64,000 nucleotides of DNA. It comes from Thermotogota bacterium (GTDB lineage Bacteria; Hydrothermota; Hydrothermia; LBFQ01). The position numbers and the translations under genes were made by a program. Below the pieces are notes generated by a model that searched no databases, was not told the DNA's origin, and saw only the letters and a list, made by a program, of their open reading frames with translations. Shown piece after piece: positions 1 to 64,000 of the stretch. The stretch lies in assembly GCA_013154295.1 (NCBI GenBank), contig JAADCS010000139.1, forward strand, positions 7,107 to 71,106. The letters are read 5' to 3'. Each line of letters starts with the position of its first letter. Positions within the stretch are counted from its first letter, which is position 1.

Positions 1-1524
1 GCTTCCATTTCAACCGCAGATGCCCAAAGTGTTCCTCCACCGAACGCAGCTGTAGGGGTTTGGATGATGCACCATGGGGCGTCTTCCTTAAGGGGGATGC
101 AGCTTCTTCGTGGGGCCATAACGGGACCAAACGTTAGATGCTCCGGGAGTATAAGCAACGGAAGCGAAGGTGACCCCGCTATAGGAGACATAAACGGAGA
201 TGGATACAACGAGATAGTTATACTCAACTATAGCGGCATATATCTAAACGCCTACGACGGCCGCACCTGTGGAAGGCTATGGAGAGTCAGTGTGGGAAGT
301 GGAACAGGTTGGGGCACGCCAGCCTTGGGAGACGTAACACCCGACTATCCAGGTTTAGAAATAATCATAAACGTGGGAGGTAACATTCAGGCGCGTCGTG
401 GAACGGATGGAGCTTTGATATGGTCCAGATCATTTTCCTCAAGCCTCGGAGCCGTAACGATACAGGATGTAGATGGAGACGGGTACGGTGAGATCTTCGT
501 GATAGCGGGTTCCCTCTACGCCTTGGACGGTGACGGTAGCACCATATGGTCATATTCTGGAAGTAACTATTTCGGAAACGTGGCTGTGTTTGATATAAAC
601 AACGACTCCTTCTACGAGGTCATAGGTGTGGTGGGTAATTACGTTAGGGTATTCAGAGCCACCGATGGAACGTTACTGTGGTCTTACTATCTTGGCAGAG
701 AAGGTAACCCGGCGGTGGGGGACTTGGACAACGACGGATACGCCGAGGTCGTGATCAACACCGGTAACGGACATGTCTATGCCTTTCACCACGATGGCAC
801 CCTTTATTGGGACAGGAACACCGGCTGTGGGTCCTATTGGGGCAGGCTTAACTCCACTACCATAGCCGATGTAACGGGAGATGGATACAGAGATGTACTT
901 TTCGGATGCATGCCCTATTCCACTGGGTACCTTTACGTGTTAAGAGGGACGGATGGAACCACCCAATGGTCCTATTCTGGAACTAGGAGCGGCTATCAGG
1001 CTCTTGGACGGAAAATAGCAGATCTGGATGGGGATGGTGTTTTGGAGATCATCATAACTGGTGCCCGCTACGGTTCTGCTCCCTATTTGGCTATACTCCA
1101 AGGTACGGACGGAAGCTTAGAATGGTCTTACAGCAGCGACTATTTTGAAGGTACCTCCATCGGCGACGTGGATAACGACAGCTGCATGGAACTGGTCTCA
1201 AGCGGAGACTTCTCCAGTACGACCTTTTACATCTTCGACTCCCCGGATCCAGCTTATGACTGCGGCATAACTTCGGAGGATGGAGATTTGGGAAGTTATG
1301 AAAAGAAGGTCAAAGAACCCATAAAGCTCCTGGTGAAGGTGAGAGGGAGAGTTGTGGAGTTCAACGTGGGTTCGGCCAGAACCCTGCTCATATACGATGC
1401 GACCGGGCGCTTAGTACGCACCCTGCAGAGTTCTAACGGGAAAGCCAAGACCACCCTATCCAGTGGTGTGTATATCGTAAAAGTGGAGGGTGTGGCCGTC
1501 TCATCGGCCTTCGTGGTAAAGTGA
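1..1524 (+). CDS. FG-GAP/VCBS-type beta-propeller repeat protein with T9SS-type C-terminal sorting domain (5' end outside window)
   Basis: Frame 1 is open from nt 1, with no stop before the ATG at 64, so the N-terminus is off-window. Repeated Ca-binding-like motifs (GDINGDGYNEIVI, QDVDGDGYGEIFV, GDLDNDGYAEVVI, ADLDGDGVLEIII) alternate with GTDG-x-x-W-S-Y strands. The C-terminal ~70 aa (LLIYDATGRLVRTL...GVYIVKVEG...AFVVK) fits the Por/T9SS CTD pattern. Paralog of 42042..43622. Confidence 0.8.
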   Translation, partial: ASISTADAQSVPPPNAAVGVWMMHHGASSLRGMQLLRGAITGPNVRCSGSISNGSEGDPAIGDINGDGYNEIVILNYSGIYLNAYDGRTCGRLWRVSVGSGTGWGTPALGDVTPDYPGLEIIINVGGNIQARRGTDGALIWSRSFSSSLGAVTIQDVDGDGYGEIFVIAGSLYALDGDGSTIWSYSGSNYFGNVAVFDINNDSFYEVIGVVGNYVRVFRATDGTLLWSYYLGREGNPAVGDLDNDGYAEVVINTGNGHVYAFHHDGTLYWDRNTGCGSYWGRLNSTTIADVTGDGYRDVLFGCMPYSTGYLYVLRGTDGTTQWSYSGTRSGYQALGRKIADLDGDGVLEIIITGARYGSAPYLAILQGTDGSLEWSYSSDYFEGTSIGDVDNDSCMELVSSGDFSSTTFYIFDSPDPAYDCGITSEDGDLGSYEKKVKEPIKLLVKVRGRVVEFNVGSARTLLIYDATGRLVRTLQSSNGKAKTTLSSGVYIVKVEGVAVSSAFVVK

Positions 1525-1540
1525 GGTCCAATTTCAGGCG

Positions 1541-1546
1541 TACAAT
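1541..1546 (+). promoter_or_regulatory. -10-like box TACAAT, 11 nt upstream of tal ATG
   Basis: No SD between box and ATG. Part of the window-wide pattern. Confidence 0.4.
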
Positions 1547-1557
1547 AGGCGGTTGAT

Positions 1558-2208
1558 ATGAGGATATTCGTGGATTCCGCCGATGTAGAGGAAATAAAAC
1601 GTCTTCATAAACTGGGCTTCATATCCGGAGCGACTACCAATCCCAGCTTGGTGGCCAAATCGGGTCTTGAACCCGAAAAAATATACACCGAACTTGCCGG
1701 CTTACTAGAACATGTCTCCGCCGAAGTGGTAGCTGAAGATTCCGAAGGTATGTACGAAGAAGGCAAGAGGTTAGCATCCCTCCATCCCAACGTGGTCGTA
1801 AAAATTCCCTTCACCCCCGAAGGTCTAAAAGCCGTAAAAGCCCTCAAATCCGAGGGAGTACGTGTAAACGTCACGCTGATCTTCTCATCGGCCCAGGCAC
1901 TCATCGCTGCCCGCGTAGGTGCCGATTTCGTCTCTCCTTTCATCGGACGCATAGACGACATAGGCTACTCTGGGGTTGAAGTCATAAGCCAAACTGCCAA
2001 GATCTTTACCCTGCACGATATACCTACGAGAATAATAGCTGCCAGCATACGTCATCCGGCTCACTTCATAGATGCGGCCCTCTCCGGTGCCCACATAGCC
2101 ACGGTACCACCAACGGTACTCTGGAAGCTAATGAAACACCCTCTGACCGACATAGGTCTTGAGAGATTCCTTGCCGATTGGAGAAAGGTACAAGAGAACG
2201 AAAAATGA
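1558..2208 (+). CDS. tal: transaldolase / fructose-6-phosphate aldolase (short TalC/Fsa-type)
   Basis: 216 aa. MRIFVDSADVEEIK...GATTNPSL...VVKIP...NVTLIFS...SPFIGRIDD is the classic short transaldolase pattern. Confidence 0.9.
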   Translation: MRIFVDSADVEEIKRLHKLGFISGATTNPSLVAKSGLEPEKIYTELAGLLEHVSAEVVAEDSEGMYEEGKRLASLHPNVVVKIPFTPEGLKAVKALKSEGVRVNVTLIFSSAQALIAARVGADFVSPFIGRIDDIGYSGVEVISQTAKIFTLHDIPTRIIAASIRHPAHFIDAALSGAHIATVPPTVLWKLMKHPLTDIGLERFLADWRKVQENEK

Positions 2209-2996
2209 TGGAGAAGGTCCGTGCTGCCCTCTTCCTGTTCCTGGCCCTCGGTTTGGGGGCAGCCGGTCTTTTATGGCTTAAAAATTTTTCCTTGGGTAAG
2301 AGATACCACTATGGAGCTGTCTTCAGGACAGCCGGTTTTTTAGGTAACGGTGATCCGGTTAGCCTTCAAGGCGTCAACGTGGGTAGGATAGAGCGCATAG
2401 AAATATACACCGATAGCGTTATAATACGTTTTTACACGGAGAGGATAAGACTTCGGAAGGGGGCCTATGCCCGAATAGAGAACGAGGGAGTGGTTGGTAA
2501 CCGTAAACTGGCCATATACCAAGGGAAAGGAGAGTTTCTACCGGAGGGTGCCTTGATAAAGGGAGAGGAGACCCCCACCTTTACGGACTTCATATTTCTG
2601 ATAGATCGCATACTTCAGAACTTTGAGGTCATATCTGCCAAAACCGATACCACCTTGACCAACGCTAACCTTCTGCTGCTACGTACCCGTCGCGATCTGG
2701 CCAACCTTTCGGCGGATCTAAGGGATCTGGTAAGATCCATCAAGAGCCTTACGGAAAACACCAACGCCAAAGTAGATGCCGTGTCCTATCAGATGTTACA
2801 GATAAGTAACCGTCTTGACGAGACCGTTTCGGCTGTGGATTCTTTCATAAACTCCGAAGGTACGATTCAAAAACTCATGACCGAAGATTCCCTTTACAAC
2901 GAACTTAACCTAACCGTAAAGGAATTGAGGAACCTTATAGAAGATATAAAGTCCCGCCCCGAAAGGTACATAAACCTGCAAATAAGAATCTTCTAA
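2205..2996 (+). CDS. MlaD/MCE-domain protein
   Basis: N-terminal TM helix (AALFLFLALGLGAAGLLWL) followed by an MCE-like core (YHYGAVFRTAGFLGNGDPVSLQGVNVGRIERIEI) and a coiled-coil tail. ATG 2205 overlaps the tal stop (ATGA). The ORF track starts at 2178. Confidence 0.7.
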   Translation: MMEKVRAALFLFLALGLGAAGLLWLKNFSLGKRYHYGAVFRTAGFLGNGDPVSLQGVNVGRIERIEIYTDSVIIRFYTERIRLRKGAYARIENEGVVGNRKLAIYQGKGEFLPEGALIKGEETPTFTDFIFLIDRILQNFEVISAKTDTTLTNANLLLLRTRRDLANLSADLRDLVRSIKSLTENTNAKVDAVSYQMLQISNRLDETVSAVDSFINSEGTIQKLMTEDSLYNELNLTVKELRNLIEDIKSRPERYINLQIRIF

Positions 2997-3779
2997 ATGG
3001 AAATACAACTTTTGGTCGTCCTTCTTGGAGGGATACTCCTTGGCCTGACTTCCTTTTTTGTCGTTTCCAAGGGCCTGGCCTTCGCCACAACCGGTGTGGC
3101 CCATGCCATGTTCGGAGGTATAGCTTTGGCCGTAGCTGTAGGGGTGAATCCTCAAATAGGAGGTTTCACATTCGGCCTTCTGATGGGTATCGGAATGCAC
3201 GTGTTTGGTCGTCGGCTACCCCAAGATGCGGTGATAGGCCTTACCTTTTCCTTCTTGATGAGTGTAGGAGCTATAGCTTTACGTTTCTACAGGGGATATG
3301 CGAATCTCCTTTGGTCCTACATGTTTGGCAACATAACTTTGGCGACCCCCTCCTCGGCGTCGGTGCTACTCGTCCTGTTTGTAGTCGTCTCTACACTCTT
3401 ACTGAAGTTTCGCTCTACGATCCAGCTCTACATGTTCAACGAAGAGATAGCGGCGGCCGAGAGGATACCCATACGGGCATACGATGCCGTTATCATGCTT
3501 ACGATAACACTGATCATCATCTTCACCTTACGGGTCTTTGGATCCATACTGACCTCCTCCATGGCGGTAGTTCCAGCCCTCATCTCCTTCATGCTCTTCG
3601 GAGGATTTTGGTTCTCCCTGTTAATGAGTGCGTTCATATCGGTACTACTCTCTACCACCGGATACGCGTTGGCCTACCTCCTTGATCTTCCCTTCGGTGC
3701 TATCACGACCACCTTATCCTTTCTCTCCTTCGTTATGGTTTGGGTACTACGTATGAGGAAAGTATGGTTGAAGGTTTAG
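2997..3779 (+). CDS. ABC-3 family metal (Zn/Mn/Fe) ABC transporter permease
   Basis: 260 aa polytopic membrane protein. GLAFATTGVAHAMFGGIALAVAVG resembles the ZnuB/MntB-type ABC-3 signature. No cognate ATPase or binding protein is adjacent. Confidence 0.65.
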   Translation: MEIQLLVVLLGGILLGLTSFFVVSKGLAFATTGVAHAMFGGIALAVAVGVNPQIGGFTFGLLMGIGMHVFGRRLPQDAVIGLTFSFLMSVGAIALRFYRGYANLLWSYMFGNITLATPSSASVLLVLFVVVSTLLLKFRSTIQLYMFNEEIAAAERIPIRAYDAVIMLTITLIIIFTLRVFGSILTSSMAVVPALISFMLFGGFWFSLLMSAFISVLLSTTGYALAYLLDLPFGAITTTLSFLSFVMVWVLRMRKVWLKV

Positions 3780-4345
3780 TTTTTGGAACCGCCTTAGTGC
3801 TGACACCTGTAAGCGTATATGCGTGGGATGAACCTCTAAGAGGGTGGATACTTGAACATAGGAACGAGGAGGTGGATCTAATCTTAGGGGTGGTAAATCC
3901 TTTGGGTGATGGGAGACTTCACGTTCTAATGTGGGGTGGAACCTTCCTCCTCGGAACCGCCCTAAAAAACGAAGATTTGCAGGATTTTGGAAAGTGGGGT
4001 ACAGTTTCCTTCGTTTCCACCGGTCTTTTAACCGTGGGTCTCAAGAGTCTAATAGGCAGAGCACGTCCCTACTTGAACCTTGGGCCACACTCCTTCTCAC
4101 CGCTAACGTTAGATGATGACTACCACTCCCTCCCCTCCGGTCACACATCCGTCGCCTTCTCCACCGCTGGTTACCTCTGGGCTAGAACTTCCTCTCCTTG
4201 GATCAGGTGGGGATCCCTGGTTCTGGCTTCTGGTGTGGGAGCAGCCCGTATATACAAAGACAGGCATTGGTTGTCGGACGTGATATTGGGTGCCGGTTTG
4301 GGATTTTCGGTGGGATACTTTACAGGTCGCATAGGCAAGCGTTAG
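3764..4345 (+). CDS. PAP2-family phosphatase (phosphatidic acid / undecaprenyl-PP phosphatase-like)
   Basis: All three PAP2 motifs are present: KSLIGRARP, PSGH, and ARIYKDRHWLSDV (SRx5Hx3D-like). ATG 3764 is preceded by GAGGA. The ORF track begins at TTG 3740. Confidence 0.8.
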   Translation: MVEGLVFGTALVLTPVSVYAWDEPLRGWILEHRNEEVDLILGVVNPLGDGRLHVLMWGGTFLLGTALKNEDLQDFGKWGTVSFVSTGLLTVGLKSLIGRARPYLNLGPHSFSPLTLDDDYHSLPSGHTSVAFSTAGYLWARTSSPWIRWGSLVLASGVGAARIYKDRHWLSDVILGAGLGFSVGYFTGRIGKR

Positions 4346-4389
4346 CGCCCATCTTTTAAAGGTAGCAACTTCTACCGTAAAATACCCCC

Positions 4390-6018
4390 GTGATGAAAAA
4401 GATACTCCCTTTGGTAGTTTTGGGTTTGGCAACTCCCCTTTACGGGGGATTCGTACTCTACGAAAACTTTGAGGGTGGTGTTCCTCCCACCGGTTGGGAT
4501 ACCACCTACGCATCCCGCTACGTTTCCTGGTACCAGCGAACATACTCCTATCCGCCCGGTGTAGAGTTCGGATCCTACTACGCTGGTGTAAAGGTAAGCA
4601 GCACCTACTCCTCCGACACTGGAAATGCCACCCTGATCACACCGATTTTGGATCTCTCGGCCATGGCTGGCCCGGAGACCTTGAGCTTTTACTACCGCTT
4701 TAGCTCCGATACCTCCATGGGATCGGACGACACCATATACGTTGAACTTGGGCCAGGCGGCGATTTCACATCCCCCGTTGTTCTTTATACCATAACAGCT
4801 GACTATCCACAACCTACGACCATGACCGAAGTTAGGATAGGCCTTGATGCCTACGATGGAACCAGTGTGGCTATACGTTTCAGATACCGCAACAACGATG
4901 ATGGTGGAGTGTCGGGTTTCAACCGTTACTTCTGGCTTGACAGAGTCGTAGTCTTCAACCCATCGACCAACAATCCTCCGGAGATCTTCTTCGTAGGCCA
5001 CGATCCTTCCAATCCCGACAGTAACGTTTATGTGAATGTAGCCTACGTGGCCTTCGACAGCGACGGCTCCATAGCCAACGTGGAAGTGCGTTATTGGTAC
5101 AACTCCGGTTCTCCCTCTTCAGTTTCGGCCGTAATGGACACGGGAAGCGTGTATGTGGCCCAGATACCCCCGCCTGATTTTTACTCCAAAACCAAGTTCT
5201 ACGCCGTAGCTTACGACGACAGCGGTGATTCGGCCATTTATCCGGTTAGGTTCTTCGTCCACGGTTTCAAAACGATAGGTGAAGCCCGTACCCTGCCGGA
5301 TGGAGACACGGTTCAGGTGAAAGGTGTTCTCACAGCCAACACCTTCGGTAAACCTGAATATATACAGGATTCCACAGCTGGAATAGCCATCTACGACTAC
5401 AACTTCCACGATGCCTTCTCCATGCCCTCGGACCTGGGTTACGAAGTAGCCGTGGCCGGTATACTTTACACCTACAACAACCTCCGCGAGATGGTAACTC
5501 TCTCAGCCTTTGACACCTTAACCTACGTGGGTGTTCCGGATCCCTTGGTTATAACCATAGCCGATGTAGGTGAGCCTTACGAGGGCATGCTGGCACGTAT
5601 AGATAACGTGCAGTTCCTGGATACCACGGGAACCTTCGCTGGCAGCACCAATTATACCGTAACCGATGGTGTAGACAACCTAACGGTGCGCATAGATGCC
5701 GATACTGACATTCCCGGCATGGAGGTGCCCAACGAGGTCCTGTCCATAATCGGTATAGTGGGCCAGTACAACACCACCTACCAGCTTTTACCTCGCAGTA
5801 GGGAAGATTTCCTGATGACAGCTGTAGCCGAGAGACCTTCCAAAAATCGAACTTCACTCTTTAAGGTTGTGTCCGGAGGTTTGGAGTTGCAAACCGAAGC
5901 CAGCGTATATAGGGCGGATGGAAGACTCATCTTTACGGGTAGCGGAAGGATCAGATTAAAACCCGGCGTTTATTTTGTAAAATCCGGAAGCCTTCTAAGG
6001 AAGGTGTTACTTAGATGA
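4390..6018 (+). CDS. secreted T9SS-CTD protein with N-terminal 'choice-of-anchor J'-like domain and OB-fold (YhcR/DUF5689-like) module
   Basis: Clear signal peptide (MKKILPLVVLGLATPLYG). YENFEGGVPPTGWDT...SWY start. Central IGEARTLPDGDTVQVKGVLTAN...YIQDSTAGIAIYD...YNNLREM and GIVGQYNTTYQLLPRSREDF resemble extracellular nuclease OB modules. C-terminal YRADGRLIF...GVYFVKSG...KVLLR matches the CTD pattern. Confidence 0.7.
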   Translation: MMKKILPLVVLGLATPLYGGFVLYENFEGGVPPTGWDTTYASRYVSWYQRTYSYPPGVEFGSYYAGVKVSSTYSSDTGNATLITPILDLSAMAGPETLSFYYRFSSDTSMGSDDTIYVELGPGGDFTSPVVLYTITADYPQPTTMTEVRIGLDAYDGTSVAIRFRYRNNDDGGVSGFNRYFWLDRVVVFNPSTNNPPEIFFVGHDPSNPDSNVYVNVAYVAFDSDGSIANVEVRYWYNSGSPSSVSAVMDTGSVYVAQIPPPDFYSKTKFYAVAYDDSGDSAIYPVRFFVHGFKTIGEARTLPDGDTVQVKGVLTANTFGKPEYIQDSTAGIAIYDYNFHDAFSMPSDLGYEVAVAGILYTYNNLREMVTLSAFDTLTYVGVPDPLVITIADVGEPYEGMLARIDNVQFLDTTGTFAGSTNYTVTDGVDNLTVRIDADTDIPGMEVPNEVLSIIGIVGQYNTTYQLLPRSREDFLMTAVAERPSKNRTSLFKVVSGGLELQTEASVYRADGRLIFTGSGRIRLKPGVYFVKSGSLLRKVLLR

Positions 6019-7103
6019 CAGAGCAAAGGGGGGCACAAAGTAGGCGCCCCCCGCCTTATAATAGTGAGCCTATGATCGGTTTTCTACTTGCTGCAGTCTT
6101 AACGGAAGAGCAAGCCGGTTGCATGGGAGAGGGAAGCGAGATCGCGCCGATGGCCACATACTCTCCTCCTGCCGGAGTCATATCGGTCACCACCCAGGAC
6201 GGTCAGATATACCGTTTTCAGTATCCTCCCGGCACGGAACACTACAGGCTTGGATGCTATTGCAACGGGTGGGGCATAGGGTACGGTTCGAGTACCTACC
6301 GTTACACACACTACGACAACAGCCTCTACGGTGTATCTCTCGTCTCCTCAACCACGCTGGAATGGGGGCCCACCTACTACCGTTGGAGGGTAACCTACAG
6401 AACCAACGACAACTACTTCATCGTAACCCATAACTTTTCCTACTGTCCTACGGTCGGAGCTTTAAGGGTCGTTAGTGTTATAACTAACAACTCTGGGGTC
6501 ACCCAGTACGGTGTTAAGTTCAAAAGGTACATAGACTGGGATGTCAACCCCGGTTACTTCTCCAACAACTATTTCTACAGGACCAGCGATATGTGTTATG
6601 CCGCATCCAGCGGCTACATCCGGTACGTGGGTTTGGCTGCCCTTTCGCCGACTCCAAGTGTGATAGAGCTATACGGCTGGGATCACTACAGCACCTACAC
6701 TTCCAGCCCCGATTACGGCTACTATAATGGGGACGGTTACTGTCTTTTGGACTGGTCTTTGGGAACGATGGCTGCTGGCGAAACTAGGGTCATAGACGCC
6801 TGTTACGTGGCCGGCTCCTCCTACAGCGATCTCCTAGCCCAAAAGAGCGCATGTAACACCTGTATAGTCGGCTCCGGCGATGAGTTAGGCGTTGGAGAGG
6901 CTAAGGCTGTTCGTGACCCCATCATACGTACGGTTTCGGGAGGCATAACTATAGACCACTACGAGGGCGAGGTGAAAGTCTTTCATTCAGATGGTAGGTT
7001 AGTTTACGAAAACGCCCACTATACCGGTGGCACCGTACCGCTCAAGAAAGGCCTGTACGTTGTGAAACTACAGGGCTATAGCTCAGCCGTAATAGTTAAA
7101 TAG
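6015..7103 (+). CDS. hypothetical secreted protein with T9SS-type CTD
   Basis: ATGA overlap with the upstream gene. C-terminal VKVFHSDGRLVYE...GLYVVKLQGYSSAVIVK fits the CTD pattern. The Y/W/G/S-rich body has no recognisable catalytic motif. Confidence 0.65.
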   Translation: MTEQRGAQSRRPPPYNSEPMIGFLLAAVLTEEQAGCMGEGSEIAPMATYSPPAGVISVTTQDGQIYRFQYPPGTEHYRLGCYCNGWGIGYGSSTYRYTHYDNSLYGVSLVSSTTLEWGPTYYRWRVTYRTNDNYFIVTHNFSYCPTVGALRVVSVITNNSGVTQYGVKFKRYIDWDVNPGYFSNNYFYRTSDMCYAASSGYIRYVGLAALSPTPSVIELYGWDHYSTYTSSPDYGYYNGDGYCLLDWSLGTMAAGETRVIDACYVAGSSYSDLLAQKSACNTCIVGSGDELGVGEAKAVRDPIIRTVSGGITIDHYEGEVKVFHSDGRLVYENAHYTGGTVPLKKGLYVVKLQGYSSAVIVK

Positions 7104-8734
7104 TGTGGTTTCTGCCCTTTCTGGACACCCTTCTGCTGTACGGGGGGCTTGAGAGAGGGGATCTGAACTACGATAAGGATCTGGCCGTGCGCACCTCTCT
7201 CAAACCCCCACCCGTTTTAAATTCTTTAGCTGATCCCCTTAACTTCGCACGGAGTTCCATCCATCTCGGCAGAGAGTTCGTGAGCCTAAAACCGCAGGAA
7301 ATACCACTCAAGGTGTGGCAAGTGAAATTCAAACCTATAAGGATGCGTACCCACTTCAGCATAAACGACAGCGTCATCGGTAAGGTTGTGGAACTACTCC
7401 ATTGCAATGATTACTTCACCGGTAGGGCCTTAAGCAGATTGGACAGAAGGCGATATTCTCTACGTGACTCCCTACTAAAGCTATGGGATCCAGACTCCGA
7501 AGACAGCCTAACCCACGCCCAGGTTAAACTCCTAAGCGACTCTGTGGATTATAATCTACTTCTCAACGCACTTAACTGCCTTTTAAACGTGGATAGTACC
7601 TTGGTTCCATCCTTGGATGGGGACTTCCAATACGAATACGTAACCGGCTTCGGTAAAGTGGCAGTGGGAGGTAAGGGAAGTAACACCTATCGTGGAAAGT
7701 ATGTGGCTATATACGACTTCGGGGGTGATGATGAGTACGAGCTGGAAACCTCCCCCGTCCTCATAGTGGATCTAGAAGGTGACGATCGCTACGAGGGGGA
7801 GTTCGCGGTGGGGATATTGGGAGTATCGGCTCTTTACGACTTCGGCGGGGATGACACCTACACTTGCAAGGGTATGTGTGCGGGTGTAGGTCTGGTAGGT
7901 TTTGGCCTGTTGTACGATATGTCAGGCGATGACTTTTACTCCGGGGGCTTCCATTCCCTTGGAAGCGGAACCTTCGGCGGTGGTTTCCTGATAGATGAAG
8001 CCGGGAATGACATCTACAAGACCGTGATATACGGGCAAGGTTTCGCCGGCACCTATGGCATGGGAGTCCTTTCGGATCGTTCCGGGAACGACACCTACAC
8101 CCTAGGCTATGGGCCAATCCACAAACCCCTCTTCATAAGGCAACATCAGGGTTTAGGCCAAGGTTTTTCCATAGGATGGAGGGATCGTTTCGGTGGGGGT
8201 GTGGGAATCTTAGCTGATGGTGGAGGTAATGATGTATACGCGTCGGGAACCTACGCTCAAGGTGTAGCTTACTGGTACGGCTTAGGCCTGCTGTACGACG
8301 GCGGAGGGGACGACAGGTATCTGTGTGCCCAATACTGTCAGGGAGCCGGTATACATTTGGCCGTGGGTGGTCTAGTAGATATGGATGGAAACGACCTCTA
8401 TTACGCCCTCTATGGGCCGAGCATAGGTGAGGGTCACGATCTATCCGTCGGATTTTTCTATGACTCCACTGGTAACGACACCTACTACACCAGTGGGGGG
8501 TTCGGGGTCGGTCTCACGAACTCGGTGGGTATCTTCGTGGATGGTTCCGGAAAGGACAGCTATTCGGCCAAGGAAGACATCTCTTTCGGCGGAGCCAACC
8601 GCGAGAGGGAGATGGGTGGTGTGGGTATATTCCTTGATTTAGGCGGAGATAGGGATACCTATCCCTTCGGATTTCATGTAAAGAACGGTTCCCTTTGGGT
8701 TAGACCCCAGTGGGGTTTGGGATGGGACCGGTAG
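7103..8734 (+). CDS. uncharacterised repeat protein (12-13 x D-x-x-G-[ND]-D-x-Y units), paralog A
   Basis: GTG start overlaps the upstream TAG. A ~185-aa helical N-domain is followed by repeats DFGGDDEY, DLEGDDRY, DFGGDDTY, DMSGDDFY, DEAGNDIY, DRSGNDTY, DGGGNDVY, DGGGDDRY, DMDGNDLY, DSTGNDTY, DGSGKDSY, spaced ~20-35 aa apart and separated by G-x-G-rich strands. Confidence 0.7.
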   Translation: MWFLPFLDTLLLYGGLERGDLNYDKDLAVRTSLKPPPVLNSLADPLNFARSSIHLGREFVSLKPQEIPLKVWQVKFKPIRMRTHFSINDSVIGKVVELLHCNDYFTGRALSRLDRRRYSLRDSLLKLWDPDSEDSLTHAQVKLLSDSVDYNLLLNALNCLLNVDSTLVPSLDGDFQYEYVTGFGKVAVGGKGSNTYRGKYVAIYDFGGDDEYELETSPVLIVDLEGDDRYEGEFAVGILGVSALYDFGGDDTYTCKGMCAGVGLVGFGLLYDMSGDDFYSGGFHSLGSGTFGGGFLIDEAGNDIYKTVIYGQGFAGTYGMGVLSDRSGNDTYTLGYGPIHKPLFIRQHQGLGQGFSIGWRDRFGGGVGILADGGGNDVYASGTYAQGVAYWYGLGLLYDGGGDDRYLCAQYCQGAGIHLAVGGLVDMDGNDLYYALYGPSIGEGHDLSVGFFYDSTGNDTYYTSGGFGVGLTNSVGIFVDGSGKDSYSAKEDISFGGANREREMGGVGIFLDLGGDRDTYPFGFHVKNGSLWVRPQWGLGWDR

Positions 8735-9374
8735 TGACCTTTTCGGCCACAAAGAGGTAAGTGGAACCCAAATAGAAATAGTACGTTTTCCGCAACAAAA
8801 AGCCACTCTCTCTCAATAAGCTCTCCATACGACTACGTCCTGGAAAGTTGAGAATGCTTTTAAACAGGTAGATGTAGTCAAAGGGATTACCGCCAAATGC
8901 AGGCGAAAGCAATGGCATAACCAAGGCCACGTAAGGGAGCTGAATCCAAGAGAGAGGGTGATCACCTATCTTCATTTCCAGTATCAAAAGCTTGCCGCCG
9001 GGAACGAGGACACGATTGAACTCCCTTAGAGCCGCCAACTTATCGAGAACATTGCGAAGACCGAAAGCTATGCTTACCGTCTTAAAACTTTCGTTTCTTA
9101 TGGGTAAATTTTCAGCATCCCCGACTATGAGAGGGAAATTTCCCTTCGCCCTTTTTAACATACCTAAAGCTATATCCACACCCATCTTGGAGCCATGGTG
9201 GTAGAGACGGAGGACGTTTCCCTCACCCGTAGCCACGTCCAAAAGGGGTCCCTCCACCTCTTTTATAAGGTACCGCCTCCACGTTAGGTTCCTACCGAAG
9301 GAAAAGATAACGTTCCTGGCCTCATACATCCGCATGTTCTCAAACATATAACTTATACGCCTTTTATCCTGCAT
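8700..9374 (-). CDS. ubiE: class I SAM-dependent methyltransferase, UbiE/MenG (demethylmenaquinone methyltransferase) family
   Basis: LLDVATGEGNV (motif I), GDAENLPIRNESFKTVSIAFGLRNV (UbiE-type GLRNV signature) and LVPGGKLLILEM. Confidence 0.75.
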   Translation of the reverse strand: MQDKRRISYMFENMRMYEARNVIFSFGRNLTWRRYLIKEVEGPLLDVATGEGNVLRLYHHGSKMGVDIALGMLKRAKGNFPLIVGDAENLPIRNESFKTVSIAFGLRNVLDKLAALREFNRVLVPGGKLLILEMKIGDHPLSWIQLPYVALVMPLLSPAFGGNPFDYIYLFKSILNFPGRSRMESLLRESGFLLRKTYYFYLGSTYLFVAEKVTTGPIPNPTGV

Positions 9375-9377
9375 CCG

Positions 9378-9405
9378 GGTATTCTATCGGCGACCGTAGA
9401 ATACC
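9378..9405. promoter_or_regulatory. palindromic divergent -10 pair (ubiE <-> recF)
   Basis: GGTATTCTA-N10-TAGAATACC, a perfect 9-bp inverted repeat. Each arm supplies a TAGAAT box, 6 nt from the ubiE ATG on the minus strand and 8 nt upstream of the recF AGGAGG on the plus strand. Confidence 0.5.
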
Positions 9406-9422
9406 TTCTAAGGAGGTGATCC

Positions 9423-10436
9423 ATCCGAATACTCTCACTTAAAGTCCGTAACTTTCGTAACCTGCAGGGAACCTTTAGATTCAGCGAGGGGTTAAACTTA
9501 GTCCTGGGTCCTAACGGATCGGGAAAAACCAGCCTTTTGGAAGCTATAGCCTATCTATCGGTTCCCAGATCCTTCAGGGGTGTTAGGGATTACGCTTTAG
9601 TCAAATGGGGGGAAAGCTCCTTCTTCCTTGAGGGTAGGATCGTACGTCTTGGCAGCCCCACGACTCTCACCGCCTATGTGGAGATAGACATCAGGGGAAA
9701 CACCGTAAAAAAAGTTTTTAAGAGAGATGGTAAAACCCTTAAGACATACAGGGACGTTTTCAACACCTTCGTCGTCCTATCCTTCAGCTCCAGGGAGCAT
9801 GCCTTTATGGATGGACCTCCGGCCGAGAGACGCAAGTTCTTCGATTGGGCCCTGTCCCTTTTAGATGGGCGGTATTATATGCATTTGATTAAGTATAGGA
9901 AATTCTTAGCCGAGAAAAAAGCCGCTTTACGCTCCGGGGTGGATCCCACACCCATAAACCGGGCCATGCTGCCCCATGTGGAGTATATCGTTTCGAGACG
10001 TAGAGAGTTCGTTGAACGTATAAACTTGGGTGTAAGGTACAGTTTCGTACCTTACACCTTTGCTATGAGGTATAGACCGAGTGTGGAACGTGCGGAGGAC
10101 CTACCTAAACTGGGGAAGAGAGAATTGGAGGTGGGTATTCCTCTCTTCGGTCCCCACAGGGACAGGTACGACATCCTCCTTGAGGGCAAACCGGTCAGGT
10201 TCTTCGCCTCGGAGGGGCAGAAGAGACGAATACATCTGGGTATAGTTCTGTTTGTGCGTGATCTCTTGGAGGAGAAGTTGGAAGATCCTCCGGTCATGGT
10301 TTTAGATGAACCGCTGGTTTATCTGGACCGGGAGGGAAGTGAAGGGGTTTTAAATAGCCTTAAAGGACAGGTCTTTCTCTCCTCAACCCATCGTCCCAAG
10401 GTTGAAGTGCCCTGGAATGAGATAGACCTGACCTAA
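9423..10436 (+). CDS. recF: DNA replication/repair protein RecF (start codon non-canonical, see findings)
   Basis: The frame upstream of the ORF-track start (TTG 9537) encodes SIRILSLKVRNFRNL...LVLGPNGSGKTSLLEAI, i.e. the RecF N-terminus and Walker A. Signature FFASEGQKRRIHL and Walker B VMVLDEPLVYLD lie downstream. An in-frame TGA sits at 9417-9419. AGGAGG at 9411-9416 is followed by ATC at 9423. Confidence 0.75.
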   Translation: MRILSLKVRNFRNLQGTFRFSEGLNLVLGPNGSGKTSLLEAIAYLSVPRSFRGVRDYALVKWGESSFFLEGRIVRLGSPTTLTAYVEIDIRGNTVKKVFKRDGKTLKTYRDVFNTFVVLSFSSREHAFMDGPPAERRKFFDWALSLLDGRYYMHLIKYRKFLAEKKAALRSGVDPTPINRAMLPHVEYIVSRRREFVERINLGVRYSFVPYTFAMRYRPSVERAEDLPKLGKRELEVGIPLFGPHRDRYDILLEGKPVRFFASEGQKRRIHLGIVLFVRDLLEEKLEDPPVMVLDEPLVYLDREGSEGVLNSLKGQVFLSSTHRPKVEVPWNEIDLT

Positions 10437-12085
10437 GGGCAGGATTTACCCTTGCATACCACTCCTTTGGTTGGGAAGGAGGACCTAAGACTCAAAGTGT
10501 CTACAGCCGGGTTGCTGAAACCCAATCCCTTACCCTTTAGATGGACCTGCAGTCGTCCATCCTTGTCCCAGAATATACCTACCCCCTGGGCGTTGCCACT
10601 ACCTAAACACAGGTTGTTGCACGTATAGGTATCGTTCCCGACACCATCCACCAGGAGGCCATAGGAAAAATCGTGCCCAACGCCTTGGGATGTAGAGCGA
10701 GCCGAAAAGTACGCATCGTCCCCATCCTCGTCAAAGAGAACACCTAAGGCGAAATGGGCAGCGGAGCCTTGAACGTACCAGACTCCCGAATAGGCATCGT
10801 TACCCTGACCGTCGTATAAAACGCCACTTCCCCACCAGTATCCGACCCCTTGAGCGAATACACCTGCGTAATAACGATCGTTGCCGGATAGATCCGTCAG
10901 TATCCCTATACCTCCGGCCAAAGAGTGACCGTCGTAGAAATCTCTCCTCTCACCGTATCCCATCCCTTGGCCTAAGTTGGCGTTATGTTTGGGATCCTGG
11001 GGTGAGGGAAACAAGATAAGAGAATCTTCAAGGGTGTAGGTATCGTCCCCCGAAAGGTCAGCCAATATTCCCACACCTTTTACCCAGCCGAAGCCTTGCG
11101 CCTTCTGATAGGCGTAGTAGGTATCGTTTCCGGATACATCTATCAAGAGACCACCACCGTTGTAGCCAGCCCCCAAAGCGAACACTTTGGTCCTGTAAGT
11201 ATCGTTTCCCGCCAGATCGAACAGCGCTCCGAAACCGGAAAAGCCGGCCCCCATACCCTTACCCTCGTACAGGTCATCTCCCTCTACATCCACAAAAACT
11301 GACACGGAGAACCTACCGAAACCCACGGATCCGGTGTAGGTGTCGTTTCCGGAGAGGTCTACCCCCAAAGCTACGTCCCCGTAGGTATCATCCCCTCCCG
11401 CATCCACCACTATCAGGGCATCGGGAAAGCTGTCATTCTCCGGTCCTCCAAAGGCGATCACACCCCAAGGTGTACTCACTCTCAAACTCTTAAGATCTCC
11501 CCCCTCCTTCCGCAAGGCCGACTTTAAAGAATCAACGAGCAGACACATAACTTGAAATGCATAGGCTTCCCGATTCACATCTTTTAAGGCTATCGCTTCG
11601 TATTCCTTCTTTTCTTTGATGGAGAGACTGTCCCACATGTAAGCGGTGGGGTCTTTTACCTTTTTGGATACCAAGGGGAGATAGAGTTTGAGGAGAGCAG
11701 TGATTATACGGTTTATACGTCGGGGAACGTATTTTGGTATCGCTTGAAGGGTTTCCCTTTGGGTTGGCGTCAAACGTTTGGCGTTATCAAAGATGAACTT
11801 ACCCAGGGGATTTTCACCAGTTATACCCAGGACTTCCTGCCTGTAGATGTCTCCTAAAAGACCGGCTTTTACATTGTAGCCCGCCAGTTTGGTTATGAGG
11901 GCGCAGGCAGGCATCAGCTTAAGTGTATCCCCCTGGAGATACCATCTTTTCCCAATCTTTCTGGCCGTTACCATGGCAAAGTTGGGATTGGAAAAGAACA
12001 TTTCCCCTATTGGAAGGGGAGAGTGGGGACCAGCCCAAAACTTGAGGGCCATTCCCGATATTAAAAAGAGTGTGGAGTCTATCAT
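10433..12085 (-). CDS. uncharacterised repeat protein (10-11 x D-x-x-G-[ND]-D-x-Y units), paralog B
   Basis: A ~230-aa helical N-domain is followed by DAGGDDTY, DLSGNDTY, DVEGDDLY, DLAGNDTY, DVSGNDTY, DLSGDDTY, DLSGNDRY, DGQGNDAY, DEDGDDAY, DGVGNDTY. It is colinear with 7103..8734, including the long linker after the sixth repeat. Confidence 0.7.
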   Translation of the reverse strand: MIDSTLFLISGMALKFWAGPHSPLPIGEMFFSNPNFAMVTARKIGKRWYLQGDTLKLMPACALITKLAGYNVKAGLLGDIYRQEVLGITGENPLGKFIFDNAKRLTPTQRETLQAIPKYVPRRINRIITALLKLYLPLVSKKVKDPTAYMWDSLSIKEKKEYEAIALKDVNREAYAFQVMCLLVDSLKSALRKEGGDLKSLRVSTPWGVIAFGGPENDSFPDALIVVDAGGDDTYGDVALGVDLSGNDTYTGSVGFGRFSVSVFVDVEGDDLYEGKGMGAGFSGFGALFDLAGNDTYRTKVFALGAGYNGGGLLIDVSGNDTYYAYQKAQGFGWVKGVGILADLSGDDTYTLEDSLILFPSPQDPKHNANLGQGMGYGERRDFYDGHSLAGGIGILTDLSGNDRYYAGVFAQGVGYWWGSGVLYDGQGNDAYSGVWYVQGSAAHFALGVLFDEDGDDAYFSARSTSQGVGHDFSYGLLVDGVGNDTYTCNNLCLGSGNAQGVGIFWDKDGRLQVHLKGKGLGFSNPAVDTLSLRSSFPTKGVVCKGKSCP

Positions 12086-12109
12086 AGACGTAAATTTTAC
12101 CCCCGCTTT

Positions 12110-12619
12110 CTAACAGGTACGGCAGCTTCCTTTAGATTTCTCCTTACGACACCCCTTTTCGTCGCATACATACCCCGGAGGTGGCCTAAGAGCCACGTCC
12201 TTGACTTTAAGGACATAGCGAACGGTCTCGCCGGCTAAGGGGTGGTTGAAATCTACCACAACCGTTTTCTCCCTGACCTCCAGGATAGAAAGGGCCACAG
12301 GTTCATCGCTCTGGGGATCACGCATGTATAGGACTTTACCCGGCACGAGATTCAGATCCCCGAACTCCTCTTTGGGAAGCTCTTTAACCAGCTCCTCTCT
12401 GAAGGGGCCGAATCCTTCCTCCGGAGTCAGAACTACCTCTACACTATCTCCCACACGTTTCCCTTCCAGGGCCGTTTCTAACTTCGGGTGGATGTGGCCA
12501 AAGCCGTGCCTATAGACGAAAATACCCCTGTCTATCGGCCCCTCCCCTTCTATGTGGAGTTCGTACTCGACGCTTACGTACCGGGTGGGATATACGACTT
12601 CAGGATTGGTGGGAGGCAT
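12110..12619 (-). CDS. slyD: FKBP-type peptidyl-prolyl cis-trans isomerase, SlyD-like, with Cys-rich tail
   Basis: VSVEYELHIEGEGPID...YRHGFGHIHPKLETALEGKRVGD...FNHPLAGETVRY is the SlyD/FKBP core with an IF insert. The C-terminus is CDEKGCRKEKSKGSCRTC. ATG 12619 is chosen over the ORF-track 12655 to limit overlap with lon. Confidence 0.75.
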   Translation of the reverse strand: MPPTNPEVVYPTRYVSVEYELHIEGEGPIDRGIFVYRHGFGHIHPKLETALEGKRVGDSVEVVLTPEEGFGPFREELVKELPKEEFGDLNLVPGKVLYMRDPQSDEPVALSILEVREKTVVVDFNHPLAGETVRYVLKVKDVALRPPPGYVCDEKGCRKEKSKGSCRTC

Positions 12620-14957
12620 GTTCCTGGCCGAAGATCTCCCTAAGGGCGTCCTCAACGGTGTTTATAAACACGAACTGGAGACGATTCTTGATGTGCTTGG
12701 GAACATCCTCCAGATCCTTAGAGTTCCACTCTGGAAGTAACACCTTTCTTATGCCGGCCCTGTCAGCTGCCAACACCTTTTCCTTTATACCTCCGACGGG
12801 AAGGACCTTACCCCTTAGAGTTATCTCCCCGGTCATAGCGACGTCGGGAGGAACCTTCAGATCCAAAGCCAGCGAGTAGAGAGCTACGAACATGGTTATA
12901 CCAGCCGAGGGACCATCCTTAGGTATAGCTCCAGACGGAACGTGTAGGTGTATAAAACCCTTGTCCCAGAAGTCCGGAGTCACCCCCTTCTCGTAGGAAA
13001 ACTTGCGGGCCAGAGTAAGGGCAGCCTCGGCCGATTCCCGCATCACCTCACCCAACTTACCTGTTAGTTTGAAACCCTTGTCTCCTGGAACCCTTAAGGC
13101 CTCCACGAAGAGTATTGATCCACCGGTCGGTGTCCAGGCCAGACCCGTCACCACGCCTACCTTGGCCTCCCTCTCGGCCAACTCCGGATAGTACTCCGGC
13201 GGCCCCAAGAAATCGGGTATCCTCTTGGGAGTTATCCTCATCCGGCCGCACTTGAGTTTGCCCTCCTCTATCTGCAGGGCTATACGGCGAAGTATCCGGT
13301 TTATCTTGCGCATCAGCTCGCGCACACCGGCTTCGCGGGTGTATTCCTCAACTATCCGGGCTATAGCCTCGGTTGTGAAACTGATCTTACACTCCTTCAG
13401 ACCTGTGGCCTCTTTCTCCTTAGGTATCAAGAATTCCTTGGCTATGTGTATCTTCTCCTCAAGTGTATAGCCGGGTATCTCTATTACCTCCATACGGTCC
13501 AAAAGCGGAGGAGGAATGGTCAAGGTAGTGTTCGCCGTAGTTATGAAGAAGACCTTGGACAGGTCAAAGGGTAGGTCAAGGTAGTGGTCCTTGAAGGAGT
13601 GATTCTGCTCCGGGTCAAGGACCTCAAGAAGGGCGGAGGCCGGATCCCCGCGCCAATCCGTCCCCAACTTGTCTATCTCATCCAACATCATGACGGGATT
13701 ATTAACTCCCACATCTCTAAGGGCCGAGATTATCTTGCCCGGCAATGCACCGACGTAGGTGCGCCTGTGTCCCCTTATCTCGGCCTCATCCCTGACCCCT
13801 CCCAGGCTTATGCGTATGAACTTTTTGTTTAGGGCACGGGCTATGGACTTACCCAACGAGGTTTTACCCACACCCGGAGGCCCTACAAAACAGAGGATAG
13901 GAGCCTTGCCCTTGGGGTTGCGCTTACGGATGGCTATGTACTCCAGTATACGTTCCTTGACTCTCTCCAGATCGTAGTGATCCTCATCCAATACCCGGCG
14001 AGCGTTGGCCAGGTCCATATTGTCCTCGCTGCTTTCCAACCAGGGAAGTTCTAAGATCCACTCTATATAGGTACGGATCACGTGGTACTCCGGTGAAGCG
14101 GAGGGAACTCTTTGTAGTCTCTTCAGTTCCCTCTCGGCGACTTTACGTACCTCCTCTGGCAAGGGTTTCTTCCTTAGTCGTTCCTCCAGCTCGGCTATCT
14201 CGGATTGTTCGTCGGCTATGCCCAGCTCTTTCTGAATGGCCTTGAGTTGTTCTCTCAGGTAGTACTCCCTCTGGGCCTTTTCCATCTCCCTTTGGACTTC
14301 CCTCTGGATGCTCTGAGCAACCTCGGCTATCTCTATCTCACGGGTTATATACGTCAGAACTTTCTGTAGGCGTTCCTTCACGTCTATGGTGGCCAAGACT
14401 TCATACCTCTCTTCGGGTTTCATGTTTTGGATTAGGGAAGCGAGAAGGTCGGCTAAAGCTCCGGGCGTAGGGGCGTTCGTTAGGGCGTTTATCACCTCTG
14501 GAGGCAACTTGCCATATTCGGATAAACGGCGAGCAGCGTTTAGAACGCTCTCACGAAGCGGCCGGATTTCCCTTTCGTCGTACTCCGGTTCCTCTATAAC
14601 TTCAACTCTCCCCTTAAGATAGGGCTCACTCTGAAGTATCTCCAGAAGCCTTATCCTTTTAACGCCATTAAGAAGAACCCTTATGTTTCCGTCGGGAAGA
14701 CGATTCATACGCACGATGATGGTAGCGGTACCAATAGGATAAAGATCCTCGTAAGAGATAGCCTCCTTTTCGGGATCCTTCTGCATAAAGGTAGCTATTA
14801 TCTTGGGCTCTACCGGCGTGGCTAAGATGTCGTTTATAAGGCGTTTGGACCTTTCAACGCCGACCAAAACCGGCGCCGTGGAAAGGGGAAAGATAACCCC
14901 TCCCTTTATCGGTAAAATTGCAATTTCTTCAGGTATTTCTACGGAAGGTATCTGCAT
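12600..14957 (-). CDS. lon: ATP-dependent Lon protease (LonA)
   Basis: 785 aa with an N-terminal LON domain. Walker [10 protein letters not shown], Walker B MMLDEIDK, and protease site [11 protein letters not shown]...K. Confidence 0.95.
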
Positions 14958-14960
14958 AGT

Positions 14961-15347
14961 TCAATCCACTTTTATCTCTATCTTTCGTTTCTTTTTGGGT
15001 ACCCTGACCTCCAAAAGGCCGTTCTCGTATTTACTGGTTATACCCTCAACGTTTATCTCGGCGTCCACCCTTATTCGCCTTTCAAAGGGGCCGAAATATA
15101 TCTCGGCGATGTGATACACCCTATCCTCCGGTCCTTCCGGTTCGGGACGATAACCCTTTATTACCAGCACCCCACTGTCATACACCACTTTGAGAGAGGA
15201 TCTGTCGGCCCCCCCTACGGCCAAGTATATCACGAACTCATCATCCGTCTCGTAGGCGCTTATGGGAGGACGATACACTCGGTACGAACCACCGCTGGTT
15301 AGACTTCCCACCAGCTCCTCAAACTCTTCAAAGGGATCACGGAACAT
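14961..15347 (-). CDS. Hsp20/alpha-crystallin small heat-shock protein
   Basis: 128 aa with an ACD core (YETDDEFVIYLAVGG...ITSKYENGLLEVRVPKK). Confidence 0.9.
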   Translation of the reverse strand: MFRDPFEEFEELVGSLTSGGSYRVYRPPISAYETDDEFVIYLAVGGADRSSLKVVYDSGVLVIKGYRPEPEGPEDRVYHIAEIYFGPFERRIRVDAEINVEGITSKYENGLLEVRVPKKKRKIEIKVD

Positions 15348-15348
15348 G

Positions 15349-15555
15349 TCACTTGAGGCCGAAAGCGATCAGTACCTTCAGAGCGTCCCCCTTCTTCAGA
15401 TAGGCCGGTTTGCGGAGTCTCCTCTTGCGGCTCTTACTCTTCTTGGGACCCAAGTTGTGTCTACGACCACTACGAGCGTGTTTCACCTTGCCCGTCGCGG
15501 TCAGTTTGAACCTTTTAGCAAAAGCGCGCTTGGTTTTAACCTTTCCCATAGGCAA
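15349..15555 (-). CDS. rpmI: 50S ribosomal protein L35
   Basis: 68 aa and highly basic. MPMGKVKTKRAFAKRFKLTATGKVKHARSGRRHNL is the L35 pattern. Confidence 0.9.
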   Translation of the reverse strand: MPMGKVKTKRAFAKRFKLTATGKVKHARSGRRHNLGPKKSKSRKRRLRKPAYLKKGDALKVLIAFGLK

Positions 15556-15560
15556 TTATT

Positions 15561-16712
15561 CTAACGGAGAAACTCCCTTTGTAGGATGAAACAGAACTTT
15601 TGCCAGGCATCCACGGCGGGTAATACTAGATCCAGGGCCGTATTTCTCGCCTGGACCGATAGATGCTGTAGAGTCTCCATGTCCTTCCAAAGCCTCTCAA
15701 CTGCCCTTTTAAGCTCGTGGTAATCCCTAACCACGACACCCCCACGATGAACTAGGCCATAGTCCCCTTCAAGGGAGAGAACGGGAACACCCCTCAGCAT
15801 GGCCTCTAACACGACGTTGGGGATACCTTCAAAACGAGGTTTGCTGGTTATGACTAGTATAGAGGCTCTATCCATAAGATCCATAAGTTCCCTACGGTTC
15901 AACCTTGGAAAGCTTCGGAGGTTATCGGAAGGATCCTCTGGTTGCACTCCTACCATAACGAAAGGTATGTGGGGAAGATCTTTGGCCAATCGCACAAAGA
16001 TTTCGGGTCTCTTGGCAGCTTTGGAACCGGCGGAGATCCACATGACGAACTCACCCTCGTTAAATGATGGGATTGTTGGTACATCCTGAAGGTTTGGCAG
16101 AACGAACACCCGCTTTTGGGGGAATTTAAACTTTACGGCCTTCAACTGTAGGTGGTTCTGTACGAGTATTATGTCAGCCAGCCTCATCCCTAGTGAGGAC
16201 AATAAATCAAGTGCGACAAACAAAGGGGTTAATAGTGTTTTTTCAAATAAATTTCTGTAAGACCCCCATAGATTATACAAGTATTTGAAATTTTTGTACC
16301 CATCTTGCGCATTTATTCCCCAGACGAGCCGACTGCCACGTAGAATCTTGATGAGGGCACCGACCCCCAGATGATAGCTTCTTCCCCTGGCGTAGATCAC
16401 ATTTGGCCGAAGCATGAATGCCCGTATCAAAACTTTTAAGAACCTCGCGACCTCCCATCGGGAGTAGGGGATGAAATGTACCCTAAGACCCCCGTCAAAG
16501 CATTCCGACACCGGGATCAATCTGGAGTTCCAGGGATCCTCTTCTGACTCTAGACGAAACGTTCCCACCTTGTCACCCACAGAGAAGGTTAAGAGGCAGA
16601 CCGGTAAGTATTGGGAACATAGGGAAGCCGAAAAAAAAACTTGGAGGTGGGACCCCGTGAAAGGGGCCCCATCCTCCGGCGGATAGAACTCCGAGAGAAA
16701 TAGGAGTCTCAC
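15561..16712 (-). CDS. glycosyltransferase (GT-B fold, GT4/GT1-like)
   Basis: C-terminal EGIPNVVLEAMLRGVPVLS (E-x7-E motif region). The N-terminal half resembles a GT4 acceptor domain. Confidence 0.7.
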   Translation of the reverse strand: MRLLFLSEFYPPEDGAPFTGSHLQVFFSASLCSQYLPVCLLTFSVGDKVGTFRLESEEDPWNSRLIPVSECFDGGLRVHFIPYSRWEVARFLKVLIRAFMLRPNVIYARGRSYHLGVGALIKILRGSRLVWGINAQDGYKNFKYLYNLWGSYRNLFEKTLLTPLFVALDLLSSLGMRLADIILVQNHLQLKAVKFKFPQKRVFVLPNLQDVPTIPSFNEGEFVMWISAGSKAAKRPEIFVRLAKDLPHIPFVMVGVQPEDPSDNLRSFPRLNRRELMDLMDRASILVITSKPRFEGIPNVVLEAMLRGVPVLSLEGDYGLVHRGGVVVRDYHELKRAVERLWKDMETLQHLSVQARNTALDLVLPAVDAWQKFCFILQREFLR

Positions 16713-17386
16713 GCGCGCTTGCGCTTGTGGAGGGCTTTCTTGAATTTCCGGAGTGTGGCCACCGGATCCTTGGCTTCGGTTATTTCACGGCCCACGACCA
16801 CTATATCGTCCTCGGCTAACCAACGGAGTCGCTCTGGAGGAACCACACGGGCATGGTCGTCAACGCCCCTCTTCATACGTACGCCGGGTACTACCAGATT
16901 GAGCATTTTGAAGTACTTGCGGACGGCGCGGGCTTCCAGGCCACTGACCACGACACCCCACGCTCCCGAATCCACCGCTGTGCGACTCAACTGGATGACC
17001 AGTTTGCGGGGAGTCTTGCGGAAGATCTCCCGCGCCTCCTCGTCGGAAAGACTCGTTAGCAACGTGACAGCTACCATGCGTATATCGGGCCGAAGTTCTA
17101 CTACCTTCTCCATCATGCGACGGCCTCCGGTGGCATGCACGGTCAGATAGGAGACCGAAGGGAGATCCTGGACCGTTTGGGCGACAACGGAAGGTATATC
17201 ATGGAGTTTTAGGTCCAAGAAGACCTTAACGCCGTCCTTTATGAGGGCCTCCACGTTTTCATGACCCGACCTAGTGTAAAGAGGCAGACCCACTTTAAAA
17301 AGATCCGCCTCGCCTCTTAGCTTATCCACTATGCGCTTTGCCTCCTTCCAGGAGTTGGTGTTAAGCGCTACGCATATCTTTGCCAT
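16709..17386 (-). CDS. pyrF: orotidine 5'-phosphate decarboxylase
   Basis: ICVALN...FKVGLPLY...VFLDLKLHDIPSVV (DLKxHDIP signature)...LTVHATGG. Confidence 0.9.
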   Translation of the reverse strand: MAKICVALNTNSWKEAKRIVDKLRGEADLFKVGLPLYTRSGHENVEALIKDGVKVFLDLKLHDIPSVVAQTVQDLPSVSYLTVHATGGRRMMEKVVELRPDIRMVAVTLLTSLSDEEAREIFRKTPRKLVIQLSRTAVDSGAWGVVVSGLEARAVRKYFKMLNLVVPGVRMKRGVDDHARVVPPERLRWLAEDDIVVVGREITEAKDPVATLRKFKKALHKRKRA

Positions 17387-18233
17387 ATTCGTATAACCTC
17401 CCTTTTGTTGGTTTCAAAGTGGTTAAAACCGTCTTTAGATAACGTTCATCCTTCAAAAGGACACTATCACCTCTAGCCACCGAAACACCCAATATCAAAC
17501 CTCTGTAACCGACAGCGGACACCATTATACCTCCCACATCCGAGAGTATCATGTGCCATATAGTGTCAGGACTTCTCTTTAGGCGTTCAACTTCCTTTTC
17601 GGCCGTCCTATAGTCTATATCCATCGCCTTCCCAAAGAGGGGAGTAGCCACCGCCAGACCTACCATGTGATCGGAAACCACGGACCTGGTCCGTCTTTCG
17701 GGAAAATCCAAAAAGTTTATCCTGCGTACGCCTTTTGATGTTATCTCAAAAGAATAAAGCTCTTTACCGGCTATTATTATAGATGCCCATTTATTTCCAA
17801 CTTGTAGAAACATGGTCTTTCCTTCGAAACCTTTCTCTTTAAGCTCTTTTACCTCATCCGGTGAAAGATCCTTAGATTTACCAACACGTATTCGTATGAG
17901 GTTTTCCGCATCCTGAAGATTTAGACCGTGTATAGACGGCAGGATCTCTTCCATCTCTAAGTTTATGAGCTTACGCATGGCTTCAAGGCGAGGCATATGG
18001 GTCCCAACCAAGCCATCATCGTTGAGCTTCTGAATTATAGCCTTTTTCCACCTGAAGATTCTACGAAGGTTCTCCAAGGATGTCCCCCATGTACTATCGA
18101 AACCCACTATATCCCCATCTTTTAAAGCGATTTTCACAACACCAAAGGCATCCGGCCCCCCCGCCGGCACGAATTGAAACTTCCCACTTTCCCTTCTCTT
18201 AATGGCTATATACAACACTACTGCCGGATGCAT
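17361..18233 (-). CDS. hypothetical protein
   Basis: 290-aa ORF heading a tightly packed minus-strand operon. TATAAT lies 11 nt upstream of the ATG. No motif recognised. Confidence 0.6.
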   Translation of the reverse strand: MHPAVVLYIAIKRRESGKFQFVPAGGPDAFGVVKIALKDGDIVGFDSTWGTSLENLRRIFRWKKAIIQKLNDDGLVGTHMPRLEAMRKLINLEMEEILPSIHGLNLQDAENLIRIRVGKSKDLSPDEVKELKEKGFEGKTMFLQVGNKWASIIIAGKELYSFEITSKGVRRINFLDFPERRTRSVVSDHMVGLAVATPLFGKAMDIDYRTAEKEVERLKRSPDTIWHMILSDVGGIMVSAVGYRGLILGVSVARGDSVLLKDERYLKTVLTTLKPTKGRLYEYGKDMRSA

Positions 18234-18244
18234 TTAAGCCATCT

Positions 18245-18250
18245 ATTATA
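18245..18250 (-). promoter_or_regulatory. -10 box TATAAT, 11 nt upstream of ATG 18233
   Basis: Consensus hexamer in an AT-rich 109-nt spacer at the head of the long minus-strand operon. Confidence 0.5.
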
Positions 18251-18342
18251 TACCCGATTAACGTTTGTTTAGGTCTCTATAAGAAAGCTTTCTAATATTA
18301 CAACTTGGACCGATACGTGATTGAAAATTTCCCAAAGAACAA

Positions 18343-19434
18343 CTATCTATGCATCTTGAGAATGAGAGGAATAGCTATAAGGAGAAACAGCAAGTTGGGG
18401 ATAGCGGCCGCCACCCACGGATCCAACTTTCCCGTTTCACCCAAGGCCCTTGCAGATTGCAAAGCCCCCCAATAGAAGAAAGCTAAAAACAAGGAAGATC
18501 CAAAGGAGAAAGCTCTGTTCCCCCCACGTGTTCCAGAAAACACCGCCAGTGGCAACCCTATAAGAAGGATTATAAAGTTCATGAGAGGGAAGAGAAACCT
18601 TATGGCCAATTCCGTACGTTCCTCGGCGCTCGGAAGACCGGCCCTATGAAGAAAATCTATCCGATTGAGTAGCTCCGGTGTGGTCATCAGAGAATCTCCC
18701 AGAGGCTTCAAGAACTGTTCAGGAGTCTCCTTCATAAGAGTATCCACATAACTGGCGTGCTTTTTGAAAACCTCCTCATCCCCTTTGAACGTGCGCCTTA
18801 TTACTCCCTCCAAAACCCATTTCCCCTCTTCATATTTACCCGCCACAGCGTCTATCCTCTCTTTTATGTGACGCTCCTTATCAAAAGAGAATATAGAAAT
18901 TCCCTGTGCCCGCCTCTCTTTGGCGTTTATGTATGTAAAGAAATAGAGACGATTCCCTTCACCGAAGAAGGAGAGGTTACGGGCAAAAGTGCGACTCGGG
19001 AGTTTCCTCCTCTTTTCTATCTCTACCGCTTTTATCTCCGCCGCCTTCAAGCGACCCTTGGGGACGAGTTCCCAGTTTAGGAAGATACCTATACCAACGT
19101 TGATCACACCCACGATCAGTATAGGGAGAAACACTCGCCAAATATCTATACCAGAAGCCTTCAGGGCGAGTATCTCAAGCCGGCGATTCATCTCACCAAC
19201 GGAGAAGAAACAGGCTAAAAGCTCGGCTATGGGCATAAGGATACTTAAAAGATAAGGCAACATCCAAGCGTAATAACGGAGTATAGCTTTAGGGGAAGGT
19301 TTGTGATCCGCTATTTTATCGGTCATCTCGAAAAAGTTCACCACCACAAAAATGGCCACGACACCGGCTACTAACACCAAAAAAACCTTTAGATATTCCC
19401 TAAGGACATACCTATCTATTTTGGTCGGTATCAA
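18343..19434 (-). CDS. LptF/LptG-family (YjgP/YjgQ) LPS export permease
   Basis: KIDRYVLREYLKVFLVLVAGVVAIFVV N-terminus, 6-TM topology with a central periplasmic beta-jellyroll-sized insert. Confidence 0.8.
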   Translation of the reverse strand: MIPTKIDRYVLREYLKVFLVLVAGVVAIFVVVNFFEMTDKIADHKPSPKAILRYYAWMLPYLLSILMPIAELLACFFSVGEMNRRLEILALKASGIDIWRVFLPILIVGVINVGIGIFLNWELVPKGRLKAAEIKAVEIEKRRKLPSRTFARNLSFFGEGNRLYFFTYINAKERRAQGISIFSFDKERHIKERIDAVAGKYEEGKWVLEGVIRRTFKGDEEVFKKHASYVDTLMKETPEQFLKPLGDSLMTTPELLNRIDFLHRAGLPSAEERTELAIRFLFPLMNFIILLIGLPLAVFSGTRGGNRAFSFGSSLFLAFFYWGALQSARALGETGKLDPWVAAAIPNLLFLLIAIPLILKMHR

Positions 19435-19733
19435 CTCCTCCTTCTCTCACGCTTAAGTTTTTCTTTCTCTCGTTTGACCTCTCTAAGGAGTATATCTTTC
19501 AATTCGTCTATAACCGACATGGGATCACGGTTGCGGGCTTCAACGCGGATGGTTTTGCCCTTGAGCTTAGCTATCGCCGTGCCTACGTATTGTCCCCTCT
19601 CCTCTTGCAGATGCACATCCACGTGCATCACCAGATCCGAAAATTTCTCCAAAGACCTAAAGCGTTTGTTCACGTAGTTCTCCAACGTATCGGTATTCGG
19701 GAAGTTCCTAACTTGCAGATTGATCGGTATCAT
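19431..19733 (-). CDS. hpf: ribosome hibernation promoting factor (short HPF/RaiA)
   Basis: 100 aa. INLQVRNFPNTDTLENYVNKRFRSLEKF...VDVHL is the sigma-54-modulation/HPF fold pattern. Confidence 0.85.
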   Translation of the reverse strand: MIPINLQVRNFPNTDTLENYVNKRFRSLEKFSDLVMHVDVHLQEERGQYVGTAIAKLKGKTIRVEARNRDPMSVIDELKDILLREVKREKEKLKRERRRS

Positions 19734-19869
19734 AAGAGTGATATTCTACGGTAGATGCTAGGAGCTTGCCGAACTGGATTTCCATGGTCAGAATTATGGG
19801 AGACCGTGACCATCCGCTCACCATTAGAACCATCCTTTGGAGGAACGGAAGAGCGGCGGTATATGAATT

Positions 19870-19907
19870 GGTTTCACTGTGAGGGTATTCAACCTCCAAG
19901 TGAAACC
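19870..19907 (-). repeat. 38-nt palindromic GTTTC...GAAAC repeat, copy A
   Basis: GGTTTCACTGTGAGGGTATTCAACCTCCAAGTGAAACC. Its reverse complement is 34/38 identical to copy C1 (60910..60947). 9-bp terminal inverted repeat GGTTTCACT/AGTGAAACC. Confidence 0.85.
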
Positions 19908-20133
19908 ATCTATCGGAGTGATGCTTGCCTCTTCGCATCACAATTTCAATGATACGTGGCTAATATGGTTATATACACAAATTATGGGAATTCTGGCAAA
20001 ATTAAGCCGATAACCGCATAAATTCTCAAAAACGGCAATATTTTACCAAAATTTTTCAACCAAGATTACCACATGTATGATAGTGAATGGAGAACCATGG
20101 GTGTCAGAAGGGTAGAAAAGATAGCGTAAGTGT

Positions 20134-21117
20134 TTATACTGCAAAACCTTCAAGAAAATTCAGAAGGTATACAAAATCGTCCGGAAGTGGTGCCACAAAC
20201 TCAAACCTTTTACCACTTCTGGGATGACGTAGTTTTAACTTCCAAGCATGGAGAGCCTGACGATCTATAAGGGATAGGATTTTCTCAACGGGAGCCACTT
20301 TACCTTTAAGGACCCTAGTTATGCTACCTAAATCCCTTCCTGAATATACCGGATCTCCAACAACCGGATGTCCCAGATACTCCATGTGTACCCTTATCTG
20401 GTGCGTTCTTCCTGTACGCAGAGAGACTTCCAGGAGAGTGGCAAAGCCGAATCTCTTGAGAGGCCGGTAGTCGGTTGTAGAGGGCTTGGCGTTTATCACG
20501 GTGATAGCCATCCTCTCCCTGTAAATGGGATGTCGTCCTATCGGAGCCTCCACGGTGCCCGACCTCTCCACATCACCCCATACCACCGTTAGATATATTC
20601 TCTTGGCCTCTTTGGCAGCTATCTGGCGGGCTAACTCTCTAACGGCCAACTCCGACTTACCTATCACCATGACACCTGACGTATCTTTGTCAAGACGATG
20701 CACTATGCCCGGTCTTCGACGTTCGGCTCCGGGCGCATTTAGAAGTTTATGATAGAGAAAATTTACGACCGTACCGGTGAAATGACCCTTGGCGGGATGG
20801 ACCACCATACCGGGGGGCTTGTTTATCACTACCATGTCCCCATCCTCGTAGAGTATTTCCAGCTCACCCTCCTGGGGAACTATCTCGGTGGGAGTTTCCA
20901 TAATTTCGAATTCCGCTTCCACATAATCGCCTGCCTTCACTTTGTAGCTGGCCCTTACCTTACGACCGTTGACCAAAACCTTTCCCTCCTTTATAGCTCG
21001 TTGTATCTGGGTTCGGGAAAAGCCGGTTCCGCTGACGAATATGTAGGTATCCAATCTCAAACCGGCACTCTTCGGGGTAACGCGCCGTTTGAAAAGACGA
21101 ACTTTTCTTTCACCCAA
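20134..21117 (-). CDS. rluD: RluA-family 23S rRNA pseudouridine synthase (RluD-like)
   Basis: N-terminal S4 domain and catalytic HRLDKDTSGVMV. TTG start preceded by AAGGAGAG. Confidence 0.85.
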   Translation of the reverse strand: MGERKVRLFKRRVTPKSAGLRLDTYIFVSGTGFSRTQIQRAIKEGKVLVNGRKVRASYKVKAGDYVEAEFEIMETPTEIVPQEGELEILYEDGDMVVINKPPGMVVHPAKGHFTGTVVNFLYHKLLNAPGAERRRPGIVHRLDKDTSGVMVIGKSELAVRELARQIAAKEAKRIYLTVVWGDVERSGTVEAPIGRHPIYRERMAITVINAKPSTTDYRPLKRFGFATLLEVSLRTGRTHQIRVHMEYLGHPVVGDPVYSGRDLGSITRVLKGKVAPVEKILSLIDRQALHAWKLKLRHPRSGKRFEFVAPLPDDFVYLLNFLEGFAV

Positions 21118-21185
21118 CGCTAACTCTCTCCTTTTAAGCGGTACGTGATCGCCATTTCACCCACACAATACGGATTCTAAGGCAG

Positions 21186-22265
21186 TTATCTTACGTATTT
21201 CGCTTCCACACTCCGACCCTCGTGCCGGATTATACGCAGTTCTTTTACCCGTCTCAGATCCGATAGGACGGACTCTGGACTTCCTTTAACCATGATCTCA
21301 AGTATCAGATAGTTTCCCTCAACTCCTCGTTCCCTTAGTGCCTTCAGACCACGGATCCCACGGTATAAACTCTCCTTCAGGGATTGAACCTTGGAAGGAG
21401 GTACTCCCAAAACCTTCAGATGTACTACCACCAGTCCCTCACGCCAACGATCTATGAGGGCATCCGTCAGTTTCTCAACGGCCTCGGAGACGGCCCGTTT
21501 TTTGGTTTCCAGTTCATCGAAGGGCAGCTTACGACGTACAAAGGTGCTGGCCAGAACTTCACCGGTTGCCGTCTCAATTGCCCTCAATCTTAACCTGACC
21601 TCGTATACCCTCTTTCCCTCGTAGCTTTCCTCTTCAACCTGAGAGCTACCTACTATATAGACTTCGGCTCCGTTCCTAAGGGCTATCAAGCGTGCCAGCT
21701 TTTTATTGCCGGAGATAGCCAATCGCAATGAATCTTTGGAGATGTTCTTGGATAAGGTAGTGTAATCTACCACGGGGAATTTCATCTTCAGAAGTTCTTC
21801 CTCCACCATAGCGCGCATATCCTCATCTTCCATAAAGACAACTACGCGGGGCCTTCCCACCTGTTCTACGAGCAAACCCAAGGCCTCCAGATCGCGCTTT
21901 ATATCACCTAACTTAACTTTGGCCGAGAGCAAAACCCTGTAAAGTCCATCCTCGGCTTTCTCCCGTAGGATGCGATAGGAGAGGACGTATCCTTTTGACT
22001 TGGTGTATATCCTATCTTTCAGGACTTCGTAGTTTTCAACCACCGTCTCGGACGAAAGAAACACTCCCACACCTTGTTCTACAGCCTTACGCAGAGCATC
22101 CTCTATGGCCCTATCCCTCGCTATATCTTTGCGTCCTTTTTCGTAGGAGGCGACGCCCTCTACCATCACCTCCTTAACGGTGGAACTGTCGGCCAGAACG
22201 AGCGCGAGCAACAGCATAGATGTAATTTTAATCCCGAAGAGGTACCACGTGTGGTTTTTAAACAC
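21186..22265 (-). CDS. hypothetical exported protein
   Basis: 359 aa with an N-terminal hydrophobic segment (ITSMLLLALVLA). The N-terminal part loosely resembles LPP20/FlgT-like modules. Function not supported. Confidence 0.55.
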   Translation of the reverse strand: MFKNHTWYLFGIKITSMLLLALVLADSSTVKEVMVEGVASYEKGRKDIARDRAIEDALRKAVEQGVGVFLSSETVVENYEVLKDRIYTKSKGYVLSYRILREKAEDGLYRVLLSAKVKLGDIKRDLEALGLLVEQVGRPRVVVFMEDEDMRAMVEEELLKMKFPVVDYTTLSKNISKDSLRLAISGNKKLARLIALRNGAEVYIVGSSQVEEESYEGKRVYEVRLRLRAIETATGEVLASTFVRRKLPFDELETKKRAVSEAVEKLTDALIDRWREGLVVVHLKVLGVPPSKVQSLKESLYRGIRGLKALRERGVEGNYLILEIMVKGSPESVLSDLRRVKELRIIRHEGRSVEAKYVR

Positions 22266-22289
22266 ACACCTCCCTTAGAATGAACATCT

Positions 22290-23825
22290 ATGGGACGTTT
22301 GAGGATGGTGTTACTTTTGATAACAGCCTTCGTGTTGGGTATTTCCTTCGGTTATGGTCTGACTCTGTTTGCGCAGAACACCAAAGAGAAAAGTTCCTTA
22401 AACTTCAGCCAGATGACCGACGTTCTGATCTCCACCCTGAATACCATACGTAAGTACTACGTTGTGGAGGTTAAATCTACCAAACTTCTGGAAAACGCCG
22501 CCAAAGGTATGGTGCGGCTTTCTTTGGACGCCCACTCGGATCTTCTAACTCCGGAGGAAACCAAGAGACTCATGGAAAGTACGGAGGGATCCTACGAAGG
22601 TGTAGGTATGACCATCGGTGAGAGAGATGGCTTTGTGGTCGTTATATCACCCTTTGAGGGCACTCCAGCATGGAGGGCCGGTCTCAAGCCGGGTGATCGT
22701 ATAATCCGCATAAACGACACCTCTACCATCGGTTGGAAGGTGGATAAAGTTTCCAAACATTTGAGAGGGCCCAGGGGGACCAAGGTGAAGGTGACGGTCT
22801 ATCGTCCGGCCATAAATGATACCTTAACTTTTATTATAACCCGTGACCGTATAGTTTTAAAGGCGGTTCCTTTTTATGGAATGTTCGACGGTGTGGGCTA
22901 CGTAAAACTGAACTCCTTCCAGGAGGATGCGGCCGATAAAGTACATGAGGCCCTTTTAAAGCTTAAAAAAGAAGGAGCCAAATCCGTAGTGCTTGACCTT
23001 AGGGGTAACCCTGGGGGACTTTTGAGACAGGCGTTTTTGATAGGAGGTTTCTTTTTAGGTGAGGGGAAGTTGGTGGTATATACCGAGGGCAGGATACCGG
23101 ACAGTAAGGAAAGATTCTACAGTGAGGGAGATATGGTCTTCCCAGAAGATGTTCCAGTGATAGTCCTTATAGACAGGGGGTCGGCAAGTGCCTCCGAAAT
23201 AGTTTCCGGCGCCCTTCAGGACTGGGACAGGGCTTTGATAGTGGGAGATACCAGCTTCGGTAAAGGTACCGTTCAGAGGATCTTTGCTCTCCCCCACGAC
23301 TATACCCTACGTCTCACCGTGGCCCGGTACCATACACCGTCGGGTCGCTCCATTCACAAGGGTAAGTTAGGGGACATTGAAAAGGATACCAACACTTACT
23401 TCACCAAGATTCTCAAAAGACCTATAAAGGGTGGAGGTGGTATAGCGCCGGATGTGTACATAAAGCCTCACATATTGCCACGGCTCGTTCAAAAGGCCGA
23501 GGCTAAAGGGATTATCTCCAACTGGGCCACCAAATATACGAGCGCACATCGCAAACCTAAAGATCCTGAAGGTATAAAACTCACCGATGCCGACCTTGAG
23601 GACTTTAAAAAAGAGCTGCGCAAAGCTAAAATAGAGTTCTCAGACTGCCGTTTTGAGGAGGCTAAGGAGGACTTCCGTAAGCTTCTGCTCACGGAGATAG
23701 CATACCAGTACTTCGGCGAGAAGGGTAGGTATCGCATACTTCTTAGGTACGACCCCGCTTTCAAAAAGTCGTTGGACATACTGAAGAAGGCGAAGAGAAC
23801 GGAGGATTTGTTCAAGTTGAAGTGA
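22290..23825 (+). CDS. ctpA: S41-family carboxyl-terminal processing peptidase
   Basis: PDZ domain (GFVVVISPFEGTPAWRAGLKPGDRIIRIND), DLRGNPGGLL, IVLIDRGSASASEIVSGALQD, GDTSFGKG. Confidence 0.9.
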   Translation: MGRLRMVLLLITAFVLGISFGYGLTLFAQNTKEKSSLNFSQMTDVLISTLNTIRKYYVVEVKSTKLLENAAKGMVRLSLDAHSDLLTPEETKRLMESTEGSYEGVGMTIGERDGFVVVISPFEGTPAWRAGLKPGDRIIRINDTSTIGWKVDKVSKHLRGPRGTKVKVTVYRPAINDTLTFIITRDRIVLKAVPFYGMFDGVGYVKLNSFQEDAADKVHEALLKLKKEGAKSVVLDLRGNPGGLLRQAFLIGGFFLGEGKLVVYTEGRIPDSKERFYSEGDMVFPEDVPVIVLIDRGSASASEIVSGALQDWDRALIVGDTSFGKGTVQRIFALPHDYTLRLTVARYHTPSGRSIHKGKLGDIEKDTNTYFTKILKRPIKGGGGIAPDVYIKPHILPRLVQKAEAKGIISNWATKYTSAHRKPKDPEGIKLTDADLEDFKKELRKAKIEFSDCRFEEAKEDFRKLLLTEIAYQYFGEKGRYRILLRYDPAFKKSLDILKKAKRTEDLFKLK

Positions 23826-23845
23826 GACGACCGTAAAATTTGAAG

Positions 23846-25276
23846 ATGTTGTTTCTCTTGGGTTGGGTTGTGCGCATAGATGGTGGGAGTGATGACAGAT
23901 GTTACGGGGTTCTTCTGGCCCCCGATGGCAACCCCGTCGTCTTTGGCAACTACGCCAATTCTGTCTATGCAGCGAAACTCTTAGCGTCCGATGGTGCGTT
24001 CTCGTGGCAATATATCTTCGCTTTTCCCGGTGATGGTAGATCCAATGCCAAAGCTGGCTTCTGGGATCCCACCGATTCATCGCTGGTGCTGGGTGGCACC
24101 GCCTATCCCTATTCCGGTGACGATCAGGCCTGTGGTTTTGTGGCCAAGATCCGCGGCGGCACCACCCTTTGGATGTATGTAGATTCCGCCGATGGATGCA
24201 GCCGGCGAGAGGGATTTTCAGGTGTAACACGTGGATCTGACGGTCAATACTACGCCTATGGCACGGATTACGAAACCTACAGCGCGGATTTCTTCACACC
24301 AAGCCGACGTTTCGTACTCAAGTTAGATAGAAATACCGGTTTAAAACTGTGGAGATACCAACCCGGTGGTTATTCCTATACAGCCGCCGCATCCTCCGAT
24401 GACGGAGTCGTGGCCGTAGGCTTCGGTGCTGAAGGGGAAGCTCAAAAGGTGGGGTTGGATGGGGGAGAGATCTGGACTATAACTCCTCGTGACGCTAAGT
24501 TTTGGAATGTGGCCGTGGCCTCCACGGGACATCCGGTGGTTGTGGGACGACGCGATGGAGATTTCTACGTAGCTCAACTTCAACGGGAGAGCGGAGGGAT
24601 CCGATGGGAAAGGTACTTTAACGGATCGGCTAACGATGATGAGAGCGCCCTACGTGTTATAGCGGTTGGAGAACACATCTACGCAGCAGGCTATCTGGAT
24701 AACGGTATAAACGACCTGGACGGATTTTTGGTGAAGTTAGATACGTTAGGGAACATCCTATGGAGTTTCACTTATAACTCACCGTACAACTACGAAGACA
24801 GCTTAAGCTCCCTGGCCTTCGGTGATGGGACTTTGGTTGTGGGAGGCTCCTCTAAAGGATGGGGAACAGGTTGGGACATACTGCTCTTCCTGGCGGATAC
24901 CTCCTCCGGTGACACTCTATGGAGTTACAGATACGATTCCCCGTATGCTCTGGACGATTTTTTGGCGGGGATGGCGATTGGGAACGGGAAGATCTTCCTT
25001 TGTGGGACCTCCTACTCATCCCCAACTAACCGGGATATAGTGGTTGTGGGTATGGACCTCCCGACGTTAGTCAACGAGAACTCACGTCACGTTCCCTTCT
25101 TTGAAGTTAGAGGAAATAGGGTTATGGTAGAATTCACAGGTAGGGTTGAAGTTTTTGATCCATCCGGACGATCGTTTTGGAGAGGAGTTTCGAACGGCCG
25201 TTTGGAGTTAAAACTCCGTCGTGGAGTGTGGTTCATCAGGATTGAGGGAAGAACCTATAAGCTCCTTATACGGTAG
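23846..25276 (+). CDS. beta-propeller repeat (SBBP/PQQ-like) protein with T9SS-type CTD
   Basis: Repeated ...LW.Y/ILWSF... blades with D/G-rich loops. C-terminal VEVFDPSGRSFW...GVWFIRIEGRTYKLLIR. ATG 23846 lies 6 nt after TAAAAT. The ORF track starts at TTG 23840. Confidence 0.65.
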   Translation: MLFLLGWVVRIDGGSDDRCYGVLLAPDGNPVVFGNYANSVYAAKLLASDGAFSWQYIFAFPGDGRSNAKAGFWDPTDSSLVLGGTAYPYSGDDQACGFVAKIRGGTTLWMYVDSADGCSRREGFSGVTRGSDGQYYAYGTDYETYSADFFTPSRRFVLKLDRNTGLKLWRYQPGGYSYTAAASSDDGVVAVGFGAEGEAQKVGLDGGEIWTITPRDAKFWNVAVASTGHPVVVGRRDGDFYVAQLQRESGGIRWERYFNGSANDDESALRVIAVGEHIYAAGYLDNGINDLDGFLVKLDTLGNILWSFTYNSPYNYEDSLSSLAFGDGTLVVGGSSKGWGTGWDILLFLADTSSGDTLWSYRYDSPYALDDFLAGMAIGNGKIFLCGTSYSSPTNRDIVVVGMDLPTLVNENSRHVPFFEVRGNRVMVEFTGRVEVFDPSGRSFWRGVSNGRLELKLRRGVWFIRIEGRTYKLLIR

Positions 25277-25859
25277 TTTCGGTGGGGATTTTGAAGGGTC
25301 TCCCTATTCCTAAGGGTCGGTGAGAGGTCACTATGATAGTACGCCCTTTCCTATGGAGTTCCAGCAGGCTACTTTTCAGCTTCCGGGTTGTTTCCTCATC
25401 GAGGTGTGAAAAAGGTTCATCAAGGGCCAAAACCGGCGCAGCGGACGAAAGGATCCTCACTAACTGTACCTTTCTGTTCTGCCCCGACGATAGGGATTTG
25501 AGGGGACGATCCAAGAGGGCGTTTATGTTGTAGTAGCGTGCCCACTCGCCCCATACCGAAGTTAGGGATAACGATAGGTATCTCCTTACAGTTATGTCCC
25601 CCCTAAGGATCTCCGCAAACATCACCGAGACGTATCGGACCCGCTCTATCGGTTTAAGCATCAGGATGTTCCTATTGAAAACTTTTATTTCCCCTCGGAC
25701 ACTAACAGCTCCTACCAAGGCTTTCAGTATGGTCGTCTTGCCTACCCCGTTGTCACCGTACAGGTTGAGTATTTCACCCACATCTATACGCAGATTCAAA
25801 CCCTCTACCACAGGAGATGTGTAGCCCACGCTACACTTTACGAATTCCACCGCCTTCAT
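25266..25859 (-). CDS. ABC transporter ATP-binding protein (small, orphan)
   Basis: Walker A GDNGVGKTT, signature LSSGQNRKV, Walker B VLALDEPFSHLD, H-loop TSH. Only 197 aa, with no permease in the operon. Confidence 0.85.
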   Translation of the reverse strand: MKAVEFVKCSVGYTSPVVEGLNLRIDVGEILNLYGDNGVGKTTILKALVGAVSVRGEIKVFNRNILMLKPIERVRYVSVMFAEILRGDITVRRYLSLSLTSVWGEWARYYNINALLDRPLKSLSSGQNRKVQLVRILSSAAPVLALDEPFSHLDEETTRKLKSSLLELHRKGRTIIVTSHRPLGIGRPFKIPTETTV

Positions 25860-26986
25860 ATTTTCTTCCTTCTGTTGATCACGTCTACATAGTACTCGGC
25901 GACCTTTTTAGCTATCTTATCCCACGAATGTTCTTGAGCGGTCTTTAAGCCGCCCTCAATTAATCTTCTGCGGAGATCGGCATCCTTTAAAACCTTTATG
26001 ACCTTCGCGGCCAAGTCCTTTTCATCTCCCACCTTACATAGCAACCCGTTCTTACCATCATCTATAACCAAAGAGTAACCTTCGTTCTTGGCCGCTACTA
26101 CTGGCGTACCCGTGGCCATGGCTTCCAAAAGCACCAAACCGAAACTCTCTGACCCCGTTGCCGGAGAGATGAACACCTCCGAGGATCTGTAATAGCGGGG
26201 AAGCAGGCTGGCCGGAACCTTACCTACGAACAGTACTCTATCCTCAACCCCAGGTGGCACCATACCCTTGTACCACCCAAGGAGAGGTCCATCCCCAACG
26301 ACCACCAAACGGGCGTCGGGTATCTCCTTTAGGATGTGGGGTAAGGAGAGAATGGCATACTTTAAACCTTTCCTCGGCTCTGGACGACCTACGAATAGGA
26401 TGTTCCTGTAGCCCTTCAGTTCGGGTAAGGGTTCCAAGTCCGGTCTAAAACGGTTTAGATCAACACCGTTGGGTATTATCCGGTACTCAATATCAGGAAA
26501 GATATCCAAAATTGGTTTTATGGCAGCTTTTGAAACGGCGATACGGCCGTGTAGTTTGTTAAAGTAGTCACGTACGTACGGTTTAAAGAGTTTATAGAGG
26601 AACTTCTTTCTGTGAGCGGCGTGGAATGTGATAAAGTTGTAGCCAGTGGAAAACTTCAGGGAGACCATCGGAAGGATGGGGGCTACCTGACCGTGGATAT
26701 GCACTACATCGAACCTCATACGGTTCATAAGTCTCTTCACGTAAGAGTTTATACGAAACGACACGGCTACGGGAGCGATGGATCCATTGAAGAGAATCTT
26801 CACCGGAAAACCTACCCTAAAAACGTACGGAGGGTCCTCAAACTCCACTCCTCCCCTGAAGTTGGTGGTCAGAATATAGCTCTCCCATCCCAAGCGCCTT
26901 AGGTGCTTAGCAAGTTGATGTACATGTTCGGAGATCCCTCCCGGATACGGATAGTAAACGTCCGAAACCAAAAGAACTTTTTTCAT
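25856..26986 (-). CDS. GT4-family glycosyltransferase (PimA-like)
   Basis: YYPYPGGISEHV N-terminus. SESFGLVLLEAMATGTPVVA E-x7-E region. Confidence 0.85.
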   Translation of the reverse strand: MKKVLLVSDVYYPYPGGISEHVHQLAKHLRRLGWESYILTTNFRGGVEFEDPPYVFRVGFPVKILFNGSIAPVAVSFRINSYVKRLMNRMRFDVVHIHGQVAPILPMVSLKFSTGYNFITFHAAHRKKFLYKLFKPYVRDYFNKLHGRIAVSKAAIKPILDIFPDIEYRIIPNGVDLNRFRPDLEPLPELKGYRNILFVGRPEPRKGLKYAILSLPHILKEIPDARLVVVGDGPLLGWYKGMVPPGVEDRVLFVGKVPASLLPRYYRSSEVFISPATGSESFGLVLLEAMATGTPVVAAKNEGYSLVIDDGKNGLLCKVGDEKDLAAKVIKVLKDADLRRRLIEGGLKTAQEHSWDKIAKKVAEYYVDVINRRKKI

Positions 26987-28056
26987 GGTAGCACATCCCC
27001 TCGGAGTGATTCTAAGATCTTCCCGATCGTGGTTTCACGCAGACGATCGAACGCGGTGAAGAGCGTAAGCATCAAAGCGAAAGCGAATGTGAGACCGATC
27101 ACTATAGTTATGGTGGGTATGACCCTCTTAGGCCAAACCCTCTTCACGGGTCCGGAGGGAGCAAAAACTGGCTGTAACATAGGATTATTTTTGAGTTCCA
27201 TCAGCTTAGCCTTCTCGTACTCTTCGTAAAGCGTAGCATACACCTTACTCTTTATTTCCAGTTCCATCCTGTATCGACTAGCTCTGCGTATCGCCCGTGG
27301 TAGGGTTTGAAACTGCCGATCGATTTCCTTACGTAATATTTCAGCTTCTTGACGGGCACGGACTACATCGGGTACATCCTCAGAGAACATGCCACGGAGA
27401 ATGATATACTCGGTTTCCTTCTTTGCAGCCATCTCTAGAAGGCTGCTAAGAGCTGGTCCCAAGATCTCCTCTGGTGCCACGGCCAATATATGGCTTTCTC
27501 TCTCAAGGCTTTCTATACTGTCCTGTAGTATCTTTATCTCCTTTTCAACGGCGGCCAACCTTCTTTCCAAGAAACGGCGCATCTCTCTTCCTTTGACGTT
27601 GAGAGCCTCGTTGGCTTTCCTGTTTAAAAAGCTCACGTACCACAAGACAAGTTTTGAGGCCGTAGTACTATCGGGATCGTATCCTCTTATAACTATGCTA
27701 GCGCTTGGAAGTACTTCCATCTCTATCTTACTCTCAAGTAGTTTCACCTGTTTGTCTGGATTCTCGGTTTTGAGGATTGAGGAGAGGTTATACTCCCTTA
27801 CGAACTCCCTCTTGAAAGCATCCGATGAGGCCAAGTCTATGAAGATCTGAACCGGCGTGGCCATCAAACCTCTACTTAGTTGGAAAAACATTGTGGTAGG
27901 AGATTGAAGTTGAGAGGCCTCCTCTATGGACGGTACCAGAAGAACCTGGCGCATGTATATCTTCCTGACCAAAAAGGACATCACCCACATCCCCAAGATG
28001 GCGAAAAACAACACTCCGAAAAATATGCCACGTGTCTTCAAATATTTGTCATACAT
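26983..28056 (-). CDS. Wzz/GumC-like polysaccharide chain-length determinant (PCP) protein
   Basis: N-terminal TM, long coiled-coil periplasmic region, proline-rich segment (PVFAPSGPVKRVWPKR) followed by a C-terminal TM. This is the PCP topology. Confidence 0.5.
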   Translation of the reverse strand: MYDKYLKTRGIFFGVLFFAILGMWVMSFLVRKIYMRQVLLVPSIEEASQLQSPTTMFFQLSRGLMATPVQIFIDLASSDAFKREFVREYNLSSILKTENPDKQVKLLESKIEMEVLPSASIVIRGYDPDSTTASKLVLWYVSFLNRKANEALNVKGREMRRFLERRLAAVEKEIKILQDSIESLERESHILAVAPEEILGPALSSLLEMAAKKETEYIILRGMFSEDVPDVVRARQEAEILRKEIDRQFQTLPRAIRRASRYRMELEIKSKVYATLYEEYEKAKLMELKNNPMLQPVFAPSGPVKRVWPKRVIPTITIVIGLTFAFALMLTLFTAFDRLRETTIGKILESLRGDVLP

Positions 28057-28059
28057 GGG

Positions 28060-28689
28060 CTAAATTTTGAAGTCCTCTTGGGTTAAGCCCACGTTTATCT
28101 TTAAATTTTTGTATTTTACTGTTCTAACGATGCCCCCTCCGGAGTCGTAGTCGGTTACCATCAGCGGTAGATAGGTAGAAGCATCTATCCAATAACGGGC
28201 ACGAACCGCTCCATAGTTTTTGGTGGGATCAAGAGGCTGTTCAAGTATGAGAACCTTCCTTCCGAAAAGGGTACCCTCCGATACGAATTTAGCCTCGGAG
28301 TTCAAGCGAGAGACGAACCAGGGTATGTGACTTTCGTATATGCGATGCCCTACAGGAGAGCGAAGCCTGCGGTCGTCTGGTGAAAGCCAGAGCTTCAGGG
28401 GTCCCTTTTTGACCCTCACCTTCTTCTTGTCGGGATGATATACGGCTACACCCCCACGGTTAGGGCCCTTTATCACCTTCATGTATATGTAACCGGGTCG
28501 CATATACTTGTGAAGATAGAGCTTGTATTCCATCTTGCCATCCTTATAAGTCTTAGACTCCATCTGGGCCGTATAGTCCTTGAGGTTCTTTTCGGCCTCC
28601 TTTACCTTCGTAACCAGCTCCGGTCCTGTTAAGCTCAAAAGCACCACGTACAGCATAACGAGAATTTTAAAGGTGGAATTGGTTCCCAT
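28060..28689 (-). CDS. LolA-fold / outer-membrane lipoprotein-sorting-like protein
   Basis: Signal/anchor segment followed by a ~180-aa beta-rich domain (LYLHKYMRPGYIYMKVIKGPNRGGVAVYHPDKKKVRV) resembling DUF1571/LolA-like proteins. Weak call. Confidence 0.4.
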   Translation of the reverse strand: MGTNSTFKILVMLYVVLLSLTGPELVTKVKEAEKNLKDYTAQMESKTYKDGKMEYKLYLHKYMRPGYIYMKVIKGPNRGGVAVYHPDKKKVRVKKGPLKLWLSPDDRRLRSPVGHRIYESHIPWFVSRLNSEAKFVSEGTLFGRKVLILEQPLDPTKNYGAVRARYWIDASTYLPLMVTDYDSGGGIVRTVKYKNLKINVGLTQEDFKI

Positions 28690-28711
28690 GCTTGGGAAAG
28701 AGCTTCACTCT

Positions 28712-28717
28712 TAGAAT
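28712..28717 (+). promoter_or_regulatory. -10-like box TAGAAT, 7 nt upstream of ATG 28725
   Basis: CTCTTAGAAT context shared with the other boxes. Confidence 0.4.
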
Positions 28718-28724
28718 CCATGGT

Positions 28725-29012
28725 ATGAACGTTTATATGATCATTTTGATGCTCTCGGCATCGGTCTCTCTGTTGGCTTTGGCCGCCGCCGTTTGGTATC
28801 TCGTTATAAGGATATCCTATACTTTAGACAGGATGGCTAACGCCATGGAAAAGATTTCGGATGATGCGGAGGAAACCTTCCAGAACATAAACCGTCTTGC
28901 CCGTCGTGTGGATAACTTGATGGATCCCTTTGAGAGAATGATTCAGAGTATATCTCTACTCTCTGTTGCGGGTCGCTTGTTGGCTATTATCCTTTCTAAA
29001 AGGCGCCGGTAA
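28725..29012 (+). CDS. small membrane protein (DUF948-like: N-terminal TM plus coiled coil)
   Basis: MNVYMIILMLSASVSLLALAAAVWYLV followed by a helical region. ATG 28725 lies 7 nt after TAGAAT. The ORF-track start 28692 would abut the divergent gene. Confidence 0.5.
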   Translation: MNVYMIILMLSASVSLLALAAAVWYLVIRISYTLDRMANAMEKISDDAEETFQNINRLARRVDNLMDPFERMIQSISLLSVAGRLLAIILSKRRR

Positions 29013-29028
29013 GTAGGGTGGGCCTCCG

Positions 29029-29034
29029 TATAAT
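29029..29034 (+). promoter_or_regulatory. -10 box TATAAT, 9 nt upstream of acyl-CoA dehydrogenase ATG
   Basis: Consensus hexamer with no SD. Confidence 0.5.
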
Positions 29035-29043
29035 AGCGACCCT

Positions 29044-30219
29044 ATGCAGGATTTCTACCTTCTGGATGAGGAGCTGGCGCCGGAGGAGAGACAGATACGG
29101 GATGCCGTTAGGGAACTTGTCAAAAAGGAGATCCTTCCCCACATAGGTGAGTGGTGGATCAAGGGAGAGTTTCCCACCCATCTGATCAAAATATTTGGGG
29201 AGATGGGTCTTTTAGGTATAACCACACCCCCAGAATATGGAGGCCTCGGTTTGAGCAAAAGGGTCTATGGTATCGTAGCAAGAGAGCTGGAGTATGGCGA
29301 CTCCGGTATAAGATCTTTCGTCTCCGTTCAGAATTCGTTGGTGATGTATCCCATTTTAACGTTTGGCTCGGAGGAGCAGAAGAGGAAGTTTCTACCCAAA
29401 CTAGCCAGTGGAGAGTTGGTGGGCTGTTATGGCCTAACCGAGCCGGACGCCGGTTCCGATCCCGGTTCCATGAAAACGCGCGCCCATAGAGTCAGCGGTG
29501 GTTACGTTCTCAACGGCACAAAGATGTGGATCACCAACGGCTCCATATCCGACATCGCCATCGTGTGGGCCAAGGATGATGAAGGCGTGGTTAGAGGTTT
29601 TATAGTTGAGCGGGACTTCAAGGGATTCCGTACGCAGGATATAAAGACCAAGTTATCCTTAAGGGCTTCGGTAACCTCCGAACTTATCTTAGAGGACGTT
29701 TTCGTACCCGACTCCTACGTTCTACCTAAGGCCAAAGGTCTAAAAGCTCCTCTTATGTGTTTAACCCAGGCCCGTTACGGGATAGCGTGGGGAGCCGTCG
29801 GTGTAGGCATGGCCGTTTTGGAGGAAGCGTTGAGTTATTCCAGCGAACGGATCGTGTTCGGAAAGCCTCTAGCGGCCTTTCAGCTTACCCAGGAGAAGTT
29901 GGCAGATATGCTGGCAGACCTCACAAAAATCCAACTCATGGTCTTTCGCCTGGCCGAACTTATGGACTCTGGGAGAGCTACGTTCAGGCACGTTTCCTTA
30001 GCGAAGAGAGAAAGCGTTCGCACGGCTAAAAGGATGGCCGAGAAGGCAAGGGGAATCCTGGGAGCTAACGGAATAACTTATGAGTATCACTCCATGCGCC
30101 ACATGGCAAACATGGAGGCGGTTGAAACCTACGAGGGGACCTATGAGATTCACACTCTCATCTTAGGGGAATATCTAACCGGCATACCAGCCTATCGCTT
30201 GTGCCCGGACGAGAAATAA
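29044..30219 (+). CDS. acyl-CoA dehydrogenase (glutaryl-CoA dehydrogenase-like)
   Basis: GCYGLTEPDAGSDPGSM, WITNG, and C-terminal ETYEGTYEIHTLILGEYLTG. Confidence 0.85.
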   Translation: MQDFYLLDEELAPEERQIRDAVRELVKKEILPHIGEWWIKGEFPTHLIKIFGEMGLLGITTPPEYGGLGLSKRVYGIVARELEYGDSGIRSFVSVQNSLVMYPILTFGSEEQKRKFLPKLASGELVGCYGLTEPDAGSDPGSMKTRAHRVSGGYVLNGTKMWITNGSISDIAIVWAKDDEGVVRGFIVERDFKGFRTQDIKTKLSLRASVTSELILEDVFVPDSYVLPKAKGLKAPLMCLTQARYGIAWGAVGVGMAVLEEALSYSSERIVFGKPLAAFQLTQEKLADMLADLTKIQLMVFRLAELMDSGRATFRHVSLAKRESVRTAKRMAEKARGILGANGITYEYHSMRHMANMEAVETYEGTYEIHTLILGEYLTGIPAYRLCPDEK

Positions 30220-30229
30220 TCCGGGCGAT

Positions 30230-30487
30230 CTATTTGGCTTTAGGAAGGGGGTATTTGCCTTCTTTTCGCCGTTCTTTGTTAAGAGCGTTCCTGATTTGCT
30301 CGGAGTACTCTTCGGTCTTTTTAAGGGACTCTTTGAGCCGTTTCGCCTCCTGCCGTAGTTGGACAGTTTCCTTTCGTAGCTCCGCCACCTCCTTTTCCAA
30401 CTTTTCAAGTCTTTTCACATAGGAGGAAGGCACCGTAGCGCATCCCCAAAAGGAAAGAACTAACCCGAAAACCACTGATCTCCGCAT
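30230..30487 (-). CDS. small coiled-coil lipoprotein
   Basis: MRRSVVFGLVLSFWGC lipobox when started at ATG 30487, which lies 7 nt after TAGAAT. The remainder is a K/E-rich coiled coil. Confidence 0.55.
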   Translation of the reverse strand: MRRSVVFGLVLSFWGCATVPSSYVKRLEKLEKEVAELRKETVQLRQEAKRLKESLKKTEEYSEQIRNALNKERRKEGKYPLPKAK

Positions 30488-30494
30488 ACTCCCC

Positions 30495-30500
30495 ATTCTA
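30495..30500 (-). promoter_or_regulatory. -10-like box TAGAAT, 7 nt upstream of lipoprotein ATG 30487
   Basis: CACCCTTAGAAT on the minus strand. Confidence 0.4.
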
Positions 30501-30550
30501 AGGGTGCTTTGGGATGCGACTTTGATATAATACGCCTACCTTTTCACCCT

Positions 30551-30556
30551 TAAAAT
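30551..30556 (+). promoter_or_regulatory. -10-like box TAAAAT, 8 nt upstream of clpB ATG 30565
   Basis: CACCCTTAAAAT. A second candidate, TGATATAAT (extended -10, 30523-30531), lies 25 nt further upstream. Confidence 0.4.
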
Positions 30557-30564
30557 TGCAACTT

Positions 30565-33500
30565 ATGGATTGGAAAGGCAAACCTTTGAGCAAGGGCCTT
30601 GAAAACTACCTGCGAAAGGCCAAGGAGATTGCCAGAAAGCGAGGCGAATTCTACGTCGATAGCGATCACCTGCTGGCGGCTCTGTTTTCGGACAGAGAGG
30701 GTCCCTTCGCCAAGTATTTAGAAAAGAGAGGTATCCCCTATGAAGCCGCCAAAAACGAGGTTGATAGAGTTCTAGAACAGGCATGGAGCCAGCTGGATCA
30801 GGTTGAAAACTCGTACTATGACACCCTTCACAAATTGGCTAACCGCCTCTCAGCGGATTATGGCGTAGATGTCAAACCCTTCCTGGCCCAGGTGATACGT
30901 GCCGCTGCCCAGCCAAAGAGAGATGAGAGGATGGTGCGGGTGAGGGTGCGCCGTTGGGCGCCGTCCCTCGAGGATGAGTGGGAGAAGCTGCTTAGGGAGT
31001 TTTTCGGTGAGAGTTTCGGGGGTCTCTTTTCAGGTAGACGCTGGTCCTACACCGAGGATTATGTATCCCTTCCGGAAAGCCTCTATAACGACCTTCGCGG
31101 CAAGGTAAGTGATAGTCTGTTAGCCGAGTTAGCTGACATATACGATAAGTTCTCCGGTGCCTTCGCTAATCTTCTCCAGAGTGGCTTCGATCCCCGGAGA
31201 ATAGCCCGATCTATCTTAAAGAGGATGGGTGTGGAGGCCGAAGCCGAGCCGGTCTGGTCCTACTATGTGGAGGGTGCTTTAAATCGGGCCTCCGAAAAGG
31301 ATAAAGGAACCATAGACACGGCGGATCTTTTGGAGGCCCTAATGGGTAATGGAAGTTTCGCCGGTAACATCCTCAATCAACTGTTAAGCGTCAAAGTTCC
31401 AGAAGGAGGTAAAGGTATGAACAGGATGGAAGATCTAAGGGAAGAGGAAAAGAGCGCCCTTGAGCGTTTCACAACCGATCTAACCAAACTGGCGGAGGAG
31501 GGCAAACTGGATCCCGTAGTCGGTCGTGATCGTGAGATACAACAGGTTATAGAGGTTCTCCTGCGCCGCAGCAAGAACAACCCGGTCCTCATAGGTGAGG
31601 CCGGAGTGGGTAAGACGGCCATAGTTGAGGGGTTGGCCCAACGGATAGTCAAGGGAGAGGTACCCGAGGGTTTAAAGGGTAAGAAGATCCTTTCGTTGGA
31701 CACCGGGTCTCTCATAGCTGGTACCCGCTACAGAGGAGATTTTGAGGAGCGACTGAAGAAGTTAGTTGAGGAGCTGAAAAACAGAGATGATGTTATACTC
31801 TTCATAGACGAGATCCACAACATAGTCGGAGCCGGCAAGGCCGAGGGAGCACCTGCCGACGCCGCCAACCTCCTCAAGCCCGCTCTGGCCCGCGGTGAGA
31901 TACAGGTGATAGGGGCCACAACTGCTGACGAGTACCGCAAACACATAGAGAAGGATGCCGCTCTAGAACGTCGTCTCCAACCCATATGGGTGGATGAACC
32001 GGATCCCGAAAAGGCCCTTCTGATGGTGAAAGCTGTGAGGCCTAAGCTTGAGAAGCACCACAGCGTAGAAATAAGCGATGACGCCCTTGAGGCAGCAGTA
32101 AAGCTCACCCACAGGTATATGCCCGATCGTCGCCTCCCCGACAAGGCCATAGACGTATTAGATCAAGCCGCTGCCCGCAAGAAGTTGAAGATAACTTCCC
32201 CAGCTCTCTTTGAAAAGGAAGTACAGGAGAAGATAGCCGAGTTGCAGGCGGAGTTGGAGAGAGCCAAACTCCGTGGGGATGAAGCTGCAGCCAAGCAGAT
32301 CCAGCAACACATAGAGAGTTTGAAAAAGCAGGTTGAAGGCGTGAAGAAGGAGGGCGAGGATCTCTCTTCGCTAAAGAAGAAGATAGAGGAGTTGGAGAAA
32401 GAAGTGAAGAAGTTGGAGGAAGAGGGTAAAATTGAGGAATGGGAAAAGAAGAACGCCGAACTCCTCAAACTCAAGAAGAAGTATCTTGAGGCCCAAAGAA
32501 AGGAGGGTAAGGCCAAGATCGTGATAACGGCTGAAGACGTGGCCGAGGTGGTCTCCAACATCACCGGAATACCTCTATCCAAATTGGTTGAGGAAGAGAA
32601 AGAGAAACTCCTTAAGCTGGAGGAAGAGATACATAAGAGGATAGTAGATCAAGAGGAAGCCGTTAAAAAGGTGGCCGAGGCCATACGGAGAGCGAGAGCC
32701 GGTGTGTCCGATCCTAAACGTCCCTTGGGTTCCTTCCTCTTTTTGGGGCCCACAGGTGTGGGTAAGACGGAGTTAGCCAAAGCTCTAGCGGAGGTTCTCT
32801 TCGGGGACGAGGATGCCCTAATACGTCTGGATATGTCTGAGTTCAAGGAGGAGCATTCAGTAGCAAAACTCATAGGTGCTCCTCCAGGATACGTGGGGTA
32901 CGAGGAGGGAGGCAAGCTCACGGAGGCCGTCCGTCGCAAGCCTTACTCTGTCTTATTACTTGACGAGATAGAGAAAGCCCACCCGCGGGTCTTTGACCTC
33001 TTCTTGCAGGTATTGGATGACGGTCGTCTGACTGACTCACAGGGTCGCACGGTTTCCTTCCGCAACACTGTGATAATCATGACCAGCAACTTAGGGGCTG
33101 AGTACATCCGTGAGGTGGCGGATCGTTTCAACAGGGCTTACCAGAACCTCGACAAGAACGACCCCGACTTCACGAAGAAGGTAAAGGAGTTGGAAGCGGA
33201 GTTTGAAAAGGACTTCGAAAAGGCTAAGCAGAAAGTCCTGGAACTGGTGCGTTCCTACTTCCGTCCGGAGTTCCTCAACCGTATAGATGAGATCGTCGTT
33301 TTCAAACCTCTGCGTTGGGACCACGTCCTTCAGATAGCTCGTCTCCTCATAGAGAAACTCAACAAACGCTTAGCCGATAAAGGTATCAGGGTGGAGTTGG
33401 ACGACAAGGCCTATGAGCTGTTGGTAAAGAAAGGCTTCGATCCGCTCCTTGGTGCTAGACCTCTTCGTCGCGTCATCCAAAGGGAAATAGAGAATAAACT

Positions 33501-33588
33501 CTCCGAACTCATAATCGCCGGAAAGGTTAAGGAAGGTGATACGGTTAAGATCACGGCCGAAGGGGAGGAATTCGTCTTTCAGGTATGA
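30565..33588 (+). CDS. clpB: ClpB-type AAA+ disaggregase with enlarged, split N-domain
   Basis: NBD1 GEAGVGKTA / ILFIDEIH. A ~115-aa coiled-coil M-domain. NBD2 GPTGVGKTE / [10 protein letters not shown]. Two Clp_N repeats (SDHLLAALF and [10 protein letters not shown]) are separated by ~150 extra aa. Confidence 0.9.
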
Positions 33589-33607
33589 ACTTCGCGCATA
33601 GGTAGGT

Positions 33608-33637
33608 AAAAAGGGGGCCATACGGCCCCCCTTTTTT
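33608..33637. terminator. rho-independent (bidirectional) terminator after clpB
   Basis: AAAAA-GGGGGCC-ATAC-GGCCCCC-C-TTTTTT: a 7-bp GC stem and 4-nt loop, with A-run and T-run flanks. Confidence 0.8.
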
Positions 33638-33743
33638 AAGTTCAGAGATGAAGGGAGACGAATAGACTGCCCACACAAATGTCCTTTTGGGCATGCAGCC
33701 CCCTTTCAAGGTGGTCGTTCTCTACCGAGCCAAGGTGGGGAGT

Positions 33744-33781
33744 GGTATCACTCTGAGGCTATTTGGCCTCACAGTGAAACC
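33744..33781 (+). repeat. 38-nt palindromic GTTTC...GAAAC repeat, copy B
   Basis: GGTATCACTCTGAGGCTATTTGGCCTCACAGTGAAACC, 33/38 identical to C1. Its substitutions lengthen the inner stem (TGAGGC/GCCTCA). Confidence 0.8.
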
Positions 33782-33831
33782 AATTATTCACCATCGTTTC
33801 AGCAGGTGAAGTATGGTTTGGTTAACGAGTG

Positions 33832-34488
33832 TTACGCTAGGGTATCCCTTAAGTTTGAAACGGCACGATACAGCCTATCCAGGATCTCATCCCTACTTTC
33901 CTTTCCAGAGAAACGGATGGGTTCCCCTATCACCACATCAACGAAGAGAGGTAGAGGAAGGAAATGTCCTTTTGGAAGAACTTTCCAAGTGTTGTTTATA
34001 AAAATAGGAATGATAGTTACGTAGGGCTTCCTCCTTATCAGGTGGGCCACACCACCTTTGAACGGACCAAGGCCCTCCCCGTAAGAGCGGGTTCCCTCCG
34101 GGTAAATTATCAAGGAATAGCCTTCATCCAAAGCCCTTTCCATTATCTGTAGGGGGTTGTTGTGAAGAGAGGGTCGCCGGGGTATGGGAAGAATGTTAAA
34201 GAGAAAGGAAACTATAGCGTATACGAGGCGATTCCTGGTCCAGTAGTCCGCCGCTGCTACAGGCCTAACTTCCTTCAAGCGTCGCAGAGGGATCAGGGAA
34301 AGGAGTACAAGGGTATCAACGTGACTGGCGTGGTTGGAAACTATTACGAACTGCCCTTCGGAGAGCCTTAACTCCCCCACCCTCCTGACTCCTATGAACA
34401 GGACTATGAGAGGTCTTATAAAGAGGGCGAATAGGAGCTCTCTCACCATTCCATGAAGTACCAGAAGAGTCCGTAAAACACCATCCAC
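33832..34488 (-). CDS. plsC: 1-acyl-sn-glycerol-3-phosphate acyltransferase
   Basis: VSNHASHVDTLVL (HX4D block), IYPEGTRS, and the PIFI block. ATG 34449 (ATGGTGA overlap with the upstream stop) is an alternative start. Confidence 0.85.
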   Translation of the reverse strand: MDGVLRTLLVLHGMVRELLFALFIRPLIVLFIGVRRVGELRLSEGQFVIVSNHASHVDTLVLLSLIPLRRLKEVRPVAAADYWTRNRLVYAIVSFLFNILPIPRRPSLHNNPLQIMERALDEGYSLIIYPEGTRSYGEGLGPFKGGVAHLIRRKPYVTIIPIFINNTWKVLPKGHFLPLPLFVDVVIGEPIRFSGKESRDEILDRLYRAVSNLRDTLA

Positions 34489-34964
34489 CCCGCGGCGAGT
34501 AGAGGCATGTGGATCCTACGGGGGACTATGCGCGCCAGAAAGCCCACCCCGACACTCACTATGGCAAACCGCATGAGTCTCGCCGGGAAGCTCAAAAGGA
34601 GGAATGTCGAGAGATCGTAGCGTGAGGCTCCCAATACGGAGGCATAGACCTTGTAGGGAACACCGGAGAAAGCCCCTTTAAACATGGCCCAAGCGCCCAT
34701 ATGGGAGACATCCTCCATAACTCGCTCTATCATACCCCAGGAGATGGCGGGGATTCTCTCAACTACCCCCAGCGTGGCTTCTGGGTGAATTAAGGCAGAG
34801 AGGTACATCAGAAAGCCACCGATCACAGCTCCCATAGTGGCGTATACGGAACCTATAAGAGCCCTCTTAATTCCCCTCGTAGCCAGAAAGCTGATGGGAA
34901 CGTCGGGAACCACAAAAAAGAGTGTCGCCTCGGCGAAACCCCATAGGAAGAGGATAACCCCCAT
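34443..34964 (-). CDS. YqaA/DedA-like (SNARE-associated domain) membrane protein
   Basis: 173 aa, 4-5 TM. FAEATLFFVVPDVPISFL resembles the YqaA N-terminal motif. Confidence 0.4.
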   Translation of the reverse strand: MGVILFLWGFAEATLFFVVPDVPISFLATRGIKRALIGSVYATMGAVIGGFLMYLSALIHPEATLGVVERIPAISWGMIERVMEDVSHMGAWAMFKGAFSGVPYKVYASVLGASRYDLSTFLLLSFPARLMRFAIVSVGVGFLARIVPRRIHMPLLAAGWMVFYGLFWYFMEW

Positions 34965-35956
34965 CAGCTCTTAGTCCCCGTTATTAATAGGTAGTGACCG
35001 TGAAAGTACGCGATGTAGTGGAAGTAAATGGGAGCGGCCCAGCAGAGGGAATCTATGCGGTCTATGATACCGCCGTGTCCAGGCAGTATATAGCCAAAGT
35101 CCTTCTTCCCAAGGTCCCTCTTGACAGCTGACATCACACCCCCTCCCACGAAACCCAGGGTAGTTATGAGGAAGGATACGATCACGCTCTCAAGAGGAGA
35201 GAAAGGCGTTAGAAATCTGAAGAGATAGCCTAAAAGTACGGCCACGATTACACCGCCGATCAAACCCTCCCACGTTTTCCCGGGGCTTATTGAAGGCCAC
35301 ACTCTGTGTCTGCCAAGGAGCTTACCAAAGATGTACTGGAAGACGTCGCTCATTTCAACTACGAAGATCAAAAACATCATGAGGGTGAGGCCGTTGTAAG
35401 GGGCATGAGGGTCGTAAAGATGGCGGAGGTTTACCAGATAGGCCATGTGGCTAACGCCGTAGACGAAGGCCATCAGTCCCCAGTGTATTCGACTGGCGGA
35501 TGCCGTAAAACCCCTGGGGTTTTTCGCCATAAGTAGGAAGAAAGGAACGCTAAGGAAACCGTAGACAGGTATGAATATTAGGAACATGACGTACCATTCT
35601 GTCCATACCCACAGGTAGTTTAGGGGAAGGACTATGAAGAAGGCTACGAAAAGGGCCAGTCTGTCCTCCGGTCTTATCTTTATAGCCGTGAAGTATTCCT
35701 TGAGGGCCCAGAAACTCATTAAGGCAAACAGTAGTATGCTACCCTTAGGGTGGATATTGATCACCACTACCTGAACTAAGACCATAAGCCACCACGCCTT
35801 CACCCTCGCCTTCAGATCTTCGTAGAGATCCTTAGGTAGCACAGGCTTCAGCAGGTAGGTCAAAAGGGTGGCCAAAACCAGAACACCAAAGATAAAAAGG
35901 AGGAGCAGTCTCGCCCCCTCCGGTAATCTCATGAGAGTTCCCGCAATATCCACCAT
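34964..35956 (-). CDS. cdsA: phosphatidate cytidylyltransferase (CDP-diglyceride synthase)
   Basis: SDVFQYIFGKLLGRHRVWPSISPGKTWEG and SAVKRDLGKKDFGYILPGHGGIIDRIDS (CdsA signature). ATG 35932 (ATGA overlap) is an alternative start. Confidence 0.9.
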   Translation of the reverse strand: MVDIAGTLMRLPEGARLLLLFIFGVLVLATLLTYLLKPVLPKDLYEDLKARVKAWWLMVLVQVVVINIHPKGSILLFALMSFWALKEYFTAIKIRPEDRLALFVAFFIVLPLNYLWVWTEWYVMFLIFIPVYGFLSVPFFLLMAKNPRGFTASASRIHWGLMAFVYGVSHMAYLVNLRHLYDPHAPYNGLTLMMFLIFVVEMSDVFQYIFGKLLGRHRVWPSISPGKTWEGLIGGVIVAVLLGYLFRFLTPFSPLESVIVSFLITTLGFVGGGVMSAVKRDLGKKDFGYILPGHGGIIDRIDSLCWAAPIYFHYIAYFHGHYLLITGTKS

Positions 35957-36528
35957 GTTCTCTGCACCACTGTTATGAAAGTGCCGGCCGCAAGAACGAT
36001 AAGAACGTACTTGGCTACAGGGAAATCCCTAACGAAGGCGGCCAAAGGGGAGGTGAGGATCAGGGCCCACATTCTCACGGGTTTGGACATCACTCCACCG
36101 TAGTGCATGCGGGAACCAGCTACTTTGCCGGCTAACCTAACGGATGCCGTCAGGAGAGCTCCCACGCATGCCAGTAAGCCCCAAAAGGGGGAGGAACCGT
36201 AAGCGTAGCCATAGCCTATGAGCATAAAGACGTCCGCTACTCTGTCGGTGAAGTCGTTCAGAAAAGCCCCGGTCGGAGTGAGTTTGCCCGTCCTGTGGGC
36301 TATCATCCCGTCAAAGATGTTGAAGGCCGAGCGCAGGAAAACAGCTATGGCTCCTGCCAAGAACATCAAGGGGTTAAAGATGGTGAGGTAGAAGAGGAAA
36401 CCGGAGAGTACCCCAAAGAGCATCCCCACCGCAGAGGCGACGTTGGCAGAAACTCCCCATCTTATTAAGGTATTCACCGCCCAGAGGGTTAATTTCCATC
36501 TTCTTCCTGGAACTCTGCGGCGTTCCAT
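35929..36528 (-). CDS. CDP-alcohol phosphatidyltransferase
   Basis: DGMIAHRTGKLTPTGAFLNDFTDRVAD fits D-G-x2-A-R/H-x8-G-x3-D-x3-D. Head group not assignable. Confidence 0.8.
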   Translation of the reverse strand: MERRRVPGRRWKLTLWAVNTLIRWGVSANVASAVGMLFGVLSGFLFYLTIFNPLMFLAGAIAVFLRSAFNIFDGMIAHRTGKLTPTGAFLNDFTDRVADVFMLIGYGYAYGSSPFWGLLACVGALLTASVRLAGKVAGSRMHYGGVMSKPVRMWALILTSPLAAFVRDFPVAKYVLIVLAAGTFITVVQRTWWILRELS

Positions 36529-36593
36529 GCTCCCATTTTAAAGGGGAGTTTCAACCTTCCACCCGTTTTCCCTATATACGCACGTTTCACCGC

Positions 36594-36599
36594 TATAAT
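36594..36599 (+). promoter_or_regulatory. -10 box TATAAT, 9 nt upstream of secD ATG
   Basis: Consensus hexamer with no SD. Confidence 0.5.
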
Positions 36600-36608
36600 G
36601 CACGGCTC

Positions 36609-38165
36609 ATGTCCGGTAAATACCTGTGGAGGTTGGGTCTGATCGTAGCACTCTTCGCAGGGGGTATATATCTATTAATGCCCACCTACAAGCTTCTAAC
36701 GATGAGTCAGCAAGAAAAGGAGAAGATGGGGCGCCAAGCTCTATTTGAGCTTAAGAAGAAAGCTCTAAACTTAGGTTTGGATATTCAGGGAGGGATGTAC
36801 ATAGTCCTATCTGTAGACAAGTCCAAGGTAAAAGACCCAGAGAAACTCAAAGACGCTGCGGACAGGGTAGTGGAGGTGATACGGAACCGCGTTGACCAAT
36901 TAGGTGTGTTCGAACCCGTGATCCAGAAGGTGGGCGAGGATAGGGTTATCGTCCAGCTTCCCGGTGTGGTAAGCAAAGAGAGAGCAAGGAACATCATAGG
37001 TAAGACGGCCCTTCTGGAATTTAAGCTTTTGGCTGACGATAAGGTCTTTGAAGATTTTCTTAAAAGCGTAGATGATCTCCTTCGCAAAGAGAGGGGAACG
37101 ATGGCCGACACCTCCAAGGTCGGTCCCTTCCTTCGTCTCCTCGTAGGATACGAAGGAGATGTGGCTGTGCTTGAGGAAAACTGGGAGAAAGTGGACAGCA
37201 TATTGAAGCTGCCGGAGGTCAAGAGGCTCATACCTCCAGGTTATCAGATCCTCTGGGGTCGCACTATCCAGACCAAAGATGGTAAGAAGTTAAGGAAACT
37301 TTTCCTCGTTCAGAAACGTACTCCTCTCACGGGGGCCCATCTTGTGGATGCGCGTGCCACTTTAGGGCAACAGCAAATGGCCGGTCAACCGGTGGTTCAT
37401 ATAACCTTTGATAGAACAGGAGCCGTGATATTCGCCCGGCTCACCGGCGAGAACGTGGGCAAGCGACTTGCCATAGTCTTGGACGGTGTGGTGCAATCCG
37501 CCCCACGAATACAGGAACGCATACCCACGGGAAACGCTCAAATAACGGGGATACCGTCCCTTCAGGAGGCCCAAGACTTGGCCGCCATACTCCGAGCCGG
37601 TGCCTTGCCGGTACCGGTTAAGGTGGAGGAGGAGAGAATAGTGGGACCTACCTTAGGAGCCGACTCTATACGCCGCGGTATGATAGCTCTCGCTGTGGCC
37701 TTCACATTGGTAGTCCTATTCATGATCTTCTACTACCGCCTTGCCGGGGTGATAGCTGTCATAGCCCTTTTGGGGAACCTCATATTCATCTTGGACGTGA
37801 TGGCTATGCTCAACGCCACTCTGACCATGCCCGGTATGGCCGGTCTCATTCTGACGGTGGGTATGGCCGTGGATGCGAATGTGCTTATCTTTGAACGTAT
37901 AAGGGAGGAGTTACGTAAAGGCAAATCCTTTAGAACGGCTCTTGAGGTAGGCTATGCCAACGCTACCCGCACCATCTTGGACGCCAACATAACCACACTC
38001 CTAACAGCCCTAGTTCTCATGTTTCTGGGCGTTGGGCCCATAAGGGGCTTCGCTGTGGTCCTGTCAATTGGTATCGTTATAAACCTCTTCACTTCCATCG
38101 TTATGACGCGCTGGATATTCGGCTACCTGATAGAGGATAGGAAGATGCAAGCCGTTCCTATTTAA
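36609..38165 (+). CDS. secD: protein translocase subunit SecD
   Basis: LGLDIQGGMYIVL, a large periplasmic P1 domain, and a C-terminal 5-TM block with VDANVLIFERIREE. Confidence 0.9.
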   Translation: MSGKYLWRLGLIVALFAGGIYLLMPTYKLLTMSQQEKEKMGRQALFELKKKALNLGLDIQGGMYIVLSVDKSKVKDPEKLKDAADRVVEVIRNRVDQLGVFEPVIQKVGEDRVIVQLPGVVSKERARNIIGKTALLEFKLLADDKVFEDFLKSVDDLLRKERGTMADTSKVGPFLRLLVGYEGDVAVLEENWEKVDSILKLPEVKRLIPPGYQILWGRTIQTKDGKKLRKLFLVQKRTPLTGAHLVDARATLGQQQMAGQPVVHITFDRTGAVIFARLTGENVGKRLAIVLDGVVQSAPRIQERIPTGNAQITGIPSLQEAQDLAAILRAGALPVPVKVEEERIVGPTLGADSIRRGMIALAVAFTLVVLFMIFYYRLAGVIAVIALLGNLIFILDVMAMLNATLTMPGMAGLILTVGMAVDANVLIFERIREELRKGKSFRTALEVGYANATRTILDANITTLLTALVLMFLGVGPIRGFAVVLSIGIVINLFTSIVMTRWIFGYLIEDRKMQAVPI

Positions 38166-38181
38166 TCAAGGAGGTAAAAAA

Positions 38182-39105
38182 ATGAGAATAAAGTGGCTTG
38201 AAAATCCCAACATAGACTTCATGGGAAAGAGGAAGATAGCCTACGTGATCTCCTCCGTCCTCGTAACCATAAGTTTAATATCCTTGCTTCTACGTTTAAC
38301 ACCCATAGGTTCCATGTTTGGAATACGGCAAACTTGGTCAATCGACTTCACCGGTGGTAGGTTGGTCCAGGTGTACGTAGAGGCTCCTATATCCGAAGTC
38401 AGAAACGCCACTTTGAAGATGGGTATAAAGGCCGAGATTCAAAACGTTGGTATAGCTAACGAGTATCTTATAAAGTACAAAGAGGACATAGAACCGGACA
38501 GTTTAGTTAAAGGGCTAAAGAACTTACTTCGAAAGGACGTGCGCCTTGACAGGGCTGAACATGTGGGACCAAAGATAGGAGCCGAATTACGAGAGAAAGC
38601 CATAATCCTGACTGTAGTTGGTCTGATCGTAATCCTCTTTTACATCTGGCTCCGCTTCGATATCCTCTTCGGTTTGGGAGCGACCTTGGCTCTCTTCCAC
38701 GACGTCATAATCACTTGGGGAATCCATTCTCTCTTCGGTTTTGAGACCGATATGACCGTAATAGCAGCTCTCTTGACCCTGATAGGTTATTCCATCAACG
38801 ACTCCATAGTAGTAGCCGATCGCGTCAGAGAGTACTTAGGACGTTTCCGACTCATCGACGTATCCCCCAAAGACTTGGAACGTCTCTTCAACGATGCTAT
38901 AAACTCCACTCTATCCCGTACGGTGATAACTTCCTTTACGACTTTTATAGTGGTGCTATCGCTACTTCTCTTCGGTGGACCAGTTCTCTTCAACTTTGCC
39001 TTCGTTCTAACCGTGGGTGTAGTGGTAGGTACCTACTCATCCATATTCGTTGTCTCTTCTCTGGTACTTGACTGGAGGCTACGGGGGATGAAAAAGGGGA
39101 AGTAG
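38182..39105 (+). CDS. secF: protein translocase subunit SecF
   Basis: [40 protein letters not shown] lies 8 nt upstream of the ATG. Confidence 0.9.
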
Positions 39106-39107
39106 AT

Positions 39108-39665
39108 ATGGTTAAATCGGACCGGTGGATAGAGAGGATGGCGAGAGAGTTCGGGATGATAGAACCCTTTGTATCCGAGTTAGTACGGGAAGGTAAGGTA
39201 TCGTTCGGTCTGTCCTCCTACGGTTATGATATAAGGGTAGCCGACGAGTTTTATATCTTTACGAACGTGCATACGGTGGTGGTGGATCCCAAAAACTTTG
39301 ATGAAAGATCTTTCGTACATCATCGGGGGGAACATTGCATAATCCCCCCCAACTCCTTTTGTTTGGCACGGTCGGTTGAATACTTCCGCATTCCCCGCAA
39401 CGTTTTGGGGATATGTATCGGTAAGAGTACGTATGCCCGATGTGGTATAATCGTAAACGTTACACCCCTTGAACCCGAATGGGAGGGTTATCTGACTATA
39501 GAGATAAGCAACACCACACCCCTACCTGCCAAAATATACGCCAACGAGGGTATAGCCCAGCTCATATTCCTAGAGGCTGACGAGATAACACGGTTATCCT
39601 ACGCCGACCGTAAAGGGAAGTACCAAAAACAACGGGGTATAAGCTTACCCAAGGTAGAAAGATGA
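39108..39665 (+). CDS. dcd: dCTP deaminase
   Basis: SDRWIERMA...IEPF...[14 protein letters not shown]...[10 protein letters not shown]...[16 protein letters not shown]. Confidence 0.9.
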
Positions 39666-40120
39666 AAAAACGTTGGGTGGAACACAAGGGAAAGATCCAT
39701 GAGATAGATCTTGAGAAGTACGATCTAAAAGTCCACGAATTGTGCAACGGGGTAATGATAACCTTCATAGATGGGAAACCCGTACTCTTTAGGGTATCCG
39801 ATACAAGTGGATACCGGGTGGTTGAAACGCCGGATCTACACGCCACCTTGAAGGTATATAAAGCCCCCCCTTCCGTCTCCAGGAAGGCAGAAAGTCACAA
39901 AGTACAGACAATAAGGGCTCCGATGCCAGCGTTAGTGGTTTCCGTAGAGAAGAGAGTGGGTGAGCCCGTAAAGAGAGGCGAGACAGTCGTGGTAATAGAG
40001 GCTATGAAGATGCGCACCCAGTTGAAAGCCCACATAGATGGGGTGGTAACGCATATATACGTACAGCCTGGAGTTAGCGTCAGCAAAGGCCAACCTTTGG
40101 CCGTTATAGAAGCCTCCTAA
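39662..40120 (+). CDS. biotin/lipoyl-attachment (biotin carboxyl carrier-like) protein
   Basis: C-terminal [10 protein letters not shown]...[16 protein letters not shown]...GQPLAVIE with the EAMKM biotinylation motif. The ~80-aa N-terminal region is not recognisable. No carboxylase partner is adjacent. Confidence 0.75.
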
Positions 40121-40139
40121 CTGATAACGATTTCATCCG

Positions 40140-40145
40140 TATAAT
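40140..40145 (+). promoter_or_regulatory. -10 box TATAAT, 10 nt upstream of PDO ATG
   Basis: Consensus hexamer with no SD. Confidence 0.5.
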
Positions 40146-40155
40146 AGCGGGCGCT

Positions 40156-40827
40156 ATGGGTTTCTTAAGGGAAGAGGATAAACGATATCTGCGCCAAAAG
40201 TTCAACTCCGAGCTGGAGAAGGATGTGGTCCTTTTGTTTTTTACCAAAAACATCGGGTGCAACTACTGCGCGGATGAGGAGAAACTACTCAAGGAGGTAG
40301 CCGACCTCTCCGACAAGATAGAAGTGGTCGTGAAGAACGTGGTGACTGACAAGGCGGAGGCCGAAAAGTACGAGATACACGACGCCCCGGCTCTGGCAAT
40401 CCTCCAAAAGAAGGAGGACGGTCAGTTGATAGACTTCGGTATGCGGTACTTCGGTATCCCGGCCGGGTATGAATTCTCTGCCTTTATAGAAAGTGTGGTG
40501 TTGGCTTCTACCGGGAGGTCCGGGTTGAATCCCGATATAGAGGAGCAGATAAAGGACATAGATAAACGCATAGAGATCTTAGTATTCGTAACGCCCACGT
40601 GCCCCTACTGTCCCAGAGCTGTTTTGACCGCCCATCGCTTTGCGGTAGCTAACCCCAACATATGGGGGTATATGATAGAGGCCCTTGAATATCCTCAATG
40701 GGCCGATAGGTATCATGTGCATGCGGTTCCTAAAATCGTCATAAACGATGTAGTTGAGTTTGAAGGGGCACGCTCCGAGGAATTCTTCGTGAAGAAAATA
40801 AAGGAAGCGGCGGCTTTAACCAAGTAG
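40156..40827 (+). CDS. two-domain thioredoxin-fold protein disulfide oxidoreductase (PDO / glutaredoxin-like)
   Basis: 223 aa with two Trx units carrying CNYC and CPYC active sites, the architecture of the PDOs of hyperthermophiles. Confidence 0.75.
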   Translation: MGFLREEDKRYLRQKFNSELEKDVVLLFFTKNIGCNYCADEEKLLKEVADLSDKIEVVVKNVVTDKAEAEKYEIHDAPALAILQKKEDGQLIDFGMRYFGIPAGYEFSAFIESVVLASTGRSGLNPDIEEQIKDIDKRIEILVFVTPTCPYCPRAVLTAHRFAVANPNIWGYMIEALEYPQWADRYHVHAVPKIVINDVVEFEGARSEEFFVKKIKEAAALTK

Positions 40828-40837
40828 GAGGTATAAG

Positions 40838-41017
40838 ATGACGTCCCCAAGGAGAAGGCAGTCGGCGACGAGAGGGAGAAAACGCAGAACCCATTGGAAG
40901 GTTAGAAAACCCGCTTTAGCCACCTGTCCCTCATGTGGGAGGCCAAAGCCTCCTCATTTCGCCTGTCCTCACTGTGGATATTACAAGGGACGGGTGGCCA
41001 TAGTCGTTAAAGTGTAA
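40838..41017 (+). CDS. rpmF: 50S ribosomal protein L32
   Basis: Not in the ORF track (59 aa). MTSPRRRQSATRGRKRRTHWKVRKPALATCPSCGRPKPPHFACPHCGYYKGRVAIVVKV has the CxxC...CxxC zinc ribbon. TAGGAGGT lies 5 nt upstream of the ATG. Classical rpmF-plsX linkage. Confidence 0.9.
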   Translation: MTSPRRRQSATRGRKRRTHWKVRKPALATCPSCGRPKPPHFACPHCGYYKGRVAIVVKV

Positions 41018-41019
41018 GG

Positions 41020-42009
41020 ATGCGCGTAGCCTTAGACGCTTTTGGTACGGATAACGCCCCCCTACCAGAGATAAGGGGAGCGTTAAAGGTTTTAGAAGAG
41101 GATAGAGGTGTGGAGGTGGTGCTGGTGGGAGATGTCAGGAAAATAAGGGAGTACCTACCCACCACCCACCCCCGCCTCTCCCTCGTTGATGCTAAGGAGG
41201 TGGTCCATCACCACGACAAACCTTCGGAAGTTTTAAAAAAGCGTCCCAAGTCCTCTATGGCGGTGGCTATGGATCTGGTCAGAAGGGGTGAGGCCGACGC
41301 CTTCATATCCGCTGGAAATACAGGAGCCGTGATGGCCTATGCCCTTCGCAAGTTGGGTCGGATAAAGGGTGTGAAGAGACCTGCCATAGGGGCTCTGTTC
41401 CCTAACATCAACGAGGGTCGTACTTTGGTACTCGATATGGGGGCCAACATCCATGTTTCTTCAGATCTCCTGGTTCAGTTTGGAATAATGGGGGCCGCCT
41501 TTTACAACGCCCTGTTCCATCGTCATCCACGCTTAGCCTTATTAAACATCGGTGAGGAGGAACAAAAAGGGGGGGAAGTGATAGTTGAAGCCCGCCGAGC
41601 TCTGGAGAGGATGAATTCCCATTACAATTTCGTTGGATATGTGGAGGGGCATGAGATTTTGAGCGACAAAGCAGATGTGATCGTCATGGATGGCTTCGTG
41701 GGGAACGTACTCTTGAAATTCGGTGAAAGTGTTCTTTCCACGATTCTGGAGTTTATAAAACGTGAGGTTAAGGGAAACCCACGTGCCCTTTTGGGGGCCA
41801 TGCTTCTGAAGCCCGCCTTTAAGGCCGTTCGTAAAAAGGCGGATTTTGAGGAGTACGGAGGGGCACCTCTTATAGGGGTCAATGGAATAGTCATAATAGC
41901 CCATGGTCGTTCTTCTGCCCGTGCTATCCATAACGCCATACTGGTGGCCAAAACCCTCCATCAACATGATCTTTTAAACAAAACACGTCGCTACATAGAG
42001 GGGCGGTGA
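41020..42009 (+). CDS. plsX: phosphate acyltransferase PlsX
   Basis: MRVALDAFGTDNAP...AFISAGNTGAVMA...GFVGNVLLK...GAPLIGVNGIVIIAHGRSS. Confidence 0.9.
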   Translation: MRVALDAFGTDNAPLPEIRGALKVLEEDRGVEVVLVGDVRKIREYLPTTHPRLSLVDAKEVVHHHDKPSEVLKKRPKSSMAVAMDLVRRGEADAFISAGNTGAVMAYALRKLGRIKGVKRPAIGALFPNINEGRTLVLDMGANIHVSSDLLVQFGIMGAAFYNALFHRHPRLALLNIGEEEQKGGEVIVEARRALERMNSHYNFVGYVEGHEILSDKADVIVMDGFVGNVLLKFGESVLSTILEFIKREVKGNPRALLGAMLLKPAFKAVRKKADFEEYGGAPLIGVNGIVIIAHGRSSARAIHNAILVAKTLHQHDLLNKTRRYIEGR

Positions 42010-42041
42010 TATACCGTTTTCGGCCTTAAAATCCGGTTATC

Positions 42042-43622
42042 ATGTTATGGATGGTCATTTTAGGGCAGTTTCCCCCTAAACATGTGGCCGTGGGCGATTG
42101 GCTTATGCTCCACGGTAGCACGGGGCACAACGGTTTTGGAGCCTTGCGAGGCCGGATAAGTGGGTGGAGTACCAAGTACACCGCTACACTTTGTACCGGG
42201 GAATCCCAACCGGTAGTAGGTGATGTAAATGCCGACGGTTTTCCAGAGATCGTGTTCAGCTGTTACGGTTCCGGTGTATATGCCTTAAGGGGTACAACCG
42301 GTAGTACGCTGTGGTACAACGGAAGTGCCGGCGGAGGATCGTGGGGAGCTCCAGCCGCTGCTGACCTCATACCCTCCATCCCAGGTCTTGAGGTGGTGGT
42401 TTGCAATTCAACCAGGACCTACCTCCTACGTGGAACGGATGGATCGGTGATTTGGACCGCAAACCACGGATGTGGCACGAGAGCTGGTGCTCCAGCGGTG
42501 GCTCATGAAGGCTCCGACACGTTAATCTTGGTCAATCAGGACGGTACCCTCTACGCCTTGCAGGCTTCTACCGGCACGGTGGTATGGTCGGCTTCTACCG
42601 GATCAAGTACTCTCATAGGGATAGCCAAATCCCCGGCCGTCAACGACATAGACGGCGATGGTGATTTGGACGTGGTCGTAGCCGGCAATGGAACCGTATA
42701 TGCGTACGATTTCCATACCGGAACAACCCTCTGGACGCGAAGCGTAGGCACGCGATACTACACGAGAACGCCCGCTACACTTGTAGATCTTACCGGCGAT
42801 TGCGTGGATGAGGTGATAGTTTCCACCGATAACGGTTACATATACGCTCTCAACGGAAGCGACGGAAGTACCCTTTGGAGATATTACCTGGGCAGTCAGA
42901 TGTCCTGCGGTCCAATATCGACGGCTGACCTGAACGGTGACAGCATAAACGACGTTGTGGTGGGCCATCTTAGAAGTTGTAACTGTGGGACACCGGGAGG
43001 TGTAACGGTGATAAACGGGACCAGTGGCACCGCTCTCTGGTCCAATACGTTCACCGGTCCCAACATGACCCACGGCGGAGGAAGGGTAATATCTGACTTT
43101 GACAGCGATGGCCGATTGGAGATAGCTGTGGTACCCTATTGGAGTTCCTATATGTGTTTTGGGGATGGGAGGTTCAGAATGTTCAGCAATGCAGGTTCTT
43201 TGGAGTGGACGGCCTCCAATATCGTGGGTGAAGGTTCCTCCTTTGCGGATGTGGATGGGGATGGTTGTAGCGAAATTCTGGTTCTGCCTTCTGCTGGAAG
43301 AAATCTCTTGGTGGTCGTGGATAACGATCTCGTTTCCGACTGTGGAGCCTATCCCTATAACGACACCTGTGCCCTCCTGGGGTCGGAAGGCGATCTGTCC
43401 ATCTCCGAGGGTGAGCTGCCCTACCTCCTAACGGAGGTGATAGCCAAGAGGGGAGGTGTCAAAATTAGAACCAACGCTGAAAGCGTTTTGGAGATATACA
43501 AACCCAACGGACGTCTCGTCCTAAAACGTGAAGTGCTACCCGGTGTTAGTTTTATTCCTTTGAAGGCCGGAACTTACATCGTTTTCCTCAACAGGAGGAG
43601 CTTCACGATCCTCATCCGATAA
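42042..43622 (+). CDS. FG-GAP/VCBS-type beta-propeller repeat protein with T9SS-type CTD
   Basis: GDVNADGFPEIVF, NDIDGDGDLDVVV, ADLNGDSINDVVV, SDFDSDGRLEIAV, ADVDGDGCSEILV alternate with GT-G-x-x-W strands. C-terminal LEIYKPNGRLVLK...GTYIVFLNRRSFTILIR. Paralog of 1..1524. Confidence 0.8.
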   Translation: MLWMVILGQFPPKHVAVGDWLMLHGSTGHNGFGALRGRISGWSTKYTATLCTGESQPVVGDVNADGFPEIVFSCYGSGVYALRGTTGSTLWYNGSAGGGSWGAPAAADLIPSIPGLEVVVCNSTRTYLLRGTDGSVIWTANHGCGTRAGAPAVAHEGSDTLILVNQDGTLYALQASTGTVVWSASTGSSTLIGIAKSPAVNDIDGDGDLDVVVAGNGTVYAYDFHTGTTLWTRSVGTRYYTRTPATLVDLTGDCVDEVIVSTDNGYIYALNGSDGSTLWRYYLGSQMSCGPISTADLNGDSINDVVVGHLRSCNCGTPGGVTVINGTSGTALWSNTFTGPNMTHGGGRVISDFDSDGRLEIAVVPYWSSYMCFGDGRFRMFSNAGSLEWTASNIVGEGSSFADVDGDGCSEILVLPSAGRNLLVVVDNDLVSDCGAYPYNDTCALLGSEGDLSISEGELPYLLTEVIAKRGGVKIRTNAESVLEIYKPNGRLVLKREVLPGVSFIPLKAGTYIVFLNRRSFTILIR

Positions 43623-43679
43623 TATATGTTCTAAAATAGGCGGTCTCCGGTCGTGGGGCCGCCTATAAAATATCTCTCT

Positions 43680-44066
43680 ATGAAAGTGCCGGAGGATCTT
43701 CTCTATACTAAAGAGCACGAGTGGGTTAAACTTGAAGGGGACGTGGCTATCGTCGGAATCACCGACTATGCTCAGGATCAGTTGGGTGACATAATCTACG
43801 TGGAACTACCGGAAGTGGGTAGGAAGGTAAAGAGGATGGAAACGGTGGCTACCGTGGAAGCCGTCAAAACCGCGGCCGACGTTTACTCTCCGCTTAGCGG
43901 TGAGGTGGTGGAAATAAACGCCGAACTAAATGATCATCCGGAGCTACTCAATCAGGATCCCTATGGCAAAGGATGGATGTTCAAACTGAAGATCGAAAAT
44001 CCGGAGGAGGTTAAAGCTCTACTTTCGCCTGAGGAGTACCAAAAGCTCATAGAAGGGACGGGATGA
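43680..44066 (+). CDS. gcvH: glycine cleavage system H protein
   Basis: YTKEHEWV...GITDYAQDQLGDIIYVELPEVG...VEAVKTAADVYSPLSGEV (lipoyl-lysine motif). ATG 43680 lies 8 nt after TAAAAT. Confidence 0.9.
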   Translation: MKVPEDLLYTKEHEWVKLEGDVAIVGITDYAQDQLGDIIYVELPEVGRKVKRMETVATVEAVKTAADVYSPLSGEVVEINAELNDHPELLNQDPYGKGWMFKLKIENPEEVKALLSPEEYQKLIEGTG

Positions 44067-45376
44067 GATACCTAACCTTAAGTGACGAAGAACGTCAAGA
44101 GATGCTTCGGGCTTTGGGTTTCTCCTCGCAGGAGGAGCTCATGAGAGAGGCAGTGGGAAACGTGCCGTTCATGAAAGTCCCCAAGATCCCTTTCCTATCC
44201 GAAAGTGACCTCTACGACCACATTCTATCCTTGGTCTCCCAAAACGCTTGGAATTTGAAGATATTTGCCGGCGGTGGTGCATACGACGTTTATACACCTT
44301 CGGTGGTCAATCATATACTCCTTCGGAACGAGTTTTATACTGCTTACACACCTTATCAGCCAGAAGTTTCCCAAGGAACGTTGCAGGTTATGTACGAGTT
44401 CCAGAGTTTAATGGCCCATTTGTCCGCTATGGAAGTTTCCAACTCCTCCATGTACGACGGGGGCACAGCTCTGGCCGAGGCTGTACTCATGGCTTTCCGT
44501 CTTAAAAAAAAGTACAAGGTTTTACTACCTAAGTCTCTCAATCCCCTTTACAGGAGGGTCATACGTACTTACCTTCCTGATTTCGCTGAGGTATCCGAGT
44601 ACGACTTCACATCCTCCGGTGAGGTAGATATTCCTCATCTAATATCCCTTGTGGATGACAGAACGGCCGCCGTCGTAGTGCAGTCGCCCAACTATTTCGG
44701 TATCTTGGAAAATCTACGTTCCATATCCAGCGCTGTTAAGGAGAGAAACGTGCTTCTTCTAACCCACTACGACCCTGTGGCTGTGGCCATAACTGTACCA
44801 CCTGGAGAGGTAGGTGCGGACATTGGTACGGCAGAAGGGCAGGTTTTGGGGTTACCTTTGGGCTTCGGTGGTCCCTATGTCGGCATAATGGTTTCGTGGA
44901 AGAGGTATATTCGCCAGATGCCAGGTCGTATAGTGGCCGAGACCACTGACAACAGAGGACGTAGAGGATTCGTGACCACCCTTCAAGCTCGCGAGCAGCA
45001 TATTCGCCGAGCCAAAGCCACCTCCAACATATGCACCAACAATCAGCTGGTAGCATTAGCTGTGGCCGTTTACACGGTACTTTTGGGAAGGGAAGGTCTT
45101 ATAAAACGGGCCAAAACTACCTTCTCGAAGACCCAATACTTCCTTGAGAATCTGCCCAAACATTACGAACCGGCCTTCAAAGGAGTACATTTCAGAGAGG
45201 TAACCGTAAAAACGCCTATGCCGGCAGCGAAAGTGATGGAAGCTTTGGTAGAGGAAGGTTTCTTAGTGGGACCGGTGGTAAAGGATTTGGGTGAGAATTA
45301 TCTCCTTATGGCTTTCACCGATAGGTACAGTAAAGAGGATATAGATGCCCTTTTGAAAGTCCTCTCAAGGATCTGA
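44063..45376 (+). CDS. gcvPA: glycine dehydrogenase (decarboxylating) subunit 1
   Basis: FAGGGAYD...YTPYQPEVSQGTLQ...FQSLMAHL...SNICTN. ATGA overlap with gcvH. Confidence 0.9.
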   Translation: MRYLTLSDEERQEMLRALGFSSQEELMREAVGNVPFMKVPKIPFLSESDLYDHILSLVSQNAWNLKIFAGGGAYDVYTPSVVNHILLRNEFYTAYTPYQPEVSQGTLQVMYEFQSLMAHLSAMEVSNSSMYDGGTALAEAVLMAFRLKKKYKVLLPKSLNPLYRRVIRTYLPDFAEVSEYDFTSSGEVDIPHLISLVDDRTAAVVVQSPNYFGILENLRSISSAVKERNVLLLTHYDPVAVAITVPPGEVGADIGTAEGQVLGLPLGFGGPYVGIMVSWKRYIRQMPGRIVAETTDNRGRRGFVTTLQAREQHIRRAKATSNICTNNQLVALAVAVYTVLLGREGLIKRAKTTFSKTQYFLENLPKHYEPAFKGVHFREVTVKTPMPAAKVMEALVEEGFLVGPVVKDLGENYLLMAFTDRYSKEDIDALLKVLSRI

Positions 45377-45377
45377 G

Positions 45378-46721
45378 ATGTTCTATCGCCGCCTTCTGAC
45401 GGTCTTAGGTCCCGTCCTTTTCCTATTTTCTTTGCTTTTACCCGTAGATCCGAAGATGGCGGCGACGGTGGGTGCAGTTCTCTGGATGGGTGCGTGGTGG
45501 ATAGGTGAGGTGATACCTTTGGCCATAACGGCTCTACTACCGTTAGTTTTGGCTCCGATTTTCGGTGTCATGCCGGCCAAAGAGATAGCGCCTAACTACG
45601 CCAAGTCTCCTGTCTTCCTCTTTTTAGGTGGTTTTCTCTTGGCTATAGGGTTACAAAAATACAACCTGCATCGTTTTCTCGCCCATCGCATCCTAAGGAT
45701 CTTTGGAAACTCCGAAATAGGCCTCTTCTTGGGAGTTTCATTGGCCACCTACCTGCTCTCTATGTGGATAAGCAACACCTCATCAGCTCTGATAATGATT
45801 CCTCTGATACTCTCCTTAGAAGCGGGGGCTCTAACCACAGCCCTTGCCTTCGGTGTAGCATACTCGGCCACCATAGGGGGTATAGCTACGCTGGTTGGCA
45901 CTCCGCCAAACATAATGTATGCGGGAGTGCTGCGTTCGTATGATATAAACGTCTCCTTCACCGACTGGATGGTCTTTGGCCTCCCTTACTCCCTTTTTTT
46001 GGAGCTCCTCTTCCTGATCATAACTGTTAGATGGTTCCGCCTGGGGAAACGTCGGGTGAAGGTTAAGGTCGAAGAGATAAAAGTGGATACCAGAGGTAGA
46101 TTGGTTCTCATCATTTTCCTAATAACCGTTACCCTTTGGCTTACGAGGTCGGGATTGAATTTGGGTGAGGTGAAAGTTCCAGGTTGGTCCTCCTTTGTAT
46201 CTGGCGGTGATGATTCTACCGTAGCCATATTGTCTTCAATACTTCTGTTTCTCTTTGGGCTTATAGACTGGAGGGATACGAAGGACGTACCTTGGAATGC
46301 TTTGCTCCTCTTCGGTGGGGGGTTTGCCCTTTCACACATGATTGTAAAGAGCGGGCTATCGGAGGCCATAACGGAGGCCCTTAGAGGGTTTGCCCATTTA
46401 CATCCCATGTTAGTGGTGGGGGCTTGGGCCATAGTGACGTTGGTGTTGACGGAGTTTGCGTCTAACACGTCCATTTCGGCTGTCCTCATACCTCTGGCTT
46501 TCTCCTTCGCTATGGGTGTAGGTTTAGACCCCAAAGCCCTGGCTGCGGTAGTGGCCGTTGCGGCATCAGGAGCTTTCATGCTTCCGGTTGCTACACCTCC
46601 GAACATGTTAGTCTACTCGTTTGAGTTGGTAAAACTCAAGGATATGATCAAGTTGGGCCTGGTGATGAACGTTTTGGCCTATCTTTTGGCTGTGTTTTTA
46701 GCCTATCGCCTCGCCCCTTAG
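45378..46721 (+). CDS. DASS/SLC13-family (divalent anion:Na+ symporter-like) transporter
   Basis: 447 aa polytopic protein. Duplicated SNTSSALIMIPL / SNTSISAVLIPLA hairpin motifs and GTPPN / ATPPN. Confidence 0.8.
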   Translation: MFYRRLLTVLGPVLFLFSLLLPVDPKMAATVGAVLWMGAWWIGEVIPLAITALLPLVLAPIFGVMPAKEIAPNYAKSPVFLFLGGFLLAIGLQKYNLHRFLAHRILRIFGNSEIGLFLGVSLATYLLSMWISNTSSALIMIPLILSLEAGALTTALAFGVAYSATIGGIATLVGTPPNIMYAGVLRSYDINVSFTDWMVFGLPYSLFLELLFLIITVRWFRLGKRRVKVKVEEIKVDTRGRLVLIIFLITVTLWLTRSGLNLGEVKVPGWSSFVSGGDDSTVAILSSILLFLFGLIDWRDTKDVPWNALLLFGGGFALSHMIVKSGLSEAITEALRGFAHLHPMLVVGAWAIVTLVLTEFASNTSISAVLIPLAFSFAMGVGLDPKALAAVVAVAASGAFMLPVATPPNMLVYSFELVKLKDMIKLGLVMNVLAYLLAVFLAYRLAP

Positions 46722-46751
46722 AGCTGTCGGGCCACCCTTAGAATCATCACC

Positions 46752-47654
46752 ATGCTGGAAGGAACCTGGTATCTTGAAAAACATACGGAGGATCTCCTGT
46801 TTCTCCACAAAATTAAGCGACACATCTATCACGGCAAGACAGCCTACCAGAAGGTGGACATAGTTGAGGTGGAGGTTTTCGGTAAGGCCTTGTTCTTGGA
46901 CGGAAAGATCCAGTCGGCACAGATAGATGAGGCTATCTATCACGAAGCACTGGTGCATCCAGCCATGCTAACCCATCCCGATCCTAAGAAAGTTATAATC
47001 TTAGGAGGCGGGGAGGGTGCCACTCTACGAGAGGCTCTGCGTCATCCGATTGAAAGAGCCACCATGGTGGATATAGACGAACAGTTGGTGAAACTCTGCG
47101 AGGCCTACCTACCGGAATGGCACGCCGGCGCCTTCTACGACGAGCGGAGCAAACTGATATTTGCGGATGCTCGTTCCTTCTTAGAGAACAGCGATGAAAC
47201 CTATGATGTGGTTATAAGCGATCTCACCGAACCTTTGGAGGGCGGCCCCTCCGTGATGCTGTTTACCAAGGAGTTCTATACGACGGTATACAAGAGACTC
47301 TCCGAAGATGGGGTTTTGGTGGTTCAGTCAGCCAGCGCCGATCCCTATTACAACCAGTTCGTGCGGGACGTTTATGTCACCTTGAAGGAGATTTTTCCTG
47401 TGGTGAGGGTCTATCACGCACCTATATTCTCCTTCCAGATGGATTGGGCTTTTACCTTAGCTTCTAAGGGTAGAGATCCTAAACACATTCCACTTCAGGA
47501 GATCGAACGTAGGATCTCTGATTTCGCCTCGTCCCTGTTCTTTTACACACCCCAACTTCACGGTGCTCTTTTTGAGCTTCCGAAGTTCCTGCAGGATGCT
47601 CTCTCTTCTGGGAGGGTGATAACCGATGAAAATCCACCGATTTGGACCGCTTGA
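46752..47654 (+). CDS. speE: polyamine aminopropyltransferase (SpeE family, DLTEP-type paralog)
   Basis: YQKVDIVE...ALFLDGKIQSAQIDEAIYHEALVHPAM...ILGGGEGATLREAL...VDIDEQLV...DVVISDLTEP. Confidence 0.85.
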   Translation: MLEGTWYLEKHTEDLLFLHKIKRHIYHGKTAYQKVDIVEVEVFGKALFLDGKIQSAQIDEAIYHEALVHPAMLTHPDPKKVIILGGGEGATLREALRHPIERATMVDIDEQLVKLCEAYLPEWHAGAFYDERSKLIFADARSFLENSDETYDVVISDLTEPLEGGPSVMLFTKEFYTTVYKRLSEDGVLVVQSASADPYYNQFVRDVYVTLKEIFPVVRVYHAPIFSFQMDWAFTLASKGRDPKHIPLQEIERRISDFASSLFFYTPQLHGALFELPKFLQDALSSGRVITDENPPIWTA

Positions 47655-48129
47655 CCTTAGGGAGAAAGTGCGTTTCCGATTAGGTGCGGGTGTGGGCAAA
47701 GCCCACGAGTACATATTAGCCTTTGACAGGGCTTTAAGGAAGGCGGGATTCGCGGATTATAACCTGTTGAAAGTCTCCTCCGTTCTACCTCCCGGATCCT
47801 CACCGGCCGATAAGGTGGATCTTCCCAAGGGTTACTTGCTCCCTATAGCCTACGGTGAAAAAGTAAGTAACGTGCCGGGTGAGAGAGTTGGAGCCGCTGT
47901 CGCTGTGGCTATACCCAAAGATACCAGCAAAATAGGCATAATCATGGAGGTAACCGGTCCGGAGCCAGCCTACGTTTTGATAGCCAGAGCCGAAGATCTG
48001 GCCCGCCAGGCTCTGTTGGATAGGGGTATAGAGGTGGATAGGATTTTGAGTTCGGGTGTAGACGCGAAGGTTGAGGAGGGATTCGTGTGTGCCTTCGCGG
48101 GGGTTGCATTATGGAGAAGCCCAAGTTAG
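47626..48129 (+). CDS. pdaD: pyruvoyl-dependent arginine decarboxylase
   Basis: 167 aa. FDRALRKAGFADYNLLKVSSVLPPG contains the PdaD self-cleavage Ser-Ser region. Confidence 0.8.
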   Translation: MKIHRFGPLDLREKVRFRLGAGVGKAHEYILAFDRALRKAGFADYNLLKVSSVLPPGSSPADKVDLPKGYLLPIAYGEKVSNVPGERVGAAVAVAIPKDTSKIGIIMEVTGPEPAYVLIARAEDLARQALLDRGIEVDRILSSGVDAKVEEGFVCAFAGVALWRSPS

Positions 48130-48923
48130 AATTCAAAGAGGAGCATAGGGCCGGCAGCGGCCTTTATATACGGGTGGACGAAATCCTTTTCAGCGGAAGG
48201 TCGGAGTTTCAGGATATCCTGATTTTCCGCAACGAACACTGGGGGGTGGTCTTCGTTTTGGACGGTCTGGTGATGATGACCGAGCGGGATGAGTACTTCT
48301 ACCACGAAGCGTTAGTTCACCCGGCTATGATGGTTACAAAACATACGCGCGAGGTCCTTCTTATCGGGGGTGGAGATGGAGGTAGTGTCCGTGAGTTGCT
48401 CAAGTATTCGCCGAGAGAGGTGGTGGTAGCCGAGATTGATGAGAAGGTGGTTGAGGTTTCCCGTAGATTTTTAAGTACAGGTCGCTTTTTAAATGATCCA
48501 CGCGTTAAGGTTGAGATAACGGACGGTGCCAAAAAAGTGAAGGAAAAGCGTCTCTACGACGTTATAATCGTGGATTCTACCGATCCCGTCGGTCCGGCTA
48601 AGGTTCTCTTTGAAGAGGAGTTTCTAAAAGATCTGGCCAACTCCTTAAAGGAAGGAGGTGTGGTGGGTATGCAGGTGGGATCACCTCTCCTCTACGACGA
48701 GCAAATAAAAAAGACCTACGAGGTTCTAAAACACTTCTTCCGCGACGTGATATTTTACGTATCTTTCACCCCCACCTATCCCTCAGGAATGTGGGGTTTC
48801 TTACTGGCGACGAAGAACGCTTTTAGTTGGCGCAGGGATCCACCTGCTTCAAACCGTTACATCTTAAGCCGCCGGACTGTCTCCGCTCTTATAGATCTTG
48901 GTAATTCCATGTTTAAGCCCTAA
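48111..48923 (+). CDS. speE: spermidine synthase / polyamine aminopropyltransferase (classical SpeE)
   Basis: FQDILIF...VFVLDGLVMMTERDEYFYHEALVHPAM...LIGGGDGGSVRELLK...EIDEKVV...DVIIVDSTDPVGPA. The ORF track starts at 48087. Confidence 0.85.
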   Translation: MEKPKLEFKEEHRAGSGLYIRVDEILFSGRSEFQDILIFRNEHWGVVFVLDGLVMMTERDEYFYHEALVHPAMMVTKHTREVLLIGGGDGGSVRELLKYSPREVVVAEIDEKVVEVSRRFLSTGRFLNDPRVKVEITDGAKKVKEKRLYDVIIVDSTDPVGPAKVLFEEEFLKDLANSLKEGGVVGMQVGSPLLYDEQIKKTYEVLKHFFRDVIFYVSFTPTYPSGMWGFLLATKNAFSWRRDPPASNRYILSRRTVSALIDLGNSMFKP

Positions 48924-49447
48924 AAGAGCTTTCTCCCCCAGGCCCAACCGATATGAAAACCTACGGTGGGATAGGATACATAAGGTGCGGGGCTTTCTCC
49001 CTCTTTTAGGGGTACAGTTTGGGAGACTACAGGGTAGAGAAAGCTCAAGCCTACATACGTCCTAAGCTTCTTTATAAAGGTCAAACGTAGATTGTAGAAC
49101 CCACCAACACCGTAGGTGTAGGCCCCGGTACTGTACTCGTAGGTTTCACTGTAGTTGCCCATGTTTTTGGTATAGGTGCCGGTGTTATGCACGCACAGGT
49201 AGGAAGCTATGGCTCCCAACTCGTGGTTCTTAAAAATAAGGGATCCCTTAATTCGAAACCAATTATCGGGGCAGGTGCCAGCCGTTTGGATGTTGGGATA
49301 GAGAGAAACCTGAAAGGTAAAGAGCCTAGCAATCATAAGACCACCGTATAAATCGGTTCCTAAAGTTACACTTGCCCGTGGTATCGGAGCTTTGGTTGGT
49401 CCCCCACTGAAACCCATACCGAGCCAAACTCCCCATATGAGACTCAT
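48920..49447 (-). CDS. hypothetical protein, possible small outer-membrane beta-barrel
   Basis: 175 aa with alternating aromatic/G-rich strands (YTYGVGGFYNLRLTF, VGFHIGWAWGRKLF) ending in a terminal Phe. Weak call. Confidence 0.4.
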   Translation of the reverse strand: MSLIWGVWLGMGFSGGPTKAPIPRASVTLGTDLYGGLMIARLFTFQVSLYPNIQTAGTCPDNWFRIKGSLIFKNHELGAIASYLCVHNTGTYTKNMGNYSETYEYSTGAYTYGVGGFYNLRLTFIKKLRTYVGLSFLYPVVSQTVPLKEGESPAPYVSYPTVGFHIGWAWGRKLF

Positions 49448-50025
49448 AGATCACCTCCTACGTTTATACGCGCACACTTCTCGGAGGATACAAACACCGT
49501 TTCAACCTTTACGGTATCAGATCCTAGAACGAGTAGATATTCACCTGGAAGAAGACTATCCACATAGGCAGCATAGATTCTCTCACTCTCAAAGACTTGC
49601 AGACACTTCCCGTTCACCTTCACAGCCACGGGTCTATCCCATGTCAACACATCTACAATGGTGTTCCTTTCGGTGGCGATTGAATCGCAGGAGGGGCATT
49701 CACCGTAGGTGGAAGGGGTGTCGGGTACGATTATGATACCGCATCCTTCGTTTAGGGTACTGACTTCGGATCGGGCGCATCCGCTACCTGTGGGGAGATA
49801 AACCTTGAAGGTGCCGTAGCGAATGGGAGAGTAATAGGACGTTCTGTAAAACGTACGGGTCTTACCGTAGAAGATAGTATCGTTATCTTTTACGATTTTC
49901 AAGGATATAGCCGTGTCGCTTTCAACGTACAAACTACCTACTCTGATGTTCTCGCGATAACGCCTCTCCGTGCATGAGAGTAACACTCCAAAGAGAATGA
50001 TCACCGTACCCCATCGGCGAAACAT
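49444..50025 (-). CDS. hypothetical lipoprotein
   Basis: Started at ATG 50025 (7 nt after TAAAAT), it gives MFRRWGTVIILFGVLLSC, a textbook lipobox. The ORF track starts at 50055, inside the upstream gene. Confidence 0.55.
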   Translation of the reverse strand: MFRRWGTVIILFGVLLSCTERRYRENIRVGSLYVESDTAISLKIVKDNDTIFYGKTRTFYRTSYYSPIRYGTFKVYLPTGSGCARSEVSTLNEGCGIIIVPDTPSTYGECPSCDSIATERNTIVDVLTWDRPVAVKVNGKCLQVFESERIYAAYVDSLLPGEYLLVLGSDTVKVETVFVSSEKCARINVGGDL

Positions 50026-50032
50026 AGAGTAT

Positions 50033-50038
50033 ATTTTA
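50033..50038 (-). promoter_or_regulatory. -10-like box TAAAAT, 7 nt upstream of lipoprotein ATG 50025 (internal promoter)
   Basis: Lies within the last codons of the M1 peptidase gene. Confidence 0.35.
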
Positions 50039-51907
50039 ACGTTGGAAACCTCCAACTACAAACATCTTTATGCTTCCCAAACTTTTGGCGTAGTATATTC
50101 CAGGTGGCAAGGTCACCTTTATCTTCCCTTTGGCACGTTTCAATAAGCGACCACTCCTATCGTAAAGTTCAACCCTCTCGTTACCGTTTATTCCCACGAT
50201 CGTCACCCTTCTACCTCTGACTTCCACTATCACGTCTCTAACACCGGGTGATCGCTCGTTCAGATTGAGGGTGGGGTCGTAAATCACCGTGTGCCTATCT
50301 AAAACCCAGTTCATGGGGTCAAAGATAAGGGTGTCGGGTCGGTTACGAACTGTGAAGATAAAATGTTGAACGTCTAGGCTATCCCACACCGTGTGTATCT
50401 CGGTCCCCGCCTCTGAAGCGAAGCCCAATTCCAGTGGCATCTTAAAGGTGGGAACCGGCGAAGGTTGAACCTGCTCTATGCGGACCACCACCTTCCAGTT
50501 TTCCGAGCTATCCTGCCAGGTTTTCCAACGTACCTCGTATTCAGGCCACCCGGCCTCATAGACCCACTGGTTGAAGAACCAACTAAGATCCCTACCGGTA
50601 TAGGTTTCAACGTCCTCCACGAAATCGCTGGTTAGAGCGTAGGAACCTTCGTGTTGGTTTCTGTAATAACGCAGTGCCCCGAAGAAGAGCGACGTGTCGT
50701 TACCTAAAATGTAACGGAGCATGTGTAGAACGGCAGCCCCTTTGTTATAGGTATAGACCGAAAGGATGTCCCCTACGGAGGGACCGGGATCGTATACGGG
50801 TTTTCCAGGGTTGGAGGCGTATAGGAAGAAGGTATGCTCTATCACGTTGGTGAAATAGTTTCTGTATCCGAAAATTCCTCCTCGAGTTTCGGCCCAGAGC
50901 ATCTCACAGTATGTAGCGAATCCTTCACCTAACCATACATCCTTGAAGGTACCGTATCCTACCGCGTTTCCCCACCACTGATGGCACAACTCGTGGGCTT
51001 GAACGTAGTTATCGAAGTAGGAAGAGAAGAAAGGCGTAGTTTGATGTTCCATTCCCCCACCGAAGTAGGCCATAACTACACTCTGCTCATACTTCTCATC
51101 GGCGAAGGGATAGGGGCCGAAACGGTCGGAGAAAACCGTAAGCATGGATGTGAGACTCTCTCCCCATCTATAGACGGTATCCAAGGGAGGGACCCACGAG
51201 AGAACGGGGACGGTTAAGGTGTCGTAGGTCCATACCCATCGGTTGGCGGCCAACACCCTGCCTGCTACCGCTATCAGGTATGTGGCTATAGGATGGCCGT
51301 GGGAGTAGTGCCATATCTTGGTACTTCCCGTCGGTACCGTATCTAGCAGAACTCCGTTGGCCAAAACGGTCAGAAGTGGATCGGCTTCAACGTATAACTC
51401 TACCCCCTCTTCCGCCTTCTCGTAGGGTCTGTCATAGGAGGGTGCCCAACATCTAAAGCCGTCGGGGTAGGAGAGAGTAAAGAAGCCATCACTCCGAAAG
51501 TAGAAGCCGCGGGTAAAGGATGGGCAGCCTGTGGAATCGGGACTCCCATGGTAAAATACGGTTAGACTTACACTGTCCCCACTGAGCAGGGGAGAGGGGA
51601 GATAAACGATAAGTACACCCGTATCCCGGCGGAAGGTAGCCAAGGAGGTTCCCACCTTCACACTATCTATCATGTAGCCGTAGAAGTCAAGAGAGATGCT
51701 GTCTAGGGACCATCGGGACACACCCAAAATGGTAGTAGATGCGTACGGGAACCTTCTACCAGCTACGGCAAACTGAAGGATATACCGCCTAACATCTAAA
51801 GGTAAGGTGATCGTGTCTTCCCACATCACCAAAGGAGTGTGGGATGGTTTCCATCCTTCTTTCCACAGATCTGGAACAGAGAAATGAACCACGACATATG
51901 AAAGCAT
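50036..51907 (-). CDS. M1-family zinc aminopeptidase with T9SS-type CTD
   Basis: GGMEH (GxMEN-like), HELCHQWWG (HExxH) and WLGEGFATY (the third Zn ligand). C-terminal VELYDRSGRLLKR...GIYYAKSLG. Confidence 0.85.
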   Translation of the reverse strand: MLSYVVVHFSVPDLWKEGWKPSHTPLVMWEDTITLPLDVRRYILQFAVAGRRFPYASTTILGVSRWSLDSISLDFYGYMIDSVKVGTSLATFRRDTGVLIVYLPSPLLSGDSVSLTVFYHGSPDSTGCPSFTRGFYFRSDGFFTLSYPDGFRCWAPSYDRPYEKAEEGVELYVEADPLLTVLANGVLLDTVPTGSTKIWHYSHGHPIATYLIAVAGRVLAANRWVWTYDTLTVPVLSWVPPLDTVYRWGESLTSMLTVFSDRFGPYPFADEKYEQSVVMAYFGGGMEHQTTPFFSSYFDNYVQAHELCHQWWGNAVGYGTFKDVWLGEGFATYCEMLWAETRGGIFGYRNYFTNVIEHTFFLYASNPGKPVYDPGPSVGDILSVYTYNKGAAVLHMLRYILGNDTSLFFGALRYYRNQHEGSYALTSDFVEDVETYTGRDLSWFFNQWVYEAGWPEYEVRWKTWQDSSENWKVVVRIEQVQPSPVPTFKMPLELGFASEAGTEIHTVWDSLDVQHFIFTVRNRPDTLIFDPMNWVLDRHTVIYDPTLNLNERSPGVRDVIVEVRGRRVTIVGINGNERVELYDRSGRLLKRAKGKIKVTLPPGIYYAKSLGSIKMFVVGGFQR

Positions 51908-51915
51908 TACGATGC

Positions 51916-51921
51916 ATTTTA
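51916..51921 (-). promoter_or_regulatory. -10-like box TAAAAT, 8 nt upstream of M1 peptidase ATG 51907
   Basis: CGACCTTAAAAT on the minus strand. Confidence 0.4.
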
Positions 51922-51953
51922 AGGTCGTACGGTTTTCTGGTGTATCGCATCCT

Positions 51954-51959
51954 TAGAAT
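51954..51959 (+). promoter_or_regulatory. -10-like box TAGAAT, 7 nt upstream of in-frame TTG 51967 of mrdA
   Basis: CATCCTTAGAAT. Back-to-back with the 51916 box, 32 nt apart. Confidence 0.4.
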
Positions 51960-51966
51960 TCACCTT

Positions 51967-53544
51967 TTGAAAAGACTATTTCTACCTCTCATCGCATCCG
52001 TTTTGATACCTATAATCGTCCTGGTGGGTTATGTGCAGAGAGTGTTTGACCGGAGCTTACGTGGGAAAGACGTAGAAAATTACACCCGAAAGATCTCTCT
52101 GGGGACCGTTAGGGGAATGCTTTTAGATCGTAAGGGCCGCCCACTTTCCACCTCGGAAGTTCGCTGGAAGCTTATACAGTTTAACTTGGGTCGTGATGTG
52201 GAGGAGGCTGATAAAAGGAACCTTCAAAAACTTTTCGGAAGTAGAGTCAAGTTCAAAAAATACAAGTATTTGGGTTATTCGGAGATAAAAGGACTGACAG
52301 AGGATCAGGTCTATAAGGTTATGAAACTTAGACCGTTTTTCAGGAGTTTAGAGGTGGTACCATCAGTACGGCGAAGACTGGTATGTAAGGAGTGTTTCCA
52401 CGTAGCAGGAAAGGCCACATCCGATGGTAAAGGTATATTTGCTCTCGAGAAGCTCTATGACCTCCATTTGAGTGGAGAGCTGGGCTACGTTCGCTTAAAC
52501 GTGGATGCTCACGGTAATCTTATAGATGAGCCTAAGGTGATAGTATTCCAAAACCCAAAAGATGTGCGCACGTTCCTGGATATAGACCTATACAGACTGG
52601 CCGATTCTCTCATGAGACCTTACCGAAAGGGAGCCATCTTCGCCTTCAATCCCAAAAACGGTCAAGTCTATCTATCGTATTCCAAACCCAACCCGTATGA
52701 TACCTCCGCATCTAAATCGGATGCTCCGATGCTCAACAGGGCTGTCGCAGGTCTCTATCCACCCGGCTCTACCTTTAAACCTCTTGTGGCACTCCTTGCT
52801 CTCAAGTACGGTGTTATAGACACACTCTTCGGTGTTGGATGTAGAGGTAAAGTATGGCTAGGAAATAGGGCGTTTAGATGTTGGTCTGTTCATGGTTACA
52901 CTCGACTGAAAAAAGCGATAAGTCTATCTTGTAACGTTTTCTTTTACAACGTAGGTGCCAGATTCGGCCCCAAAAAATTCATAAAAGCGGTTTGGGAGAC
53001 GGGATTATTTGGACGCAAACTCACTCCTCTACCGGAGGAAGTGTCTTCTCGCTTTCCGAAGAAGGCGCGATATTACGGATCGGTTCTGAACTACGCCATA
53101 GGGCAGGGAGAGATACTAACTACGCCTGTTTTCTTGGCTGTGGAGGCCGGACTCATAGGAAACGGTGGATGGGTGACGCTTCCAAGGTTCTCCTCCTTTG
53201 ACCGCGCCGAGACCCTACGGATAGAGGCCCCAGATTGGGTCTACAGATACGTTAAGGAGGGAATGAAGGGGGTGGTGGAAAATGGAACCGCTGCCTCGTG
53301 CCGAATACCCAACTTCCCCTACGGCGGAAAAACCGGAACAGCCCAAAATCCCCATGGTGAGGATCATTCTTTGTTTATAGCCTTCGCTCCCTACGACGAT
53401 CCTACGTTGGCTGTGGCCGTGGTTGTAGAAAACGCAGGACACGGAAGTTCAGCCGCCGCCCCCATCGCGGCAATGATAATAAGTCGTTGGTTCTCCACCG
53501 AAAAACCGCTGTACTACCTGTGGAAGAGTGGGGCATCTTTATAA
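51967..53544 (+). CDS. mrdA: penicillin-binding protein 2 (class B transpeptidase)
   Basis: SxxK (GSTFKP), SxN (SCN), KTG (GKTGTA). The in-frame TTG 51967 lies 7 nt after TAGAAT and yields an N-terminal TM anchor (KRLFLPLIASVLIPIIVLVGY). The ORF track starts at 51844, overlapping the divergent gene. Confidence 0.8.
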   Translation: MKRLFLPLIASVLIPIIVLVGYVQRVFDRSLRGKDVENYTRKISLGTVRGMLLDRKGRPLSTSEVRWKLIQFNLGRDVEEADKRNLQKLFGSRVKFKKYKYLGYSEIKGLTEDQVYKVMKLRPFFRSLEVVPSVRRRLVCKECFHVAGKATSDGKGIFALEKLYDLHLSGELGYVRLNVDAHGNLIDEPKVIVFQNPKDVRTFLDIDLYRLADSLMRPYRKGAIFAFNPKNGQVYLSYSKPNPYDTSASKSDAPMLNRAVAGLYPPGSTFKPLVALLALKYGVIDTLFGVGCRGKVWLGNRAFRCWSVHGYTRLKKAISLSCNVFFYNVGARFGPKKFIKAVWETGLFGRKLTPLPEEVSSRFPKKARYYGSVLNYAIGQGEILTTPVFLAVEAGLIGNGGWVTLPRFSSFDRAETLRIEAPDWVYRYVKEGMKGVVENGTAASCRIPNFPYGGKTGTAQNPHGEDHSLFIAFAPYDDPTLAVAVVVENAGHGSSAAAPIAAMIISRWFSTEKPLYYLWKSGASL

Positions 53545-53811
53545 TATAATATCCGTGACAGGGGTAGGAAGGTGTGTAGAAACGTTTGGGTTATAGTAGT
53601 ACCATCGTGGGATGTTTATTGCACAATTTTTCCAATATTTTTATTGCCAAAGAATCCGATCTTCAGCTGCATCAATGGGGTAGCATATATTATTTGATCG
53701 TTCGCAAAACGTTTATTTTATGATAATTAGAAGTGAAACATATTCGAGGCGATAAACTGATTCGCTCTTAGTTGGTATAAACAAAAGCCTGCAGCGCTCA
53801 TAAACCTGCCC

Positions 53812-53817
53812 TATAAT
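53812..53817 (+). promoter_or_regulatory. -10 box TATAAT, 8 nt upstream of murB ATG
   Basis: Consensus hexamer at the end of a 281-nt AT-rich spacer. Confidence 0.5.
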
Positions 53818-53825
53818 TCCACGTT

Positions 53826-54683
53826 ATGTTCCCCCGAATACAGGAAAACGTACCCCTTGCTCCTTACACTACCTTCCGTTTAGGAGGACCCGCTCGGTAC
53901 TTTCTGGATGCGCACAGTGTTGAAGACGTTGTAGAAGGCATAAACTTCGCTCGTGCCAAGGAGGTTCCTATCTTGCCTTTGGGAGCCGGATCCGACATCC
54001 TGATAGGTGACAGAGGATTTAACGGCCTGGTTATCCGTCTGGTGGCTCTTAGGGGGATGAACGTGGAGAGAAACCAGGTCCTCCTGAAGACAGGAGAGGC
54101 CCTTCCAAAGGTAGCCCGCATCCTGGCCGATAGAGGGCTAAGTGGGTTTGAATATCTGGCAGGAATTCCAGGAACGATAGGTGGAGGGGTGGCGAAGAAC
54201 GCCGGTGCCCATGGTAAGGAAATAGGGGATATGTTGGTGGAAGCCTACGTTGTGGGGGAGGATGGATATATCAGAACTCTGCCCAAGGAGGAGCTGAACT
54301 TGGATTACAGAACCTCCGCCCTACCAGAGCTTGGGATACTCTTAGAGGCCAAGTTTAGACTATCAGAAGACGACCCCCACCTCATTCGAGGGAGGATGGA
54401 AAGGTTTCTGGCTTATAGGGAAGAACACCAACCATGGAGAGAGAGGACAGCCGGATGCATGTTTAAAAACCCACCGGGTCATTACGCCGGTAAGCTTATA
54501 GAGGAGGCGGGCCTGAAGGGATTCAGGATAGGTGGAGTAAAAGTTTCGGAGAAACATGCCAACTTCTTCGTAAACGAAGGGGGTACGGCTGACGATGCCG
54601 TACGTCTCATAGAGTACGTGAGAGATCGCGTATATAAGGTTTTTGGTATAGAACTGGAGGTAGAAATTGAAATTCTCAAATAG
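53826..54683 (+). CDS. murB: UDP-N-acetylenolpyruvoylglucosamine reductase
   Basis: APYTTFRLGGPARYF, GAGSDIL, AGIPGTIGG, GCMFKNP, HANFFVN. Confidence 0.9.
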   Translation: MFPRIQENVPLAPYTTFRLGGPARYFLDAHSVEDVVEGINFARAKEVPILPLGAGSDILIGDRGFNGLVIRLVALRGMNVERNQVLLKTGEALPKVARILADRGLSGFEYLAGIPGTIGGGVAKNAGAHGKEIGDMLVEAYVVGEDGYIRTLPKEELNLDYRTSALPELGILLEAKFRLSEDDPHLIRGRMERFLAYREEHQPWRERTAGCMFKNPPGHYAGKLIEEAGLKGFRIGGVKVSEKHANFFVNEGGTADDAVRLIEYVRDRVYKVFGIELEVEIEILK

Positions 54684-55902
54684 GGCAGGCTCCGGTATCC
54701 TGGTTATAGATATGGGTGCCTTCAAAACGAAGGCCACGATGGTGGGACCGGATTGGATACAGAACGTGGCAGAAGTGCCCACCGAGGGTTTCAGGGGTTA
54801 CATATCCGATTTGGATGCAGCTGTGGGGACCTTACGAAAGGTAGTATCCGAAGTTTTCAAGACCGTACCTTTGGAGAACGTAGAGGAGATAGGAACCATT
54901 CTCACCATCCATATAAGTGGAGAAGCCACTTTTCGGACCGCCACCCACGAGATTTCCATTCCTCCCGCATCCGACGAGGGGAAGGTTAACGAGGAACAGA
55001 TAAGGAAACTGCACGATGAACTTCGTGATAAGCTAACCGCCGGCAAACGAGTTCCCCTTTTCTTCTCCATATCCCGTTACAGTGTGATTCAAGGCGGAAG
55101 CGAGAGAGATGTAGAAAATCCAAGGGGCCTTAGGGTGGAAAGGTTGAAAGGCATGGCCGTAGCAATTACCGTTCCCAGCGATATGTATGACAACCTCTAC
55201 GATATGTTTCATGAGTATAACGCCACCGCTGATGTACCTCTGCTTCCCCTTGGAATCTACAGTTCTCCCATATACGCTGCCTTGGGTGTGGAGGGGGTGG
55301 ACGTAGACACCCATATCCATTTGGATCTGGGATACACCTCCTTCCGTATAATACGACTGGAGAACGGTAGAGTGCATGATTTTTACGAGTTCCCGGAGGG
55401 CGGGAAGAGTCTCATTCAAAAGATAAGTTCAACCTTGAGTATAACCTTCAAGGAAGGAAGGAGAGTTCTGGAAACCTACTTGGAAACCGGGGATAGGACA
55501 GTTCAAGCTTCCGGAAAGCTAATAGAAACCGCCATCATAGAAGAGATAATGCGCGCCTCGTTCCGTAAATTTTTAAACCATACTCAAGTCAAAAGGGTGG
55601 TAAACGGAGGTTCTGACAGACCTTTCACTTTGAGCGTGTCCGGAGGTTTTGCTCTATTTAAACGAATACACAACTACATATCTGACGCCGGTTTTCCTGA
55701 GCCGTTGGACATAGAAGGTACCGCACCCAACTTTCTGGTATTCAACGGTATAAGACGCGAGGTTGCAAAACTTTTGAGAAAGGGCACTCCTTCCCGTCGG
55801 AGGAATGGATGGGCGAAGGGAGGAATACTCTCAAAGCTAAAAGATAAAGTCGTCTCGTTTGTAAAGAAAGAGATAGCAGGTCTTGAAGAAAAGGAGGAGT
55901 AA
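54667..55902 (+). CDS. ftsA: divergent actin-fold cell-division protein, FtsA-like
   Basis: Position between murB and ftsZ. Phosphate-1-like LVIDMGAFKTKA, phosphate-2-like HLDLGYTSFRI, PEGGKSLIQKIS, and adenosine-like SVSGGFAL. Sequence is far from canonical FtsA. Confidence 0.5.
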   Translation: MKFSNRAGSGILVIDMGAFKTKATMVGPDWIQNVAEVPTEGFRGYISDLDAAVGTLRKVVSEVFKTVPLENVEEIGTILTIHISGEATFRTATHEISIPPASDEGKVNEEQIRKLHDELRDKLTAGKRVPLFFSISRYSVIQGGSERDVENPRGLRVERLKGMAVAITVPSDMYDNLYDMFHEYNATADVPLLPLGIYSSPIYAALGVEGVDVDTHIHLDLGYTSFRIIRLENGRVHDFYEFPEGGKSLIQKISSTLSITFKEGRRVLETYLETGDRTVQASGKLIETAIIEEIMRASFRKFLNHTQVKRVVNGGSDRPFTLSVSGGFALFKRIHNYISDAGFPEPLDIEGTAPNFLVFNGIRREVAKLLRKGTPSRRRNGWAKGGILSKLKDKVVSFVKKEIAGLEEKEE

Positions 55903-55903
55903 G

Positions 55904-57010
55904 ATGTACATGGAGGAAATACAACAAAGCACGCAGATCCTGCTGGTAGGGATAGGAGGAGCAGGGTGTAATATTGTGGATCAGGTTCAGGCTGAACATC
56001 TGAAGAACTATCCTTATACGGTAGATGTATACGCTATAAACACCGACCGACAGAACCTGGCCAATCTGCGCCTGGATAACACTATACAGTTAGGGAGAAA
56101 GGGGCGAGGGGCCGGTTCGGACCCCAAGAAAGGGCGAAGGATGGCAGAAGAGGCCATACGTGTGGGGAAGCTAAATATGATAAAACATAGTGATGAGCGT
56201 GAGTATGACCTCATTATCGTCGTGGCAGGCCTTGGAGGAGGGACTGGTACGGGTTCCGGTCCGGTTATAGTTGAACACCTAAGGGATATGTTTCCCGAAG
56301 CTATAGTCATGGGTATACTGATATATCCGGAGGACGTGGAATCCGGAGTTAAGACGGAGATAGCACGGGCAGGTTTGGTGGAGTATTATCGCCTACTGGA
56401 TTCGGTGGTGGTTATAAATAACGGAAGTATCGTGGATCCCAGTATGCCTATAGCCCAAGCCTATAAGCTAGCGGACGAGTACGTGGCCAACACCATCATG
56501 ACGGTTTTGGAGATCAGCGAAGATTACGGTAAGCCGAACTTGGATTTCAACGACATCCAAAAAGCCTTGGAACCTCCTGCCAGGGGCGAGGATTTCAACC
56601 TCTCGAAGTTTGCCTTCATATCTACCTTTGATATACCTACGGCCCAGGAGATAAACCGGTTACCGGAGAGAATAGAGGAGAAGAAACGGCATCTATCCAT
56701 AAACAGTTTGAGTGGGGCCCGAACTTTGCTCGTGGGTTTCTTCCATAACGGTAAAACCCTAACCTGGGAAAAGGAATCCGCCGTGGTAGATTATCTGAAG
56801 AAGGAAATCATAATGGCCGGTAGATCCCCCTACGTTAAGATGGGCGACTTTATCCAGGGGAAGGACAACATGATGGACAGGGTCAAAATATCGGTGATAA
56901 TATCGGGTGTAAAACCGGACTCCTACATAATAACGGCCCTTAGAGAGGCACGGGCGGAGAAGGAGCTGGAGGAGCTTCTAAGGGGCTTCAGCGATGAAGG
57001 AGACCTTTAA
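55904..57010 (+). CDS. ftsZ: tubulin-fold GTPase, divergent FtsZ
   Basis: VGIGGAGCNIV, AINTDRQNL, GAGSDPKKG, AGLGGGTGTGSGPVIV (tubulin signature), NLDFNDI (T7-loop-like). AAGGAGGAG precedes ATG 55904. Confidence 0.7.
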   Translation: MYMEEIQQSTQILLVGIGGAGCNIVDQVQAEHLKNYPYTVDVYAINTDRQNLANLRLDNTIQLGRKGRGAGSDPKKGRRMAEEAIRVGKLNMIKHSDEREYDLIIVVAGLGGGTGTGSGPVIVEHLRDMFPEAIVMGILIYPEDVESGVKTEIARAGLVEYYRLLDSVVVINNGSIVDPSMPIAQAYKLADEYVANTIMTVLEISEDYGKPNLDFNDIQKALEPPARGEDFNLSKFAFISTFDIPTAQEINRLPERIEEKKRHLSINSLSGARTLLVGFFHNGKTLTWEKESAVVDYLKKEIIMAGRSPYVKMGDFIQGKDNMMDRVKISVIISGVKPDSYIITALREARAEKELEELLRGFSDEGDL

Positions 57011-57821
57011 GGCTCTCTTTGCCGCTTCCTATCGGAGCGTTTTTACCATCCTGGGTATAACTCTCTCCGTCCTTATGGTTATGATAACGGCCAATGCTGC
57101 CTATCTCTCTTACGTGACCTATAGCCGGATACGAGCCGATATTCGTCTCGAGGTGTTTCCCAAGGGGAAGCCACAGGATGTAGCGAATTTCCTAAAGCTT
57201 TTAGGAGGCGTTAAGAGCGCTGAAATTCTTACAGAGGATAAGGCCAAGGAAGAGTTTCTGAAGCATTATCCCCAAGTAAAAGATCTTTTGGAACGGTTAG
57301 GAGACGATGTATTCTATCCTATAATCCGCGTCTATCCGAAAGAACACTGGAAAGACATAACCTTCTTGGATCTGCTCGGAGGCGAGATTGAGGCGTACGC
57401 TGGAGTTTCCGGTGTCTACTATGGTAGGGAATGGTTGGAGGCGGCCCAAACTTTCTTCAATTTCCTCCTCGGTGCCAATGTGGTGGTTTTGGGTGTAGCC
57501 TTCTTGATAACTCTTCTCGTGTCCTTCTACACGGTTAGATTTGTGGTGCATCATCGCCGTAACATGATAGAGATACTACGTCTTGCCGGGGTGTCTCCCT
57601 TAGGTCTCCGTTACCCGTACATTCTCCTTTCACTTATATACACCGTGGTCTCGTGGGCTTTGGTTTTAACCATCGGCCTGGCTATATTGACTCGCTATTC
57701 CCCTACACCGGATGCCCTTCGCTTCAACCTCGTTCTGTCATCACTTCTTTTTGTTATAACCCTCATCACCACCGTTTTTGGTAGTTTCCGAGCTTTGGCT
57801 GATATAGAGAGGGGGCTTTAA
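56994..57821 (+). CDS. ftsX: FtsX-like permease
   Basis: TM1, a ~100-aa extracytoplasmic domain (LEVFPKGKPQDVANFLKLLGGVKSAEILTEDKAKEEF), then 3 C-terminal TMs. No ftsE adjacent. Confidence 0.65.
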   Translation: MKETFKALFAASYRSVFTILGITLSVLMVMITANAAYLSYVTYSRIRADIRLEVFPKGKPQDVANFLKLLGGVKSAEILTEDKAKEEFLKHYPQVKDLLERLGDDVFYPIIRVYPKEHWKDITFLDLLGGEIEAYAGVSGVYYGREWLEAAQTFFNFLLGANVVVLGVAFLITLLVSFYTVRFVVHHRRNMIEILRLAGVSPLGLRYPYILLSLIYTVVSWALVLTIGLAILTRYSPTPDALRFNLVLSSLLFVITLITTVFGSFRALADIERGL

Positions 57822-57867
57822 ATTTGCCACACGGGCCGTTTTTCTCCCTTAAAATGAAAAACTTTCC

Positions 57868-58776
57868 ATGGGTGTTATAGTGATCCACGGTGGAGCGGGG
57901 CGGTGGGGGAGCCAACGCAGGAAGTTGGCCAAGGAAGTTTTAAGGAAGGCTGCGGAAGTGGGGTTCAAGGTACTCCAGAGGGAAGGTCCCCTCAAGGCCG
58001 TTGAGGAAAGTGTTAGGGTGTTGGAAGATTCACCCCACTTCAATGCAGGGAAAGGGAGCGTGTTAAGTTTGGATGGGAGGGTGGAAATGGATGCGTGTAT
58101 CGTGCGAGATAGACCAAGGCTTATAGGTGCCGTTATCGGTGTCTCCAGGGTGAAGAATCCCATAACCTTAGCACGCCTCATAGCGGAGAAGACGTCCCAT
58201 CACATCATGTATGGGGAAGGAGCTGAAAGTCTCGCTAGAATCTTCAACTTACCGGAGGATGATCCAGTTACCGATAGAGCCAGGGAGAAGTTAAAGAAGG
58301 TACGGGCCTTAATAGAATCCGTAGAGGATCTGCCGTTCTATGCCAAAAAGACAGCTGAACTGCTTCGGCGTTATCCGGAGCTTTTTATAGGTACTGTGGG
58401 GGCCGTTGCAACCGACGGTAAGAGAGTGGCGGCCGGTACCTCTACCGGAGGATCATCCATAAAACTGCCCGGTAGGGTGGGGGATACACCGATACCTGGA
58501 GCAGGAACGTGGGCCGAAGATGGATGTGGAGCATCGGCGACGGGTGTCGGCGAGGGTATAATTCAAACACTGATGACTAAAACGTTGTGTGTACTATACT
58601 TTCAAGGTGTGCCTCTTCAAGAGGCAGCCGAAAGGGTAATATCTCTAACGGGCTACCCGGTGGGTGTTATAGCCCTGAACGTTAGGGGAGAGGTGGCTTT
58701 TGCTCATAACACCCCCGATATGCCTGTTGCTGTTATCCGCGGTAACAAAAAGGAGGTAGAGCTATATGGAATATAG
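57868..58776 (+). CDS. isoaspartyl peptidase / plant-type L-asparaginase (Ntn hydrolase)
   Basis: VIHGGAG, FNAGKGS, autoprocessing GTVGAVA, GTSTGG, GAGTWA. Confidence 0.85.
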   Translation: MGVIVIHGGAGRWGSQRRKLAKEVLRKAAEVGFKVLQREGPLKAVEESVRVLEDSPHFNAGKGSVLSLDGRVEMDACIVRDRPRLIGAVIGVSRVKNPITLARLIAEKTSHHIMYGEGAESLARIFNLPEDDPVTDRAREKLKKVRALIESVEDLPFYAKKTAELLRRYPELFIGTVGAVATDGKRVAAGTSTGGSSIKLPGRVGDTPIPGAGTWAEDGCGASATGVGEGIIQTLMTKTLCVLYFQGVPLQEAAERVISLTGYPVGVIALNVRGEVAFAHNTPDMPVAVIRGNKKEVELYGI

Positions 58777-59188
58777 GGTAAAGATACTCGTGTTAGACGA
58801 AAGGGTGTATAAAGGTAAGCAACGCCTATACGTAAGCGTTGCTGATGGTCTGGGTATCATAAAGATAATTGGACGGAACCTTTCCATGCTGGGTACCTAT
58901 AGCGTCCAGATCCGTAAAGGTAGAAATCTGTACTATCTGGTGGAGGCTGAACCTCTTCAGGATTACTCCTACATTTTACGTAACCCCATAGTTGTGGAGA
59001 GCTATTCACGTATCTACAAGATCCTCTACGAGACGTGGCCCCAAAATGGGGATCTTTACACCAAGATGTTGAGAGTGGTTGAAAGATTGGATCGGGAACC
59101 TCAAACTACCTATACCCTCCTACAGGATATTCTGAACGGCAAGGACGAAACCGACACCGAGGAGTTACTATCCGTACTAACTTCCTAA
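58766..59188 (+). CDS. hypothetical protein (faint RecO-N/OB-fold resemblance)
   Basis: 140 aa. GGAGG lies 9 nt upstream of the ATG, and the gene overlaps the asparaginase stop. RVKILVLDERVYKGKQRLYV...LYYLVEAEPL resembles a RecO N-terminal OB fold, but the Zn finger and C-domain are missing. Confidence 0.45.
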   Translation: MEYRVKILVLDERVYKGKQRLYVSVADGLGIIKIIGRNLSMLGTYSVQIRKGRNLYYLVEAEPLQDYSYILRNPIVVESYSRIYKILYETWPQNGDLYTKMLRVVERLDREPQTTYTLLQDILNGKDETDTEELLSVLTS

Positions 59189-59189
59189 T

Positions 59190-59570
59190 ATGGATCGTAT
59201 TCTTAGAGTCGTGAAGGTTGACCCCCACGAAGATGAAGGGGTTCTTTTACTTTTCGTGGAGAGGAGTGGATTGGATCTCCCGTTGGAAAAGTCACCTGAG
59301 ATCACTTTGGATGTCGCCTATGGTGAAGAGGATGAGGTTCCCTATATACTTATGAACTTCAAGTTGGAGAACCTGGAGGTATTCGCAAGGATACCTTACG
59401 GCGAGTCATGGGATCTCCTAACCGAAGGAGATAAGTTGGTGCTGGTGTTTCAGGGGAAGGGTGATCCCCAAAGTTGGCCGATGCTGGTTATAGGTATAAA
59501 CGACTTTATAAGGGGGGTTGTCTTCGGAGCTAAAAGGCTCTGGGAGGAGTTCTCCCAAACGTACGATTAA
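59190..59570 (+). CDS. hypothetical acidic protein
   Basis: 126 aa, 1-nt gap from the upstream gene. No motif recognised. Confidence 0.45.
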   Translation: MDRILRVVKVDPHEDEGVLLLFVERSGLDLPLEKSPEITLDVAYGEEDEVPYILMNFKLENLEVFARIPYGESWDLLTEGDKLVLVFQGKGDPQSWPMLVIGINDFIRGVVFGAKRLWEEFSQTYD

Positions 59571-59601
59571 GGAGCGCCCTCTTCCCTCGCTACAGGTGCG
59601 A

Positions 59602-60765
59602 TTATACGAATTCCGGTTCCACTTGAACGGTCTGTTTTAGGTAATCATAGGCTTTTCGAATTAAGTACTTGTTCGCTAGCTCTTCGTATTTACCCCGCTT
59701 CTTTGCCTCTTTTAGGAACTGTTCTGGGTTTTCTTCGCTTTCCTCCTTTAGGTACTTAATTATATCTTCCTCCGTTATCTCTATATCTTTCTCGTCTATG
59801 AGTCGTAGAATTACGAGATCGCGAAGGACCAGAAAGGCTGCCATCTGAAGAAGCTCCTCATCCACTTCGGAGGGGTCTTTCCCCATGTCGGCAGCCAGAT
59901 CTTGGTACACTTTAAAAACCAAACTGGGAGGTGGTTCAAAAGGAGCAAGACGTAAGATCTCACGGATTATGGCTTCCTCCAGAAAGAGTTCCGCTTCTTT
60001 CTGCGCATCCTCTACCAGTTCCTGACGTATCCTTTCACGCAGTTGGTCGGGGGGATAGCCGAGAAGTTCGGCCAGCTCTTCATCCGATGGGTACTCCATC
60101 TCAAGGACTTTCTTTATCTCATACACCTCTTCTTCACCTTCCTCTTCTCCAGGTAAGATTATCTGATCACCCGCCTTTTTACCTAAAATAGCATTATACA
60201 GTTCTTCATCTAACTCGCTGGCCTTCACAAATATGCGGGCCCTCCTCCTTTTGCTCTCCTTTCCATCCTTGCGGATGAAAAACTCAGCTAAAACCACATC
60301 TCCCTCGCGCACCTCCCGATCAACGCTCTTGAGTGTGGCATTCTCCTCTTTTAGATGCTGTATCTCCTCCTCAACGTCCGCGTCGGTTATTTTTCTGATA
60401 CGTTTTTTGACCTTTATCTGGGTAAGATCCGGTATCTCTATCTTCGGATACACCTCAAACCTTAAGGTGTACTCGTACGCATCATCCATTTCACTTTTGG
60501 CTACGATCTCGGGAGTACCTATGATGATCCAATCTCTTTCTCCGGCCAGCTCTCTTATCTTGTCGTCTAGGGCTTTCTCAATCGCTCTGCTTTCTATGTA
60601 CTCACCGTAGTGTTTCTTCACAAGCGATATGGGGGCTTTACCTGGACGAAAGCCGGGAATTTTTACCCTGCTCGCTATCTCGCGGGCAACCTTATCTTCG
60701 TACTTTTTGATCTCCTCCTTCGATATGATGATCTTCTCCTCTCTAACTGACTTTCTCTCTTCCAT
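59602..60765 (-). CDS. tig: trigger factor
   Basis: Ribosome-binding signature PGFRPGKAP, a short central FKBP-like segment, and a helical C-domain. 387 aa (compact). Confidence 0.85.
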   Translation of the reverse strand: MEERKSVREEKIIISKEEIKKYEDKVAREIASRVKIPGFRPGKAPISLVKKHYGEYIESRAIEKALDDKIRELAGERDWIIIGTPEIVAKSEMDDAYEYTLRFEVYPKIEIPDLTQIKVKKRIRKITDADVEEEIQHLKEENATLKSVDREVREGDVVLAEFFIRKDGKESKRRRARIFVKASELDEELYNAILGKKAGDQIILPGEEEGEEEVYEIKKVLEMEYPSDEELAELLGYPPDQLRERIRQELVEDAQKEAELFLEEAIIREILRLAPFEPPPSLVFKVYQDLAADMGKDPSEVDEELLQMAAFLVLRDLVILRLIDEKDIEITEEDIIKYLKEESEENPEQFLKEAKKRGKYEELANKYLIRKAYDYLKQTVQVEPEFV

Positions 60766-60773
60766 AACCGCCT

Positions 60774-60779
60774 ATTTTA
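60774..60779 (-). promoter_or_regulatory. -10-like box TAAAAT, 8 nt upstream of tig ATG
   Basis: AGTAAAATAGGCGGTTATG on the minus strand, with no SD. Confidence 0.4.
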
Positions 60780-60909
60780 CTGGAGATTAATACCTTAGAT
60801 GCTTGGAATTGGTAGCTGCACCACGGGAACATTTGAGGAAAGGTTTAGTTTACCTTCGGTAGCATATACGAACGATCTAAAGAGGTGCTGCTTTGACAGG
60901 GTAAATGGT

Positions 60910-60947
60910 GGTTTCACTTGGAGGCTATTTACCCTCACAGTGAAACC
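60910..60947 (+). repeat. 38-nt palindromic GTTTC...GAAAC repeat, copy C1
   Basis: GGTTTCACTTGGAGGCTATTTACCCTCACAGTGAAACC, with a 9-bp terminal stem and a 4-bp inner stem. Confidence 0.85.
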
Positions 60948-60996
60948 ATTACATGCTACTGCTAATACCTATCCTTCCGGTAAAAAAGTGTGGGCT

Positions 60997-61034
60997 GGTA
61001 CCACTATGAAGCTGCTTGACCGCAAAGTGATACC
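60997..61034 (+). repeat. 38-nt repeat, degenerate copy C2 (49 nt downstream of C1)
   Basis: GGTACCACTATGAAGCTGCTTGACCGCAAAGTGATACC. Same length, the same GGTAyCACT/AGTGAtACC terminal stem, and scattered internal matches to copy B. Confidence 0.6.
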
Positions 61035-61069
61035 GACCTGATGCTCTGGGGAATTGGGACACAAGACAA

Positions 61070-61596
61070 TTATTTCCGCAAGAACCTGATAAATTTTTTA
61101 AACTCCTTATCCTCACACGCGTTGGCCACCCTCCTACTCACACCCTTTGCTATGAGTTCTAACACGCCCCTCCCGTACGGTACCTTTACGGAGCGTGCTA
61201 TACACTCCAGAGCCTCCTTAGGTCTTTCGGGTTTTCCGTTCTCCCTTAGGCTGTACTTCTTGCGGCACTCCTTCACGATTGATTCTTCGACCTTTAAGGC
61301 TCGTGCGAGTCTTTGGGTATCATACCACGCCCATATCTCTATCTCCGGAGATGGTACGATGACAGCTATGTCCTCCTCCTTCCAGTTGGTGTTTTCCCAC
61401 TCCTCATCCAACATCACCATGACCTTTTTGGCTCTGCCTTGGTAGTACTCCCGTAAGAGCTCGTAGGGTTGTTGAAAACCCCCGGATCGCTCTCCTCGTG
61501 GATGATCACTTCATATCTGACTTGGCCGATTCTAAGGCTCCTCGTTAAGTAGAAGTCCGCCACCAGTATAACGACGTCGTATTTTTGTTCGTTCAT
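61070..61596 (-). pseudogene. DUF4276/TOPRIM-like small partner protein, disrupted by one frameshift
   Basis: Two ORFs (61414..61596 and 61070..61420) lie in different frames. The downstream frame reads back to 61510 as ...GGFQQPYELLREYYQGRAKKVMVMLDEEWE..., so the junction lies between 61417 and 61510, most simply at the A4C5 run at 61475-61483. Motifs VMVMLDEEWE and IVPSPEIEIWAWYD resemble the acidic/EAW motifs I recall for DUF4276. ATGA overlap with the ATPase stop. Confidence 0.6.
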
Positions 61597-62828
61597 AGAA
61601 TACCACTCACCATCAACTTATCCAGGGGTATTTTCTTTCTCCATTTCCGCAACGCGGGATGCTCTGTCCCCCTCACTATGTCGGTAGCTCCCTCCTTGGT
61701 CTTCCTAAAGACGAGTATATCCCCCGGCTGCATCTGGCGTAACAGGAGGAGGGAATGAGTGGCTATGAATATCTGGTTATCTGAAGTGGATTTGAGTACT
61801 TCTAACAAACTACTCACGGCACGGGGATGTATTCTGTTTTCAGGCTCTTCTATCAAGAATATGCGTTTTTGGGGTGGAAGGAAGGGAATAGCACTAAGGG
61901 CGAGAAAGCGGAGGGTCCCGTCGGATAGCACCCAGGAGGGAGCCTTTAGACCGTATCTGTAGCGGAGGACTATATATAGGAAGTTATCTTCCGGCCTGCG
62001 GTGTATCTCAATATCCTCAACGTCCTTCAAGGTGGCGCTCACGTGGGAGACGTACCACAAAAACCTTTGCGGGTAGTTTCCCTTTAGGTTTAAAGGGGCT
62101 ATGGGAAGGTTGGAACCGTCAGGCTGAAAGTTGATGGGAGCACTCGGAGAAGTTGGACGTCTCATTTTTTCAACGTTGAGGTGGATAAAAAGCAGCGAAT
62201 TTTTCAGTATGTTCCTAAACCATAATGAAGTGCGAAACCTTCGCTCATCTTCCAACAGTACGGATAGGACAGGCTTACAGGGGTTTATATCAAGGGTTAT
62301 GTTGAAGGGTTCGAGGCCAAGCTCCGACCTCATATACACCCTTGGGCCGTACTCCAACCTGCGGGCCACCAACCTGTGGCCCGGCGTCGTTCTCACTTTT
62401 CTCTCCGTGGTATCAATGAGGGGTTTATCCGGAAAAAGGATTGGAAGCAGGCTCCTCTCTGGGGGTGGGTCGCTAACGGAGGAGCTCTCCACCAGGTACA
62501 GGTGCTCCCTCACGGGAGCGGGACCGTACTCTTCTTATCTTTGGATTTTATACGGTACTCTTCCGGCAATTCATACTCTATTACGAATTCAAAACCTTCA
62601 TCGACGTTCTTCATCATCCATACGAGATGGGAAAAGTCGGGTGCTCTCTTTTGCACCGCACCCATAACCCCATTTTCGCGAGGTTATCATGTCTTTTACG
62701 AAGAGGAGAACATCAAGGAAGTTACTCTTACCGGAAGCGTTTGGCCCTATCAGAGCGTTGAAAGGGCCCACAGGTACATCCACCCACCGTAGGCTTCGGT
62801 ACCTGTGGGCTTTCAACCTTATTAACAT
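61593..62828 (-). pseudogene. ABC/SMC-like AAA_21-type ATPase, disrupted by two frameshifts
   Basis: The N-terminal ORF 62598..62828 carries Walker A (GPNASGKSNFLDVLLF). The C-terminal ORF 61593..62513 carries FQPDGSNLP, the signature SDGTLRFLALSAI, Walker B IFLIEEPENRIHP and H-loop IATHS. Both are in the same frame but separated by four stops. The intervening segment reads cleanly in another frame (ENGVMGAVQKRAPDFSHLVWMMKNVDEGFEFVIEYELPEEYRIKSKDKKSTVPLP). Confidence 0.7.
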
Positions 62829-62835
62829 TTCTCCC

Positions 62836-64000
62836 TTAGTTTCCTAATACGGCCTGGGCTGCTGATAGCCGGGCTACGGGAACTCTAAAGGGGGATGCAC
62901 TTACGTAATCAACTCCAGCTTTATAGAACTTACGTATGCTCTTGGGATCACCCCCGTGTTCTCCACATACTCCAACCTCTAGATCCGGTTGTTGCCTTTT
63001 GCCTTTCTTAGTGCCTGTAGCGACCAGTTCAGCTACAGCATCATCTACGGTTTTGAAGGGATCCTCAGTCAGGAGCTTTTTCTCTATGTACTCCGGGAGG
63101 AACTTGCCGGCGTCGTCCCTTGAGAAACCCAAGGTCGTTTGAGTTAGATCGTTGGTGCCAAAGGAGAAGAAGTCGGCATACAGAGCTATCTCGTCCCCGC
63201 ATAGGGCAGCTCTGGGTAACTCTATCATGGTACCTACCTCTATATTCCCCTTGAGACTGTACTTTTCGAGCGTCCTTTCCACTATCTCCCGGACGGCTTT
63301 CATCTCGGTGGCGAAACCTACCAGAGGTAGCATTATTTTGGGTTTGGGATCGTAACCTTCTTCTTTGAGCTTTAGATAGGCTTCGGCTACAGCCTCTACC
63401 TGCATGGCATATATGTCGGGATAGGTTATGGCTAAACGTACCCCTCTGTGACCCAGCATAGGGTTAGCTTCTTCAGTGGTTTCCACCAGATGACGTATCT
63501 CTTCCTCATCTATACCCACGTACCGGGCTGTCTCTCTTATTTGATCATCAGTGGTGGGTAGGAACTCGTGTAAGGGTGGATCCAAAAGGCGGATTATGAC
63601 CGGCAAGCCATCCATCTCCTTAAGGAGTCCATAAAAGTCCTCCCGTTGATAGTTTTTTATGCGTTCCTTCGCTCTCTCGTAACGCTCACCTTTTCGGGAG
63701 GCCAGTAGTATCATGGTACGAAAATCCCTTATACGGTCTTCGGAGAAGAACATGTGTTCGGTTCGGGCCAATCCTATACCTTCAGCTCCGAACTCTCTCG
63801 CCTTGCGAGCATCTTTGGGAGTGTCGGCGTTGGCTCGTACTCCCAACTTTCCACGGCGCACTTCATCGGCCCACATGAGCAATTCCGCCACTTCGCCACC
63901 CAACTTCGGTTCCTCTTTAGGAACATCACCTAAGTATATGATGCCTGATCCTCCATCTATGGTTATCACGTCTCCCTCCCCAAGCGTTATGGGAACACCT
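62836..64000 (-). CDS. ppdK: pyruvate, phosphate dikinase (C-terminal PEP/pyruvate domain; N-terminus beyond window)
   Basis: GLARTEHMFF, FFSFGTNDLTQTTLGFSRDDAGKFL, VGVCGEHGGDPKSI. The frame stays open to nt 64000. Confidence 0.9.
   Translation of the reverse strand, partial: GVPITLGEGDVITIDGGSGIIYLGDVPKEEPKLGGEVAELLMWADEVRRGKLGVRANADTPKDARKAREFGAEGIGLARTEHMFFSEDRIRDFRTMILLASRKGERYERAKERIKNYQREDFYGLLKEMDGLPVIIRLLDPPLHEFLPTTDDQIRETARYVGIDEEEIRHLVETTEEANPMLGHRGVRLAITYPDIYAMQVEAVAEAYLKLKEEGYDPKPKIMLPLVGFATEMKAVREIVERTLEKYSLKGNIEVGTMIELPRAALCGDEIALYADFFSFGTNDLTQTTLGFSRDDAGKFLPEYIEKKLLTEDPFKTVDDAVAELVATGTKKGKRQQPDLEVGVCGEHGGDPKSIRKFYKAGVDYVSASPFRVPVARLSAAQAVLGN

Follow-up and report, generated by a model that had tools for sequence, protein, structure and literature searches.

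The window analysed here is a stretch of 64,000 nucleotides, in which two overlapping broken genes form a cassette on the minus strand between ppdK and tig. The genes, their fragments and the flanking genes are listed below.

61070 to 62828, minus strand (62828-61070): cassette of two overlapping broken genes, between ppdK and tig
61593 to 62828, minus strand: mad3-like ABC/AAA_21 ATPase pseudogene in three reading-frame pieces, with NF047739, Pfam and PADLOC matches
62598 to 62828, minus strand: N-terminal ATPase fragment, an ORF of 76 aa that contains Walker A (GPNASGKS) and leaves the frame past 62680
62510 to 62665, minus strand: middle ATPase fragment, a 51-aa ORF that reads in the +1 frame only (ORF list and three-frame translation)
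61593 to 62513, minus strand: C-terminal ATPase fragment, a 306-aa ORF with FQPDGSNLP, signature SDGTLRF, Walker B IFLIEEPE and H-loop ATHS
61593 to 61596, minus strand: ATGA stop/start overlap of the ATPase TGA with the small-gene ATG
61070 to 61596, minus strand: mad4-like small-protein pseudogene, DUF4276-related and with a predicted Toprim fold (NCBIfam and PADLOC matches)
62836 to 63969, minus strand: 3' part of ppdK (context)
59602 to 60765, minus strand: tig, encoding trigger factor, the downstream neighbour (context)

The ATPase gene starts at the ATG at 62828, preceded by a GGGAG ribosome-binding motif. This start lies 7 nt past the ppdK stop, so co-transcription with ppdK is probable. 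A preliminary description of this DNA had proposed a translationally coupled minus-strand pair, and the ATPase TGA does overlap the small-gene ATG, at 61596-61593. All five of the ABC/SMC-type motifs that it quoted are present in the three-frame translation and conserved in the family alignment (GPNASGKS, FQPDGSNLP, SDGTLRFLALSAI, IFLIEEPE and ATHS). As it also stated, four stops interrupt the frame that the N- and C-terminal parts of the ATPase have in common, and the stretch between these parts, some 55 codons, is open in another frame, +1. The small gene appears in the ORF list as two ORFs, of 60 aa and 116 aa.

Downstream of the pair is a 304-nt spacer with two inverted-repeat structures.

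60982 to 61038, minus strand: terminator-like hairpin at 61038-60993 and, after it, a U6 run (60987-60982); the small-gene stop is about 30 nt upstream
60909 to 60948, strand not assigned: imperfect palindrome with 19-nt arms that are 84% complementary (repeat search)

The 196-nt region with the terminator-like hairpin gave a fold z-score of -2.1; a simple terminator scan did not report the hairpin. CRISPR-like repeats had been suggested at 60910-61034, but what lies there is the two hairpins, at 61038-60993 and 60948-60909, and the palindrome was probably mistaken for repeats. We see no direct-repeat family in 60700-61150: apart from two-copy matches that arise by chance, the repeats there are inverted. 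Neither Rfam, at gathering score or at E <= 1, nor a tRNA scan gave anything real in the window or in the tig-proximal spacer, and tblastx against the flanks of relatives found no remnant of a third gene in the spacer. The neighbouring tig, whose nearest named homolog is 67% identical and comes from a Thermotogae/Thermotogota bacterium MAG, is next to the cassette in none of the relatives compared.

With its frames repaired, the ATPase (411 aa) matches the NCBIfam model NF047739, MAD3, over its full length (E 9e-105, 351 bits, cut-off 420), and two intact orthologs score 403.5 and 406 bits against the same equivalog cut-off of 420. The repaired protein, which is 80% identical to the intact P0001, also matches Pfam AAA_21 (E 1e-33), which bears out the earlier call of an AAA_21-like ATPase with a small acidic partner. 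It is further matched by the PADLOC models mad3, AriA (E 1e-34) and HEC-01A, the last with E 4.6e-33 for the window ATPase and 1.4e-43 for an intact ortholog. Among PDB sequences, its nearest solved relatives are OLD (6P74, 2e-15), PtuA, GajA and AriA (1.4e-6), in agreement with the OLD/PARIS/Gabija architecture class that had been proposed.

The repaired small protein (175 aa) matches NCBIfam NF047734, MAD4, with E 8e-26 and 91 bits, and its intact ortholog does so with 2.4e-43 and 148.7 bits, for an equivalog cut-off of 160. The PADLOC mad4 model gives 3e-11 for the intact ortholog and 3e-11 to 5e-27 for intact family members, and the HEC-01B model matches weakly (0.034 for the window small protein and 7.7e-4 for the ortholog). 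The profile check of repaired frames that the preliminary description had suggested thus identifies both genes, through NCBIfam MAD3 and MAD4 and PADLOC HEC-01A and mad4. By these scores, the window pair and its orthologs belong to a diverged branch of the MAD3/MAD4 family.

The small protein had been described as DUF4276/TOPRIM-like, and this is borne out in part. The Pfam models DUF4276 (PF14103), RloB and Toprim gave no significant match for the repaired small protein or its intact orthologs, and a Pfam scan of 26 family members found DUF4276 in one of them, with E 0.06. Among 57 diverse family members, DUF4276 is nevertheless the sole recurrent Pfam match (seven members, best E 5.5e-6). 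In the literature, Mad4 was assigned to DUF4276 by HHpred, and DUF4276 is placed in the Toprim superfamily. Judged by profile similarity, the MAD4-like family is a remote relative of DUF4276, and is not a member by Pfam gathering score. A profile of the family had no match to PDB sequences, even at E 10. For the intact small protein, AlphaFold gives a model with pLDDT 90.5 and four alternating beta-alpha units, whose best meaningful PDB match in Foldseek is 6NK8, the Toprim region of BpOLD (probability 0.98, TM 0.46-0.49, E 0.014, which is weak in absolute terms), with GajA also among the matches. The acidic residues D14, D48, D75, E114 and E116 are invariant in the MAD4-like alignment.

To define the lesions, the DNA was aligned with locus L001, an intact ortholog whose ATPase is about 82-85% identical at the amino acid level. 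Five were found: an insertion and a deletion of one nucleotide each, and deletions of 55, 33 and 54 nt.

62679 to 62680, minus strand: lesion 1, ATPase, 1-nt insertion, CCTC[G]CGAAAA (DNA alignment to L001)
62534 to 62535, minus strand: lesion 2, ATPase, junction of a 55-nt deletion (DNA alignment to L001)
61546 to 61547, minus strand: lesion 3, small gene, 33-nt in-frame deletion (DNA and protein alignments)
61464 to 61465, minus strand: lesion 4, small gene, 1-nt deletion, AACCCT-ACGAG, the frameshift that splits the gene (DNA alignment to L001)
61393 to 61394, minus strand: lesion 5, small gene, 54-nt in-frame deletion (DNA and protein alignments)

When the extra nucleotide of lesion 1 is removed, DMITSENGVMGAV is restored, which matches DMITSEDGVMGAV in the orthologs. 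Lesion 2 has cost the ATPase some 18 conserved codons (…GKERLYDRIKYMLKVGTG…) that are present in 15 of 15 aligned homologs. In the small gene, lesion 3 removes helix alpha-1 (…SHTETFVEVLLKEKG…), the element directly after the conserved LVAD strand, and lesion 5 removes the conserved GSPGK loop together with the helix that follows it. Since every aligned homolog has these segments, the 33-, 54- and 55-nt gaps are deletions in the window. The preliminary description had counted three lesions, and the two in-frame deletions, lesions 3 and 5, escaped it. Of the two ATPase indels that it predicted, the first, at 62680/62679, falls inside the proposed interval, but the second is no simple indel, being the 55-nt deletion at the interval edge. 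The frameshift that it placed in the small gene is real, but sits at 61465/61464, about 15 nt from the suggested homopolymer run at 61475-61483, which is conserved in L001.

Neither gene retains an uninterrupted frame with its conserved segments, and three of the five indels delete segments that every homolog has. As read from the alignments, the locus is a dead copy of the module, with both reading frames broken and conserved structural elements deleted. The split ORFs could in principle still function, either by programmed frameshifting or as fragments that act separately, and the 306-aa ATPase and 116-aa small-protein ORFs do remain long and have start codons. However, the deleted ATPase Insert-1 strand, MAD4 alpha-1 and GSPGK loop are conserved in every homolog, Walker A is cut off from the rest of the ATPase, and the acidic residues of MAD4 are divided over two frames. 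The shift points show no slippery site or stimulatory structure, and the orthologs are unshifted, making continued function extremely unlikely.

It could also be argued that the organism has intact genes, and that the frameshifts and gaps arose in sequencing or in the assembly of a contig from a metagenome. Single-nucleotide indels make up two of the five lesions, and the window is 100% identical to a JGI metagenome contig (Ga0072504_118296, metagenome 3300005095). That contig may be one assembly with the NCBI contig, so it cannot count as an independent assembly carrying the same lesions. Against an artefact, the 33-, 54- and 55-nt deletions are clean and none falls within a homopolymer run, and a nearby G5/T4 run is intact and conserved. 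The ORF map of the 64 kb shows 63 ORFs in close succession, with no further split pair or broken-looking gene, and is consistent with the earlier statement that these are the only broken genes in it. In the related genome L087, mad4 has an independent deletion of its own, of about 250 nt. We therefore regard an artefact as improbable. The alignments instead indicate genuine decay, as had been proposed, because three of the five lesions are deletions of 33-55 nt, which are atypical of sequencing errors.

At the substitution level, dN/dS and private substitutions show no signature of relaxed selection. The dN/dS between the window and L001 is 0.087, on a par with pairs of intact sequences (0.089-0.159), so decay must have been a late event on the time scale of the divergence. 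The C-terminal ATPase fragment has the private substitutions G334R and P362L at otherwise invariant positions, a count of two in the window sequence against 0-4 in other sequences. Both measures are uninformative for relaxed selection.

Intact pairs occur in related genomes, where the preliminary description had proposed to look for them. Across many phyla, 70 of 81 loci among the matches listed have the small gene immediately after the ATPase; no further neighbour is conserved, and these 70 pairs stand alone. The overlapping arrangement, with a stop-to-stop distance of 600-690 nt, recurs in about 64 of 70 homologous loci, again among the matches listed. A minority of the pairs are found inside operons, either of type I R-M or of Hma (DUF499/DUF1156). 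The family as a whole has about 1,600 representatives at 50% identity.

Five related assemblies, like the window, carry the pair at the 3' end of ppdK, mostly on the same strand and with almost no spacer. Relatives in this clade include GCA_054044525.1, GCA_027050205.1, GCA_015494805.1, GCA_964473735.1 and GCA_027048815.1. This conserved position would suit a housekeeping accessory of ppdK, co-transcribed with it and not a defence-type module. However, among the matches listed, the 80 homologous loci of other phyla have neither ppdK nor any further conserved gene beside the pair, and some pairs lie inside type I R-M or Hma operons. The pair at locus L002 is inverted relative to ppdK, and comparison with L085 shows ppdK to be 96.6% identical and mad3 only 53.6% identical and in the opposite orientation. 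The pair has decayed in two lineages, and its homologs MAD3 and MAD4 are experimentally needed for phage defence. An accessory role for ppdK is therefore very improbable. Because the deletion in L087 differs from those of the window in the same gene, decay of the module recurs. The intact, replaced and independently decayed copies at the ppdK 3' end together indicate that the module is accessory and dispensable, being acquired and lost in turn, and is not a partner of ppdK.

The preliminary description knew of no characterised function for this pairing, but by sequence homology the pair is an already catalogued module, namely MAD3-MAD4 of MADS and the PADLOC candidate HEC-01. MADS is an eight-gene methylation-associated defence system of Pseudomonas aeruginosa SMC4386 (Maestri et al.; bioRxiv 10.1101/2023.03.30.534895, later Cell Host Microbe 2024), in which MAD3 is the ATPase component, MAD4 is the DUF4276-like component, and mad3 and mad4 are each required for phage resistance (bioRxiv 10.1101/2023.03.30.534895). 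Both window proteins match the NCBIfam MAD3/MAD4 and PADLOC mad3/mad4 models along their whole length, and the order of ATPase then small protein, with coupled genes, is common to the two systems. The window pair differs from MADS in that no MAD1, 2, 5, 6, 7 or 8 accompanies it and ppdK and tig are on its flanks; most of its relatives likewise stand alone. It differs also in its scores, which fall just under the equivalog cut-offs even for intact orthologs, and in being a pseudogene copy. The authors' MacSyFinder model of MADS makes the MAD6 kinase, the DptG-like MAD7 and the HerA-like MAD8 mandatory within 10 genes; at the pair, which ppdK and tig flank directly, we find no MAD6, MAD7 or MAD8. 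Beside it there is also no DNA methyltransferase or HsdS-like gene that could be the MAD2 N6-methyltransferase or the MAD5 specificity subunit.

Dispersed MADS genes were considered elsewhere in the window, where PADLOC mad2 (two matches), mad3 and mad8 models have matches. NCBIfam was applied to part of the candidates and identified these as the housekeeping proteins UbiE, an ABC-transporter ATPase, Lon and ClpB; the SAM-motif protein at 8703-9374 is UbiE/MenG-like. From these candidates, the mad2, mad3 and mad8 matches are attributed to non-specific models and rejected as MADS genes.

HEC-01 comprises an ABC ATPase (HEC-01A) and a TOPRIM protein (HEC-01B) with an OLD-like metal site (Payne et al., bioRxiv 10.1101/2024.01.29.577857). 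The window pair resembles it as a two-gene ABC ATPase and Toprim module on one strand, with a strong HEC-01A match and with adjacency and overlap confirmed, and some of its relatives are embedded in Hma (DUF499/DUF1156) loci, as published for HEC-01. It differs in that HEC-01B models match weakly and the window pair is not inside Hma. With OLD and GajA (6P74, 6NK8, 8SM3) the likeness is that the ATPase is nearest to OLD 6P74 and GajA and the small-protein model to the BpOLD Toprim region. In those proteins, however, the ABC ATPase is fused to the Toprim nuclease, whereas the window pair comprises separate polypeptides, the two structures match only weakly (TM < 0.5), and the small protein has D in place of the canonical Toprim E after beta-1. 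PARIS shares the split two-gene architecture of ATPase (AriA) and Toprim protein, but its partner AriB is a DUF4435 Toprim nuclease, whereas the window partner is DUF4276-related with no AriB match. PARIS acts by tRNA cleavage.

Overall, the locus is very probably a decayed stand-alone MAD3-MAD4 (HEC-01-type) module, an accessory cassette at ppdK whose intact form would be a 'split OLD nuclease'. From sequence and model together, the intact module is predicted to be an ABC/SMC-like ATPase translationally coupled to a Toprim-fold protein of about 210 aa that is distant kin of DUF4276. As the small-protein model best resembles the OLD Toprim region (6NK8), the putative mechanism of the intact pair is likely that of an ATPase-controlled Toprim nuclease. 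OLD, Gabija GajA, PARIS AriA/AriB and Septu suggest by analogy that a trigger or DNA would be sensed by the ATPase, which would then gate a metal-dependent Toprim nuclease, either to restrict invading DNA or to abort the infection. Nuclease activity, gating by the ATPase and a defence role for stand-alone pairs are all suggested by this analogy. The single stand-alone HEC-01 that was assayed gave no protection in E. coli (bioRxiv 10.1101/2024.01.29.577857), so stand-alone pairs remain candidate defence systems only.

The window locus itself matters little, because it is a dead copy of a module already present in NCBIfam as MAD3/MAD4 and in PADLOC as HEC-01. Its relatives have wider meaning. 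Among the matches listed for the 81 loci examined, MAD3-MAD4 is overwhelmingly a stand-alone two-gene cassette, and the PGAP label 'methylation-associated defense system' on such proteins overstates what is present. We tentatively suggest, as a possibility rather than an expectation, that a stand-alone MAD3-MAD4 pair may defend on its own, as a 'split OLD' system independent of methylation, that its recruitment into MADS, type I R-M and Hma loci would be secondary, and that the ppdK 3' flank may be a dedicated hotspot in this thermophile clade for its repeated acquisition, swapping and loss. The ppdK 3' flank of this clade offers a compact natural series for the turnover of small defence cassettes.

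Between ppdK and tig, the ORF list and three-frame translation place two coupled minus-strand genes, with a GC content (49.5%) equal to the window average. A GGGAG motif precedes the upstream gene, the ATPase, which begins with the ATG at 62828, 7 nt past the ppdK stop; at its 3′ end, the stop codon TGA and the start codon ATG of the small gene share the ATGA at 61596-61593. The N- and C-terminal pieces of the ATPase share one frame with four stops between them, the intervening ~55 codons being open in the +1 frame only, while the small gene is broken into ORFs of 60 aa and 116 aa. Translation thus agrees with the preliminary description on the coupling of the pair, on the frames of the ATPase pieces, on the split in the small gene, and on the quoted ATPase motifs, all of which were found in the upstream gene.

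A protein search with the repaired ATPase, its reading frame conceptually restored, retrieved P0001, a close ortholog that is intact and 80% identical, encoded on contig L001. Five lesions were defined by aligning the window DNA to L001 and, for the small gene, by aligning four sequences.

Features of the ppdK-tig interval
62836-62838, minus: ppdK stop, upstream edge of the interval
62828-62598, minus: ATPase N-terminal piece, 76-aa ORF (ORF list)
Junction 62680/62679, minus: lesion 1, 1-nt insertion in the ATPase gene (DNA alignment to L001)
Junction 62535/62534, minus: lesion 2, 55-nt deletion in the ATPase gene (DNA alignment to L001)
62513-61593, minus: ATPase C-terminal piece, 306-aa ORF (ORF list)
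Junction 61547/61546, minus: lesion 3, 33-nt in-frame deletion in the small gene (DNA alignments)
Junction 61465/61464, minus: lesion 4, 1-nt deletion in the small gene (DNA alignments)
Junction 61394/61393, minus: lesion 5, 54-nt in-frame deletion in the small gene (DNA alignments)
61038-60993, minus: long imperfect terminator-like hairpin, ~30 nt past the small-gene stop
60987-60982, minus: U6 run after the hairpin (fold analysis)
60948-60909, strand not given: imperfect palindrome with 19-nt arms (repeat search)
60765, minus: tig start, downstream edge of the interval

Because lesions 1 and 2 total -54 nt, the ATPase frame is restored downstream. At each of the three long gaps it is the window that has lost sequence, since the segments are present in 15/15 ATPase and 25/25 small-protein homologs aligned. 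All five lesions lie outside homopolymer runs, and three of them span tens of nucleotides, so sequencing error appears unlikely as their origin, which favours the real decay proposed earlier. The frameshifts listed in the preliminary description were recovered, but the two in-frame deletions in the small gene (33 and 54 nt) had been overlooked; the small-gene frameshift had also been tentatively placed, wrongly, in a homopolymer run at 61475-61483, which is conserved in L001, the missing base lying ~15 nt further on. A 108.6-kb JGI metagenome contig is 100% identical to the window and the same ORFs are found on a 74.8-kb NCBI contig, these being possibly not independent assemblies.

The 1-nt insertion cuts Walker A off from the remaining ATPase, and the 55-nt deletion takes out a conserved part of the ATPase insert that includes a strand. 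The in-frame deletions cost the small protein helix α1, and the conserved GSPGK loop plus the next helix, while the 1-nt deletion parts D14 from D75/E114. Private changes also occur in the ATPase at two otherwise invariant sites, G334R (EEPENG) and P362L (ATHSP), a count that is not significant against 0-4 in other family members. Inactivation appears to be recent compared with divergence from L001, as the window-versus-L001 dN/dS of 0.087 is the same as that between intact copies.

In NCBIfam, the repaired ATPase has a full-length match to NF047739 (MAD3, methylation-associated defense system AAA family ATPase; E 9e-105, 351 bits against a cut-off of 420), and NF047734 (MAD4) is matched by the repaired small protein (E 8e-26, 91 bits against a cut-off of 160). 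The intact orthologs, at 403.5-406 bits (MAD3) and 114-149 bits (MAD4), are also below the equivalog cut-offs. PADLOC matches were AriA, HEC-01A and mad3 for the ATPase, and mad4 (3e-11 to 5e-27) and, weakly, HEC-01B for the intact small proteins. The pairing, previously described as having no known function, therefore corresponds to the catalogued MAD3-MAD4/HEC-01, and by sequence the locus is probably a decayed member of this candidate defence module. In Pfam the ATPase matches AAA_21 (1e-33), and neither the small protein nor its orthologs gave a significant match. The suggested DUF4276 likeness thus holds for the wider family only: among 57 representatives DUF4276 was the sole recurrent Pfam match (7/57, best E 5.5e-6), in agreement with the HHpred assignment of Mad4 by the MADS authors (10.1101/2023.03.30.534895). 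Clustered at 50%, the small-protein family numbers ~1,600 representatives, almost all of them 200-215 aa long.

The AlphaFold model of the intact small-protein ortholog P0121 is confident (pLDDT 90.5, pTM 0.87): strands, four in number, and helices take turns in the first half, and the C-terminal half is helical. Among PDB structures, the closest meaningful match to it is OLD of Burkholderia pseudomallei, in the C-terminal Toprim region (6NK8; prob 0.98, TM 0.46-0.49, E 0.014, weak in absolute terms), followed by GajA. The OLD match agrees with two published analyses, of DUF4276 as Toprim and of HEC-01 as ABC ATPase plus TOPRIM. The family-invariant acidic residues lie just past predicted strands (D14 after β1, D75 with E77 after β3, E114 and E116 after β4), where Toprim catalytic residues also lie. 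By sequence, the nearest solved relatives of the ATPase are OLD (6P74), PtuA, GajA and AriA, in line with the OLD/PARIS/Gabija-type architecture first suggested; its motifs span the whole chain, so a nuclease domain would not fit within it. From the model and by analogy, the intact pair would most likely act as a ‘split OLD’, in which the ABC ATPase controls a separately encoded, putative Toprim nuclease, as in PARIS and Septu.

MADS of P. aeruginosa SMC4386 is an eight-gene operon (HTH protein, methyltransferase, MAD3, MAD4, specificity subunit, kinase, DptG-like, HerA-like) in which each of mad2-4 and mad6-8 is needed for phage resistance, and its authors' detection model makes MAD6-8 mandatory (10.1101/2023.03.30.534895). 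PADLOC and NCBIfam found no other MADS genes beside the pair, which ppdK and tig adjoin directly; in contrast to MADS, the locus thus holds the MAD3-MAD4 module alone. PADLOC matches to mad2, mad3, mad8 and BrxL elsewhere in the window (8703-9374, 12603-14957, 25269-25859, 30556-33585) were rejected and attributed to apparent housekeeping proteins (candidates checked: UbiE/MenG methyltransferase, Lon, ABC-transporter ATPase, ClpB); these models mislead when applied gene by gene. The ClpB ORF (30556-33585, plus strand) is listed at 1010 aa, has a 336-nt gap in front, and matches the ClpB model only from ~residue 287; either its TTG start was called too far upstream or it has an N-terminal extension that is unusual.

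A lone module is typical of the family. A related ATPase occurs in at least 81 loci, 80 of them from a genome scan across many phyla, and in 70 of the 81 listed it is followed immediately, on the same strand, by the small gene. No other gene family near the pair is common to more than 5 of these 81 loci. Neighbours that recur are few: subunits of type I R-M systems, in the order hsdM-hsdS-[pair]-hsdR, and the Hma components DUF499 and DUF1156, a minority of pairs lying between hsdS and hsdR or beside Hma DUF499/DUF1156 (L046, L033, L034, L056, L064, L078; L016, L050, L069, L032, L058). Most pairs are stand-alone, yet several carry the NCBI name ‘methylation-associated defense system’. HEC-01 (‘ABC ATPase + TOPRIM protein’) was defined by PADLOC's authors in the Hma context, and the single stand-alone HEC-01 assayed gave no protection in E. 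coli (10.1101/2024.01.29.577857).

In the spacer that separates the small gene from tig (304 nt), the repeat search and fold analysis found a hairpin and a palindrome rather than the array implied by the CRISPR-like repeats reported at 60910-61034. The hairpin and U6 run plausibly form the terminator of a ppdK-mad3-mad4 transcript; a simple terminator scan reported neither hairpin nor palindrome.

In four related assemblies (L001, L085, L086, L087), mad3 and mad4 come directly after ppdK and share its strand, and in a fifth (L002/L003) the pair is convergent with ppdK. The downstream neighbour differs per lineage: it is tig in the window and H+-PPase in L085/L086, while L001 has an additional gene (165 aa) and a glycosyltransferase there; in one relative, tig is on another contig. 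Between L085 and L002, ppdK is 96.6% identical (dS 0.12) and mad3 only 53.6%, suggesting that the cassette was replaced or acquired independently. Across L002:10001-14683 and L085:3968-8618, mad3 and mad4 are ~54% and ~34% identical, in opposite orientation relative to ppdK. Between the window and L001, mad3 (~82-85% aa, dS 0.87) is closer than ppdK (76% aa, dS saturated). The full ppdK of the window genome (L091:787-3678, running on past window position 64000) encodes 963 aa, versus 906-937 aa in relatives (only ~76% identical), and by this gene the genome is the outgroup of the cassette-sharing clade. The third ORF of L001 (11861-12358, 165 aa), unique to it among the loci and absent from the window, overlaps the mad4 end; it had no NCBIfam or PADLOC match, and showed only a faint resemblance to the N-terminal part of TnsA-like endonucleases (E 0.09). 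At L087:8001-8589 (GCA_964473735.1), mad3 is intact and mad4 has an out-of-frame internal deletion of ~250 nt (PSPE… to …ACGDEEF). This decay is independent of that in the window. P0149, which falls into the same 90%-identity cluster, has the full 209 aa.

The pair as a functional partner of ppdK is not favoured, given the replacement, the varied neighbours and two separate decays. The same observations indicate a dispensable cassette turning over at the ppdK 3′ flank. What remains new is this turnover, and the predominance of stand-alone MAD3-MAD4 pairs.
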